Program-made: the position numbers and the translations under genes | Assembly: GCA_964619675.1 (NCBI GenBank) | Contig: CAZUEO010000005.1 | Span: forward strand, 15,162 to 79,161 | Direction of reading: 5' to 3' | DNA from: an uncultured Planctomycetaceae bacterium | Lineage (GTDB): Bacteria; Planctomycetota; Phycisphaerae; Sedimentisphaerales; UBA12454 | DNA length: 64,000 nucleotides | The notes under the pieces: generated by a model | What the model was told of the DNA's origin: nothing | What the model saw: only the letters and a program-made list of their open reading frames with translations | Database searches by the model: none | Shown here: positions 1 through 64,000 of the stretch, piece after piece | Layout of the letters: each line of letters starts with the position of its first letter | Position numbering within the stretch: the first letter of the stretch is position 1

Positions 1-716
1 CAGATGCCTTTAGAAGGGCGATTAAGAATATACCGGCGGCGGCAGGCGTTGAGGTTGCTATCGTAAAGACCAAGTACCCGCAGGGCGGCGAGAGGCAGCT
101 TATAAAATCGATACTTAACAGAGAGGTGCCGGCAGGCGGGATACCGCCGATGATAGGCGTGCTTGTTACGAACGTCGCCACGGCGGCGGCAATAGCACAA
201 GCAGTTGTGCTGGCCGGCCCCCTAACGCACCGGCCTGTTACAGTGTCGGGAAGCGGGATAAAACAGCCAGGTAATTTTTACGCTCCTGTCGGGATGGCAG
301 CAGGAGAGCTGATTGAACTTGCCGGCGGACTGACCAAGAAGGCGGCAAGGGTTGTGCTTGGCGGGCCGATGATGGGCTTTGCCATCGCTGACTTGTCGAC
401 GCCGATAACAAAAACGTCAGGTGCGATTGTTACCCTTACCGAGGAGGAAATAGGCAGAGCGAAAGTCAGCGGAAAAGAGACGCCGTGCATCCGCTGCGGC
501 AGATGTATCGCGGTTTGTCCGTCAAATATCAATCCGACAAAAATAGCTCACGCTGTCAAACGTAATATGCTTGATGTGGCTGAGCAGTATTATATGTCCG
601 TCTGTATCGAGTGCGGCGGCTGCAGTTATGTATGTCCTGCAAATATAGAGCTTGCAGGTTTTATAAAGACCGGGAAAATTCTTGTCGCGAGGCAGAAAAG
701 GCTTATGCCGAAATAA
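1..716 (+). CDS. rnfC: Rnf electron-transport complex subunit C, 5'-truncated by the window edge (the frame is open from base 3)
   Basis: Two 4Fe-4S ferredoxin motifs are present: CIRCGRCIAVCP and CIECGGCSYVCP. Frame 3 reads through from the window start (..VKTKYPQGGERQLIKS..). It is followed by rnfDGEAB. Confidence 0.9.
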   Translation, partial: DAFRRAIKNIPAAAGVEVAIVKTKYPQGGERQLIKSILNREVPAGGIPPMIGVLVTNVATAAAIAQAVVLAGPLTHRPVTVSGSGIKQPGNFYAPVGMAAGELIELAGGLTKKAARVVLGGPMMGFAIADLSTPITKTSGAIVTLTEEEIGRAKVSGKETPCIRCGRCIAVCPSNINPTKIAHAVKRNMLDVAEQYYMSVCIECGGCSYVCPANIELAGFIKTGKILVARQKRLMPK

Positions 717-734
717 ATCGCGAGAAAGCAATGG

Positions 735-1763
735 ATGTTAAGAAACATTAAAATATCGTCTTCGCCGCACATCAGCATTCATTTTCCGACGAGCCGGATA
801 ATGCTTAATGTGCTGCTCGGGCTTTTGCCGGCGTTTATTGCGGCGGTATGGTATTTCCGTACGAGGGCCGTGGTGCTTACGGTAGTTTGTGTCGCGGCCT
901 GCTGCCTGACGGAATGGCTGTGCAATATAATCGCCGGAAAAGCCAATTCGCTGGGTGATTTCAGCGCGGCGATAACGGGTGTCATACTGGCCTTTTCAGT
1001 TCCGCCTGCGCTGCCGGTCTGGGCAGCGATAATCGGCAGCGTCTTTGCAATAGCAATCGGCAAAATGGTCTTTGGCGGGCTTGGCGCAAATATATTTAAT
1101 CCCGCAATGGCTGGTCGCGCTTTTCTGACGGCCTCGTTCGGGGTTATGATGACTACCTGGACGGTGCCTGCGACGATAGACAAAAATATGCCCCAGATTT
1201 CGGTTGCAAATACTTCTGCCATAACGCAGGCAACACCTCTTGCGTGGAGCAAAGAGGCGATAAAAAGCAAGGATGCCCAAGGCAGTGCAAAAGTGGATGC
1301 GTCAACAGCAAATAATATGCTCAGGGATTTATTCTTCGGTCAAAGGGGCGGCTGTCTGGGTGAGACAAGCTCGCTTGCGTTGATAATCGGCGGGATATAC
1401 CTGCTGCTGACAGGGGTTATCAGTTTTCATATTCCTTTGGCAGTGCTGAGCTCTGCGGTTATAGTCTCGTCGATAGGTTATTTTACGGACAGCACTGCAT
1501 ATGCCTCTCCGTTTTTCCATCTGATGAGCGGCGGTATGCTGCTCGGGGCTTTTTTCATTGCCACAGACCCCGTTACGTCGCCGCTGACGAAAAAAGGAAT
1601 GTGGATATTCGGAATAGGCGTAGGAGGCCTGACAATGCTTATACGAATGGTCGGCGAATATCCCGAAGGTATGATGTTTTCTATTCTGCTGATGAATTCC
1701 GTTACGCCGCTGATAGACAGATTATGTAAAATTACGCCGGCAGGAGGCATGCCCAATGTTTAA
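735..1763 (+). CDS. rnfD: Rnf complex subunit D (NqrB/RnfD family membrane protein)
   Basis: It has an SSPH N-terminus, FNPAMAGRAF, and ATDPVTSP (the FMN-attachment Thr region). The protein is polytopic and sits in the operon context. Confidence 0.92.
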   Translation: MLRNIKISSSPHISIHFPTSRIMLNVLLGLLPAFIAAVWYFRTRAVVLTVVCVAACCLTEWLCNIIAGKANSLGDFSAAITGVILAFSVPPALPVWAAIIGSVFAIAIGKMVFGGLGANIFNPAMAGRAFLTASFGVMMTTWTVPATIDKNMPQISVANTSAITQATPLAWSKEAIKSKDAQGSAKVDASTANNMLRDLFFGQRGGCLGETSSLALIIGGIYLLLTGVISFHIPLAVLSSAVIVSSIGYFTDSTAYASPFFHLMSGGMLLGAFFIATDPVTSPLTKKGMWIFGIGVGGLTMLIRMVGEYPEGMMFSILLMNSVTPLIDRLCKITPAGGMPNV

Positions 1764-2370
1764 AGCAATAAGGCATTATGTTCAGCAGAGCTGGCTGCTG
1801 CTTGTCTCGGCCTTTGTTTTTGGTCTGCTGCTTGCGCTGGCCAATACCGCGTGGTCGCCGAGAGTCCAGCAAAATAAAAAGGATAAGCTCAACGGACTTA
1901 TGAAATCTCTCATAACCGATGCGAACAGGTTCGAGATTGTCTGTGAAGATGTGCAGGTGGATATTGGCAGGGGCAAAATCGTAAAGACGGATGTCTATAA
2001 AGCCGTTGGCGCTGACGGCAATGATGCGGGCTTCTGTTTCAGGGCGGAAGGGATGGGTTTTGCCGACAAGATTGAGCTTGTCATCGGTGTCGATGCGGCA
2101 TTTGAAAGAATAGCAGGTTACAGCGTTCTTGCCAGCAACGAGACCCCCGGCTTCGGTGACCGGATTAAGGGGGATTATTTCCGCAGGCAGTTTGCGGGCG
2201 CGCCGGTAATGAAACTTGGTTTATCAAAGAGCGGAGACGCCTGCAAAATTGATAATGAAGTTATAGCTATCAGTGGTGCGACGGTATCCAGCACCGCTGT
2301 CGTCAATGTTTTTAACAATTATCTTGAGCAGGTAAAAGAGCGGCTTAAACAGAAAGGACTTGTCAGGTAA
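1756..2370 (+). CDS. rnfG: Rnf complex subunit G (FMN-binding)
   Basis: It has an N-terminal TM helix and the FMN_bind motif ISGATVSS. An AGGAGG RBS precedes it, and it overlaps the rnfD stop. Confidence 0.88.
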   Translation: MFKAIRHYVQQSWLLLVSAFVFGLLLALANTAWSPRVQQNKKDKLNGLMKSLITDANRFEIVCEDVQVDIGRGKIVKTDVYKAVGADGNDAGFCFRAEGMGFADKIELVIGVDAAFERIAGYSVLASNETPGFGDRIKGDYFRRQFAGAPVMKLGLSKSGDACKIDNEVIAISGATVSSTAVVNVFNNYLEQVKERLKQKGLVR

Positions 2371-2981
2371 TGGCAGACAGGACAATGACGGCTTTGGATG
2401 CGGTGAAGGGCGGTTTGTGGACCGAGCTGCCGGTTCTGCGTCTGCTTCTCGGCATGTGTCCTACGCTTGCTGTTACGACTGCGGTAAAGCCTGCCCTGAC
2501 TATGGGACTGAGCGTTTTGTTTGTTCTTTTCTGCAGTAATATCGTCGTTAGTTTTATGCGGAAGCTTCTAAAGCCGCATCTGAGAATCCTGATGTTTACG
2601 CTGACGATTGCGACGTTTGTTACGATTGCGGATTTGTTTTTGCGGGCCTTTGTTCCGCGGATGAGTGAAATGCTCGGCCCTTACGTTCCGCTGATTATCG
2701 TCAACTGCATAATTATCGCCCGAGCCGAGGCCTGCGCAAGCAAAAACGGCATTTTCGTAAGCGCCGTCGATGCGATAAGCATGGGCATAGGTTTCACTGT
2801 CGTGCTTTGCATTCTCGCTGCCGTTCGGGAAATGCTGGCCGTGGGAACTGTTTGGGATATTCCCGTTTTATGGAAAGGTTTTGTGCCCTGGGCGGCGATG
2901 AGAATGCCCGTCGGGGCGTTTATTACGCTGGGGCTTATGATAGGACTTGTTAATTTTATGACGAAAACTAAGGCAAATTAA
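2370..2981 (+). CDS. rnfE: Rnf complex subunit E
   Basis: This is a polytopic RnfA/RnfE-family protein. Its start overlaps the upstream stop (TAATG), and its operon position fits. Confidence 0.88.
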   Translation: MADRTMTALDAVKGGLWTELPVLRLLLGMCPTLAVTTAVKPALTMGLSVLFVLFCSNIVVSFMRKLLKPHLRILMFTLTIATFVTIADLFLRAFVPRMSEMLGPYVPLIIVNCIIIARAEACASKNGIFVSAVDAISMGIGFTVVLCILAAVREMLAVGTVWDIPVLWKGFVPWAAMRMPVGAFITLGLMIGLVNFMTKTKAN

Positions 2982-3008
2982 GAATTAAAAATCCTGAAGG
3001 ATTCTGCA

Positions 3009-3599
3009 ATGGATACTTTTTATGTTTTATTAATGGCGTTTGTTTCGATTGTTGTGGTCAACAATCTTGTCTTTTCAAAATTTCTCGGCATCTGTCCTTA
3101 TCTGGGCGTCTCCGGCAGGATAGATATGGCTTTCGGTATGGGCATGGCGGTAACGTTTGTTATCACCCTTGCGGGCATTATGACATGGCTTATCGACCAT
3201 ATGATACTGATGCCTTACGGGCTGGAGATTACCCGGTATGTTTGTTTCATACTCGTAATAGCCGGCGCCGTGCAGCTTGTCGAGATGTACCTGCGGAAAT
3301 TTTTCCCGCCGTTGTATGAAAGCTTCGGCATATTTCTGCCGCTAATCACCACCAACTGCGCTATTTTAGGGCTTTGCCTGTTTCTTTATGTTTGGGGCAT
3401 TGATAATTTTGTTCAGGCCGCGGTGCTGAGCTTCGGCGCGGGAATTGGTTTTACGCTGGCGATATGCATAATGGCCGGCATCAGGGAGCAACTGAGATTT
3501 GCCGATGTGCCCAAATGTCTTGACGGGCCCCCGATTACTCTGATAACTGCCGGCCTGCTGGCGCTGGCGTTTATGGGCTTTGCAGGAATGATTAAATGA
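3009..3599 (+). CDS. rnfA: Rnf complex subunit A
   Basis: This is a polytopic RnfA/NqrE-family protein (FLPLITTNCAILG) in the expected operon position. Confidence 0.88.
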   Translation: MDTFYVLLMAFVSIVVVNNLVFSKFLGICPYLGVSGRIDMAFGMGMAVTFVITLAGIMTWLIDHMILMPYGLEITRYVCFILVIAGAVQLVEMYLRKFFPPLYESFGIFLPLITTNCAILGLCLFLYVWGIDNFVQAAVLSFGAGIGFTLAICIMAGIREQLRFADVPKCLDGPPITLITAGLLALAFMGFAGMIK

Positions 3600-4483
3600 T
3601 TTTAGCCGATATAATTTCACTTTGGAATTCTTCCTGGCCGGCAGGATTGATAATGCTGGTTTTGGGAGCGGGTTTCTCCATAGCACTTTTGATTGCCAGC
3701 AGGAAGCTGAAGGTCCAGATAGACCCGAGAATTGAGCGTATATATGGGGTTTTGCCGCGGATAGACTGCGGCGCGTGCGGTTTTGCAGGCTGTGCATCTT
3801 ATGCCAAAGCTGTTGCTGCCGACCCGCTGCTTATCGGCAAGTGTGCACCAGGCGGCAGTAGCTGTTCGGAAAAGATAGCGGAGATTCTCAGCCTGGCGGT
3901 CAGCGGCTCAAAGGTGCCTGTAAGGCCGATTGTTCATTGTCGTGCTCATACCGGCGACAGGACTTATCTGGCAAAGTACGGCGGCATACCAACCTGCACG
4001 AGCGCAAATGCACTTGCCAATGTGCAGGCCTGCAAGTTTGGCTGCCTTGGTTTTGGCGACTGCAAGGCGGCGTGTAAATTCGGCGCAATCGACATTATTG
4101 ATGGTCTTGCAACAATTAATTATGAAAAATGCACGGGCTGCACCGCCTGTTCGAAGGCCTGTCCCAGAGGACTTATCGAAATGGTGCCGTTCAGTTATGA
4201 GGCGATGATGACGGTTGCCTGTCGGAGCCGTGAAAACGCGAAGGATACCAAGGCTTTTTGTAAAGTCGGCTGTATCGCCTGCAGATTGTGCACAAAACAA
4301 AACGATGCCTTCAAAGTGACGGACAATCTTGCGAAGCTGGATTATGCAAAATATCAACAGGGTTCATCTTTTGAAACGGCGATGTTCAGGTGTCCTACCG
4401 GTGTTATTGTGTATCGCGGCAGAGGGGCGCCGCCTGACAGAGCCCCCACAGAAATATCGCAGCCTGCGGCACAAAAGACTTAA
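3596..4483 (+). CDS. rnfB: Rnf complex subunit B (polyferredoxin)
   Basis: It has an N-terminal TM helix, a CGACGFAGC cluster and several CxxCxxCxxxCP-type motifs. Its start overlaps the rnfA stop (ATGA). Confidence 0.88.
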   Translation: MILADIISLWNSSWPAGLIMLVLGAGFSIALLIASRKLKVQIDPRIERIYGVLPRIDCGACGFAGCASYAKAVAADPLLIGKCAPGGSSCSEKIAEILSLAVSGSKVPVRPIVHCRAHTGDRTYLAKYGGIPTCTSANALANVQACKFGCLGFGDCKAACKFGAIDIIDGLATINYEKCTGCTACSKACPRGLIEMVPFSYEAMMTVACRSRENAKDTKAFCKVGCIACRLCTKQNDAFKVTDNLAKLDYAKYQQGSSFETAMFRCPTGVIVYRGRGAPPDRAPTEISQPAAQKT

Positions 4484-4498
4484 ATTCAAAGCGGATGG

Positions 4499-5308
4499 TT
4501 ATGCACCGACGTGAGCCTTGAGATGGTGCTGTTTTTCATTGATTTTGCAGAGTTTGCACTTGCAGATGCCGACGCTTTTAAGATGGCTCGAACCTGTATA
4601 GTCCCGCGTTTCAACGAGAGAAGCGCCCTTTGCCTTCATTTTTCGGAAAGCGACGTCGGCCTTTCGCCTGTTGTGTGTGCCGACCGCGTCGGCGAAAATG
4701 GTTACCTTTTTGCCTCTCTGCAGAAGTCCCAGAACGGTTGCTGCCACGGCGCCTTCGGCCATGGCGCCGATAACGATAAATTCATCGGCTTTCAGCTCCG
4801 ACAGGAATCTTTCGGCGCGAGGCTCGTCAAATGGGTCATTACATCTTTTTTGCAGAATTATCTGGTCGTAATATACGAATATATCTCTTTGCAGGTCGGT
4901 GCAGCCATCGGCTGCGAGCACTACTCTCCTGTTGCGAAGCGTATATGATATTTTTCGCTGGCCGTTGGTGCCGATGACGCAGAACTCGTCGCCGTTTTTA
5001 CCGGCTTTGCACAGATTGGTTGAGACCACCCTGAGGTTTTTGGCTCTCGCCCAGGCCATAGCTCTTCTTATGTTCATAAGCACTCTGCGATGATTTCTGA
5101 TGCAGGCAGTGCCGCTGGCTATGAAAAAGTCCTTTTGTGTGTCAACATCTATCAAAACACGCCTTCGTCTTATTGTTATGGGCCTTATCATTTTCCCTGT
5201 TCCTAACCCCAAAAGCAGCTTTTTAGTTTCTACGCTATACGGTTCAAGAGGTTTCTCAAAATCTGTATCGAAATTTACCAGACTTGACTTGAGATTGTTT
5301 TGGGGCAC
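4499..5308 (-). CDS. Isochorismatase/cysteine-hydrolase-family protein; the start is uncertain (GTG at 5308 or ATG at about 5191)
   Basis: VLIDVDTQKDFF matches the family's D-containing strand 1, and ILQKRCNDPF matches the K region. The IVIGAMAEGAVAATV region aligns by eye to the nucleophile strand. Confidence 0.6.
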   Translation of the reverse strand: MPQNNLKSSLVNFDTDFEKPLEPYSVETKKLLLGLGTGKMIRPITIRRRRVLIDVDTQKDFFIASGTACIRNHRRVLMNIRRAMAWARAKNLRVVSTNLCKAGKNGDEFCVIGTNGQRKISYTLRNRRVVLAADGCTDLQRDIFVYYDQIILQKRCNDPFDEPRAERFLSELKADEFIVIGAMAEGAVAATVLGLLQRGKKVTIFADAVGTHNRRKADVAFRKMKAKGASLVETRDYTGSSHLKSVGICKCKLCKINEKQHHLKAHVGA

Positions 5309-5342
5309 AATAAGGCAGGCAGGAATAAAAAGGCTTTTTATA

Positions 5343-5975
5343 ATGGCAAAAAGGCAGTTGAAAGAGTATCCGGGTGTTGCATTGCGGCCTGAGGATATCG
5401 ACGGGAAAGTGAGTTTTTCTGACGTTTTCGGACGTAATAATCCGGTACATATTGAGATAGGCTCGGGCAGAGGTACTTTCCTGGTGAATCAGGCAAAAGT
5501 ATTTGAGAAGATAGATTTTCTCGGCATTGAGTGGGCAAGCAAATATTATAAATATGCGGTGGACAGAATTGGCAGACAGAGGATAGGAAATGTGCGGATA
5601 ATACGCACCGAGGCGGCATCTTTTATCGCTAACTCAATAAACAGCAGCACTGTCGAATGTTTTCATATCTATTTTCCCGACCCCTGGCCGAAGAAACGGC
5701 ATCATAAAAGGCGTTTTATCTGCGCAGAAAATGTCGCACAAATGACTCGCTGTCTCAAGAAAGGCGGCCTGATTAATATCACGACGGACTATGCTGAGTA
5801 TTTTGAGCAGATGCAGAATGTTTTTGAAGGATTTGCGGAAAAATTAAAGCCCATCAAATTTGTCAGGCCTGCCGGTGCTGAAGGCGATGAACTTGTCGGC
5901 ACAAACTACGAAAGAAAGTATCTTAAAGAGAAAAGGAATATTTTTACACTCGCGTTTAGGAAACTGTCCAAATGA
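5343..5975 (+). CDS. trmB: tRNA (guanine46-N7)-methyltransferase
   Basis: Motifs IEIGSGRGTF, FLGIEW and HIYFPDPWPKKRHHKRR are present. I chose the internal ATG at 5343 because the upstream 81 codons of the tracked ORF are antisense to the neighbouring gene. Confidence 0.88.
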   Translation: MAKRQLKEYPGVALRPEDIDGKVSFSDVFGRNNPVHIEIGSGRGTFLVNQAKVFEKIDFLGIEWASKYYKYAVDRIGRQRIGNVRIIRTEAASFIANSINSSTVECFHIYFPDPWPKKRHHKRRFICAENVAQMTRCLKKGGLINITTDYAEYFEQMQNVFEGFAEKLKPIKFVRPAGAEGDELVGTNYERKYLKEKRNIFTLAFRKLSK

Positions 5976-7315
5976 ACAACCAAAAGACGCTGACGGTGGG
6001 TTTTGTTGCATTAGGCTGTCCGAAAAATGTTGTCGATTCGGAACGAATGCTTGCGCTGATTGCTCAGGCAGGTTTTGTAATTGACTATGACGCCGACAAC
6101 GCCGATGTTGTGGTAATTAATACCTGTGGATTTATAAAACCTGCAATTGACGAGGCGGCAGAGGCGATAAACCGCGCCCTTGGGCGCAAGCGCAAGGGGA
6201 AAATAAAAAAAATCGTCATTGCAGGATGCCTGCCGGAGAGAATGAAGGAAACATTTCTGAAAAGATTCCCCGATGTCGATGCTGTCGTATGCTTGGGACA
6301 AAGAGATAATATAGCGGGCATAATTGAAAATCTTTTCAGTCGGTCCGGCGCAAAATTTTATGACAGTCCCGCCGACTGGACGCATAAAGTGCAAAAAGAT
6401 GCCGACAGACTCCTGATAAATCCTTCACACTGGGCGTATCTTCGAATAAGTGAAGGCTGCGATGTGAATTGTTCCTTCTGCACAATCCCGGCAATAAAGG
6501 GCCCCTTCAGAAGCAAGCCGCTGGAGGATATTATCGCAGAGGCCAATCAGCTTGCCGATGCAGGTGCTCTCGAACTGTCGGTTATTGCTCAGGACACCGC
6601 AAACTACGGCAGGGACCTCGGCCAGAAAGATGGTTTGCTGAAAGTTATCGGCGAGCTTGAAAAAATCGAGAAGCTCAGGTGGCTGCGGCTTATGTATCTT
6701 AATCCTGCCGGCATTACAGATAGTCTCATTGAGACAATCGCACAAAGTAAAAAGGTTGTGCATTATGTTGATGTGCCGATACAGCATATCAGCGACCAGG
6801 TTTTAAGAAATATGCACAGGCCTGGCACAAGGCAGAAGATTACAGAACTTATTGAAAAGCTGCATAAAAACATTCCTGATATTGTGCTGCGAACAACGGT
6901 GATTGTCGGTTTTCCCGGTGAGACTGAAGGGCAATTTGAAGAGCTTGTTGATTTTGTAAAGCAGATGCGTTTCGATGCGCTTGGTTGTTTTATCTTCTGG
7001 CCTGAAGAAGGCACAAAGGCGGCTCAGTTGGCTGGCCGGATTCCGCATGACATCAGGGAGCAAAGAAGACGACAGCTTATGCTTGTCCAGCAGGAAATAG
7101 CCTTTGAGAAAAACAGGTCTCGCAAGGGTGAGGTTATTGACTGCCTGGTTGATGAAAATCGTCCGGCAGGAGCGGCTGTAGGCAGGTTCTACGGGCAGGC
7201 GCCGCATATCGACAGCGTTTGCTTTATAGAGGGCTGTGATGATAAGGCGGGCAATTTTGTAAAAGCAAAAATTACCAGCTTTAAAGAATATGACCTGCTT
7301 GCTAAAAGGTGTTGA
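5972..7315 (+). CDS. rimO: Ribosomal protein S12 methylthiotransferase (MTTase family, radical SAM plus TRAM)
   Basis: The N-terminus VGFVALGCPKNVVDSE is RimO-like. The radical-SAM motif is EGCDVNCSFCTIP, and a C-terminal TRAM-like domain follows. Confidence 0.82.
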   Translation: MNNQKTLTVGFVALGCPKNVVDSERMLALIAQAGFVIDYDADNADVVVINTCGFIKPAIDEAAEAINRALGRKRKGKIKKIVIAGCLPERMKETFLKRFPDVDAVVCLGQRDNIAGIIENLFSRSGAKFYDSPADWTHKVQKDADRLLINPSHWAYLRISEGCDVNCSFCTIPAIKGPFRSKPLEDIIAEANQLADAGALELSVIAQDTANYGRDLGQKDGLLKVIGELEKIEKLRWLRLMYLNPAGITDSLIETIAQSKKVVHYVDVPIQHISDQVLRNMHRPGTRQKITELIEKLHKNIPDIVLRTTVIVGFPGETEGQFEELVDFVKQMRFDALGCFIFWPEEGTKAAQLAGRIPHDIREQRRRQLMLVQQEIAFEKNRSRKGEVIDCLVDENRPAGAAVGRFYGQAPHIDSVCFIEGCDDKAGNFVKAKITSFKEYDLLAKRC

Positions 7316-7347
7316 TTTTTCCTTCTACATTCTATATTCTACATTCT

Positions 7348-7962
7348 ATGGTAAGGCAGATACCGAACATCCTGACAGGCAGCAGATTAGTTCTGGCGGT
7401 GGTTTTTCTCGCGATGATTTTCTTCGAGCCGACACTGTCTGCCGACAGGGATATGTCTTTCCCGGGTTATCTTGACCTTGCGTTTGTAATTTTTGTCATC
7501 GCGGGCTTGACTGATATGTTTGACGGTCCGGTCGCCAGAAAATTAAATGTTGCAAGCAAATTCGGCAGGATGGTTGACCCGCTTGCGGATAAAATTCTCA
7601 TCTGCGGCTCGTTTGTCGTGTTTGCTCTTATTGGTCAGCCAAGATTGTTTAACCTTTCCAGCGCCCGGCTCGCTGTAATTCAATGGGGCTTTGCAGGGAT
7701 AATCATTGCAAGAGAAGCTTTTGTAACGGTCCTGCGGCATTACAGCGAGGCGAAGGGAATAAAATTCCCCGCGACAGTTTCAGGTAAATTAAAAATGTTT
7801 GTCCAGGCCTTTGCTGTCGGTACGATAGTTGTAAAGATGGCTCACGTCCAGACCGCTCAGTGGGGATATTGGTTTACGACGGTTACTTACGGCATCACGA
7901 TTTTAATTACCGTCATTAGCGGCTTTTTGAGCATAAGAAAGATAAAGCCGCCCCCGTTTTGA
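7348..7962 (+). CDS. pgsA: CDP-alcohol phosphatidyltransferase (phosphatidylglycerophosphate synthase-like)
   Basis: The motif DMFDGPVARK..G..VDPLADK matches D-x2-D-G-x2-A-R...G-x3-D-x3-D. The protein is polytopic, and the ATG at 7348 is preferred. Confidence 0.8.
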   Translation: MVRQIPNILTGSRLVLAVVFLAMIFFEPTLSADRDMSFPGYLDLAFVIFVIAGLTDMFDGPVARKLNVASKFGRMVDPLADKILICGSFVVFALIGQPRLFNLSSARLAVIQWGFAGIIIAREAFVTVLRHYSEAKGIKFPATVSGKLKMFVQAFAVGTIVVKMAHVQTAQWGYWFTTVTYGITILITVISGFLSIRKIKPPPF

Positions 7963-7975
7963 GGCCGTTTAATCG

Positions 7976-8004
7976 TTGACAGTTTCTCGGCATATCCTTA
8001 TACT
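7976..8004 (+). promoter_or_regulatory. Sigma70-like promoter candidate for ppdK
   Basis: TTGACA (7976-7981), a 17-nt spacer and TATACT (7999-8004) lie about 85 nt upstream of the ppdK ATG. Confidence 0.5.
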
Positions 8005-8089
8005 TATGCACCTCATTTTTGTTTTCAAATGGCGGTTTTTAATTTAACAGCCCGACGGCTTACTTATTTGTTTAAGGAGACTTACAGAG

Positions 8090-10810
8090 ATGGCTAAGAT
8101 TGAGAAAATGGTTTACTTCTTTGGCGCAGGCAAGGCCGAAGGAAACGCAAAAATGAAGGAGCTCCTCGGCGGCAAGGGAGCAAACCTTGCCGAGATGGCA
8201 AGTCTCGGCGTGCCTGTACCTCCGGGCTTTACAATCACGACAGAGGTATGCACTTATTTTTATCAGAATGAAAGAAAATACCCTGCTCAATTGAAGGTCG
8301 ATGTTGAAAAAGCACTTGCCGGAGTTGAGCAGATAATGGATAAAAAGTTCGGCGATGCCGCCAACCCGCTGCTGGTTTCCGTAAGAAGTGGTGCCAGAAG
8401 CAGTATGCCGGGAATGATGGAGACTGTTCTTAACGTCGGTCTTACTGAAAAAACTATCCCCGGTCTTGTCGCTCTTAGCGGCGATGAGAGATTTGTTTAT
8501 GATGCGTATCGCAGATTGATGATGATGTACAGCGATGTCGTTATGGAAAAGGCGGCAGGGATAGAACCTGCCGACGATATGGGTATCCGCAAGCAGCTTG
8601 AAAGAGTAATGAACGAATTGAAGAAACAAAAAGGCTGCAAAAGCGATGTTGACCTGACCACAGAGGACCTAAAAAACCTGTGCGCCCAATTTAAGGTAAA
8701 AATTAAAGAAGTGCTTAAAAAGGAATTTCCTGATGACCCTATGAAGCAGCTCTGGGGCGGCATCGAAGCGGTCTTTGCATCGTGGGACGGCAAAAGGGCT
8801 ATATCGTACAGGAAGATTGAAGGCATTCCCGATGACTGGGGCACCGCGGTAAACGTTCAGACAATGGTATTCGGCAATATGGGCCAGGATAGCGCTACGG
8901 GTGTGGCCTTTACGCGAAATCCAGGCAACGGTGAGAATAAATTTTACGGCGAATATCTTGTCAACGCACAGGGTGAAGATGTCGTGGCAGGTACAAGGAC
9001 ACCGGCGCCAATAAACGAATCCTCAAAAAGTGAGCATAATAAAGACGAAGTTTCTCTCGAAAAGAAGATGCCCGCGGCTTACAAGGAGTTGTTCGCAATA
9101 CAAGATAAGCTTGAAGAGCACTACCGCGATATGCTTGATATTGAATTTACTATTGAAAACAGCAAGCTGTTTATGCTGCAGTGCCGCGTCGGCAAACGCA
9201 ACGGGCCGGCCGCGGTGCGGATGGCCGTCGATATGCTGAAAGAAAAACTCATCACAAACCAAATGGCTTGTTTACGTGTAACTCCCGCACAGATCGATGA
9301 GCTTTTGCATCCGATTATCGACCCTGTTGCGGAAAGACAGCACAAGGCTGTTGCAAAAGGTCTGCCTGCAGGTCCCGGCGGAGCGAAAGGACAAATCGTT
9401 TTCTCCGCACCCGATGCGGTCGCATGGGCAAAGCAGGGCAAAAAGGTTATTCTCGTCCGCGAAGAAACTAACCCGGAAGACGTTGAAGGTATGCGAGCCG
9501 CTCAGGCTATCTTGACTGCTCGTGGTGGAATGACAAGCCATGCGGCACTGGTTGCAAGAGGCTGGGGCAGGTGCTGCATCGTCGGATGCGGCGTGCTGGA
9601 AGTCGAATATGCTAAAAAGCAGCTTCATGTTGACGGCAAGGTGCTTAAGGAAGGCGACTGGATTACGCTTAACGGCACAAAAGGGCTTGTTTATGAAGGT
9701 CAATTGCCGATGATAGATGCTTCACGGGAAAACAAAGAGCTCGATGACTTCTTGAAAATTTGTGATTCGGTAAGGAAACTCGGCATTCGCACCAATGCTG
9801 AAACGCCTGCCGATGCCGCAAAGGCAAGACAGTTCGGCGCAGAAGGTATAGGCTTATTCAGAACGGAGCATATGTTCTACGGCAAAGGTTCGGATGAAGC
9901 GTTGTTTTTGCTTCGCAAGATGATTATGAGCAATACCAAAGAAGAAAGGCAGAAAGCGATTGACCAGCTTTATCCGTTCGTCAAGAAGGATATAAAAGGC
10001 ACACTTGAGGCGATGGACAATCTGCCGGTGGTAATAAGGCTGCTTGACCCGCCGCTGCATGAGTTTGTACCGCAGGACGCCCAAAAACGGGCAGGCCTTG
10101 CGAAAGAACTTAATATCAACGCCGATGAGTTCAATAAACGTGCTGATTCACTGCACGAATCCAACCCGATGATGGGTCACCGCGGCGTAAGGCTGGGCAT
10201 TACTTATCCCGAAGTAAGCAGGATGCAGATAAAGGCTGTTTTTGAAGCTGCCGCCGAACTGATTAAGGCAGGTAAAAATCCGTATCCTGAAATAATGATA
10301 CCGGTTGTTTGTGATGTGAAGGAAATTGAATTCCAGCTACAAATTGCCAAAGAAGTTTACGCCGAGGTCTGCAAAAAGACCGGCGTTAAAGAAATTCGTC
10401 ATATGTTCGGTACAATGATTGAAATTCCTCGAGCGGCGCTTGTAGCCGGCCAAATTGCCGAAGTTGCCGAATTTTTCAGCTACGGCACAAACGACCTTAC
10501 TCAAATGGGCTTTGGTTTTTCACGCGACGACATTGGCGGTTTTCTGCCGGATTACGTCAGCAAGGGCATTTTGCCGGGCGACCCGTTCCAGAGCATTGAC
10601 CAGGTCGGCATCGGCGAATTAATTAAAATAGGTATCGAGCGCGGCAGGAAAGCCCGCAAAAATCTTGAGGTAGGCATCTGCGGCGAACACGGCGGCGACC
10701 CTGCAAGTATTGAATTTTGCCACAAAGTTGGTATGGATTATGTGTCCTGCTCGCCTTTCAGAGTGCCGATTGCAAGGCTCGCAGCAGCCCAGGCGGCGGT
10801 TAAAAATTGA
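8090..10810 (+). CDS. ppdK: Pyruvate, phosphate dikinase
   Basis: The 906-aa protein has the phosphohistidine swivel motif GGMTSHAALVARGWG and a PEP-utiliser C-terminal TIM barrel (GTNDLTQ). Confidence 0.95.
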   Translation: MAKIEKMVYFFGAGKAEGNAKMKELLGGKGANLAEMASLGVPVPPGFTITTEVCTYFYQNERKYPAQLKVDVEKALAGVEQIMDKKFGDAANPLLVSVRSGARSSMPGMMETVLNVGLTEKTIPGLVALSGDERFVYDAYRRLMMMYSDVVMEKAAGIEPADDMGIRKQLERVMNELKKQKGCKSDVDLTTEDLKNLCAQFKVKIKEVLKKEFPDDPMKQLWGGIEAVFASWDGKRAISYRKIEGIPDDWGTAVNVQTMVFGNMGQDSATGVAFTRNPGNGENKFYGEYLVNAQGEDVVAGTRTPAPINESSKSEHNKDEVSLEKKMPAAYKELFAIQDKLEEHYRDMLDIEFTIENSKLFMLQCRVGKRNGPAAVRMAVDMLKEKLITNQMACLRVTPAQIDELLHPIIDPVAERQHKAVAKGLPAGPGGAKGQIVFSAPDAVAWAKQGKKVILVREETNPEDVEGMRAAQAILTARGGMTSHAALVARGWGRCCIVGCGVLEVEYAKKQLHVDGKVLKEGDWITLNGTKGLVYEGQLPMIDASRENKELDDFLKICDSVRKLGIRTNAETPADAAKARQFGAEGIGLFRTEHMFYGKGSDEALFLLRKMIMSNTKEERQKAIDQLYPFVKKDIKGTLEAMDNLPVVIRLLDPPLHEFVPQDAQKRAGLAKELNINADEFNKRADSLHESNPMMGHRGVRLGITYPEVSRMQIKAVFEAAAELIKAGKNPYPEIMIPVVCDVKEIEFQLQIAKEVYAEVCKKTGVKEIRHMFGTMIEIPRAALVAGQIAEVAEFFSYGTNDLTQMGFGFSRDDIGGFLPDYVSKGILPGDPFQSIDQVGIGELIKIGIERGRKARKNLEVGICGEHGGDPASIEFCHKVGMDYVSCSPFRVPIARLAAAQAAVKN

Positions 10811-10811
10811 T

Positions 10812-10832
10812 TTGAGATTTCAAATTTGAAAT
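10812..10832. repeat. Heptanucleotide tandem array (ttgagat ttcaaat ttgaaat), YTSARAT family
   Basis: Three contiguous 7-nt units lie between the ppdK stop and tRNA-His. The unit family is the same as the arrays around the 4HB gene at 31.9-32.6 kb. Confidence 0.7.
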
Positions 10833-10840
10833 TGGTTAAT

Positions 10841-10915
10841 GGTGGGAGTAGCTCAGTTGGTTAGAGCATCAGATTGTGGATCTGAGGGTCGCGGGTTCGA
10901 TTCCCGTCTCTCACC
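10841..10915 (+). tRNA. tRNA-His (anticodon GTG), with an encoded G-1 and no encoded CCA
   Basis: A manual cloverleaf fold gives acceptor GTGGGAG/CTCTCAC, D arm GCTC..GAGC and anticodon stem TCAGA/TCTGA with loop TTGTGGA. The T arm is GCGGG-TTCGATT-CCCGT, and an extra 5' G pairs with discriminator C. Confidence 0.92.
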
Positions 10916-10920
10916 CGTAG

Positions 10921-10954
10921 AAAGGCGGCGGTTTAAACTGCCGCCTTGTTTATT
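10921..10954. terminator. Bidirectional intrinsic terminator between tRNA-His/ppdK (+) and dnaE (-)
   Basis: The AAGGCGGCGG-tttaaa-CTGCCGCCTT hairpin is flanked by an A-run upstream and TTGTTTATT downstream. Confidence 0.65.
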
Positions 10955-13900
10955 ATCTTGAAAGCTGAAGATTCTGTGCGCCGACGAGATTTTCCATCTG
11001 CCTGCAGAAATCGGTTGAAGGATTAACCGCCAGATTTTTACCCACAGCGGTTTTTATTGTAAGGCCCTTATTCGTTTTTACCGTAACATAAACAGGACTT
11101 CTGCCTCGATGAACTGAGCAGATGCTTTTTATGTGTGCGATTTTTTCTTTTGTTATCTCGGACTCGGCCAGAAGGATATTTATATTTTTTCCCGCCAGCC
11201 TCTGGCTGATACGGTCAAGCTCAATTAACTCATCGCAGATTATCTGCGGCATCTCGCGCGTAAAATCCAACCTGCCTTTTACGAACAAAACCTTATCAAC
11301 TTTGAGGATGTTTGTAAATCGTGCGTAGCAGTCCGACCACATTACAACCTCGCAGCTTCCCTGCAAATCCTCGAGGGTAAAAACGGCCATTTTTGAGCCG
11401 GCATTTCTGCCGTTCTTGGTAACGATGTTGCGGATTTTCTGAACCATTCCGCCGATTACAATTGTTTGACTTTCTCTGTCTTCGGTAAGCTGTGAAGTAT
11501 TCGCTGTGCTGTAAACGCTGATTGTGTCGGCGTATTTGCTCAGCGGATTTTTCGTTACATAAAGGCCGAGCACCTCTTTTTCGTAAGCCAGCATTTGTGT
11601 CTCCGGCCAGGCGGGCACATCAGGCAGTTTCTGGTGGTCTTTTTCGTAATCCGGTTTTGCAGCGCCTGCCTCAAATAGCCCTAATTGGCCCGCAGCGCGG
11701 TCGGTTTGCAGAATAGAACCCGCCTTCATTGCCGTTTCAAGCGCCGCGGTCATTTGTGCCCTGCTTCCGCCGAGCCTGTCGAAAGCTCCTGCCTTTATCA
11801 GGCCTTCGATTACCTGTTTATTGACGAGCCGTAAATCGACGTTCTCGCAGAAATGGAAAAGACTTCTGAATTGTCCCAGTTTTTTTCTTGAGATAATAAT
11901 TTGCTCGACCGCTTTTTCTCCGACACCTTTTACCACTGCCAGCCCGAAGCGTATCATCCCGCTGTCGGTTCTGTGCTGCTGCTGATAGATTACCGTAAAA
12001 TCGGTGAAGCTTTCATTTATGTCCGGCGGGGCAACGTCGATGCCCATCTGCCTGCATTCATTGATATAATCAGCCACCTTGTCGACATCGCCTTTTTCAT
12101 AGGTCAAAAGCGAAGCCATAAACTCTATCGGCCAGTAAACCTTCAGATAAGCGGTCTGAAAGGCGATGATTGAGTAACGTGTCGCGTGGCTTTTATTGAA
12201 GCCATAGCCTGCGAAGCGGTGTATAAGCTCAAAAATTTCATTTGCCTTTTCCCCGCTCAGACCTTTGCCGCCGCAGCCCTCGATGAATTTATGCTTTTGT
12301 TTTGAAATCACAGAGCCCTGTTTCTTGCTGATTGCCTTGATAAGCGTATAAGCCTGCCGCAGCGGTATATCGCCCAGCAGATTGCAGATTCGCATTACCT
12401 GTTCCTGATAGACCATAATGCCGAAGGTTTCCGCAAGCACATCTTCCATAATTTTGTGCGGCACGGACCATTTTGCCCCGTGTTTGCGGTCTATAAAGTC
12501 GCCGATTAGAGCCATCGGCCCCGGCCGGTAAAGCGCATTTGCCGCGATAAGCTCTTCAATACGGTCGGGACGCAATCGCATAAGCAAATCCTGCATACCG
12601 CCCGATTCGAACTGGAATATCCCTTTTGTTCTGCCGGCTGCGAAGACCTCAAAGACCTTCGGGTCGGTAAGGTCGATTTTTTCAATGTCGATTTTTTCGC
12701 CGTGAATCGATTCTACAAGTTCGATGGTTCGCTGAATAACGCTTAATGTCCGCAGGCCTAAAAAGTCCATTTTTAAAAGGCCGATTTTGTCTATCACAGG
12801 CCCTTCAAACTGCGTAATGATGTCTTCCGATTTCGGGTCGCGGTACAGCGGCACAAAATTCGTCAAAGGCTCATCGGCGATGACAACGCCGCAGGCGTGA
12901 ACTGAAGCGTGTCTCGTAAGACCTTCAAGCCTTTTACCTATCTCGATAACTTTTCTTGTTGTTGGGTTTGAATCATAGGCTTTTTTGAAGTCTGGTTCCT
13001 GCTTTAAAGCGTCTTCAAGTGTTATGCCGAGACTTGCCGGTACCATTTTTGCCAGCCTGTCGGCCTCGGCCAGCGGCACATCCAGCACCCTGCATACATC
13101 GCGGATTACAGCGCGGGCCTTCATTGTTCCGAAGGTGATTATCTGTGCGATGTGGCCGTATTTTCTGCGGACGTATTCAAGCGTTTTTGCCCTGCCGTCC
13201 TGGCAAATATCGATATCGATGTCAGGCATTTCATTTCGCTGCGGGTCCATAAAGCGCTCAAAGAGCAGGTCATAGCGAATCGGGTCAACGTTGCACAATC
13301 CCAGACAGTATCCGACTACCGTGCCGACTCCGCTGCCGCGTGCGCCGGTCGGGATGTTGTTCTCCGCCGCGTATCTGCAGAAGTCCCAGACAATCAAAAA
13401 ATAACTCGAAAAGCCTTTGCTCTCGATAACTTCAAGTTCGCGGTCAAGCCGCTGTTTTATTTCATCGGTGATTTTGCCATATCGCTTTTTCGCGCCTTCA
13501 TAGCATAGTTTCGTAAGAAATTCTTCAGGCGTTGAGCCGTCCTGCGGCCTGAATGTAGGCGAATGACGGTTTTTTGTGTCGATTTCAACGTTGCATCTGG
13601 CCGCGACAATCAAAGTATTATCGCAGGCCTCCGGAACGTCAGAGAACATTTCCCGCATTTGTTGGGGCGATTTAAAAAATACATCGGGTGGGTAAGTCAT
13701 TCTGTTTGTTTCTGTTACTCGTTTGCCGGTGCTTATGCAGGTAAGTGCATCGTGTGCCTCCCAGTCGTCGGCGTCTAAAAAATGTACATCGTTTGTCGCA
13801 AGTAACGGCAGCGACATCTTTTGCGCCAAATCCTTCACAGCCTCTCTAACGTGCGGTGCATCGCTCGGCTCGTGCTGCTGAATCTCGAGGAAAAATCTCT

Positions 13901-14414
13901 CGCTGCCGAATATTTTCAGATAATCTTCAACTGCTTTCCTGGCGGATTCAATATCCTGTTTTGCAAGGGCGGCGTTGACCTCGCCTTTCATACAAGCCGT
14001 TGAGCAGATAAGGCCTTCATTAAGTTGTGCCAGAATTTCTTTGTCGATTCGAGGCCGGTAATAAAAGCCTTCCGTATAACCGATACTTGCGAGCTTGAGC
14101 AGGTTGCGATAGCCGGTATTGTTTTCTGCCAGCAGAATAAGATGATATGCGGCGTTAGCGATTGAGGATTTTTGCCTATTGAAGCGCGAGTCCGGTGCAA
14201 CGTAAGCCTCGATTCCGATGATTGGTTTGATGTTTGCTGCCAGCGCTGCGGTGTAGAAATCGACGACGCCAAACATATTCCCGTGGTCGGTTATAGCTGC
14301 ACAGTCCATCCCCATTTCGCTGCATCGGCCAAAAAGCCTTTTCGGCACAATCGCCCCATCCAGCAGCGAAAACTGCGTATGCAGGTGCAAATGCGTAAAT
14401 CCCTTCTCCGCCAT
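10953..14414 (-). CDS. dnaE: DNA polymerase III alpha subunit
   Basis: The 1153-aa protein has an N-terminal PHP domain (FTHLHLHTQFSLLDGA), polymerase core motifs and an OB fold near the C-terminus. Confidence 0.95.
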   Translation of the reverse strand: MAEKGFTHLHLHTQFSLLDGAIVPKRLFGRCSEMGMDCAAITDHGNMFGVVDFYTAALAANIKPIIGIEAYVAPDSRFNRQKSSIANAAYHLILLAENNTGYRNLLKLASIGYTEGFYYRPRIDKEILAQLNEGLICSTACMKGEVNAALAKQDIESARKAVEDYLKIFGSERFFLEIQQHEPSDAPHVREAVKDLAQKMSLPLLATNDVHFLDADDWEAHDALTCISTGKRVTETNRMTYPPDVFFKSPQQMREMFSDVPEACDNTLIVAARCNVEIDTKNRHSPTFRPQDGSTPEEFLTKLCYEGAKKRYGKITDEIKQRLDRELEVIESKGFSSYFLIVWDFCRYAAENNIPTGARGSGVGTVVGYCLGLCNVDPIRYDLLFERFMDPQRNEMPDIDIDICQDGRAKTLEYVRRKYGHIAQIITFGTMKARAVIRDVCRVLDVPLAEADRLAKMVPASLGITLEDALKQEPDFKKAYDSNPTTRKVIEIGKRLEGLTRHASVHACGVVIADEPLTNFVPLYRDPKSEDIITQFEGPVIDKIGLLKMDFLGLRTLSVIQRTIELVESIHGEKIDIEKIDLTDPKVFEVFAAGRTKGIFQFESGGMQDLLMRLRPDRIEELIAANALYRPGPMALIGDFIDRKHGAKWSVPHKIMEDVLAETFGIMVYQEQVMRICNLLGDIPLRQAYTLIKAISKKQGSVISKQKHKFIEGCGGKGLSGEKANEIFELIHRFAGYGFNKSHATRYSIIAFQTAYLKVYWPIEFMASLLTYEKGDVDKVADYINECRQMGIDVAPPDINESFTDFTVIYQQQHRTDSGMIRFGLAVVKGVGEKAVEQIIISRKKLGQFRSLFHFCENVDLRLVNKQVIEGLIKAGAFDRLGGSRAQMTAALETAMKAGSILQTDRAAGQLGLFEAGAAKPDYEKDHQKLPDVPAWPETQMLAYEKEVLGLYVTKNPLSKYADTISVYSTANTSQLTEDRESQTIVIGGMVQKIRNIVTKNGRNAGSKMAVFTLEDLQGSCEVVMWSDCYARFTNILKVDKVLFVKGRLDFTREMPQIICDELIELDRISQRLAGKNINILLAESEITKEKIAHIKSICSVHRGRSPVYVTVKTNKGLTIKTAVGKNLAVNPSTDFCRQMENLVGAQNLQLSR

Positions 14415-14537
14415 ATCTTATGACCTTATGGATAATACGATAGTTCTTTTAATTGTCGCTTATTATAGAATCAGGAAGGACAATGGGGAAAAGAAAAAAT
14501 TAAATTTGTTGCCTCAGGCCTTTAAATTTTTAATTTT

Positions 14538-17500
14538 TTATCTTTGGAGGGCTTCTGACACACCGAGCAGCGAATCGGCTCTTCTGCAGCATTGCTCAAA
14601 AAATGCCTCCAGCCGGGTCTGAAATGTTACGTCTTCCGAGCCGTCGAAACTTATATTGAGTATCGGCATATAGTTACAGTCTTTGCTTATCTGCGGCGTT
14701 ATACTGCTGACGATTGTCGAGGGCATACAGCTGAAAGGCATAACATTTACCACACCGCTGTAGCCCTCGTGGAAAAACTCGACAGTTTTGGCGATACTCA
14801 AAATCGCCTCGCCTTCAAATGAATCATCCATATAAGGCCTGCTGCAGTGCAGAAGCTCTGTAATACTGTTGTCCGTCAATCTGCCGAATCTCTTTTCAAG
14901 CGGTGCAGCAAGTGATTTTTCTATCCGGTGTTCCAGGAAGTCGGTTGTAAGATTAACAAGATAGTTTTTGAATTCCCTGTTTCTTTTTGCTGTGGCTAAT
15001 CTTGTGAAGTTTGTGTAATAAATCCATTCGGCAAGCGAAGCAAGCGAGCAAACTGCCCCAAGCTCTTCGAGCCGCTTTATTATATTGTTGTTGGCGAAGG
15101 GATGACTTCTGACATAAATTTCGCCGACAATGCCTATCCTGGGTTTACGGGCGGTATAATCAAACTCAATCTGAGAAAATCTCTTCGCAATGTCGGCCAT
15201 AAGCTTCTTCCTCTGCCCGAAAGAATCTTTGTTTTCCGCAGCTTCTATCCAAAGCTTCAGACGTTCGTTATAAATCTGCTCAACAATATTTTTATCTTTT
15301 GCATAGGGTCGTACCTTTAAAAGAAGTTTGCCCATAAGGTCAATACCAACCATTGCAAACCAGGCATCGAGCATGAATCTTGAACGTCTCTTGTCTGTCG
15401 AACCGGCAAATTCCTCATAAAAGGTTGTATCCTGATTCGGCGAAATAATCTCAGCTTCGTCCATGCCCGCATATCCAAGCACAAGTCTTTGCAGACAATT
15501 GTACAGTCCAAGCCTGCATGGTCCGGAAGCGGAAGGCATGAAAAATGCGCTCTTTGCCGGGTCAAAATCTTTCCTTTGCGCGGCAACAAGCATATCGCCG
15601 GTTGTTATCGCACAGGGCAGGCATTCTTTGCCGGTTGTAAATTTTCTGCCGATGAGCAATCCCTGTTCATCGGCGCATTTCATAACTTTCGCGTTCCTGC
15701 CGTGAGCTTTCATTGCCGCTGCCATCCCGTAAGAGCAATCGCTCATATAAGGAATAAATATCTTTCGGTTACCGATGGCCTGCGAAGTATTTTTCACCTC
15801 AATTTTTGCCGCTTGTTTTGGCTTGTAGTGGCTGAGGCTGTCGAGGAAGGCTTCAAGCCTGGTAACAAGCCCCGCATCGGCGGAGTGTTCATCCAGCTCA
15901 AGAAACAGACAGGGTTTATCGGCCATGATGTTCTTGAAGAACGTCATCAGGAAAGAATCCGGTCCGCAGCTGAAATTCGACAGATACACTGCGAACAATC
16001 GCTTGTCCTGTTTTATAATTTCAGCGGCTCGCAGAATTTTCTGTCCTAAGCCCCAGTAAACGCTGCTGTGCAAAGCCTCATCGCCGATGGGCGCATCAGC
16101 GAAAGAGAGCATATCCATTGGTATTATGTCAACCCCCAGCCCGGCAAGCTTGTCCGCAAGACGCAGGTTTATATGGCTGTCGCAGCTGTTGTAAGGCCTG
16201 CCGATAAGTACAAACAGCCTGCCCGTATCGTCAGTCGAAGACAGAAGCTGGCGGCCTTTTTCAATAAGGCTCTTTTCAAATGCCTTTTGTGCCGCAAGGG
16301 CTTCCTGGAGCGCCTTTTTCGCCGGCGCCGGTTTTATTTTTAGTTGCGCTGCAAGTTTTACAAAGCTTTTGACCAGCTCTTTCCTGCCGTCGCCCAGCCG
16401 TATAACAGGCGAAAGTATTCTGCTGGCGCCCAGTTTGCCGGCAAATGCTGCTTTTACCTGATACGGCAGAGACTGGACATAAGGACAGAGCTTCGATGTC
16501 CTGTTCAGCTCAAAGGTGTTTTCAAGCGTTACAATGCTCGGCAGAAAGATATATTCAACTTCCTGCTCAATGAGTTCTGCAATATGACCAAAAGCGACCT
16601 TAACCGGAAAACAAGGTTCTGCCGTAACCGATTCAATGCCGCTTTTGACAGTTGACCTGCCGGAAGGCTGCGTTATGTAAGGCTCAAAGCCCATGCTTTT
16701 GAAAAATACGTTGAACAGCGGCAAATACTGCCAGTTTGCAAGGGCCATAGGTATACCGATTTTTTCCTTGCGTGTGACATCGGTTGGTTCATCGAGTCTT
16801 GCAAAACGCCGCAGCATCTGCTGGCGGTATTCAAAAGCGGGTGCTGACTTTTTGCGTTTTTTTGTCTTTGATACGTTATACCTGTCGCATCGCGAACCGT
16901 AATACAGCGGCTCACAGCCGGGCAGACTGACTTTTTTGATTTCACAATTATTCGAGCAATGCTCGCAGGTAAAGGTCTCGACCTCGTATTTAACCCCGAC
17001 AAGATTTTCGAAGCCTCTGAACCTGCTGGCGGCAGACGTGTTTTTCTCTTTCTGTTTTTTCATAAAATCTGCTGCGATTGCAGCGGCGCCGAGTGCGCCG
17101 GTTACCTCATGATGGTCCGGCACGCGGACGGGCTTGCCGAGAATTTTTTCAAACGCTGCCCAGACGGCCTTGTTAAATGCCGTTCCTCCCTGGAAAAAGA
17201 TATTATCACCGAGTTTTCTCCTGCCGACGACGCGATTGAGATAATTGGTTGCTATCGAATAGGCAAGTCCTGCGACGAGGTCTTTTGTCTCGGCTCCCTG
17301 CTGCTGATAATCAAGCAGGTCGGATTCCATAAACACCGTGCATCTTTCACCGAGTTTTATAGGTGCAGCGCTTTGAAAGGCAAGAGCTGCAAATTCGTCC
17401 TTTATGCTTATGTCGAGTCTTTCAGCCTGTTCTTCGAGAAACGAGCCTGTTCCCGCAGCGCAGGCGTGATTCATCTCGAAGTCAACAACAACACCGTCTT

Positions 17501-18908
17501 TGAGAGCGATGAACTTGCTGTCCTGCCCGCCGATTTCAAAGATAGTATCAACTGCGGGATTTACGATAGCAGCGCCGGTTGCCTGAGCGGTAATTTCATT
17601 TATCACGATGTCGGCGCCTATGAAATCGCCTGTAAGGTACCTGCCCGACCCTGTCGTCGCAGCGCCCTTTATTTCCACTCGCTCGCCGATTTCCTCGACA
17701 ACCATCTGCAGACCTTTTTTAACCGCCTCAAGCGGTCTGCCTGCCGTCATAAGATAAGCTTTTGCGAGCACATTATTTTGACTGTCGGACACAACGACGT
17801 TTGTGCTTATACTGCCGACGTCGACACCGAGATACGCCTTGATTTTTTCTTTGCCCTCTGGCGGCAATCGACGAATATCACCCTTTGGCGGAGCGAAAGA
17901 TGGTTTTGAAAGAGCCTCTCTGCGGCCAGCGTGCTCGAGAATTTCTTTCTGCGAATTAAGATATTCATACAATCCGTCAATTTTTAACTTGCCCGCCTCG
18001 GCTTTCGCCGAAGGCGAGGCCGGGCGGTTAGTTTTATTTGCAGCAAGTATTGCTCCGATTGCGCCGGTAAAGAAATGTTCTTTAGGAACTATAATTTGGC
18101 TGCTCTGGAGGCCGAGTGCCTGTTCGATTGCACGAGCTACTCCTGCGTTGGCTGCTACGCCGCCGGTAAAAATCACCGGCTTTACGAGTTCCCTGCCCCT
18201 GCCGAGATTGCTCTTTAAATTTCTGGCAAGAGCAAGACAAAGTCCTGCGATTATTTCTTCGGTGGGAGTGGCCTGCTGCTGGAGATGAATCATATCGCTT
18301 TTGGCAAAAACAGAACATCTGCCGGCAAGGGTCGGGACATTTTTTGCCGAGAGCGCCATTTTTCCGAATTCGTTTTCGATGTTGACGCCGAGCCGCTGTG
18401 CCTGCTGGTCGAGAAACGAGCCGGTCCCTGCCGCACAGGCGCTGTTCAGTGCGAAATCCGCCGGTGCCAGCCGGCCGTTTTCGGTCTTGAGGAAAATAAG
18501 CTTGCTGTCCTGGCCGCCCATCTCGATTACCGTTGCCTGGCTGAAATGCGGATACAAATTTATAATCGCCAAGGCCTGAGCCGAGACCTCATTGACATAA
18601 GGAATATCGAGCAGCGATGCTATCAGTCTCGATGCCGAGCCTGTAGCGGCGGCGGCTTCTATCCTGCTGATGTTTATGATTTTAAAAAGCTCATCGAGCT
18701 GCCCAGCGAGCATTTGAGCCGCTCTGCCTTTTGTACGCTGGTAGCTGCTGTAAATAATTTTCTGCTGCCCGTCAAGTACAACTACATCAGAGCTTGTCGA
18801 ACCAATATCGATACCGAGGCGAAAGCCTCCCTCGCCTTTGGCCGGTTCAGGTTTGTAAACAGGCACCGATGCCCAGCGGATTTTTTCAGGTCGATTTTTT
18901 GGCTGCAT
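14538..18908 (-). CDS. Giant fusion of two BadF/BadG/BcrA/BcrD-type ATPase (activase) modules with a 2-hydroxyacyl-CoA-dehydratase-like/DUF2229 C-terminal region
   Basis: Two ASKHA ATPase repeats are present (GIDIGSTSSD.., GVDVGSISTN.., each with an ACAAGTGSFL cluster-ligand motif). A Cys-rich linker (CEHCSNNCE) and a roughly 750-aa dehydratase-component-like region follow. Confidence 0.8.
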   Translation of the reverse strand: MQPKNRPEKIRWASVPVYKPEPAKGEGGFRLGIDIGSTSSDVVVLDGQQKIIYSSYQRTKGRAAQMLAGQLDELFKIINISRIEAAAATGSASRLIASLLDIPYVNEVSAQALAIINLYPHFSQATVIEMGGQDSKLIFLKTENGRLAPADFALNSACAAGTGSFLDQQAQRLGVNIENEFGKMALSAKNVPTLAGRCSVFAKSDMIHLQQQATPTEEIIAGLCLALARNLKSNLGRGRELVKPVIFTGGVAANAGVARAIEQALGLQSSQIIVPKEHFFTGAIGAILAANKTNRPASPSAKAEAGKLKIDGLYEYLNSQKEILEHAGRREALSKPSFAPPKGDIRRLPPEGKEKIKAYLGVDVGSISTNVVVSDSQNNVLAKAYLMTAGRPLEAVKKGLQMVVEEIGERVEIKGAATTGSGRYLTGDFIGADIVINEITAQATGAAIVNPAVDTIFEIGGQDSKFIALKDGVVVDFEMNHACAAGTGSFLEEQAERLDISIKDEFAALAFQSAAPIKLGERCTVFMESDLLDYQQQGAETKDLVAGLAYSIATNYLNRVVGRRKLGDNIFFQGGTAFNKAVWAAFEKILGKPVRVPDHHEVTGALGAAAIAADFMKKQKEKNTSAASRFRGFENLVGVKYEVETFTCEHCSNNCEIKKVSLPGCEPLYYGSRCDRYNVSKTKKRKKSAPAFEYRQQMLRRFARLDEPTDVTRKEKIGIPMALANWQYLPLFNVFFKSMGFEPYITQPSGRSTVKSGIESVTAEPCFPVKVAFGHIAELIEQEVEYIFLPSIVTLENTFELNRTSKLCPYVQSLPYQVKAAFAGKLGASRILSPVIRLGDGRKELVKSFVKLAAQLKIKPAPAKKALQEALAAQKAFEKSLIEKGRQLLSSTDDTGRLFVLIGRPYNSCDSHINLRLADKLAGLGVDIIPMDMLSFADAPIGDEALHSSVYWGLGQKILRAAEIIKQDKRLFAVYLSNFSCGPDSFLMTFFKNIMADKPCLFLELDEHSADAGLVTRLEAFLDSLSHYKPKQAAKIEVKNTSQAIGNRKIFIPYMSDCSYGMAAAMKAHGRNAKVMKCADEQGLLIGRKFTTGKECLPCAITTGDMLVAAQRKDFDPAKSAFFMPSASGPCRLGLYNCLQRLVLGYAGMDEAEIISPNQDTTFYEEFAGSTDKRRSRFMLDAWFAMVGIDLMGKLLLKVRPYAKDKNIVEQIYNERLKLWIEAAENKDSFGQRKKLMADIAKRFSQIEFDYTARKPRIGIVGEIYVRSHPFANNNIIKRLEELGAVCSLASLAEWIYYTNFTRLATAKRNREFKNYLVNLTTDFLEHRIEKSLAAPLEKRFGRLTDNSITELLHCSRPYMDDSFEGEAILSIAKTVEFFHEGYSGVVNVMPFSCMPSTIVSSITPQISKDCNYMPILNISFDGSEDVTFQTRLEAFFEQCCRRADSLLGVSEALQR

Positions 18909-18975
18909 TTCTTAAACTCTTCAAATTCCAACAAGCCGGGGCGTATTATATATGAGGCTGGAGGATATTTCAATC

Positions 18976-19830
18976 TTAAGATTTTCGCCGCAGTCCGTTT
19001 GCGACCTTCACCACATCGACCATTTGTGCGACATCGTGAACCCTGACGATTGAAACCCCTGCTGCCGTTGCCAGCGCAACCGCAGCAGCCGTGCCGAATA
19101 TCCTTTCCTTAGGCTCTTTTTTGCCCGTCAAAGCGCCGATAAAAGCCTTTCTGCTTGTGCCGAGCAGAACTTTATAACCACTGTTTACAAAAACATTAAT
19201 ATTGCGCAAAAGTTCCAGATTATGCTCCAGCGTCTTACCGAACCCGATACCCGGGTCAATGAATATTTTTTCTTTCTCAACTCCCGTCTTTTGAGCAGCC
19301 TTGGCTCTCTGAAGCAAATAATTAAGCACCTGGCGGACAACGTCTTTATACTTCGGCTCGATTTGCATTGTGGCCGGCTCGCCCTGAATGTGCATTAGTA
19401 TTACAGGCACTTTTTTTTCCGCAGCGAGCTGCGCCGTCCTTTTATCGCTTAGTGCGGTTATGTCATTTATTATCGCTGCGCCGCCGTCAAGAGCGGCTTT
19501 TGTAACTTCATAGTTTTTACTGTCGATGCTTATGGGAATTTTTACTTCTGCCGCGAGCTTTTCAATAACGGGTATCGCTCTTTCTATTTGCTCTTTTATA
19601 CTGACCGGCTTTGAGCCGGGGCGCGTGGATTCTGCGCCGACATCAATTATTGCTGCTCCCTGCTGTGCCATCCCAATGCCGTGCTCTACGGCCTTTTGTG
19701 TATCGAGAAAATCGCCCCCGTCGCTGAATGAATCGCTCGTTACATTCAAAACGCCCATAACAATACAGCCGTCAGAAAAATCAAGCTTTCCGCCAGGCCA
19801 GATTAAAATGTCGCGAGTTTTATCCTGCAA
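18976..19830 (-). CDS. folP: Dihydropteroate synthase
   Basis: The pterin-binding domain shows GVLNVTSDSFSDGG, IIDVGAESTRPG and DPGIGFGK. Confidence 0.92.
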   Translation of the reverse strand: MQDKTRDILIWPGGKLDFSDGCIVMGVLNVTSDSFSDGGDFLDTQKAVEHGIGMAQQGAAIIDVGAESTRPGSKPVSIKEQIERAIPVIEKLAAEVKIPISIDSKNYEVTKAALDGGAAIINDITALSDKRTAQLAAEKKVPVILMHIQGEPATMQIEPKYKDVVRQVLNYLLQRAKAAQKTGVEKEKIFIDPGIGFGKTLEHNLELLRNINVFVNSGYKVLLGTSRKAFIGALTGKKEPKERIFGTAAAVALATAAGVSIVRVHDVAQMVDVVKVANGLRRKS

Positions 19831-20953
19831 TTTTGAAGCCTAAACTATCAAAAACCTTTTTGAGTTTCTCATCGTTAACGGAAATAACTGTGTTCTGAAA
19901 TTCCCTGCGGACGGGATAATTTTTCCGCAAGGCGTCAAAATACGCCCTGCGATTTTCATCCTGCTGTCTTATTATCTGCCGCAATTTCTCATCGTCCTTT
20001 TTTATGTCGTAAAGTGTATTCACAGCTGCTGACAGCGACATATCAACAATCCGCTCGACATCTGCTTTAGGCAGAAAGTCTCTGGTTGCAAATCTCGGTT
20101 TAATCCCGAAATGTTTGCAGAAAGCATCATAAATCATAATCATCCCTGCTGCCTTGCCGTCGTAGGAATAGCCTGCGATATGAGGTGTTCCAAAATCGAC
20201 CATTTTCACAAGTTCAGTATCAATATTTGGCTCATTTTCCCAGACGTCTAAAACGCAAGCCTTTATTTTGCCGCTGCTTATGGCCTTTTTCAGGGCCGGG
20301 CTATCGTGCACCCTGCCGCGGGAGGTATTGATAAAAATTGCGCCGGTTTTTAAGGATTCGAAAAATTTTTCATCGGCCAGATGATAAGTTTTATCTTTTC
20401 CTTCAAGCGTCAGGGGTGTATGAAGCGTAACAATATCGCAGTCGAAAATTTCCTTTATAGGCCGGTATTTTTCATCACCTGTTTTTCTTTTCAGGGGCGG
20501 GTCATTTAAAACGGTCTTTATTCCGAGTGCCTTGGTCTTTTTTTCAACCCTGCTTCCGACATTGCCGACGCCGACAATGCCGATTGATTTTTCAGCCAAT
20601 TCAAAGTTGTATTTGTCGGCCAGATTTAAAAGCGCAGAGACCATATATTCAGCCACTGAGTTTGCGTTTGAGCCGGGCGCCGATGCAAAGCCGATTTTTT
20701 TTGCGGCGAGGTAATCAATGTTAACGTGCTCAAATCCGATTGTTGCCGTGCCGACAAATTTTACATTTGTGCCGTCGAGCAGTTCTCTGCCGACTTTCGT
20801 TATGCTGCGGACCAAAAGCGCATCGGCGTCTTTTAGAAGGCCCTGTGTAATTTTCCTGCCGCTTGCAGTTAAAACGTCCCCTGCCGAGCTGAAGCATTCT
20901 TTTGCAAAAGGTATATTTTCATCCGCAACAATCTTCATTAAACCTGCTTTCAA
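19820..20953 (-). CDS. pdxB: 4-phosphoerythronate dehydrogenase
   Basis: The MKIVADENIPFAKECF N-terminus is typical of PdxB. A D-2-hydroxyacid dehydrogenase NAD fold (GIVGVGNVGSRV) and a PdxB-type C-terminal dimerisation domain are present. Confidence 0.85.
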   Translation of the reverse strand: MKAGLMKIVADENIPFAKECFSSAGDVLTASGRKITQGLLKDADALLVRSITKVGRELLDGTNVKFVGTATIGFEHVNIDYLAAKKIGFASAPGSNANSVAEYMVSALLNLADKYNFELAEKSIGIVGVGNVGSRVEKKTKALGIKTVLNDPPLKRKTGDEKYRPIKEIFDCDIVTLHTPLTLEGKDKTYHLADEKFFESLKTGAIFINTSRGRVHDSPALKKAISSGKIKACVLDVWENEPNIDTELVKMVDFGTPHIAGYSYDGKAAGMIMIYDAFCKHFGIKPRFATRDFLPKADVERIVDMSLSAAVNTLYDIKKDDEKLRQIIRQQDENRRAYFDALRKNYPVRREFQNTVISVNDEKLKKVFDSLGFKIAG

Positions 20954-21029
20954 AGCTTTAAGTTATTATATATAATAAAAGCCTTGATACAATAGAGTTT
21001 TGATGCAGATGATAAAGGTAAATACCCGT

Positions 21030-22142
21030 TTAAGCTGGAACACGCTTTTCTGCTGCAAGCGATAAACTTAATTCTTCAACCAGTTTCTCCACAAGCTTTT
21101 TTACAGGTATGATTTCATTGCACTTGCCGGCATTTGAGCCGGCGAATGCGAAAGATTCGTCCATTTTGCCCTTTGCTGCGTTTGCCAGAACCTTCGCTAT
21201 GCAATATGGAGCCTTTTCAGGCTCACAGGTCCTAAGACACTTATAATTGCATTCGAAGGGCACAGTTTTGCCCTGCTTGATTTTCTCCACAAAACTGTTG
21301 TTTATAACTCTGCCCGGCAGGCCCACAGGGCTTTTGATGATTGTTATATCCCCCGCTTTGGCGTTTAAATAAGCCTGCTTAAAGTTGGGGTGAACATCGC
21401 ACTCATCCGTACAGACAAAACGCGTTGCCATCTGAACTCCTGAGACGCCTAATCTAAGGAAACGGGCAATATCTTCGCCGTCGAAAATTCCGCCCGCCGC
21501 AATTACTGGTATGATAGGCTCGAAAGAATTGGCTACGATAATTACATCCTCGACTATTTGCTCAAGAGTAAGAGCCGTATTTCCCGTTACGCTCTCGTAA
21601 GAATACCCTAAATGACCGCCTGCGTGAACGCCTTCCACAATCACGGCGTCGGGAAGTTTGTTGAAATGACTTTGCCATCTTCTGCAAATGATTTGAAAAG
21701 CTCTCGATGAGGAAATAATCGGAATCAGTTTAATATCTTTTCCGTTAAGGAATTTCGGCAAGTCCAGCGGCAGACCGGCTCCGGCAATTATCATATCAAC
21801 GTTTTCTTCAACCGCGGTTTTCACGAGATTTTCATAATCAGTAAGGGCAACCATTACATTGACACCGATTATCCCCTTGGTAAGGCTTCTGGCCTTTCTG
21901 ATTTCACCTCTCAAGGACTCGCTGTTAAAAACTAATAAATTGGTGCCCTGGAAATCCTCAAACATTCCAATCCCCGTACCGGCAATAATTCCTGCGCATC
22001 CGGTGTTTGCAGCAGCAGCAGCAAGTTTTGCCCCCGATACCCTGATGCCCATCCCGCCCTGTATTATAGGCGGGTTGATTGTTAAATTACCTATCTTCAA
22101 AACCGGTACGCTGTTTGCATACATAAGTGCCTCATTTAACAA
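21030..22142 (-). CDS. NAD(P)H-dependent flavin oxidoreductase of the nitronate monooxygenase / FabK-like enoyl-ACP reductase family
   Basis: PIIQGGMGIRVSGAKLAAAAANTGCAGII and AAGGIFDG are present, consistent with an FMN TIM-barrel family. Confidence 0.75.
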   Translation of the reverse strand: MLNEALMYANSVPVLKIGNLTINPPIIQGGMGIRVSGAKLAAAAANTGCAGIIAGTGIGMFEDFQGTNLLVFNSESLRGEIRKARSLTKGIIGVNVMVALTDYENLVKTAVEENVDMIIAGAGLPLDLPKFLNGKDIKLIPIISSSRAFQIICRRWQSHFNKLPDAVIVEGVHAGGHLGYSYESVTGNTALTLEQIVEDVIIVANSFEPIIPVIAAGGIFDGEDIARFLRLGVSGVQMATRFVCTDECDVHPNFKQAYLNAKAGDITIIKSPVGLPGRVINNSFVEKIKQGKTVPFECNYKCLRTCEPEKAPYCIAKVLANAAKGKMDESFAFAGSNAGKCNEIIPVKKLVEKLVEELSLSLAAEKRVPA

Positions 22143-22309
22143 AAGTTAGTACTAATAGGAGAAGTGTCGTTAAAGATGGTTGAGTATCGAAGTTTATATT
22201 ATTGTCAGGCGAATTTGTTTTTCAACGCCCCGTTATGCGACAATTCTGATTTAATACATATTACAGACTATAATATTATTATTACGACTTGTAAACAACA
22301 AATATTTTT

Positions 22310-23344
22310 TTAACCGCTAAGTTTAAAACCTGCAATTTTTTCATTGCAGTCGGGGCAATGACCGTTTTTGATTTTGTTTTTCGTCACATAAAAGCCTTTA
22401 CGTTCAACCAGCAATTGTTGACATTTTGGACAATAAGTATTTTCTCCCTTCGTTGTTTGCAGATTGCCGATGTAAATATAGCGCAGGCCTGCTGCCTTTG
22501 CGATTATCTCAGCCTTCTGAAGTGTGGACAGCGGCGTTGGCTGCGAATCGGAGAATTTATACTGCGGCCAGAATCTGCTGATGTGCCAGGGAACATCGGT
22601 GCCGCAGGTATTGATGAGAAATTCTGCAATTTTTTTCAGTTCCTCATCCGAATCGTTCTGTCCCGGCACAACGAGAGTAGTTACTTCCATCCATATCTTT
22701 GTGTGGTTGGCGATGTAATCAATCGTTTCAAGCACAGGTTTTAGTTTTGCCTTGCAGAGATTCTTATAGTAATCTTCGCTGAAGGATTTTAAATCGATAT
22801 TTATACCGTCGAGCCAGTCTGCCGCAAAATCGATTGCCTCTTTTGTCATATAGCCGTTTGAAACAAAGACGTTGGCAAGACCTTTCTGTTTTGCAAGTCT
22901 GCCGCAGTCGGCCGCAAGCTCCATAAATATCGTCGGCTCGGTATATGTGTATGCAATGCTCCTGCAGTCCGTTTTTAGTGCAAACTCTACAACCCTCGCA
23001 GGCTCAAGCGGCTGTCCCTCGATTTTGCCCTCGTCTTTTGCTATCTGGCTTATATGCCAGTTCTGGCAGAAGGCGCACTGGAAATTGCAGCCGGGCGCAG
23101 CTATGGAAAAACTTTTGCTGCCGGGCTGGAAATGAAAGAGCGGCTTTTTTTCAATCGGGTCGGGATTGGCTGCGCATAACGAATAATAATTAAGTGAATA
23201 CAATTTCCCGTCAACGTTTTTGCGAACGCAGCAATGTCCTAAAGAACCATCGTTTATCAGGCATCGCCAGTTGCAAAGGCCGCACTGCACCTTTTTATCG
23301 TCAAGAGGCTGATATAAAACGGCTTCTTTTAATTTGTCCGCCAT
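22310..23344 (-). CDS. AmmeMemoRadiSam-system radical SAM enzyme
   Basis: An N-terminal CGLCNWRC...GHC motif, DPIEKKPLFHF and the radical-SAM motif GCNFQCAFCQNW are present, with a C-terminal Cys pair. Confidence 0.8.
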   Translation of the reverse strand: MADKLKEAVLYQPLDDKKVQCGLCNWRCLINDGSLGHCCVRKNVDGKLYSLNYYSLCAANPDPIEKKPLFHFQPGSKSFSIAAPGCNFQCAFCQNWHISQIAKDEGKIEGQPLEPARVVEFALKTDCRSIAYTYTEPTIFMELAADCGRLAKQKGLANVFVSNGYMTKEAIDFAADWLDGINIDLKSFSEDYYKNLCKAKLKPVLETIDYIANHTKIWMEVTTLVVPGQNDSDEELKKIAEFLINTCGTDVPWHISRFWPQYKFSDSQPTPLSTLQKAEIIAKAAGLRYIYIGNLQTTKGENTYCPKCQQLLVERKGFYVTKNKIKNGHCPDCNEKIAGFKLSG

Positions 23345-23351
23345 ACTATTA

Positions 23352-26282
23352 TTATAACAGGCCGCAGGCCTTGGCCAAGATTTTAATCGGGTGTTCGACT
23401 TTTTTGCCGGTTATATGTTCAATCTGCATTTTGCAGGTTGAGCATTCTGTTAAAACGACATCTGCTCCTGATTTTTCTATTTTTTCTGCCAGTTTCCTGC
23501 CGATTTGCATTGAAAGCTCGTAATTTTTCTTTTGCATCCCGAACGTGCCCGCTATCCCGCAGCATCCGCCGTCAAGCTCTTTTACGTCAATCCCCGCAAG
23601 CTCTTTTAAAACCTTTATTGACGTGGGTTTATCTCCCAATGCAAGAAGATGGCAGGGCGTATGATGAACAAAAACGTTACCGTTTAGCCGTCGCCGGAAC
23701 GGCGATGAGTCATTCCCGCGTAAGCAGGAATCCAGTTTATTTTGGTTCATTAAGTTTTTCAGATATTCAAAAAGCTCATACGTATTTTCCGAAACCATCT
23801 TTGCTTCACTGCTATCTATAAAAAACCGCAAATCTTCTTTAAGACACAAGGCCGCGCTAGGCTCGGAGCAGACAATTTTATAACCCTGCCTTACGGCCTC
23901 GGACAGAGATTGAACATTATATTCTAAATCTTTTTTACTTGTTTTTATGTCGCCGTAAACAATGGCAGGTAGCGGCGCAGGCCTTTGTTTGGGAATAGTT
24001 ACATCGATATTATTGAATCTTAAAAATTTTATAACGGCAAAGCCAAGTTCGTGGTCGTTATAATTAACAAAGGTATCCGTAAAATACGCAACCTTATCGA
24101 CAGGGTTTTGTAATTTAGGCTGCTCTGCTAAATATTTGTTTGCTTTTCTTATAAAAGTCGAGAAGCCGAATTTCGGCATTTTTCTTCTTTTATCTATGCC
24201 TGTTAAAATTTGCATAATCCATCTGGCAGGCGCAAGGCTCATAAAAATATTGCTCAGCGGCGCAAAAGCAGAGGCGAGCATACTCATATAGCGGTTGGAA
24301 GCCAAAATCTTTGCTGTGCGGCTCTTTGTCAATTTCGTGCGGACTTCCATCATCATTTTTGGAACATCCACACCCGAAGGGCAATCAATCACGCAAGCCC
24401 TGCAATTCAGGCAGGTTGCGAGAATTTCTCTGAATTTCTTCGATTCTAAATCCTGCTCTGTCAGAATTCCCTTTGCCCAGGCGCTGAGCAGATTTGCTCT
24501 TGCGCGAGAAGAAAACATCTCATCTCCTGTTGCACGAAACACAGGACACATCCGCAAGCCCTCTTCATTACTTCGGCAAACCCCGCAGCCGCTGCATTGA
24601 ACAAGCTCAAACTTAAATTCGTCAGGCTTAAAATTAAGTTTTGTCTTTACTCTCTCGTCGATAATTTTATTTTTGCCGCGCAGGTCCTGTGTCATTATAT
24701 CGGTTCTGTCGCTGATGATTTTGCCCGGGTTGAGAATATTCGAAGGGTCAAAGATTTTCTTTATCTGTCTTAAAATTTCATAATATTCATTGCCGAACTG
24801 TTTCCTGATAAATGCCGCTCGCACCAGGCCGTCGGCATGTTCGCCGCTTATCGAGCCGCCCAGCGACCAGGCAAGCGAGAAAACCTCATCGGCTATCTGT
24901 GTCATTTTTTTAACATCGTCGGGCTTTGACAAATCCAGATAAGGCCTTATATGCAGTTCGCCGTCGCCCGCATGGCCGTAATAGGCCATATCAACTTCGT
25001 ATTTTCTGCCGATTTTCTCAAGCCCCCTCACATAGTCGGCCAGCCTCGTATTCTCAACGGAAACATCCTCAACGAAGGCAACAGGCTGTTTCAAGCCCTT
25101 TACCCTGCTTAAAAGCGGCACCGCATCCTTTCGGCATTTCCACAACCTCTTTTGCACGGCAGGCTCGAAGATGGTTGTCTTGTTGAACGCAAGAGAACTG
25201 ACCGCCAAAATAGTTTTTCCAATTTTGTCTTTAACTTCCGGCACCGTCTGGCCTGAATGCTCGACAAGCAGACTTGCAGCCGAGACAGGATTGAGAATAT
25301 TGCGATACTGCTCGAAGGCGTCTCTTGCGATTTTAATCAGTCTGCTGTCCATCAGCTCGCAGGCGTCGGCGCCGCAATTGACAATCAGCGGCACTGCTTT
25401 AGCCGTTTTCTCAAGCGAATCGAATTCAAACTGCACTACTGCTTTGACCTGCTCCGCATCAACCGTCCGCAGCGTAATTTCAGTAAAAACCGCCAGTGTG
25501 CCTTCAGAACCTGCGAGAAGTTTGGCCATATCAATTTTGTTGCCCTGAACAATCTCTGCGATATTGTATCCGCTGTGGCTGCGTTTTGTTTTCGGCTGAG
25601 CCTTTTCAATAATCGAAGCATTTGAATTCAGCAGTTCAAAACATTTTTGCGAAATGGTTAGCCCCAACCCCTGTGGTCGGGAGTTTAGCTCAACATTATT
25701 TACAAATTCAGCAGCCGTACCGTCCGCAAGAACCGCCTTTATTTTTTCAACATACTGGGCGATGTAACCATATTTTAGTGAGTGTGAACCGGTAGCGTTA
25801 TTTGCGACAACGCCGCCTGCTGTAGCGCGGTTGCTGCTTGACGGGTCCGGCCCGATTTTTTTGCCGAACTTCGCAAGGAAACTATTAACCTCGTCAAGCA
25901 CAACGCCCGGCTGGCAGACTACAGTGCTTACATCGGTGCTTGCGCCGATAATCTTGTTCATATAGCGGGTCGTATCGAGCATAATGCCGCTCGTTAGCGA
26001 CTCTCCCGCAAGGCCGCTGCCCGCCCCGCGAGCAACGACAGGTATATTATTGCGATAAGCGTATCTTACAACAATAGCAACGTCGTCTTCATTTTTGGGC
26101 GCAACGACGCAAAGCGGGATTATCTGGTAAATGCTCGCATCGGTGCTGAACGCCGCGCGCGTAAAAATATCAGCCAAACAATCGCCCGCTATCAATTGCG
26201 AAATTTCTTTGGCAATCTGCTGCGGTGCTGAAGAACTTTTGACAGGTCTGTTCATTTGACTTTCATTATAGTTTATTTTCAT
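23352..26282 (-). CDS. YdiJ-like FAD-linked oxidase fused to 4Fe-4S and CCG (GlcF/HdrD-like) domains
   Basis: The N-terminal FAD_binding_4 region (RGAGSGLAGES), two ferredoxin-type Cys clusters (CSGCGVCRS, CLNCRACVIDCP) and a C-terminal CCGIAGTFG motif are present. The protein is 976 aa. Confidence 0.85.
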   Translation of the reverse strand: MKINYNESQMNRPVKSSSAPQQIAKEISQLIAGDCLADIFTRAAFSTDASIYQIIPLCVVAPKNEDDVAIVVRYAYRNNIPVVARGAGSGLAGESLTSGIMLDTTRYMNKIIGASTDVSTVVCQPGVVLDEVNSFLAKFGKKIGPDPSSSNRATAGGVVANNATGSHSLKYGYIAQYVEKIKAVLADGTAAEFVNNVELNSRPQGLGLTISQKCFELLNSNASIIEKAQPKTKRSHSGYNIAEIVQGNKIDMAKLLAGSEGTLAVFTEITLRTVDAEQVKAVVQFEFDSLEKTAKAVPLIVNCGADACELMDSRLIKIARDAFEQYRNILNPVSAASLLVEHSGQTVPEVKDKIGKTILAVSSLAFNKTTIFEPAVQKRLWKCRKDAVPLLSRVKGLKQPVAFVEDVSVENTRLADYVRGLEKIGRKYEVDMAYYGHAGDGELHIRPYLDLSKPDDVKKMTQIADEVFSLAWSLGGSISGEHADGLVRAAFIRKQFGNEYYEILRQIKKIFDPSNILNPGKIISDRTDIMTQDLRGKNKIIDERVKTKLNFKPDEFKFELVQCSGCGVCRSNEEGLRMCPVFRATGDEMFSSRARANLLSAWAKGILTEQDLESKKFREILATCLNCRACVIDCPSGVDVPKMMMEVRTKLTKSRTAKILASNRYMSMLASAFAPLSNIFMSLAPARWIMQILTGIDKRRKMPKFGFSTFIRKANKYLAEQPKLQNPVDKVAYFTDTFVNYNDHELGFAVIKFLRFNNIDVTIPKQRPAPLPAIVYGDIKTSKKDLEYNVQSLSEAVRQGYKIVCSEPSAALCLKEDLRFFIDSSEAKMVSENTYELFEYLKNLMNQNKLDSCLRGNDSSPFRRRLNGNVFVHHTPCHLLALGDKPTSIKVLKELAGIDVKELDGGCCGIAGTFGMQKKNYELSMQIGRKLAEKIEKSGADVVLTECSTCKMQIEHITGKKVEHPIKILAKACGLL

Positions 26283-26916
26283 TATTTTGTCTATGCCTGC
26301 GGCGCGGCTTTTCTGCCCTGCTTCTCAAATCCTCCTGCAGCAGATAGCTTCTGAATGGCTCATTTTTGAAACACGGGAAGTTCAGCGGCGCGTATTCTTC
26401 TTCCTGCTGCTGCAGCACAAATTTATCGCGTGCCATAGCCGCGACGATTCGGTTATGCGGGCTGTCAGGCAGTTGGAATGATAATTGTTTGCCGCCGCTT
26501 AGCTGATATGTTGCCTGGCAGTATTTTCCACACTTCCTGTTCTTTAGGCAGACACCGATAAATCCTGTTCCGTTTTTGCATTTCTTATTCAGGTTATTTT
26601 GTCTTTTGGTTACAATCCGCAGATTTTCTCTTCGGTTATCAAGCGGGTCTCTGTTCCTGTGGTCGACGAGCTGGCCTTCTTTGGCATTCATTACGAACCG
26701 TGAAAGCCGCAGGTGCCTTTGTGGCGGTTTATCTCCGACGATAATTACCGGATAGCCTTCGCTTGCGATTTGGATTGTCTTGATATCGCCGTTGTATTTT
26801 CTGTAAGGCGGTTCGTGTCGGGTGCTGAAAATTTTGTAATAGATATCCGCATCGACTTTTACGAGTCGGCCTCTGACTTTGAACATCAGGTAATCGATTT
26901 TGCATTTAGTTGCCAT
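26266..26916 (-). CDS. Free-standing HNH endonuclease with a C-terminal AP2-like DNA-binding domain
   Basis: VDHRNRDPLDNRRENLRIVTKRQNNLN is an HNH_3 motif, followed by GFIGVCLKN..KYCQATYQL..FQLP (AP2-like). The ATG at 26916 is preceded by GGAGAG, and the upstream 28 codons of the tracked ORF were rejected. Confidence 0.75.
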   Translation of the reverse strand: MATKCKIDYLMFKVRGRLVKVDADIYYKIFSTRHEPPYRKYNGDIKTIQIASEGYPVIIVGDKPPQRHLRLSRFVMNAKEGQLVDHRNRDPLDNRRENLRIVTKRQNNLNKKCKNGTGFIGVCLKNRKCGKYCQATYQLSGGKQLSFQLPDSPHNRIVAAMARDKFVLQQQEEEYAPLNFPCFKNEPFRSYLLQEDLRSRAEKPRRRHRQNNENKL

Positions 26917-27004
26917 ACGTTCTCTCCAAATGTCGAATTCAAAAAATTTTAAATATTGAATTTTACATCTTAAATTAGTTATTTGCTTGCCAAATAACAC
27001 AGCT

Positions 27005-27033
27005 ATTTTACTATATTATCTAACAAAAGTCAA
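27005..27033 (-). promoter_or_regulatory. Sigma70-like promoter candidate for the HNH / YdiJ-like transcription unit
   Basis: On the minus strand, TTGACT (27033-27028), a 17-nt spacer and TAAAAT (27010-27005) lie about 90 nt upstream of the ATG at 26916. Confidence 0.45.
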
Positions 27034-27287
27034 GGGAAAATGATACTTTTTTTTAAAAAAAGTGTCATCCCGAGCGCGGTCAAAGGGTCTATATTCCTCT
27101 AAAAATGCGGATTTACATAGTTTGCCAGCCGCCAAAGGCATTGCATCATAGCGTAGGTGAGAAAATCCGGGTAATCTGTGTTTAAGAGTTAATACGCAAC
27201 CGTCTTACGTCATACGAAACGAGCAGCGCCCGTCTCGACGCGGTGTCGAGCCGCGGCGGGCAACCGCGACCTTTTGACGATTTCCCC

Positions 27288-28139
27288 TTATTTTTTACCG
27301 TCGTCCCTTATATCTTCGAATGAAACCTGCAGTCCCTGCAGGTCTGTTACGCTTATTTCTCCTTTGATAAACTGCCGAACAGCGGGCAGTGTGCTGTTTT
27401 TGATTGTTTCTGCGTTGCCGTCAACGATTACTTTGCCGTTATGCAGCATTATAATCCGGTCTGCTATCTTATATGCGCTGTTCATATCGTGTGTAACCAC
27501 TATGGTTGTAACGCCGAGCTCTTTTCTCAGTTTCAAAATCAGTTCGTTAATAATATCCGCTCTTACAGGGTCAAGTCCCGTTGTCGGCTCATCGTAGAGG
27601 ATAACTTCCGGATTCAGTGCGATTGCCCTTGCAAGTGCGACCCTTTTTTTCTGTCCGCCGGAGAGCCTTGCCGGATAATAATTTTGAAAGCCGTCCATTC
27701 CCATCATTGCAAGCTTGGTCCTGACAATCTCGTCGAGCTTTTTATGGTCTTTGATATGCTGCTGCTGCTCGACCGGGAAGATGATATTTTCATAAACGGT
27801 CATACTGTCGAACAGTGCCCCGCTTTGGAACAGAAAGCCCATCTGCGTGCGGATATCGCCGAGTTTGCTCTCAGGCAGGTTATCGATTCGCTGACCGTGA
27901 AAATAGACTTCCCCTGAGCCAGGCCGCAGTAGTACTATTATATGTTTTATGAGTACGGTTTTTCCGCATCCGCTTGGCCCGATTATAGCGGTAGTCTTGC
28001 CCTTTTCGAAGGCAAGCGAGATATCGTTAAGCACGACATTTTTTCCGAACCTTTTGACAAGGTTTTTAAGAACGATTATTCTATCGCCTGACCGCCTTTG
28101 GCGGACCTCGCTTTGAGCGGGTTTTATTTCCTTTTCCAT
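27288..28139 (-). CDS. mlaF: ABC transporter ATP-binding protein, MlaF/Ttg2A-like
   Basis: Walker A GPSGCGKT, signature LSGGQKKRVALARA and Walker B ILYDEPTTGLD are present. Its partner permease is at 34970-35806. Confidence 0.8.
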   Translation of the reverse strand: MEKEIKPAQSEVRQRRSGDRIIVLKNLVKRFGKNVVLNDISLAFEKGKTTAIIGPSGCGKTVLIKHIIVLLRPGSGEVYFHGQRIDNLPESKLGDIRTQMGFLFQSGALFDSMTVYENIIFPVEQQQHIKDHKKLDEIVRTKLAMMGMDGFQNYYPARLSGGQKKRVALARAIALNPEVILYDEPTTGLDPVRADIINELILKLRKELGVTTIVVTHDMNSAYKIADRIIMLHNGKVIVDGNAETIKNSTLPAVRQFIKGEISVTDLQGLQVSFEDIRDDGKK

Positions 28140-28151
28140 TTCAACCTTATT

Positions 28152-28982
28152 TTATTTATTGCCTTTAAAAAGTTTTTTGTTTTCAGGCCGCTGCAGATAG
28201 TTTTGTCTCGAAATTACTCTTTTACTGGACTTTGATTCAAGGTCTTTGCGTGCCTTTCCTGCAACATCGCCTCCTTCGACAGCGGCTTGCTTATTTTCGT
28301 CAAATCTCTGTGCATCGCGATTTCTGGTTATTTCTGTTGTGGCCGCCTCACCAAGCATAGAAAAAATTAGCTCGAGGTCTGTCATATGATCTCGCAGATT
28401 TTCGCGGTCAAGTCCTTTAAGTTTCTTATATTCGCCTGGCGTTAAACCAAAAGCCGCTTTCGATATTTCCGCGGTTAATATCCCATATTCTGTTTGTTCC
28501 TTAACGCCCCGGGTCTTCCATTCGTCGGTAAGTTCTTCCCGAACAGCTATCCCCCGCATACGTTTTTCTATCCAGTTATCGGAGTATCCCTTGGCCTTGT
28601 AAAGTGCGCGGGTTCTTTTTGTCGCCAGTTCCGGGTCTTCAATTTCCCGGATGCGTTCATAACCGACCCTTGCCAGCCAGCGTTTAAAAGGCTCTGCTTT
28701 GGGGCTTGGTATTGACTGAATTATGCGGAAAATACCTTCCGTATCGGCACAATTTACCTTCTGTGGGCCGCCGTCGGTATCTATCAAAAGGGTATGTACA
28801 AATTGTACCCATCCTTTGGATAGCTGTGGGTCTCGTTTCCGCATTTTATTGATGTATTGTTTTGGGTCATTGGAATCAGTCAGCGCAAAAACGACATCTT
28901 CGACAACGAACCACCATTCGTCTTTATGAATAGTTTTTCTTATTTCCTTGCCTTTGAATACTGCTATTTTTGTCGTTTCCAT
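28152..28982 (-). CDS. Bro-N domain protein (DinD-like, 276 aa)
   Basis: The N-terminal Bro-N-like region is FKGKEIRKTIHKDEWWFVVEDVVFAL. The C-terminal region has a DinD-like length and pattern (LRDHMTDLELIFSMLGEAATTEI). Confidence 0.65.
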   Translation of the reverse strand: METTKIAVFKGKEIRKTIHKDEWWFVVEDVVFALTDSNDPKQYINKMRKRDPQLSKGWVQFVHTLLIDTDGGPQKVNCADTEGIFRIIQSIPSPKAEPFKRWLARVGYERIREIEDPELATKRTRALYKAKGYSDNWIEKRMRGIAVREELTDEWKTRGVKEQTEYGILTAEISKAAFGLTPGEYKKLKGLDRENLRDHMTDLELIFSMLGEAATTEITRNRDAQRFDENKQAAVEGGDVAGKARKDLESKSSKRVISRQNYLQRPENKKLFKGNK

Positions 28983-29128
28983 TTTGACCTTATTTTATAA
29001 TTTATTCCCCTCGTCCGCAACAGTTCTTTTCGTGGTTAGCCCTGCCAACACTTTGGCGGGGTTTGTCATTTTTTTACGTATTTTGGATGCAGTTGCTGCC
29101 TTCGGTTCGGTAATCAATTGTTCCCCTG

Positions 29129-29163
29129 CCCCGTGAGATGCCGCTTCGGCTATCTCATCGGGG
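29129..29163. repeat. Bulged hairpin element, copy L (CCCCGTGAGAT-gccgcttcggct-ATCTCA-t-CGGGG)
   Basis: It forms an 11-bp stem with one bulged T plus a 3-bp inner stem. A second copy with compensatory changes lies at 34645-34679. Confidence 0.8.
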
Positions 29164-29220
29164 TCATCGCAGCCCTCGGCAGCAACTATAATTCTTGCGA
29201 CAGTTTACCCCGACAGTTTA

Positions 29221-29238
29221 TCCCTGCAAAAGCAGGGA
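29221..29238. repeat. Perfect 7-bp hairpin TCCCTGC-aaaa-GCAGGGA, preceded by a 13-nt tandem duplication (cgacagtttaYcc x2, 29198-29223)
   Basis: I read it directly from the sequence. It resembles the in-frame hairpin at 23712-23731. Confidence 0.7.
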
Positions 29239-29280
29239 AAGGTAGGGGCCATTTGCTTTGCTCCTATTTATTTATCTTTG

Positions 29281-31908
29281 CTAATTCAATATCACATCAT
29301 TAAGAGTTTTTACGGGGGCTTTAAAACTGACATCCTTAAATTGCTCGAAATGCTTTTTGCCGCACTTGATTTTTTGTTGTTCTTCTTGTCGCAATTCCTC
29401 TATGCGATTTGTCCCTTTGGTTTCTGCAACAAAATAAACTTTCTTATCTCCTTCATAAACCAGTGCCCAATCAGGATTATATGTACCGAGCGGAGTTTCT
29501 ATCTTAAACCAGAAAGGCAGTTTGAGATAAAACTTGATATCATCTCTTTTTTCACAGTCTTTTGCAAATTCCTTTTCCGTATAGCTTTCTATTTGAACAT
29601 AATCATAAACGGTTTTTTCTTTTTTCATAACTTCGAATAAATCGTCAAGGTATCCGTAAAGTTCTTCACTGTCAAAAAGCCTCTGTTCCCAGTATGAATC
29701 TGCTATCTTTTCATATTTAATCCCATCAACCATCATTTCATTTAGAACCTCGTTTATCTCGACACAAACTTTATCCATAAACTGCTGAGGGTTGATAAAT
29801 ACATCATCAATTTTGCCCGATTCAAGTAAAATGCGGCAAATGGTATCACGGGTTAATCTGGTCTTGTTCTGAATGTATGAAAGAATATCCGGGACGGTTT
29901 CTATATCGCCATATAAATCCCTACTGGATTGTGTTCTGAGTTCTGCCGTAACAGCGGTTTTATCAATTTCAATATCGGCTTTGGTCCTTATCAGTTTTGG
30001 CTTTGTGATTTTAATATCACCTATTTTTTTGCCTGCCCTCTTTATCAATTCATTGGTATCATAATCAACGCTGTAATGGGTCTTCTGCTTAATTTTATCC
30101 CATAAGAGTTTAAAATTCTCATCAAGCTGTAAATTCTTTTGCAGCTTTATTTGTTTTTTCTTCTTTTTGTTCTTAATCCTGCCGCCGAAACTAACGCCGC
30201 ATTCTTCTTCAATCTCAGACTGTAGGGCTTTTGCAAAATCTTCATAATATTCATTCGCTATAACGGTAAGAATATTTATGTTTTCATCAAATACTCTTTT
30301 ACCATCCTGATTTACAGGCAGTCTCATACCTCTGCCGATCTCCTGTCTTTTCTTTAGTGTTGATTGTGTTTCATTCAGTGTGCATATTTGAAATACGTTT
30401 GGATTATCCCAGCCTTCGCGTAAGGCCGAATGTGAAAATATAAATCTCAAAGGTTCGTTCACATCAAGAAGCCGTTCTTTGTCTTTCATTATCAGTTGAT
30501 ACGCACTATCATCGTCTATGGTATCCCTCCCTTCGCGAGAATCCTTCCAGTTTCCTTTTTTATCCTGCGCGAAATAACCATTGTGAGCCTGCCGGGCCTT
30601 ATAATTCAGCAACCCTTTATATTTGTTTTGGTTTCTTGCCTTTTCGTAAAATTCTTCAAACCATAAAGCTATTTTGCCTTTAACAGGATTTTCATTTTCA
30701 TAATTGCGGTAATTAGCCACTCTGTCGATAAAGAACAGTGTTAAAACTTTTATCCCCTTATCTTTTAATCGTTTTTCCTTTTCAAAATGATTATTTATTG
30801 TGCTTTCAATTTGATACCTCATTATCTCATCGGTCAGCCCGCCTTGTTTTTGCCCGACATTAATAGTTATACCGTTATTAAATGTTATGCCCTCCCTGTC
30901 TATTTCACTTACAATAAATCCCTCTTTATACAGGTCCCTTTTGTTTGACTTTTCATAAAGGTCGTCGCCAACCGAAACATTCACATCTTTTTTCACGACC
31001 CCCTCGTTTGTATTAACATCTATTTTCAGCTTTGCGATTATTTTTCTAGTTTGCGGTTTTATGCTTTTTACTTCAATATACGCCAGGTTGAAATTATCTG
31101 CCTCTGTTATCCCATCAACCTCAATTCTTTTGACAAGCCCCAAATCATAAGCCCTTACGGGGTCAAGCCGGTAAATTTCATTGTATCTTACCGTATGTGT
31201 TGCGGAATATCGAAGCGTGCATAATGGATTAAGATTTGCTATCGCCTGCCTCCTGATATCCGTCTCCATATTTTGAGGCTCATCTACGATAACTATCGGT
31301 CTTGTCGCCTTGATAAACTCTGCCGGCACTCCCCAGTCGCTTTGCTGAAAAAATATGTTTCCTGCCCTTGTGAACTGGTCTATATTCATTACCATTATCT
31401 GCAAAGTGTTGGTCGTTGCAAAATTTCTGGCAAGCCCTCTTTTTTTAGGGTCAAATTCGTGGTAATCCAGTGTCGGCTTTTCATAGAGCATATCAAAATG
31501 CTCTTTTGTTATTTCAAGGTTCTTTAATACGCCTTCTTTAATCGCCAGGCTCGGCACAACAATAATAAACTTCTTAAAACCGTAATTTTTATGTAATTCG
31601 TGTATCGTCCGCAGATAAACATAAGTTTTGCCCGTGCCGGTTTCCATCTCTATTGAAAAATGAAAACCATCGAGTTTATTTGAGACTTCTATTTCATTTC
31701 TCTGCTGAATAATTTGAAGATTTTTTAATATTGTTTCATTGTCAAGGATTAAATTATTCGCAACAACGCTCAAAAATGTTCCGCCAACTGATGTAGCCTT
31801 TGCATAGGCAAAATCGCTCGCCCCCGCAGGTTGACCCGCAAATATTTCAACCGTTGCATTTATAGCATCTTTCTGAAATTCCTGATTTGCGTCAAATTGA
31901 AGTTTCAT
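29281..31908 (-). CDS. res: Type III restriction endonuclease, Res subunit
   Basis: The MKLQFDANQEFQKDAI N-terminus, helicase motif I METGTGKT, motif II IVIVDEPQNM and a C-terminal PD-(D/E)xK region (NPDWALV..FVAETKG) are present. The ATG at 31908 is preferred over 31938. Confidence 0.88.
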   Translation of the reverse strand: MKLQFDANQEFQKDAINATVEIFAGQPAGASDFAYAKATSVGGTFLSVVANNLILDNETILKNLQIIQQRNEIEVSNKLDGFHFSIEMETGTGKTYVYLRTIHELHKNYGFKKFIIVVPSLAIKEGVLKNLEITKEHFDMLYEKPTLDYHEFDPKKRGLARNFATTNTLQIMVMNIDQFTRAGNIFFQQSDWGVPAEFIKATRPIVIVDEPQNMETDIRRQAIANLNPLCTLRYSATHTVRYNEIYRLDPVRAYDLGLVKRIEVDGITEADNFNLAYIEVKSIKPQTRKIIAKLKIDVNTNEGVVKKDVNVSVGDDLYEKSNKRDLYKEGFIVSEIDREGITFNNGITINVGQKQGGLTDEIMRYQIESTINNHFEKEKRLKDKGIKVLTLFFIDRVANYRNYENENPVKGKIALWFEEFYEKARNQNKYKGLLNYKARQAHNGYFAQDKKGNWKDSREGRDTIDDDSAYQLIMKDKERLLDVNEPLRFIFSHSALREGWDNPNVFQICTLNETQSTLKKRQEIGRGMRLPVNQDGKRVFDENINILTVIANEYYEDFAKALQSEIEEECGVSFGGRIKNKKKKKQIKLQKNLQLDENFKLLWDKIKQKTHYSVDYDTNELIKRAGKKIGDIKITKPKLIRTKADIEIDKTAVTAELRTQSSRDLYGDIETVPDILSYIQNKTRLTRDTICRILLESGKIDDVFINPQQFMDKVCVEINEVLNEMMVDGIKYEKIADSYWEQRLFDSEELYGYLDDLFEVMKKEKTVYDYVQIESYTEKEFAKDCEKRDDIKFYLKLPFWFKIETPLGTYNPDWALVYEGDKKVYFVAETKGTNRIEELRQEEQQKIKCGKKHFEQFKDVSFKAPVKTLNDVILN

Positions 31909-31913
31909 TTTGC

Positions 31914-31944
31914 ACCAATTTGAAATTTGAAATCTCAAATCTGA
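31914..31944. repeat. Direct repeat, left copy (core 27-mer atttgaaatttgaaatctcaaatctga at 31918-31944)
   Basis: It is identical over 27 nt, and 30/31 over the extended match, to 32468-32498. It is itself built of 7-nt units (31921-31948), and AATCTCA-aatc-TGAGATT forms a hairpin at 31931-31948. Confidence 0.9.
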
Positions 31945-31946
31945 GA

Positions 31947-32450
31947 TTATTTATCTTCTGGATAATCCTGCGGCCTGGCCTTTCTCAAAGTTTCCTGAAT
32001 TTGTTTTTCAAACGCATCTGCACGTCTTTTCGCTTCATATATGCCGCGTGTATTTTCATTTAAATGCCGTTGTCCTTTTATATCGCTGTTTTGCAGGCTG
32101 TCCGCCCATCCGCGTATCTGCCGTGAGCACGATTCCGCTTTTGATTTGAGATCTGAAATCTGAGATTTCAGATGTGCCGCTTCTGGAAACAGTTCTGTAA
32201 AAAGCAGCATTGAGCGTGTTTCTCCGCACGAGCCGCGGGAGATATATAAGAAGGCGAGCAGTTCCGCCGTTGAGCCGCGCTCAAATCCTTCTGCTATATT
32301 ATTCGAAACTGAAAGCGAAGAACGACGCATCTGGTCGCGAAGGTCCCCGGGCTGATTGAAGAACTTGTCTTTAGTCAGCTCATACACTCCTTTGGCCAGT
32401 TCTATCGCTAACTGCCACACCGGTAAATCTTCAAACCGCTCATATTTCAT
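31947..32450 (-). CDS. Four-helix-bundle protein (23S rRNA-intervening-sequence protein family), copy 1, with an extended C-terminus
   Basis: FEDLPVWQLAIELAKGVYELT..LRDQMRRSSLSVSNNIAEGFERGS..FLYISRGSCGETRS matches the family signature. It is inserted between mod and res. Confidence 0.85.
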   Translation of the reverse strand: MKYERFEDLPVWQLAIELAKGVYELTKDKFFNQPGDLRDQMRRSSLSVSNNIAEGFERGSTAELLAFLYISRGSCGETRSMLLFTELFPEAAHLKSQISDLKSKAESCSRQIRGWADSLQNSDIKGQRHLNENTRGIYEAKRRADAFEKQIQETLRKARPQDYPEDK

Positions 32451-32467
32451 CTTTTTTATCCTTCAAA

Positions 32468-32574
32468 ACCTATTTGAAATTTGAAATCTCAAATCTGATA
32501 TCCGTTTATGAAATCTGAAACTTCAAATCTGCTATTTTTTAGTTTTCTGAAATTTGAGATTTTAAATCTGAGAT
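32468..32574. repeat. Direct repeat, right copy (32468-32498), plus two more 4-unit heptamer arrays (32509-32536 and 32547-32574)
   Basis: The arrays read tgaaatt tgaaatc tcaaatc tgatatc / tgaaatc tgaaact tcaaatc tgctatt / ctgaaat ttgagat tttaaat ctgagat. Together they fill the mod-4HB intergenic gap. Confidence 0.9.
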
Positions 32575-32577
32575 TCG

Positions 32578-34449
32578 TCATATTACTTTAAATTCTATTC
32601 TTTCGCCTTCCATCTGCAGAGCCGTATTCGTCTTTAACCGGTCGTTATTACTAAAAGCAATATCAAGGCAGGTAAACCTCTGGGGCTTTTCTTTTATAAT
32701 CTTTTCGACGAATTTTTTTGTTATTTTCTCTGCAAGGCAGATAATCTCCATACCGTCCGCAAGACTGAAATAATCAATTGAATCAAAATTTTTCTTTTCA
32801 ATCTTTACATTCAAATCAAATCGGCTGTTTTTAAGAATAATCTCAAAGAGCATATCTTCAACGGCCGCACCCTTTTTCGTATTATCAACGAACATCTTCA
32901 TCTGCTCTTTTAATTGGCCGGCCGTTTTTATATCTTCTCGCCACTGCTTGAAATTACTCTGCTCTAATTTAAAGACCTTAAATCCCAAATCCAATTTGTT
33001 TTTGTCAAATTTGAGATTCCCTTCTATCTCCTTTTTTATCTTTTCCGCCGCCCGCCGGAGCCTTTCCTTGCCTATTTCAGCTATTGTCTTAAAGCCCGCT
33101 TTATATGCCTCGCTGTCTTCTTCGCAAGGCTCTGCCAACTGAACGCAGATAAATTTCCTGTTCCCGCCATCTTCAGCATTCAAAGCCATTACTGCGTGTG
33201 CCGTTGTACAAGACCCGGCAAAAAAATCGAGAACGATATCATCTTCACCTAAGCCTTGTACTAACAGCTCTCTAATTAATTCTGTAGGCTTTGGGAACTC
33301 CATATATCTAGCTTTAAATAATTCTTCTAATTCATTGGTTCCATTTCTTGTATATATATCAGGTGCTATAATCGAAGAATAACCCGTGAACTCGTCATTA
33401 AGTTCAGAAAGAAATATTTTTCTGCGTGGTCTTCCTTTTTGTGACTGCGGCCAGATTATCCTATCTTCTTCAATCAATTTTTGCATGGTGTTTTTATCAT
33501 ATCGCCACCCCATTTTAGGTTTGCCATAATTAATACCAGTCTTGGGATTTATTAAGTCATAATGACAATTAGGCCTTTGTTCTTCCGGCAATAAACCTAC
33601 CATATTTCCGCTTACCCAGTCTCCTCTTGGATCATTGTCTGGATTTTTGTATTGTTCTTTATTTCTTTCTGAACCTCTTATCCTATTTCCTGAAGTTCTC
33701 GTATAAACAAGTACATATTCATGATCGATCGAAACGCCCGTGATATTTCGATTATCTTTATTTTGACGGCTTTTCCAAATAAGTTGCGCAACAAAACTTT
33801 CCTCTCCAAAAATTTCATTCATAATCATTCGCAGGTTATAGACTTCGTTGTCATCGATTGAAACAAAAATAACGCCGTCATCACGGAGCAGATTTCTTGC
33901 CAGAAAAAGTCTCGGATATATCATTGAAAGCCAGTTTGAATGAAAATGGCCTGCATCTTTACTGTTCTTTCGCCAGAAACCGTCTTTTGTAAGTAGTCCT
34001 TCGGCGTCTTTTATCCCTGCCCGCAGTTCGTAATCTTCTTTCTCCTCTTTGAATCTGTCGGGATAAATAAAACTGTCGTTGCCGGTATTATATGGCGGGT
34101 CGATATAAATCATCTTTATTTTGCCGTAATAGGTTTTTTGCAGGACTTTAAGGACCTCTAAATTATCCCCTTCAATAAAAATATTTTCTGAGCTCTGAGA
34201 TTTCAAATCTGAGATTTTCAGTGTTGCTGTCGTGGTTTCTTGTATATGGCGAAAGCACTCGCTTTTTCCCGCCCAGCTTAGGCCGTATCGTTCATTATTT
34301 GTATCGAGTTCTTCGCCGAGTGTTTGTTTTAGTTTGTCTGGGCTGATTTTGCCTTCGGCAAAAATCTCTGGGAAGCGGGATTTGAGCAGTTCCGCAAGTT
34401 CTTTTTGTGGGCTTGCCGAATTGCCGTCTATTTTATGTATCTTTGCCAT
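32578..34449 (-). CDS. mod: Type III DNA methyltransferase, Mod subunit (beta-class N6-adenine)
   Basis: IYIDPPYNTGND (motif IV) lies upstream of VLDFFAGSCTT (motif I). The 623-aa gene is adjacent to res. Confidence 0.88.
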   Translation of the reverse strand: MAKIHKIDGNSASPQKELAELLKSRFPEIFAEGKISPDKLKQTLGEELDTNNERYGLSWAGKSECFRHIQETTTATLKISDLKSQSSENIFIEGDNLEVLKVLQKTYYGKIKMIYIDPPYNTGNDSFIYPDRFKEEKEDYELRAGIKDAEGLLTKDGFWRKNSKDAGHFHSNWLSMIYPRLFLARNLLRDDGVIFVSIDDNEVYNLRMIMNEIFGEESFVAQLIWKSRQNKDNRNITGVSIDHEYVLVYTRTSGNRIRGSERNKEQYKNPDNDPRGDWVSGNMVGLLPEEQRPNCHYDLINPKTGINYGKPKMGWRYDKNTMQKLIEEDRIIWPQSQKGRPRRKIFLSELNDEFTGYSSIIAPDIYTRNGTNELEELFKARYMEFPKPTELIRELLVQGLGEDDIVLDFFAGSCTTAHAVMALNAEDGGNRKFICVQLAEPCEEDSEAYKAGFKTIAEIGKERLRRAAEKIKKEIEGNLKFDKNKLDLGFKVFKLEQSNFKQWREDIKTAGQLKEQMKMFVDNTKKGAAVEDMLFEIILKNSRFDLNVKIEKKNFDSIDYFSLADGMEIICLAEKITKKFVEKIIKEKPQRFTCLDIAFSNNDRLKTNTALQMEGERIEFKVI

Positions 34450-34644
34450 TCGCTTATTTCTCCTTTGCTTCTAATTCGGCTCGATTTTCCCCTATTTTCT
34501 GCCATTCTTTTTTTCCCCAGATTTTTAAATCCGTGCCCGATTCCTTAATTCTGTCTACTGAATTCTCCGTAAGGAGTCCATAGGACTGTATTCTGAATTC
34601 TCTTTTCCGCCATTCCTTTATTTCTCCTATGTTTACCCCGCCTG

Positions 34645-34679
34645 CCCTGTGAGATGTCTCTTAGACTATCTCATCAGGG
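34645..34679. repeat. Bulged hairpin element, copy R (CCCTGTGAGAT-gtctcttagact-ATCTCA-t-CAGGG)
   Basis: Its architecture matches 29129-29163. C:G becomes T:A in both the outer stem and the inner stem. Confidence 0.8.
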
Positions 34680-34711
34680 TGAGATATCCGCCCGCAGGCG
34701 GCTCCTTTCAC

Positions 34712-34739
34712 CAAATACCATATACTAAATGCCAAATAC
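34712..34739. repeat. Heptanucleotide array caaatac catatac taaatgc caaatac
   Basis: Four contiguous 7-nt units, read directly from the sequence. Confidence 0.8.
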
Positions 34740-34790
34740 TCTGGACTTCTTTGTACTCTTCGTGCCCTCTGTGGTGAGAGTTTAGTGTAC

Positions 34791-34869
34791 ATTTTTAATT
34801 TTTATTTGTCGTTTTTATTTTTTATTTTTTATATTTGATATTTTTTACTGGCGACCAGCGACCAGCGAC
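34791..34869. repeat. Heptanucleotide arrays: an ATTTTTW-type run of 8 units (34791-34846), then gcgacca x2.7 (34851-34869)
   Basis: The 7-nt register is maintained across attttta attttta tttgtcg tttttat tttttat tttttat atttgat atttttt, followed by gcgacca gcgacca gcgac. Confidence 0.8.
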
Positions 34870-34940
34870 TAATTATCGACTCGGCTATTCGACTTTCAAC
34901 TCTTGCCCGCCGCAGGCGGGCCGGCGGTTCCATTATTCTG

Positions 34941-34968
34941 TAATCTATAATCTACAATCTGTAATCTG
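34941..34968. repeat. Heptanucleotide array taatcta taatcta caatctg taatctg, abutting the mlaE stop
   Basis: Four contiguous 7-nt units end 1 nt before the mlaE stop codon (34970-34972). Confidence 0.85.
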
Positions 34969-34969
34969 C

Positions 34970-35806
34970 TTAAAGCAGTATTTTCAATGGCCACAATGTT
35001 GAGTAAATAGCCTTGAATACCACTACCAGGACAAAGTCTATCGCCAGTATCAGGATAAAACTGCCGACGAACCCTTCTGTACACGCCTGGCCTACGCCAT
35101 GAGCACCTTCTTTGCAGTGGAAGCCTTTATAGCAGCTTACGCCTGCGATTGCTGCTCCGAAGAAGAAGCCTTTTACAACGCCTATTGAGATATCCCACAT
35201 TTCGACGCCTCCGGCGCTGAGGCTCCAGTAGGCTTTGCTATTGATACCGAGGTAGGGTACGCTGATGAAGTATCCGCCGAGGATACCGAGGATATCGGCA
35301 TAGATTATCAGGAATGGTGTAAGGAGCAGGCAGGCTATTAATCGTGGAGCCACGAGGTATTTTATTGGGTCGGTGCCCATACTGCGGACTGCCAGTATTT
35401 GTTCTGTTACGTTCATTGTGCCGAGTTCTGCGGTAAGTGCTCCGCCGACTCTGCCGGCGAGCATAACTGCTGCCAGCACAGGCCCCAGTTCTTTTACGAC
35501 TGACAGGTTAATTAGTACGCCAAGATGTTCTTCAATTCCCAGCCCTGCAAGCTGGTCATAGGCCTGAATCGCAAGCACCATCCCCACAAACGCTCCGGTG
35601 ATAGCAACGACGAGTACGCTGCGGACGCCGATGGCGAGCATCTGATTCCATATCAATGGATAAGTCGGGGGCCTTAAACACGCTGCAAAGGAGGCGACTA
35701 AAGATTCAGCCTGAAACCTGGCGAATCTGCCGCAGTTGCCCACAGCGGTAACTACCCAGCCGCCCAACTGCTCCAGCATCGAACTTCTTGTTTGCTGCTG
35801 TGCCAT
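34970..35806 (-). CDS. mlaE: ABC transporter permease, MlaE/Ttg2B-like
   Basis: The MlaE-family pattern is present (ILAVRSMGTDPIKYLVAPRLIA), with a polytopic C-terminal half. Confidence 0.82.
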   Translation of the reverse strand: MAQQQTRSSMLEQLGGWVVTAVGNCGRFARFQAESLVASFAACLRPPTYPLIWNQMLAIGVRSVLVVAITGAFVGMVLAIQAYDQLAGLGIEEHLGVLINLSVVKELGPVLAAVMLAGRVGGALTAELGTMNVTEQILAVRSMGTDPIKYLVAPRLIACLLLTPFLIIYADILGILGGYFISVPYLGINSKAYWSLSAGGVEMWDISIGVVKGFFFGAAIAGVSCYKGFHCKEGAHGVGQACTEGFVGSFILILAIDFVLVVVFKAIYSTLWPLKILL

Positions 35807-35807
35807 A

Positions 35808-45057: not shown

Positions 45058-45963
45058 TTAGAATTTCGTCATTTTGCGAAGCTGCTCAAGGCGGGCGTCT
45101 ATAACATTTCTGCCGGCAGCGGTAAGGGCTGAAAGCGAAAAGCCCTCGATAACCAATGAAGCGGCTGCCGTTCCATAGGCAGTAGCAGTTCTGATGTGTT
45201 CGGTATCGGTCTTGTCGGCGTTTGCCAGGTAACCTAAAGCCGCACCAGCGAAGACATCTCCTGCTCCCGTCGGGTCCTTAATGTCTTTGGTCGGATAGGC
45301 CGGCAGAACAAACCAGTTGCCGCTGCTTTCCAGTGAAATCGCGCCGTGTGAGCCTTTCTTGATAATTACCGTCTTGGGGCCCATTTCCAGCAGCTCTTGT
45401 GCGGCAATGGCCAGATTGTCAACTTTAGTCAGCATCTTTGCCTCGCCCTCGTTAAGTATCAGCGCATCTATCCGGTGCAGCAGTTTTTTTAATTCGTCGG
45501 CCTGATTCTCAATCCAGCAGTTCATCGTATCAGCAACGACGAATTTAGGTTTTTTAAGCTGTTCGAGAAGCTGGAGTTGCAGTGAAGGATGGGTATTTGC
45601 GAGAAATACAAATTCGCTGTCTCTGAAATGCTCCGGCACAATCGGCGGCCGTTCGGCGAGCACGTTCAGCTGGATCGCATCGGTCAGCGCATGACTCATA
45701 TCGCCCTGATAAGAGCCTTTCCATCTGAAGGTTTTGCTGCCCGCTCTTACCTCAAGGCCTGAAAGGTCAATGTCCCTGCCGGCAAAAGTCTTTGCCAAAT
45801 CAAAGGGACAGTCATCGCCTACAACGCCGACAAACCGCACCGGTGAAAAGAAACTCGCCGCCATACTGAAATAAACAGCCGACCCGCCCAGACAGCTTTC
45901 GCTCTTGCCGAATGGCGTTGTTACCGTGTCAATCCCTATAGAACCCGTTACAAGCAAACTCAT
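45058..45963 (-). CDS. PfkB-family carbohydrate/nucleoside kinase
   Basis: The N-terminal GSIGIDTV and the C-terminal DPTGAGDVFAGA signature are present. Confidence 0.8.
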   Translation of the reverse strand: MSLLVTGSIGIDTVTTPFGKSESCLGGSAVYFSMAASFFSPVRFVGVVGDDCPFDLAKTFAGRDIDLSGLEVRAGSKTFRWKGSYQGDMSHALTDAIQLNVLAERPPIVPEHFRDSEFVFLANTHPSLQLQLLEQLKKPKFVVADTMNCWIENQADELKKLLHRIDALILNEGEAKMLTKVDNLAIAAQELLEMGPKTVIIKKGSHGAISLESSGNWFVLPAYPTKDIKDPTGAGDVFAGAALGYLANADKTDTEHIRTATAYGTAAASLVIEGFSLSALTAAGRNVIDARLEQLRKMTKF

Positions 45964-45981
45964 AAATCACCCTTTTATATC

Positions 45982-46030
45982 AAAAATAAAAACTAAAAAA
46001 TAAAAACTACATATAAAAATTAAAAATTAT
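45982..46030. repeat. Heptanucleotide array (aaaaata aaaacta)x2, then catataa aaattaa aaattat
   Basis: Seven contiguous 7-nt units run into the stop codon of 4HB copy 2 (46027-46029). Confidence 0.8.
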
Positions 46031-46398
46031 TTCTTGCCCTTTAGTGTTAGAAGGCTTGAGCCGAAGATATTGGAAATTTCACCCAGCTCTTTTAAAAACC
46101 ACTCTGACTTGTCCGGTTTTATGCGTTTACTGTCTCTCAGGAGCGCCAGCCAAACCTTGCTTTCATTGGCAGATTTCAGAGAAATGTGAAAATAATTGGT
46201 AAAGTCTTTTTTACTGCTCGCGGTTTGTCCTTCAATGTAATTTGCCAAAATACTCGTTCCACTTTTTAATAACTGGTCACCAAGACGTTTTGATACGTTA
46301 TCATCGGGGAGTTGGTCGAGCAGTTCAATAAGGCGCAGCGCAAAATTGTAAAGGCGTTTTTTAAAGTCATTTTCAAATTTTTCTTTGTCGTTTTTCAT
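46027..46398 (-). CDS. Four-helix-bundle protein (23S rRNA-IVS protein family), copy 2
   Basis: RLYNFALRLIELLDQLP..LGDQLLKSGTSILANYIEGQ..FTNYFHISLKSANESKVWLALL matches the family pattern. The protein is 123 aa. Confidence 0.8.
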   Translation of the reverse strand: MKNDKEKFENDFKKRLYNFALRLIELLDQLPDDNVSKRLGDQLLKSGTSILANYIEGQTASSKKDFTNYFHISLKSANESKVWLALLRDSKRIKPDKSEWFLKELGEISNIFGSSLLTLKGKK

Positions 46399-46423
46399 TT
46401 TTATATTTTATTTTTTATATTCC
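46396..46423. repeat. Heptanucleotide array cattttt atatttt atttttt atattcc
   Basis: The array contains the 4HB-2 start codon (46396-46398), the gltX stop (46401-46403) and the last gltX codons (..GNIKNKI*). Confidence 0.8.
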
Positions 46424-48041
46424 CAAAGTTATCTATTGCCCTGTCGATTCTTTTGATAGTTTCCTCGATGCCGAGCATATCTACCGACTCAAATATCGGC
46501 AGCGAGACGGTTGTTCCGCAGATTGCCAGCCGCAGCGGCTGGGCAACTTTGCCGAGGCCTGCCTCTTTTTCCTCGGCTAAGGCCCGCAGCATTTTTGCTA
46601 TCGCCTGCTCGGTAATCACCTCAATTTCTGTCAGGCGTCTCTTCAGCTCTGCAAGCATTAAAAGCCCTTCGCCGTTGTTTTTTAGCAGGACCTTTTCGAC
46701 ATCCTTTTCGTTATATTCTATTTTATCACAGTCGATAAATAAAAAAGCGCTTTTTTGCTCAATCTCGGCGAGCGTTCTTGCGCCGATACCTGCTGTCAGT
46801 ATCCGCAAAAGCAGTTTGTCATCGGCGTTTGCCGCAGGAGAATTTGTGCCTTTGAGAAAATTCCTGTATCTTTTCAAAAGTTTTTCTTTATCCAGCAGCT
46901 TTATATGTCCTGTGTTGAACGCCAGCAGTTTTTTTCTGTCGAACAAGCTGTTTGTCTTATTGAATCGCGAGGGGTCAAAGGTATCAATAAGCTCCTGCAT
47001 CGTTAAAATCTCTTTATTACCCGGGGGACTGTAACCTAAAAGGGCTATAAAATTGACGAGCGCCTCGGGCAGATAGCCGCTTTTGAAAAAATCGACAATG
47101 TTTACTTCGGGCAGCTCGACATTCAGAAATTCGGCCATCGCGTCAATGGCGGGCTGGTCGGGCAGCCAATCGCCGGTGAGAAATTCCTCCAATTGCTGAA
47201 TTGAAATCCCGCCGGCGGAGGCAAGCTCCTGCCCAGCCGGATTTTCTGTTCTTTTTATCGCGTCTTTCAGGACTTTTGCCCTGTCTCGCTTTGACATTTT
47301 TCCGCCGGCATTGCTGACGGTAACGGACATATGAGCGTAAAGGGGCGTTTTAAAGCCGAGCGCATTTTGCAGCGCGATATGGCTCGGCGTGTTCATCAGA
47401 TGTTCCTGTCCTCGCAGAACGTGCGTAACACCCATAAGCTCATCGTCAACGACGCAGGCAAAATGATATGTCGGCAGGCCGTCGCTTTTTAGAATTATAA
47501 AATCGCTGATTTGGCTGCCGTCAAATTTCACCTGCCTGCGGATAACATCATCCACGATGATTTGGTCGCTGCCCATACAAAAGCGCACCGTGACGGGCTT
47601 GCCCTGCGAACGAGCCTGCTCTGTCTGGCTGCTGTCTGGAAACCTGGCAGGGCGGGGATAAAGGAAATTCTTTTTTTCTGCAGCGGCTTTCTGCCGCATT
47701 TGTTCAAGCTCCTGGGTTGTATCAAAGCAATAATAAGCCTTGCCCTGCTCGACGAGCTGCTTCGCATATTTTTCGTATATGGCTTTTCGCTGCGACTGAA
47801 AGTACGGCTCGGCAGGCCCGCCAACCTCGGGGCCTTCGTCCCAATCAAGGCCCAGCCAGCGCAAATCGTTCATCACCTGCTTTGCGGCAGTGGGCGTGTT
47901 TCTGCTCTGGTCAGTGTCCTCAATGCGCAAGATGAATTTGCCGCCTGATTTACGAGCCCAAAGCAGACTAAACAGCGCGGTCCTCGCCCCGCCAATGTGA
48001 AGATAGCCTGTCGGCGAAGGTGCAAATCTCGTTACTGCCAT
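46401..48041 (-). CDS. gltX: Glutamate--tRNA ligase
   Basis: The HIGH motif (YLHIGGARTALF) and the KMSKS motif (GKMSKRD) are present. At 546 aa the C-terminus is long. Confidence 0.9.
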   Translation of the reverse strand: MAVTRFAPSPTGYLHIGGARTALFSLLWARKSGGKFILRIEDTDQSRNTPTAAKQVMNDLRWLGLDWDEGPEVGGPAEPYFQSQRKAIYEKYAKQLVEQGKAYYCFDTTQELEQMRQKAAAEKKNFLYPRPARFPDSSQTEQARSQGKPVTVRFCMGSDQIIVDDVIRRQVKFDGSQISDFIILKSDGLPTYHFACVVDDELMGVTHVLRGQEHLMNTPSHIALQNALGFKTPLYAHMSVTVSNAGGKMSKRDRAKVLKDAIKRTENPAGQELASAGGISIQQLEEFLTGDWLPDQPAIDAMAEFLNVELPEVNIVDFFKSGYLPEALVNFIALLGYSPPGNKEILTMQELIDTFDPSRFNKTNSLFDRKKLLAFNTGHIKLLDKEKLLKRYRNFLKGTNSPAANADDKLLLRILTAGIGARTLAEIEQKSAFLFIDCDKIEYNEKDVEKVLLKNNGEGLLMLAELKRRLTEIEVITEQAIAKMLRALAEEKEAGLGKVAQPLRLAICGTTVSLPIFESVDMLGIEETIKRIDRAIDNFGNIKNKI

Positions 48042-48116
48042 TACTTGCCTTTCTTTAAAGACTTAGAGATGTCAAATTTAAACCCATAAGCGGCTAAAGT
48101 CAAGAGTGTGTTGATT

Positions 48117-50591
48117 CTATGCGGTGGTCTTGCGGTTTTTTGAGCAGAATTGGCTCATGAGTTTCATGCCAGCCGTTGTTTTTTCCTCCGAGCCGTCCAT
48201 ATTCGCAAAGGCCTCGACCAGTTCCACAAGCTTGGGGTCTGCGGGCTTTAAGCCGAACTGGTGAGCGAGATTTAGGATTGCTGCGTCAAGGCCGTAACGC
48301 ATAGCAACCTCAGTATAGGCACGGGCGACGCCGATTTTCCTGCCGGGCAGGTCTCGCACACAATTAGTTATGCCGAGTGAGAAATGACATTTCCGCAGCT
48401 GCGGGTCGGTCTTTATCTTCCTGATAGCATTGAACGTTCGATATGTGTAACTCGCCACGCCGGGCTGCATCGGCATATCAATCGCAAGAGGAAATACCGT
48501 GGAATCAAAGAAGATTTCCTGAGGCTTAAAGCCGTACTTGCCGACGGCTGCATCGTAAATTGTCTTTGCCAGGTTATAAAGGTCATCGACTCCGCCGGTA
48601 GCGTCTGCATCTACAGCCTTTGTTTCGCTGATGAGCAGGCCGATAAATTTATAATCGAAGTGTTTTTTAAGCGGCATTATGTTATCAATCGTGTGAACTT
48701 TTACGGAGTTTACGAGTGGCGGCGTCACTTTTTCATTGGTGTCGTACCATTCTTTCAGGCCTGCAATCAGCACGTTATCATCGCCGCTGTCGATGCAGAC
48801 CGGCACAGCTCTGCCGTATTTGCGGACTAATTTTACGTATTTTTTCATCAGCTTTACCGCAAAGGCAGGGTCTGATTCTCCGAACTGGTCGATATTGACT
48901 GCGATATAATCTGCGCCATCATCGGCCTGCGATTCTATCAGTGCTTTTATGTAATCAAGCTGCGGGCTGGGCTGCTCGAAGGCATTGTCGCCCAGCTCGT
49001 GAAGCTGCTTCATAATCTGGCCGGTTTTGGGTATCGAGGCGTGTATAAGCTCGCCTGTGCTGATGAGCGGGTTTTTCTGCGTATGGTCTTTGCCAAAAAG
49101 ATAATTCAGTATCGAGGCTGTGTGCTCAAGTTCGGGTCTTCTGGGTTTGTTGATGGTTTTTCGCAAGTTTTCAAGTCCGCCTGCCTGTGCCGCCGCTGCC
49201 TTGTAGATGCGGTCGCCGATGCAGGTTATCTCGAGATTGTTTCCGCATTTGCCTTCGACGGTTGAGTCGCCGCAGGGCGCGTTGTGCATTCCTTTTTCGC
49301 AGCCGCCGATTGTGCAAAGGCCAAAGTCCTCGGGCAGGCAGCAATCGCCGCATTCTTCACATTCAAACAGGCAGTACTTGACCGGTTTTTCCACTGCGAA
49401 GAAAGTTTTATAGAAAAAGCCATTGCCTTTGTCTGCACCGAGGAATTTCATTGTCTTTTTAAGAATATGATAGCCGGGATACTGCGTGTCAAAGAGGGCA
49501 GCGTGCATAAAATTAAAGAAACACAGCTTAAAGGTCTTTCTGAATTTGGCGAGCGGTTTTCTGCTGCCTGCGTCGTCGTAGAGGTAGTAAGCTTCTTTGG
49601 CAGGCCAGCAGAGATTGTCTTTGAACTGCTGCCAGCCGTCGCCTATTTCGGCGGCGCGTTTTAGAATCTTTATGAACGTTTCATAATCAGGCAGTCCGCC
49701 GACATCGACGCCTGCAGCGCCGATGGATTTGTACATCGCAATCTGCTGGGCGGCGCGCTCGACGTGCTGGTCGATATTTTCGCTGCAGATCTTTTCGAGA
49801 AGCTCATCGCTGACAAAACAGCCTGGCAGTTTTATGTCGTGCATTAATCTCGGGGCAGGCGTAATCGTGCTGAGAAGATAAACGTTGCCGATGACAGGGA
49901 TGTCGATTTTTTCATCCGTAAGATACCGCATTAATTCAACGCTTTTTTTCCAGTCCCAGCCGACCTGAGTTATGAGGAATTTTGCGCCGGATGCGATTTT
50001 CTTTTCCATTTTGAAGTACTGCTGGAGCAGGGACTCTTCGTTATATTTAAACGGCGAGACGGCGGCGCCTGGGAAAAACTGCGGCACAGATTGAAGGCTC
50101 TGCGGCTTTGCTGATATGATGGCGCTGTTATTTAAGCGGCCAATCAGGTTGAGCAGGCCGAGGGATTCGAGTTCAAAGACGCCTTTTGCTTCTGTCGGTT
50201 TGTCGCCTGTAATAGCAAGCAGGCTTTCGATACCTGCTGATTTATGGGTATTTAAAAGACTTAATATAGCGTCTTTGTTCATATCTTTGCAGGTTACGTG
50301 TGGGATAAAGTCGAGCCGGCCGAGCAGATTATTGGTTATTGCAAAATGATGAACGTCTGCTGGTTCGAGATTAGCGACTCCTCCCGGGCTTTGCGGGTTG
50401 GTTATGCCGACAAAGTCAAAATCGGCAGGTATGTCTTTGCCGTCGGCCTGGCTGTGAGCCTGAAGGAATTTTCTAATCGGCTCATAGCTGAAATTAGGCC
50501 CGCCGGTAAGCTCGGCAACAATGATAAATTTATCCCTGCTTTCCAGTGCCCGACTTAATCTTTTTTTTGTGCCTGATTTCATTAAAAACAT
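48117..50591 (-). CDS. Three-domain fusion: methylenetetrahydrofolate reductase (MetF-like), a Cys-rich MTHFR C-terminal (MetV-like) domain and a pterin-binding (methyl-THF methyltransferase-like) domain
   Basis: The MTHFR core shows HVTCKD..LLAITGDKP, followed by CEECGDCCLPEDFGLCTIGGCEKGMHNAPCGDS. The C-terminal region (ADYIAVNIDQFG..PVCIDSGDDNVLIAGLK..PLVNSV) resembles MetH/AcsE pterin barrels. Confidence 0.7.
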   Translation of the reverse strand: MFLMKSGTKKRLSRALESRDKFIIVAELTGGPNFSYEPIRKFLQAHSQADGKDIPADFDFVGITNPQSPGGVANLEPADVHHFAITNNLLGRLDFIPHVTCKDMNKDAILSLLNTHKSAGIESLLAITGDKPTEAKGVFELESLGLLNLIGRLNNSAIISAKPQSLQSVPQFFPGAAVSPFKYNEESLLQQYFKMEKKIASGAKFLITQVGWDWKKSVELMRYLTDEKIDIPVIGNVYLLSTITPAPRLMHDIKLPGCFVSDELLEKICSENIDQHVERAAQQIAMYKSIGAAGVDVGGLPDYETFIKILKRAAEIGDGWQQFKDNLCWPAKEAYYLYDDAGSRKPLAKFRKTFKLCFFNFMHAALFDTQYPGYHILKKTMKFLGADKGNGFFYKTFFAVEKPVKYCLFECEECGDCCLPEDFGLCTIGGCEKGMHNAPCGDSTVEGKCGNNLEITCIGDRIYKAAAAQAGGLENLRKTINKPRRPELEHTASILNYLFGKDHTQKNPLISTGELIHASIPKTGQIMKQLHELGDNAFEQPSPQLDYIKALIESQADDGADYIAVNIDQFGESDPAFAVKLMKKYVKLVRKYGRAVPVCIDSGDDNVLIAGLKEWYDTNEKVTPPLVNSVKVHTIDNIMPLKKHFDYKFIGLLISETKAVDADATGGVDDLYNLAKTIYDAAVGKYGFKPQEIFFDSTVFPLAIDMPMQPGVASYTYRTFNAIRKIKTDPQLRKCHFSLGITNCVRDLPGRKIGVARAYTEVAMRYGLDAAILNLAHQFGLKPADPKLVELVEAFANMDGSEEKTTAGMKLMSQFCSKNRKTTA

Positions 50592-51116
50592 TCCTTTTGG
50601 AGATTATTAGTTAAGCCGACTTAATATAATAAACTCTGTTAAAATAACCACTATAAATGCAAAGCCTTTTTTTGACATTATGTTGCTGATAAGAATATTC
50701 ATTTGCGAAAAGATAAGTCTTTAATTCTGTGGACAGAATGTTGATAACACTATTGTGGTGTTAAGATAAACATTTTGCGGAGAGCGGAGAAAGTGATGAA
50801 ATTGCGAGCTGTTTTTTTATGAAGTTGAGCAATTTTGTGAAGGGGGCCGACGGTCGTTGTTGTAACCTGTTTTGTAATAGACAGTTAAGAAAATGACGTA
50901 TAGCTTTGTTTTTTTTATGGGCATACTGATTGGTATGTGAATGAATTCAACAGGAGTTTAAGGTTTATCTGCGTCGTTAATCTTTAACGACTGCGCAAAA
51001 AGGTGGATAACTATGCTTGCTAATAGATGTATAGCTTTTGTATACCAAAAGACTTACGGCCAATTGGCGTTTAGTTTTGCAGTTATTCCTGACGATTTAG
51101 CCTTCGCGCATTTGTG

Positions 51117-52169
51117 CTATGGCGGATAAAATTCGAGGATTTTTTGCTTCAGTTTCTTGCACACTTTGCCTGGATTTTCAGCTTTGCAGATGCAGGATGA
51201 TACTGCAATTCTTCTTGCGCCGGCCTGCAGAACCTTTTCAATCGTTTCCGGATTTATACCGCCGACTGCAACGGCTTCAATGGGTTTATCTTTAAGAAAC
51301 TGAATTGCTCTGGTTATGTACTCAAGACCGGCAACTTTTGCCTGTTGTTTGGTATCTGTCGAAAAAACTGAACCCAACCCGACGTAGTGCGGCATTTGTT
51401 CAATTGCTTTAGTAAGTTCATCCATAGAATGTGTGCTTATTCCCGTAATTAAAGGCGCAAGCTGGCACTTGCGAGCTTCTGCAGGCGGCAGGTCGTCCTG
51501 GCCGAGGTGAATTCCATCGGCCTGCGCTGCAACGGCGATGTCCGCTCTGTCATTGATTATACTGATTATGTTATAATGTTTACATAACTCGACAAATTTT
51601 TTAGCCAGTGCGACCAGACCGGCATCGGTCATTTTTTTTGCTCGCAACTGCAGGCAGTCGGCCCCGTTTTGGGCCGCAGCCTTTGCCACTTTAAGAGCAT
51701 CCGGGCAGCTTTCAACTGTTATAATGCCGTAAAGCCTCACTTTTGCGAATCTTAAGGCACAGGAGCTAAAGAGGGATATATCTTTTTCGAGAACGTAACA
51801 ATCATAGCGAAGCTGCTCTAATATGCCGGCGATAGTTGTATCTATGGTTGCGGCAGCTTCGGTGAGGACCCTCATTGCCTCTGTGGTTCTTGCAAAGCCG
51901 GCGGTAACGCAGTCTTCGAATCCGCCTCGTTTCATCTGGTCGGCAACTTTTATTTCGCGGCCGACGTCATTTTCAGTATCACGAGCGGCAACAAGCCGTT
52001 GCGTATCGAGCCTGCTGACCGCAGAGCTCAACTGATGCCTGATTTGTTTGCAGCGGCTGCTGAGATGTTCATTGTTCAGGGCGAATCGGCAGAACTCTTC
52101 TGCTATCCGCAGGCCTTCGCGTGCGCGGTTGAAATTAGCATCTATAATTCTGTAAATCGCTCTATTCAT
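51117..52169 (-). CDS. thiE: Thiamine-phosphate synthase with an N-terminal extension domain
   Basis: The C-terminal ThiE barrel shows CLQLRAKK, ADGIHLGQDD and GLGSVFSTDTK. The N-terminal region of about 130 aa (IIDANFNRAREGLRIAEEFCRF) is as seen in long ThiE forms. Confidence 0.8.
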   Translation of the reverse strand: MNRAIYRIIDANFNRAREGLRIAEEFCRFALNNEHLSSRCKQIRHQLSSAVSRLDTQRLVAARDTENDVGREIKVADQMKRGGFEDCVTAGFARTTEAMRVLTEAAATIDTTIAGILEQLRYDCYVLEKDISLFSSCALRFAKVRLYGIITVESCPDALKVAKAAAQNGADCLQLRAKKMTDAGLVALAKKFVELCKHYNIISIINDRADIAVAAQADGIHLGQDDLPPAEARKCQLAPLITGISTHSMDELTKAIEQMPHYVGLGSVFSTDTKQQAKVAGLEYITRAIQFLKDKPIEAVAVGGINPETIEKVLQAGARRIAVSSCICKAENPGKVCKKLKQKILEFYPP

Positions 52170-52235
52170 AGCACTGGAGATTATAAGATATATGCGGGAA
52201 AGTTAAAGCGGGAAAGTAGTTATGGTGTCCTGCGC

Positions 52236-52269
52236 ATAAAAAAGGAGCTGCCTCCTCCTGGCCAGCTCC
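52236..52269 (-). terminator. Intrinsic terminator (minus strand)
   Basis: On the minus strand, GGAGCTG-gccaggaggagg-CAGCTCC is followed by TTTTTTAT. Confidence 0.65.
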
Positions 52270-52686
52270 AGAACCAAACGCAATTTATATTTACAGGGCT
52301 CTTTTTTTTAGTTTTTTTAGCCCTGGTTGCGTCCACAGGGGGGCTTTACTTACTTCTCCTCCTCCGGGGAATTTCAGAAAGCCCCCCCCGAAAAAGTCAA
52401 AGGGTGTTCCAAAATCAAGCAAAGGTTATGCCAGAATTTTTTAAGGATGGAATCTGTCAGATGAAATTACTGCAAGCTATGAATATTGAGAAGGTTAGCA
52501 CTAATCCGGCAACGTAAAAATACGAAAATGATATGTTAAAATTTAGCAATGTGTTGTATTTTGGCAACATCAGGAGTGATAATAATGCTGAAAAACTGTT
52601 TTTTATGGGCTCTAGCGCCTTGCAGAACAAAAATATGGCAGGATGTTTAAAAAAAGCAACAGCTATCTTATCTAAGCGCGTCCTTT

Positions 52687-54669
52687 TTACCGCTTGTCAT
52701 AAATAGCTCTTGGTTCCCTATTATTAGTCTGGCACAGCCAGTTATCGAAAAGGCGCTGATATTTTTCAATGCTGTCGGGGCTTAGGTCGATAAACATTTC
52801 TCTTTGCCATTTGAGGATTTCTGAGATTAGGGAACACTGCCGGTTTTCGGAATTTTTTGCCGGAATGAGCTTTCCTTCAGACTCTCCGGGGTCTTCTGTC
52901 AGGTCAAATTCGATGACCATTCTGTTTGTCGGGTCATAAATGAATTTATGTCGGCCTGATATGAAACCGGCCGGCCCGTTATTCATCCAGGTCGAGAAGA
53001 ACAGCTTTCTGCCGGCAGGGTCGGCCGCCAGCGCGTTTATGCCGTCAAAGCCGGCGTTGGCAATATCAAAGCCCATAAGACCGAGCAATGTCGGCGTAAC
53101 ATCGAGAAGGCTGACCGGAAAATCAATTTTGACGGGCTTCTTAATCAATTTAGGCGATTTTACAAACCAGAACACCCTCAGCGCCTCGTCATAGGGAATT
53201 CTTGCATGGCCGAATGTGCCGTGCTGGCCAAAGGCTTCACCGTGGTCGCCAATGATGCAGAAAATAAGGTTTTTTTCATCCGTTGCCAGCGACAGTCTTT
53301 TGTAAAAGCTCGCCAGAAAAGAATCGGTGTATTCAATAACCCTGCGGTATTTTTTCACAGGTTCGTCATTTTTTTTGTTAGCGGGTTTGTACCAGGCCGG
53401 CAATTCATAAGGGTCATGTGTTGCTGAGCCGAGTATGGTTATCATAAAAGGTCTTTCAGATTGTCCAATCCAGCGGCAGACAGGTTCAATTAATTCAAAT
53501 TCGTCAGCGGCCAGATAGCCAAGATGTGTATTTGCATCGCCGATATCCTCGCGTGCGAAAAACCTGTCAAAGCCGAGATTGTGCGCGAGCCCCGGCCTTG
53601 CCTCGAAGATGCCCGCTGCGGACTGGAAAAAAGCGGTGCGGTATCCGCAGCAATTTTCCAGAATAGTGACGATACTCTGGAAAGGAGTATTTTTTACGGC
53701 AGCTTCAATGTAATCCTGGCTGATAGACGGATACCTGCCGGTGTGAATTGCAAACAAAGCTTTTGTGGTATGCGTGGCGATTGTACGGCAATCGGTAAAA
53801 TCAGCACAGCTATCTGCCAGTTTCGCAAAGAACGGCACATTTGCACCGTCTTTGTTGAATAATTTAGTCTGGCCGGGTGCGATTCCCTCGAGAATGACAA
53901 TAACGAGATTGAATTTTGCTGCGGACCTGCGGTGCGGCAGAGAAGTTTGTTCTTCGTCAGCCAATGGTATTTTTCTAACGTGCCTTGTTGTAGTTTTGGG
54001 AGCATTATTTCGAATTATGCCGGCGAATATTGATTTGACCGCTTTGAACTGGCTGTTGTATCGCAGTTCAGCGAATGTTTTTGTTACATCGCTTGTTTGT
54101 GAGATTTTCGCCGCGATGCCGCAGGCGACAAGCAGAATGACGTATATAATCAGTCTTGTTTGTATATGTTTTCTGGTGAATCCCGGCAATAACGGTTTTG
54201 CCAGGACATAAAAGAAGAATGCAAGGGCGATAGCGCTGGGCCCGAGAAGTGCGATGGCGGCAATGGGTCTTGTTGCCAGATGATGGCCTATTATCTGGAA
54301 TCTGCTGAGCGGGTCGTAGAAGAGCGGCAGCAGTACGGCAGGCAGGACCTGAGTTCCTGTGGCGATGAGCCAGCCGGCATTGATTACAGACCAGGTGCAG
54401 ACAAGGGCGGCGACGATGAGTATGCCTCTTATTGTCCGGTTGCGCTGCCAGAAGAAGCATACAAGCACGCACAGCAGCTCAATTGTCGCGAGCACAGCGA
54501 CATCGGCGGCAATCCAGCCGGGATACTGGCCGAGGCGGTTTATGTGAATTGCCCAGTAAAATTTCGCCAGCAGGGTGTACAAGAGTGCGCCGGTAACGAT
54601 AAGACTGGCTGCGTGGGCGATAAGAAAATTGAAAAACCTTTTAGGCCCCGTTTTCGGCTGTTCGTTCAT
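52687..54669 (-). CDS. Membrane-anchored sulfatase-like transferase (LTA synthase / phosphoglycerol-transferase family)
   Basis: A polytopic N-terminal region of about 200 aa precedes an alkaline-phosphatase-superfamily domain (LVIVILEGI.., HTTKALFAIHTGRYPS, GDHGEAFGQHG). Confidence 0.75.
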   Translation of the reverse strand: MNEQPKTGPKRFFNFLIAHAASLIVTGALLYTLLAKFYWAIHINRLGQYPGWIAADVAVLATIELLCVLVCFFWQRNRTIRGILIVAALVCTWSVINAGWLIATGTQVLPAVLLPLFYDPLSRFQIIGHHLATRPIAAIALLGPSAIALAFFFYVLAKPLLPGFTRKHIQTRLIIYVILLVACGIAAKISQTSDVTKTFAELRYNSQFKAVKSIFAGIIRNNAPKTTTRHVRKIPLADEEQTSLPHRRSAAKFNLVIVILEGIAPGQTKLFNKDGANVPFFAKLADSCADFTDCRTIATHTTKALFAIHTGRYPSISQDYIEAAVKNTPFQSIVTILENCCGYRTAFFQSAAGIFEARPGLAHNLGFDRFFAREDIGDANTHLGYLAADEFELIEPVCRWIGQSERPFMITILGSATHDPYELPAWYKPANKKNDEPVKKYRRVIEYTDSFLASFYKRLSLATDEKNLIFCIIGDHGEAFGQHGTFGHARIPYDEALRVFWFVKSPKLIKKPVKIDFPVSLLDVTPTLLGLMGFDIANAGFDGINALAADPAGRKLFFSTWMNNGPAGFISGRHKFIYDPTNRMVIEFDLTEDPGESEGKLIPAKNSENRQCSLISEILKWQREMFIDLSPDSIEKYQRLFDNWLCQTNNREPRAIYDKR

Positions 54670-54674
54670 AATGA

Positions 54675-54977
54675 TTAGATATCTGTATCCTGTTCTCCGC
54701 TAGGGGATGCCTCACGGCAGATTCGGATTTTGACATTGCTTCTGACGTCGCCACCTTTTTTGTCGGTTTTTACGGTGTTTATAAAGATTCTGGCGGCATT
54801 AAAGCAGCATATGAATCCGACTATAATAAATATTGCGGCGGCGATAACGGCAAGGACCTCCTTGAGAATCCAGACGAGTGTGCCGAAGCCGATAAGCAAA
54901 AGGCCTACAATAAACAGGACTTTTGCATAGCCTTTCGAAAGCTGTTTGAACGAATCTGAGTAGAGTTTAAAGAACAT
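54675..54977 (-). CDS. Small membrane protein (2 TM), function unknown
   Basis: The ORF has two hydrophobic helices and is tightly spaced with the downstream gene. No recognisable motif was seen. Confidence 0.4.
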   Translation of the reverse strand: MFFKLYSDSFKQLSKGYAKVLFIVGLLLIGFGTLVWILKEVLAVIAAAIFIIVGFICCFNAARIFINTVKTDKKGGDVRSNVKIRICREASPSGEQDTDI

Positions 54978-54980
54978 AAA

Positions 54981-55021
54981 AAACGATTATCCCGCACCTA
55001 AAGTTTTTTTAGGTGCGGGAT
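54981..55021 (-). terminator. Intrinsic terminator downstream of groEL
   Basis: A perfect 11-bp stem ATCCCGCACCT / AGGTGCGGGAT (54989-54999 and 55011-55021) is followed by a T-run on the minus strand (aatcgtttttt). Confidence 0.7.
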
Positions 55022-55025
55022 TCCT

Positions 55026-55067
55026 TAATTTTTCATTTTAAATTTTGATTTTTTAATTTTTTTAATA
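55026..55067. repeat. Heptanucleotide array taatttt tcatttt aaatttt gattttt taatttt tttaata
   Basis: Six contiguous NNATTTT-type units overlap the groEL stop codon and its last codons. Confidence 0.8.
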
Positions 55068-56687
55068 CATTCCTCCGCCATGCGGGGGCATCGGCGGCGT
55101 TTCTTTCTTTTCCGGTATTTCGCTGACGACCGCATCTGTTGTCAGCAGCAGTGAAGCAATTGAGGCTCCGTTTTGCAGGGCAATGCGTTCGACCTTTGTC
55201 GGGACAATAACGCCGAGCTCAATCATATTGCCGTACTCTTTTCTCATGGCGTCATAGCCGAAGTTTACATCGCTGCTGTCGGAAACCTTTTGAGCAACGA
55301 TTGAGCCGTCAAGGCCTGCATTTACGGCAATCTGCTTTATTGGCGCAACGACTGCCCTTTTTACGATATCAACGCCGATTTTCTCATCGTCTTTTGCCTT
55401 TATTTTATCGAGTGCCTTCAGTGCTCGCAGCATAGAGACCCCGCCGCCGGGCAGGATACCTTCCTCGACGGCCGCCCTGCAGGCGTGAAGAGCGTCCTCG
55501 ACACGGGCTTTCTTTTCTTTCATTTCGGCTTCTGTCGCAGCGCCGACGTTAATCTGTGCGACGCCTCCGGAGAGCTTGGCAAGTCTTTCCTGAAGTTTTT
55601 CAATATCATAGTCGCTGGTTGTCGTTTCGATTTCCTTCTTTATCTGCTCGATACGGCCTTTAATGGCTTCGGTTGAGCCTGCACCTTCGACGATGGTGGT
55701 ATTTTCTTTGTCGATAGTAATCCGCTTGGCCTGGCCGAGCTGCGAGATGTCAATGTTTTCAAGGTTGATTCCGAGGTCTTCAAAAACAGGCTCTCCGCCG
55801 GTAATGACACCTATATCGGCAAGCATAGCCTTGCGCCTGTCGCCGAAGCCGGGTGCCTTTACCGCTGCACACTGCAGAACGCCGCGAAGCTTGTTTACGA
55901 CTAGCGTTGCAAGCGCTTCGCCTTCGACTTCTTCGGCGATAATCAGCAGAGGCTTGCCGGCCTTGGCAATTTTTTCAAGCAGCGGCACAAGCGATTTTAT
56001 CGAGCTGATTTTCTTTTCGTGAATGAGGATATACGGTTTTTCAAGGACACAGGTCATATTTTCGTAGTTGTTCATGAAGTGCGGGCTGATGTATCCTTTG
56101 TCGAACTGCATACCCTCGACCAGTTCGACGGTTGTTTCAAGGCTCTGGCCTTCCTCGACGGTAATAACGCCGTCTTTGCCGACCTTTTCCATAGCCTGGG
56201 CCATTGTTTTGCCGATTTGGGCGTCCTGATTAGCCGAGCAGGTCGCTACCTGTTCGATTTGTTTTTCTGATTCGACAGATGTGCTCATCCTCTTGAGTTC
56301 TTCAACTATTTTTTCAACTGCCATATCAATGCCGCGTTTTACCTGCATAGGGTTGGCACCCGCGGTGATATTTTTGAGACCTTCCTCGAAAATAGACTCG
56401 GCAAGGATTGTCGCGGTAGTCGTGCCGTCGCCTGCGACGGTGCTGGTTTTGCTGGCAACTTCCTTGACCATCTGGGCGCCCATATTTTCGTATGAATCTT
56501 CCAGCTCGATTTCCTTTGCGACGGTAACGCCGTCCTTTGTGACGGTCGGTGAACCATAAGATTTTTCAAGTATGACGTTTCTTCCGCAAGGCCCCAGCGT
56601 AACTTTTACTGCCTGGGCAAGTTTTTTGATGCCCTGACGGATTGCCTCGCGGGCCTCGGTGTTAAAAGCAATTTTTTTTGCTGCCAT
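55062..56687 (-). CDS. groL: Chaperonin GroEL
   Basis: [21 protein letters not shown] and [12 protein letters not shown] are present. The protein is 541 aa. Confidence 0.97.
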
Positions 56688-56718
56688 TTTATAATCTCCT
56701 GATATTATTTATTTGGAT

Positions 56719-57009
56719 TTATTTTTCGATAACTGCCATAATGTCCGATTCTTCCATAATCAGATATTCTTTGCCGTCGAGTTTGACTTCTGTGCCTGCG
56801 TAGCTTGTAAAGAGAACCTCATCACCCTTTTTCACCTGCATTTCGCTTCTTGAGCCGTCATCGAGCAGTTTTCCAGTGCCGATGCTGATGACCTTGCCCC
56901 GCTGAGGCTTTTCCTTGGCGGTGTCCGGCAGGACGATTCCGCCTGCTGTTTTGTTCTCAGCCTCGATGCGCTCGACAATAACCTTGTCAGCCAATGGTCG
57001 AATTTTCAT
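56719..57009 (-). CDS. groS: Co-chaperonin GroES
   Basis: [16 protein letters not shown] is present. The ATG at 57009 is preceded by AAAGGAG, so the GTG at 57027 was rejected. Confidence 0.93.
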
Positions 57010-57062
57010 TGCCTTATCTCCTTTCACGACAAAAAACCCTGTAAACTTAGTTTGTTTTTATT

Positions 57063-57515
57063 CTAACAATTTAACGCAAAAACGCTACTGCCATACCTTT
57101 TCAAAAAGAGTTTATGAAGCTGGCTTTGCAGCAGCAGGATGTCCACGGGCTTATTTATCACGCTGAACACATCCAGCTCAAGCGCTTCCGACAACAGCTT
57201 TTGCTCAGCACTGTCTGCGATGAGAATACAAGGCAGCAGCGGAAATCCCGAGCGTATCATTTTTATTACCACCAGGCCGCTGAGCGCTTCGCAGTCCATA
57301 TCAACGATGGCGGTATGTATCCGCCTGTGCTGCAGGGTGCTGAGGGCCTGGGCGGCATTTTTTACCAGCAATAGCTGGATGCCTCTTGAGTTGAATATCT
57401 GCCTTACAGCCTCCGGCCAAGCCCAACAGGCATCATTTATCAATACATTTATGTCTGTAGTCACAATCTGTCTATAAAGAAACGTTACCTTGATAAAGTG
57501 CAAATAATGTGCCAC
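57063..57515 (-). CDS. Stand-alone response-regulator receiver (CheY-like) domain protein; the start is uncertain
   Basis: The REC pattern is present: VLINDA, HTAIVDMD (phospho-acceptor Asp region), ILIADS and INKPV (conserved Lys-Pro). Confidence 0.55.
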   Translation of the reverse strand: MAHYLHFIKVTFLYRQIVTTDINVLINDACWAWPEAVRQIFNSRGIQLLLVKNAAQALSTLQHRRIHTAIVDMDCEALSGLVVIKMIRSGFPLLPCILIADSAEQKLLSEALELDVFSVINKPVDILLLQSQLHKLFLKRYGSSVFALNC

Positions 57516-57763
57516 AGGTTGAATAACGCAATATTAAATCGCAACTGTTTTATAAATATAGACTTAAAAAACAGGACACGGAAAGGCTGCTTTATTTAAT
57601 CTGCCCTTTTACTTTATTATCCGCCAGAATGACAGTTGCTCTTTTATAAGTCGAAAATCAGCAAAAAGTTAATAATACTAAGAATTTTTTTAATTTTATT
57701 AATTTTTAACTTGATATTATTAAAGTACAGGTTAATATTAGTAAATATATATGGAAGTATCCA

Positions 57764-58693
57764 ATGTATAAAAACATTAGAAAAGTCATTTTATTCGTCA
57801 GTTTAACTTTCTTCTTTAGTTGGTTTATGGCAATTTCGTTTTTTGCTTTTGGAGGCAAGTGGTTTACCCCTGCGCCGTTTGTGATAACTATTATCTATAT
57901 GTTTATCCCAATGGTCATAGCCATTATTGTCCAGAAGTTTATCTACAAGGAACCTCTGAAGAGACCTTTGGGGATTTCGTTTAAATTGAATCGTTGGTTC
58001 GTGGTCGCGTGGTTACTCCCCCCTATTATCGCTTTTGCCTCGCTGGGGGTTAGTTTACTTTTCCCTAACGTCCAATACTCTGCCGGAATGGAAAATTTCT
58101 TTGAAAGATTTGAATTTATGCTTACAGCGAAACAATTACAGCAAATGAAAAACCAACTTGCCAACTCATTTATTCATCCAATTTGGATTGCCTTACTACA
58201 AGGACTTATAGCTGGAATTAGTGTCAATGCAATTGCCGGTTTTGGTGAAGAATTGGGATGGAGAGGATTCCTCCAAAGAGAACTTGACTTTATGGGGTTT
58301 TGGAAGTCATCAATAGTTATTGGTGTTATCTGGGGGATATGGCATGCCCCAATCATTCTCCATGGGCATAATTATCCTCAACATCCTTTCACTGGCGTAG
58401 TTATGATGATATTTTTCACTTTATTATGGTCGCCAATATTCAGCTATATCCGGCTTAAGGCGAATTCCGTCGTCGCCGCTGCTGTTTTCCATGGCTCGCT
58501 CAACGGCACTGCGGCATTGTCTTTGATGTTTACCGAGGGAGGCAATGATTTAATCCTTGGTATTCCGGGATTGGCCGGGTTTATTGTTCTTATTGTTGTG
58601 AATATAGGTTTATTGCTGTTTGATTGTATGCTGGCTAAAAAATCTATTATGTTTAAAAAGCATGGTTTTCAAATAGAAAGGTCGGAGTTATGA
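57764..58693 (+). CDS. CPBP-family intramembrane glutamic endopeptidase (CAAX protease/Abi)
   Basis: GFGEELGWRGFL (EExxxR), WGIWHAPIILHGH and AAVFHGSLNG motifs are present in a polytopic protein. Confidence 0.8.
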   Translation: MYKNIRKVILFVSLTFFFSWFMAISFFAFGGKWFTPAPFVITIIYMFIPMVIAIIVQKFIYKEPLKRPLGISFKLNRWFVVAWLLPPIIAFASLGVSLLFPNVQYSAGMENFFERFEFMLTAKQLQQMKNQLANSFIHPIWIALLQGLIAGISVNAIAGFGEELGWRGFLQRELDFMGFWKSSIVIGVIWGIWHAPIILHGHNYPQHPFTGVVMMIFFTLLWSPIFSYIRLKANSVVAAAVFHGSLNGTAALSLMFTEGGNDLILGIPGLAGFIVLIVVNIGLLLFDCMLAKKSIMFKKHGFQIERSEL

Positions 58694-58965
58694 AAAAATT
58701 ACCAGCTATATGCCCTGCATGTCAGAACCAGCTAAATATCAAAAAGTTATCCTGCCAGAAATGCAGTACTGAGATAGAAGGGCTTTTTGAGCTGCCGCCT
58801 CTGGCCAGATTGTCTGTTGAAGACCAGGAGTTTACCCTGCAATTCGTCAAATGCAGCGGGTCTTTGAAGGAAATGGCTCGACTGCTGAAACTAAGCTATC
58901 CGACCGTACGGAATCAGCTTGATAAGATAATTGAACAGATTAAGGATGTTGAAAATCAGGAATAA
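58690..58965 (+). CDS. DUF2089-family zinc-ribbon/HTH protein
   Basis: The zinc ribbon CPACQNQL..CQKCSTEIEG is followed by SLKEMARLLKLSYPTVRNQLDKII. Its start overlaps the CPBP stop (ATGA). Confidence 0.7.
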   Translation: MKKLPAICPACQNQLNIKKLSCQKCSTEIEGLFELPPLARLSVEDQEFTLQFVKCSGSLKEMARLLKLSYPTVRNQLDKIIEQIKDVENQE

Positions 58966-58985
58966 GATTTTGGAAGGAAATAACA

Positions 58986-59636
58986 ATGGTTGATGACGAA
59001 ATTGAGAGAGGAAATCAGCAGAAAAATGCACTGCAGCAGTGGCTGTTTAATCCGTTTCAGTTTATTGCCGGCGGCAGTGCATTGCTAATTGGTTTGGCAA
59101 TTACTTTAATAACTGCGTATTTAGGCTCGTTGAGCAATACGCATTTTGACGGCGTATTGGATTTACACATCGGCAAAGCCGCACCATTATGGTTCTTTCT
59201 AACTGAGGTGTTAATCGACTGGCTTTGTATATCTGTGGTGCTGCTGATTGCCGGTTTTATCGTATCGCATTCGTCTTTTAGAATAATCGATGTTTTTAGT
59301 ACACAGGCCTTGGCCAGAGCCCCTTATCTTTTTGCCGCCATAGCGGTGATGCCCAAAGGTTTTGTCAGATTTGCCGAATATCTGGCGTCCAAAGCTATGC
59401 AACAGGCGCCGACGAGCACGATTCAGAATAGCGACGCACTATTCTTTGTGCTTGGAACTGTCGTTGTTATTTTGATGCTCGTTTGGATGGTGACTTTGAT
59501 GTACCGTGCCTATTCGGTGTCGTGCAATGTTAAAGGCGGCAGGGCTGTCGGCAGTTTCATTGCGGGTTTGATTATTGCGGAAATTTTGTCCAAGACAGCC
59601 ATTTGGCAATTGGCTGTGCGGACGGGCCTGCTCTAA
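58986..59636 (+). CDS. Polytopic membrane protein (possibly Yip1-like), function unknown
   Basis: It has 4-5 hydrophobic helices and follows the DUF2089 gene by 20 nt. Confidence 0.45.
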   Translation: MVDDEIERGNQQKNALQQWLFNPFQFIAGGSALLIGLAITLITAYLGSLSNTHFDGVLDLHIGKAAPLWFFLTEVLIDWLCISVVLLIAGFIVSHSSFRIIDVFSTQALARAPYLFAAIAVMPKGFVRFAEYLASKAMQQAPTSTIQNSDALFFVLGTVVVILMLVWMVTLMYRAYSVSCNVKGGRAVGSFIAGLIIAEILSKTAIWQLAVRTGLL

Positions 59637-59716
59637 CAGTCTCAAGGTTGATAATTATTTCTTACCTGCTATAATCCTTAACCTTGTGCTTTCATTATTT
59701 TTAAGGTTAGGGAAAA

Positions 59717-61147
59717 ATGGAGTTTCAGCAACTATACGCAAAAGTCAGGCAATTACTGGATAAATATAATCAGAGCCATCTGCTGACATTTTGGTCTGAA
59801 TTAGATGAAAAGCAGCAGCATAATCTGCTTACTCAGATTGAGCAGTTGGAATTTGACCGAATTGAGGAGAAAATCAATCAATATATCAAAAATCCTGTTT
59901 CTCGTGGGTCGTCCGGAGATTTTTCCGCAGCCCCCGCGTATTCTGCCTTGCCGAAAACAGCACAGCAGAAGGAAAAATACGGCATTGCAAAGCAGCTCGG
60001 CATGGAATTAATATCAAGCGGCAAGGTCGCTGCCTTTGTCGTTGCCGGCGGACAGGGTACGAGACTTGGGTTCGATGTGCCAAAGGGAGATTTTGCAATC
60101 AGCCCTGTCAAAAACAAAACTTTGTTTCGGCTCTTTGCCGAGCAGATTGCGGCGGCAGGCAAAAAATTCAATTTTCAGCCGAGATGGTATGTAATGACAA
60201 GCCCTCTTAATCACGCGCAGACGCTGGAGATTTTCAGACGGAATGATTTTTACGGTTTTAAGCCTGAGGATGTTTTTATTTTTCAGCAGGGCATCGAAGT
60301 AAATTTTTCAATGGATGGTAAAATTTTGCTGGCTGAAAAAGGCGCTTTATCCGCATCTCCCGATGGCCATGGCGGCAGTTTGAAGGCTCTTTACCAAAGC
60401 GGTGCCGCTGCCGATATGAAAAGGTGCGGTATTGATTACATCAGCTATTTTCAGGTTGATAATCCTTTGATTAATATTTTTGACCCGCTCTTTATCGGGC
60501 TGCACGTGATGGATAAAGCCGAGATGTCGTCGAAGGCTCTCGCAAAAGCAGGACCATTTGAAAGGGTCGGCAGTTTTTATCAGGTTGACGGGAAAATCAG
60601 GGTGATTGAGTACAGCGACCTGCGCAAGGAGCTTGCGGAAAAGAAAAATCCTGACGGTTCACTGGTTTTTTCGCTTGGCAGTATTGCGATTCACATAATA
60701 AATCGTTCTTTTGTTGAGCGGCTTAACATAAAAGGTTTTGCCCTGCCCTATCATAGAGCGGTCAAAAAAATACCTTATATTGATTTGCGGACCGGCAGGG
60801 CAGTCGAACCTCAAAAGCCCAACGGTGTTAAACTTGAGACATTTGTGTTTGATGCCCTGTCTCTTGCTCAAAGGTCCGTCATTCTCAAAATATCCCGCAG
60901 TGAAGAATTCGCACCGGTGAAAAATGCCGTCGGCACTGACAGTCCGCAGGTAGCGAAGAAAATGATGACAGCCCGTGCAGCATCATGGCTGATGCAGGCA
61001 GGCATAAAAGTTCCCGCCAAGCCTGACGGCTCAATAGATTGCAGAATTGAAATCTCGCCGTTTTTTGCGGTGTGTGAGGAGGATGTTTTGGAAAAGAAAG
61101 ACAAAGTCGGCCTGATTAAGCCGGGCGATGCGATTTATCTGGAATAG
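59717..61147 (+). CDS. UDPGP type 1 family nucleotidyltransferase (UDP-N-acetylhexosamine pyrophosphorylase-like)
   Basis: VVAGGQGTRLGFDVPKG, PDGHGG and FQVDNPL motifs of the eukaryote-type UAP/UGP family are present. Confidence 0.75.
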   Translation: MEFQQLYAKVRQLLDKYNQSHLLTFWSELDEKQQHNLLTQIEQLEFDRIEEKINQYIKNPVSRGSSGDFSAAPAYSALPKTAQQKEKYGIAKQLGMELISSGKVAAFVVAGGQGTRLGFDVPKGDFAISPVKNKTLFRLFAEQIAAAGKKFNFQPRWYVMTSPLNHAQTLEIFRRNDFYGFKPEDVFIFQQGIEVNFSMDGKILLAEKGALSASPDGHGGSLKALYQSGAAADMKRCGIDYISYFQVDNPLINIFDPLFIGLHVMDKAEMSSKALAKAGPFERVGSFYQVDGKIRVIEYSDLRKELAEKKNPDGSLVFSLGSIAIHIINRSFVERLNIKGFALPYHRAVKKIPYIDLRTGRAVEPQKPNGVKLETFVFDALSLAQRSVILKISRSEEFAPVKNAVGTDSPQVAKKMMTARAASWLMQAGIKVPAKPDGSIDCRIEISPFFAVCEEDVLEKKDKVGLIKPGDAIYLE

Positions 61148-61160
61148 GCAGGAGACGGTT

Positions 61161-61619
61161 CTACTTTTGGAAGTGTTCCTGCAGCCATTGAAATTCCTGC
61201 TGTTTCTGTTGCGCTGTGAGGGTTTGCTCGAACTGTTTTTTGTTCATCCATTCAATTTCGCCGCTGAGCCACAGCACGATGCTGCCGGCCTTTACGAATC
61301 CTCTGTAGTTTTTTTCTGAATATGCGAGAATTGTGCTGTTGGGCTCAGAGCCGAGCTCTATCCAGGGAGCCCTGTAGTAAAGACCGGAGAGTCTGACCGC
61401 ACCGATTTGATCTATGTATTGTTTTACGTAGTTCTCCGGCGGTAATGAACCGCGGGTTTTTCGGTATCGCAGGACTTCTGCGCTGACCAGCTCCATTGCA
61501 CGCATGGCCTCGGAACGGTTGATTGCGTTTTTAATGTTTGCAAAACTGACCACCATAGCTACGGTAAAGACCACAACTGTAACGATATTGGCAACAAGTT
61601 TTTTCTGCTGTGTGTTCAA
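61161..61619 (-). CDS. N-terminally membrane-anchored protein, function unknown
   Basis: A single TM helix (LVANIVTVVVFTVAMVVSF) is present, with no recognisable motif. Confidence 0.4.
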   Translation of the reverse strand: MNTQQKKLVANIVTVVVFTVAMVVSFANIKNAINRSEAMRAMELVSAEVLRYRKTRGSLPPENYVKQYIDQIGAVRLSGLYYRAPWIELGSEPNSTILAYSEKNYRGFVKAGSIVLWLSGEIEWMNKKQFEQTLTAQQKQQEFQWLQEHFQK

Positions 61620-61633
61620 TGCAATTCCACCTT

Positions 61634-64000: not shown

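What the first reader, a model, noticed from the sequence alone, without database searches (positions are those of the whole stretch)
32142..32176. Heptamer arrays run inside protein-coding sequence (4HB copy 1 and mod) and are translated
The same YTSARAT array family occurs inside the 4HB CDS (32142-32176, encoding ..HLKSQISDLKSK..). It also occurs inside mod (34188-34222, encoding ..LKISDLKSQSSE.., just N-terminal of the methylase core that begins NIFIEGDNLEVLK). A 7-nt DNA period cannot be selected at protein level, because the frame rotates with every unit. The DNA or RNA repeat therefore appears to be primary and the peptide a passenger. In 4HB copy 1 the array marks the point where the roughly 120-aa canonical family fold ends and a roughly 55-aa C-terminal extension begins. 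That pattern suggests the ORF was extended by read-through across a former cassette boundary.
Basis: partly seen in the sequence, partly recalled or inferred. Interest (0 to 1): 0.6.

Follow-up and report, generated by a model that had tools for sequence, protein, structure and literature searches.

The report
Translated heptamer repeats in two genes
A 7-base palindromic DNA repeat that travels with a small four-helix-bundle gene also runs inside that gene and inside a neighbouring methylase gene. There it is read as a 7-residue helical repeat while its DNA letters stay conserved in their own right.

Summary
TYTSARA heptamer arrays lie inside the 4HB gene (32139-32176) and inside mod (34188-34222), and flank the 4HB gene.

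Three 7-nt units make 7 codons, so the array reads in any frame as I-S-D/N-L-K/R-S-Q/E, an amphipathic heptad.

**In 4HB:**
- The array encodes the start of helix 4 (pLDDT 96-98). It does not mark the end of the fold.
- The 167-aa architecture, C-terminal extension included, is conserved in thousands of homologues across phyla. Local read-through is therefore refuted.
- The claim that the DNA matters in itself holds. In 76 homologous loci the array codons are frozen at synonymous sites (Ser TCT then TCA, Lys AAA, D/N xAT).
- This also holds in 23 loci with no other array within 1 kb (p down to 6e-18).
- The central base is C or G, chosen independently at each unit.

**In mod:** the array is a derived, polyphyletic replacement of a conserved linker.

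**Wider pattern:** six 4HB lineages examined each carry a different heptamer.

**Best reading (inferred):** the arrays are cognate cis-sites of an S23p/Avd-like 4HB cassette, about 670 nt here, inserted exactly at the mod/res junction. This is a new variant of IVS-like 4HB elements.

The parts
32139..32176 (-). Internal TYTSARA array of the 4HB gene (4-5 units). It encodes residues 92-104 (AHLKSQISDLKSK), the N-terminal turns of helix 4.
   Evidence: Helix 89-122 at pLDDT 96-98. Synonymous-site constraint.
31947..32450 (-). Four-helix-bundle gene (167 aa; S23p / 23S-rRNA-IVS-protein / Avd-like family), with a fifth C-terminal helix at residues 132-158.
   Evidence: TIGR02436 6.5e-24 and PF05635 4e-25. 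Foldseek matches to 2GSC, 2RLD, 4DWL and 8UB7. Thousands of homologues at 75-95% identity.
34188..34222 (-). TYTSARA array inside mod, encoding residues 77-88 (LKISDLKSQSSE). It replaces the family's conserved PxRxESVDFDxTEN linker.
   Evidence: Coil between strands 75-79 and 90-93.
32578..34449 (-). Type III R-M methyltransferase gene (mod, 623 aa).
   Evidence: PF01555 3.9e-34. PADLOC MTase_III 2.5e-192. Matches to PDB 6K0W and 4ZCF.
32545..32576 (.). Distal upstream array of the cassette. It starts 2 nt after the mod stop codon.
   Evidence: In the MFE fold it pairs with the downstream array.
32468..32531 (.). Two proximal upstream arrays. The one at 32472-32498 is an exact 27-nt direct repeat of 31918-31944.
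31913..31947 (.). Downstream array. It overlaps the 4HB stop codon and ends about 5 nt before the res ATG at 31908.
29281..31908 (-). Type III restriction subunit gene (res). The true start is the ATG at 31908; MKLQFDANQ aligns with the start of the paralogue.
   Evidence: PADLOC REase_III 1.4e-284.
10810..10832 (.). Solo 3-unit TYTSARA array between convergent ppdK and dnaE, with no 4HB gene nearby.

Best explanation
**What it is (shown).** The two tracts belong to a family of tandem palindromic heptamers, unit T-Y-T-S-A-R-A. This family is the private repeat of one widespread lineage of 166-170-aa four-helix-bundle (S23p/Avd-like) genes.

The gene carries a 4-unit array at nt ~280-307 of its own ORF. 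It often has further arrays just before its ribosome-binding site and just after its stop codon. Here the whole module, about 670 nt, sits exactly at the overlapping stop/start (ATGA) of a Type III mod-res pair.

Three units make 7 codons and the unit is its own reverse complement. The array therefore reads in any frame, on either strand, as (I-S-D/N-L-K/R-S-Q/E)n. The only stop risk is TGA.
- In the 4HB protein the array forms the first turns of helix 4.
- In Mod it has replaced a 14-residue linker.

**How it most likely works (inferred).** The arrays are cis-acting nucleic-acid sites read unit by unit. The level is probably double-stranded DNA, because the central base may be C or G but not A or T, and is chosen independently in each unit. 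The sites would serve to control or propagate the cassette.

The internal copy persists because it can serve as binding site and helix-coding sequence at once. The mod copies are stray cognate arrays, captured in frame in a tolerant loop.
For: **Arrays go with this gene lineage**
- Arrays are far above chance.
- 64 of 76 loci from Planctomycetota, Verrucomicrobiota, Desulfobacterota, Acidobacteriota, Omnitrophota and others keep the internal array. 45 of them have 4 units.
- 36 of 74 loci have an upstream array and 37 of 74 a downstream one. Downstream arrays start a median 8 nt after the stop codon.

**Dual constraint on the internal array**
- The peptide HLKS[QE]IS[DN]LKS is conserved in all 120 best hits.
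- Codons are frozen: Lys AAA 109/112, Ser96 TCT 60/68 and Ser99 TCA 61/70, against 7% and 14% for those Ser codons elsewhere in the same genes. D/N is xAT in 60/63.
- Column 93 keeps NAT while the residue varies among H, D, N and Y.
- The same holds in 23 loci without any other array within 1 kb: Fisher p = 6e-18, 6e-18, 4e-5 and 7e-6.
- Leu codons end in C or G in 64/68 and 60/68. C and G are about equally frequent and do not covary.

**Lineage-specific heptamers**
- The three other 4HB genes of this genome carry ACGAGCN, TACGCTA and TYTCGAT arrays.
- A second 4HB in L044 carries AGTGGAT, and one in L146 carries ATTAGTC.

**Structure.** The fold equals the XCC0516 and BT_0352 pentamers and Avd, which is seen in DGR ribonucleoprotein entries.

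**Insertion site**
- The empty site is in the paralogous mod-res on contig C10 (GTAATATGAAACT). The filled site is here.
- The same mod-4HB-res order occurs in L089.

**Mod.** Array alleles are polyphyletic: 5 changes on the tree, at least 4 of them forced.
Against: - No binding has been shown, and no enzyme for movement is encoded in the cassette.
- Solved S23p and Avd proteins are pentamers. That symmetry does not obviously fit a two-fold palindromic unit.
- About 20 solo arrays per genome in two 6-Mb planctomycetes have no 4HB gene nearby, so the arrays may serve another, host-level reader.
- One genome with an array-bearing mod (G306) lacks this 4HB lineage in its 1.8-Mb assembly.
- The constraint to C/G at the centre could also come from a stability requirement in RNA helices.
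- Lineage-specific heptamers were seen in only six cases here.
Confidence: 0.45

Rival explanations
1. RNA-level, IVS-like element. In the mod-4HB-res transcript the flanking arrays pair into a long stem that RNase III cuts, as in 23S rRNA intervening sequences. The internal array would be an alternative pairing partner that tunes processing or translation.
For: - The MFE and centroid folds of the 706-nt cassette RNA pair the distal upstream array with the downstream array. They also give a 19-bp upstream hairpin and a 10-bp internal hairpin (z = -2.2).
- In the Coxiella IVS, which carries the same gene family, RNase III cuts at the first heptamer (PMC4990558).
- A G:C pair at the centre of each AU-rich unit would stabilise helices.
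Against: - Cognate upstream/downstream flanks are no more complementary than non-cognate ones: centre test 0.10 vs 0.36, and stem score 19.9 vs 22.4, significantly lower.
- Flanks are instead more alike as direct repeats.
- There is no covariation between the C/G centres or with any other column.
- 23 of 74 loci have no flanking array at all, yet keep the internal one.
- Long arrays are often all-C or all-G centred and cannot self-pair.
Confidence: 0.2
2. Slippage-born microsatellite with concerted evolution. The arrays are selfish or neutral simple repeats that spread by slippage and gene conversion. They survive inside ORFs only because they happen to be stop-poor and helix-compatible. Under this reading the nucleotide conservation is homogenisation, not function.
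For: - Copy number varies from 3 to 8 units inside the gene and up to 23 units in the flanks.
- In-frame gain or loss of whole 21-nt heptads is seen (L025, L043, L046, L048, L050).
- Cognate flanks resemble each other as direct repeats.
- Solo arrays are scattered in intergenic DNA.
- Heptamer number varies among Coxiella strains.
Against: - The internal array keeps the pattern at 58-65% protein identity in phyla where no donor array lies within 1 kb.
- The allowed alternatives at the three degenerate positions are the same everywhere: Y, S and R, never W at the centre. Drift plus slippage does not predict this.
Confidence: 0.15
3. Phase-variation switch. The arrays are contingency repeats whose gain or loss of single 7-nt units turns mod (a phasevarion) and the 4HB gene on and off.
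For: - Type III mod genes are the classic phase-variable methylases (modA; abstract of PMC4525171).
- The array sits early in mod, at codons 77-88, in both paralogues of this genome.
- Repeat number differs between homologues.
Against: - The arrays are short (4-5 units) and their units differ from one another, which disfavours slippage.
- Every length variant seen is in frame: 18 or 21 nt.
- 76 of 80 4HB loci are intact through the array.
- The conserved degenerate pattern is not needed for slippage.
Confidence: 0.07
4. The peptide is a pure passenger, and the 4HB ORF was lengthened locally by reading through a former cassette boundary marked by the array.
For: - The canonical family length is about 110-120 aa, and this protein has about 45 extra residues.
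- Arrays do mark cassette ends.
Against: - The family HMM and the model place helix 4 after the array.
- The extension begins at about residue 123, not at the array.
- The whole architecture is conserved across phyla.
Confidence: 0.03

Closest known systems
ORF-bearing intervening sequences of 23S rRNA (Coxiella burnetii / Leptospira S23p IVS; Warrier et al. 2016, PMC4990558)
   Same: - Same protein family (S23p, four-helix bundle).
- Tandem heptamers lie directly beside the ORF, and their copy number varies.
- The element is wedged into a transcribed unit and was proposed to have been mobile.
   Different: - It sits at an mRNA cistron junction (mod/res), not in 23S rRNA helix 45.
- The heptamer is a palindromic AT-rich unit (TYTSARA, not GACAGAT).
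- The flanks are direct rather than inverted repeats.
- One array lies inside the ORF and is translated.
- The ORF is intact and strongly conserved rather than decaying.
Avd, accessory protein of diversity-generating retroelements (PDB 4DWL; DGR RNP 8UB7)
   Same: Same four-helix-bundle fold (TM about 0.76-0.80 to the target). Avd is a nucleic-acid-associated oligomer.
   Different: - There is no reverse transcriptase, template repeat or variable repeat in the locus.
- The only RVT_1 gene of the genome is on another contig.
- Sequence identity is 11-13%.
Phase-variable Type III mod genes (phasevarions)
   Same: A simple-sequence repeat inside the 5' part of a Type III mod ORF.
   Different: - The units are degenerate and few.
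- Only in-frame variants are seen.
- The same repeat also flanks and fills a neighbouring unrelated gene.
Heptameric intergenic repeats of Xanthomonas and Nostoc (GGGNATC / STRR; Rehm et al. 2015, PMC4692102)
   Same: - Tandem 7-nt units with a preferred length of about four units.
- Located between co-oriented ORFs, close to starts and stops.
   Different: - AT-rich and palindromic, so they cannot form G-quadruplexes.
- Tied to a specific protein-coding gene and partly translated.

Membership tests
Four-helix-bundle / 23S rRNA IVS protein family (TIGR02436, PF05635) | Match to the family HMM above the curated cut-off | tested here: met
   TIGR02436 scores 84.2 bits (cut-off 24) over residues 11-119. 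PF05635 scores 88.5 bits (cut-off 33.8).
Four-helix-bundle / 23S rRNA IVS protein family (TIGR02436, PF05635) | Four-helix up-down bundle like XCC0516 / BT_0352 | tested here: met
   The AF2 model has pLDDT 85.5 with helices 10-25, 37-58, 61-86 and 89-122. Foldseek gives 2GSC at TMt 0.82 and 2RLD at 0.84.
Four-helix-bundle / 23S rRNA IVS protein family (TIGR02436, PF05635) | Homopentameric toroid | not testable with these tools
   Only a monomer was modelled.
ORF-bearing 23S rRNA intervening sequence | Located in a 23S rRNA helix | tested here: not met
   It lies between the mod stop and the res start.
ORF-bearing 23S rRNA intervening sequence | Terminal inverted repeats forming a stem cut by RNase III | tested here: inconclusive
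   A closing stem is predicted in this window. Across 22 loci, however, cognate flanks are not more complementary than non-cognate ones, and they resemble direct repeats. Cleavage is not testable here.
ORF-bearing 23S rRNA intervening sequence | Tandem heptamers next to an S23p ORF | tested here: met
   The comparison is with PMC4990558.
DGR Avd | Adjacent reverse transcriptase with template and variable repeats | tested here: not met
   The neighbours are mod and res. The single RVT_1 hit of the genome is on contig C8.
Type III R-M Mod methyltransferase | N6_N4_Mtase domain with DPPY and FxGxG motifs, encoded next to a Res helicase-nuclease | tested here: met
   PF01555 and PADLOC MTase_III match. 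IDPPYNTG and DFFAGSCTT are seen in the translation. Res has ResIII plus RE_endonuc domains.
Phase-variable simple-sequence-repeat switch | Tract of identical units whose number changes out of frame between cells or strains | tested here: not met
   The units differ from one another. All variants among homologues are in frame. Within-population variation could not be examined.

The most novel reading that the evidence does not exclude
Four-helix-bundle (S23p/Avd-like) oligomers are sequence-specific readers of tandem heptanucleotides, and each protein lineage has its own cognate 7-mer. In the TYTSARA lineage the cognate array has been taken into the reading frame. The same 28 bases are then both the protein's binding site and the code for a heptad stretch of its own helix 4. 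This would be a direct correspondence between a DNA heptamer and a protein heptad. It would also let stray arrays be absorbed into other genes such as mod.
Probability: 0.3. Interest if true: 0.85.

Novelty: new variant of a known kind. Interest (0 to 1): 0.62.

Why it matters
- PF05635 proteins are among the commonest small proteins of unknown function in bacteria. They occur in rRNA intervening sequences, R-M and CRISPR loci and DGRs. Heptameric repeats are an unexplained excess in bacterial genomes.
- A strictly conserved, dual-coding array inside one such gene, together with lineage-specific heptamers around others, gives a concrete and cheap test: does the protein bind its own repeat?
- It also shows how a 7-nt repeat can enter and persist in coding sequence. 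Any frame gives an amphipathic heptad.
- This is relevant to gene annotation, to the evolution of linkers and coiled segments, and to the plasticity of Type III R-M operons.

Tried and rejected
**RNA and pairing tests**
- RNA duplex energies of cognate versus non-cognate flanks were uninformative. Open interior loops made them noisy, and they showed no difference.
- A register-based centre-complementarity test and an ungapped stem score gave no support for cognate inverted arms.
- Mutual information between the array's variable bases and the rest of the gene found no partner.

**Homology and distribution searches**
- The mod arrays share only the 28-34-nt array with cassette flanks, not adjoining sequence. 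A cassette-end footprint in mod is therefore not supported.
- A class-level genome sample gave mostly distant Mods, all with the canonical linker.
- No relatives were found in viral contigs.
- The 4HB protein matches nothing in PADLOC.
- A literature search found no description of translated heptamer arrays or of this cassette.

**Incomplete or failed runs**
- Trees for the Mod C-terminal part and the TRD did not finish.

Full report
**1. Observation**

The locus lies on the minus strand in this order:
- mod, 34449..32578: 623 aa, PF01555, PADLOC MTase_III.
- A four-helix-bundle (4HB) gene, 32450..31947: 167 aa, TIGR02436/PF05635.
- res, 31908..29281: ResIII plus RE_endonuc domains, PADLOC REase_III.

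The tract 32176..32139 reads CAT CTG AAA TCT CAG ATT TCA GAT CTC AAA TCA AAA, giving HLKSQISDLKSK. The tract 34222..34188 reads CTG AAA ATC TCA GAT TTG AAA TCT CAG AGC TCA GAA, giving LKISDLKSQSSE, directly before NIFIEGDNLEVLK.

A two-unit YTSARAT pattern with up to 1 mismatch hits 37 times in the window against 2.55 expected. The hits form six clusters:
- one solo array between ppdK and dnaE (10810-10832);
- three arrays in the 127-nt mod-4HB spacer;
- one inside 4HB;
- one on the 4HB stop codon;
- one inside mod.

All five exact arrays of 3 or more units in the 2.23-Mb assembly lie in this window.

**2. Why a 7-nt repeat can be translated**

The unit T-Y-T-S-A-R-A is its own reverse complement as a class. 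Seven is 1 modulo 3, so three successive units are read in the three codon phases. Together they give seven codons: ATY, TSA, RAT, YTS, ARA, TYT, SAR. These encode I, S (or stop when TGA), D/N, L/F, K/R, S/F and Q/E.

Every frame on either strand therefore yields the same 7-residue repeat, with I and L spaced 3 and 4 residues apart, which is an amphipathic heptad.

**3. The 4HB array is a family hallmark, not a local accident**

The 167-aa protein has thousands of homologues. The best 120 are 75-95% identical and nearly all 164-181 aa long. All 120 keep HLKS[QE]IS[DN]LKS and the C-terminal extension (...IKGQRHL...ARPQDYP).

Eighty genomic loci were recovered from Planctomycetota, Verrucomicrobiota, Desulfobacterota, Acidobacteriota, Omnitrophota, Armatimonadota and others.
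- 64 of 76 intact genes carry the array at nt ~280-307, and 45 of these have exactly four units.
- Gene neighbourhoods differ. A 95%-identical copy sits before dprA. Few copies lie near a mod gene.

The family HMM spans residues 11-119. The AlphaFold model (pLDDT 85.5) puts residues 92-103 inside helix 4 (89-122) at pLDDT 96-98, followed by a loop and a fifth helix at 132-158. The model superposes on XCC0516, BT_0352 and Avd over all four helices.

So the array does not mark the end of the fold. The extension is not a local read-through product. The peptide is not a disordered passenger.

**4. The DNA letters are nevertheless selected in their own right**

A codon alignment of 76 genes shows ordinary synonymous diversity everywhere except codons 93-102.

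| Position | Observed in array | Same codon elsewhere in these genes |
|---|---|---|
| Lys95 and Lys102 | AAA in 109/112 | 59% |
| Ser96 | TCT in 60/68 | 7% |
| Ser99 | TCA in 61/70 | 14% |
| Residue 100 (D/N) | GAT or AAT in 60/63 | 45% for xAT |
| Leu94, Leu101 | end in C or G in 64/68 and 60/68 | not tabulated for the full set |
| Column 93 | NAT in 69 of 75, residue varying H/D/N/Y | not applicable |

The amino-acid alternatives Q/E and D/N are exactly the S and R positions of the heptamer.

The same freeze holds in the 23 loci that have no other array within 1 kb, mostly non-planctomycete:
- Fisher p = 6e-18 for TCT;
- p = 6e-18 for TCA;
- p = 4e-5 for AAA;
- p = 7e-6 for xAT.

Conversion from neighbouring arrays therefore cannot explain it.

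The free centres take C or G about equally and independently. They do not covary with each other or with any other column. Length variants are in-frame heptads: one lost in L025, and one to four gained in L043, L046, L048 and L050.

**5. The cassette and its insertion site**

The genome holds a paralogous mod-res pair on contig C10 without a 4HB gene. There mod and res overlap as GTAATATGAAACT.

In the window the same junction reads ...GTAATATGA, then 669 nt, then ATGAAACTT..., so ATGA is present on both sides. The insert consists of arrays, a purine-rich leader, the 4HB ORF and a terminal array.

The same mod-4HB-res order occurs in L089. Another locus, L091, has a 133-aa gene plus a ThsB-TIR gene at this junction instead, without arrays.

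Across 74 loci with enough flank:
- 36 have an upstream array, often ending 12-21 nt before the ATG;
- 37 have a downstream array, starting a median 8 nt after the stop;
- 22 have both, and 23 have neither.

Cognate flanks are not more complementary than non-cognate ones. They are more alike as direct repeats: 19.7 vs 13.8, p = 0.016. Examples are 27 nt exact here, 74 nt in L003, and a duplicated array-plus-leader in L001. This fits duplication at integration or recombination into a pre-existing array, rather than a designed hairpin.

The MFE fold of this particular cassette does close it with a stem between the distal upstream and downstream arrays. That is possible because any two arrays of palindromic units can pair.

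**6. The mod array**

Most Mod homologues have TTATLK-PxRxESVDFDxTEN-IFIEGDN, encoded with ordinary codon diversity. Six of 118 full-length homologues have I[SP]DLKSQ(ISEENRNS)xN instead. These include the window gene and its C10 paralogue.

Their DNA is a TYTSARA array, nearly identical between genes that are only 63-68% identical in protein.

On a tree of the flanking N-terminal and core region, the six fall in one Phycisphaerae-type clade but are scattered within it. Five changes are needed, at least four of them forced by well-supported branches. This implies repeated capture or short-patch exchange.

Homology to cassette flanks is limited to the array itself. The canonical sequence offers near-matches at both borders, CTSAAA and GAAAAY.

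In the Mod model the segment is a coil with one helical turn, between strands 75-79 and 90-93, at pLDDT 74-83. In the solved H. pylori Mod (6K0W) the equivalent stretch is a different, longer linker.

**7. Arrays beyond the cassette, and other heptamers**

Two 6-Mb planctomycete genomes carry about 15-25 TYTSARA array sites each, with none for the reversed control pattern. The 20 sites examined are AT-rich islands between long ORFs, with no 4HB gene nearby.

Conversely, every other 4HB gene examined has its own, different period-7 arrays:

| 4HB gene | Heptamer |
|---|---|
| Contig C1 (this genome) | ACGAGCN; the 3' array runs into the ORF tail |
| Contig C6 (this genome) | TACGCTA, at least 19 copies |
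| Contig C15 (this genome) | TYTCGAT |
| Second 4HB in L044 | AGTGGAT, inverted arms; adjacent to a TYTSARA-type gene |
| L146 | ATTAGTC |

With the TYTSARA lineage itself, that makes six lineages and six heptamers.

**8. Mechanism**

Shown:
- The array is a dual-coding element, under both peptide and nucleotide constraint.
- It belongs to a gene module that occupies different operon junctions in different phyla.

Inferred:
- The arrays are cis-sites read unit by unit.
- Three features point to recognition of double-stranded DNA with local two-fold symmetry, or at least to a sequence reader rather than a fixed RNA fold: the centre must be a G:C pair in either orientation; each unit varies independently; the family is closed under reverse complement.
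Its relatives are toroidal pentamers, and Avd sits in a ribonucleoprotein.

I put this at about 0.45. The rivals are:
- an IVS-like RNase III stem, 0.2;
- a slippage/conversion microsatellite without function, 0.15;
- phase variation, 0.07;

**9. Relation to what is known**

In print, the closest case is the Coxiella 23S rRNA IVS. There an S23p ORF is preceded by 2-3 GACAGAT heptamers and RNase III cuts at the first repeat (PMC4990558). Heptameric intergenic repeats have been described without a linked gene (PMC4692102).

Earlier notes of this scan report heptamer-armed 4HB cassettes in many genomes, and first-stage sightings of an internal DLKSQISNLKS copy. I used them as leads only.

What is added here:
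- the heptamer-to-heptad logic;
- quantitative proof of nucleotide-level selection on the internal array, independent of neighbouring arrays;
- the C/G-centre rule without covariation;
- the direct-repeat rather than inverted-repeat relation of the flanks in this lineage;
- the exact empty and filled mod/res site;
- the polyphyletic replacement of a conserved Mod linker.

No transcript or population read data could be consulted.

Noticed in passing
G000 contig C10:54423-58948 (outside the window): A second Type III mod-res pair (Mod 68%, Res 85% identical) has overlapping stop/start and no 4HB gene. Its mod still carries a TYTSARA array at the same position (SSDLKSKISEEDKNS). A third, distant mod lies on C20.
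   Followed up: partly
G000 contigs C1:157948-158199, C6:51472-51735, C15:40055-40384: Three other 4HB genes are each flanked by a different heptamer: ACGAGCN, TACGCTA (at least 19 copies, interrupted by an assembly gap of Ns) and TYTCGAT. In the C1 gene the 3' array is translated as the protein's C-terminal tail.
   Followed up: partly
window 10810-10832: A solo 3-unit array begins at the last base of the ppdK stop codon, between convergent ppdK and dnaE.
   Followed up: no
G000 C11:35282-35312 and C48:4134-4171: Two intergenic arrays on different contigs share the same right flank (...TTTGAAATTTCAGAAAAAACGCCGC). This suggests a larger repeated element.
   Followed up: no
L091:4052-4964: In another metagenomic mod-res pair, the junction holds a 133-aa unknown gene plus a ThsB-like TIR gene instead of a 4HB gene, without heptamer arrays. 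The mod/res junction seems to be a general landing site for small genes.
   Followed up: no
L003:3880-3990 and 4505-4610; L007 flanks: The 4HB gene is bracketed by a 74-nt direct repeat that combines heptamers with a GC-rich hairpin (CCCGCC...GGCGGG). A related motif is present in L007.
   Followed up: no
L044:2618-3645: There are several gene-less hairpins of inverted AGTGGAT arrays, and a distant 4HB gene enclosed by the same arms. They lie immediately upstream of the TYTSARA-type 4HB gene.
   Followed up: partly
L081:6784-7452, L093:8548-9161, L094:5245-5694: HNH_3/AP2-type endonuclease genes lie a few kb from 4HB cassettes or array-bearing mod genes in unrelated contigs. The first-stage notes list one in this window at 26266-26916.
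   Followed up: no
G000 C20:34028-34055 and C20:21920-21940: Weaker TYTSARA-like tracts lie inside long ORFs (678 and 566 aa) and read KISNFRFQ and SKFQISNFKL. They may be further translated arrays.
   Followed up: no
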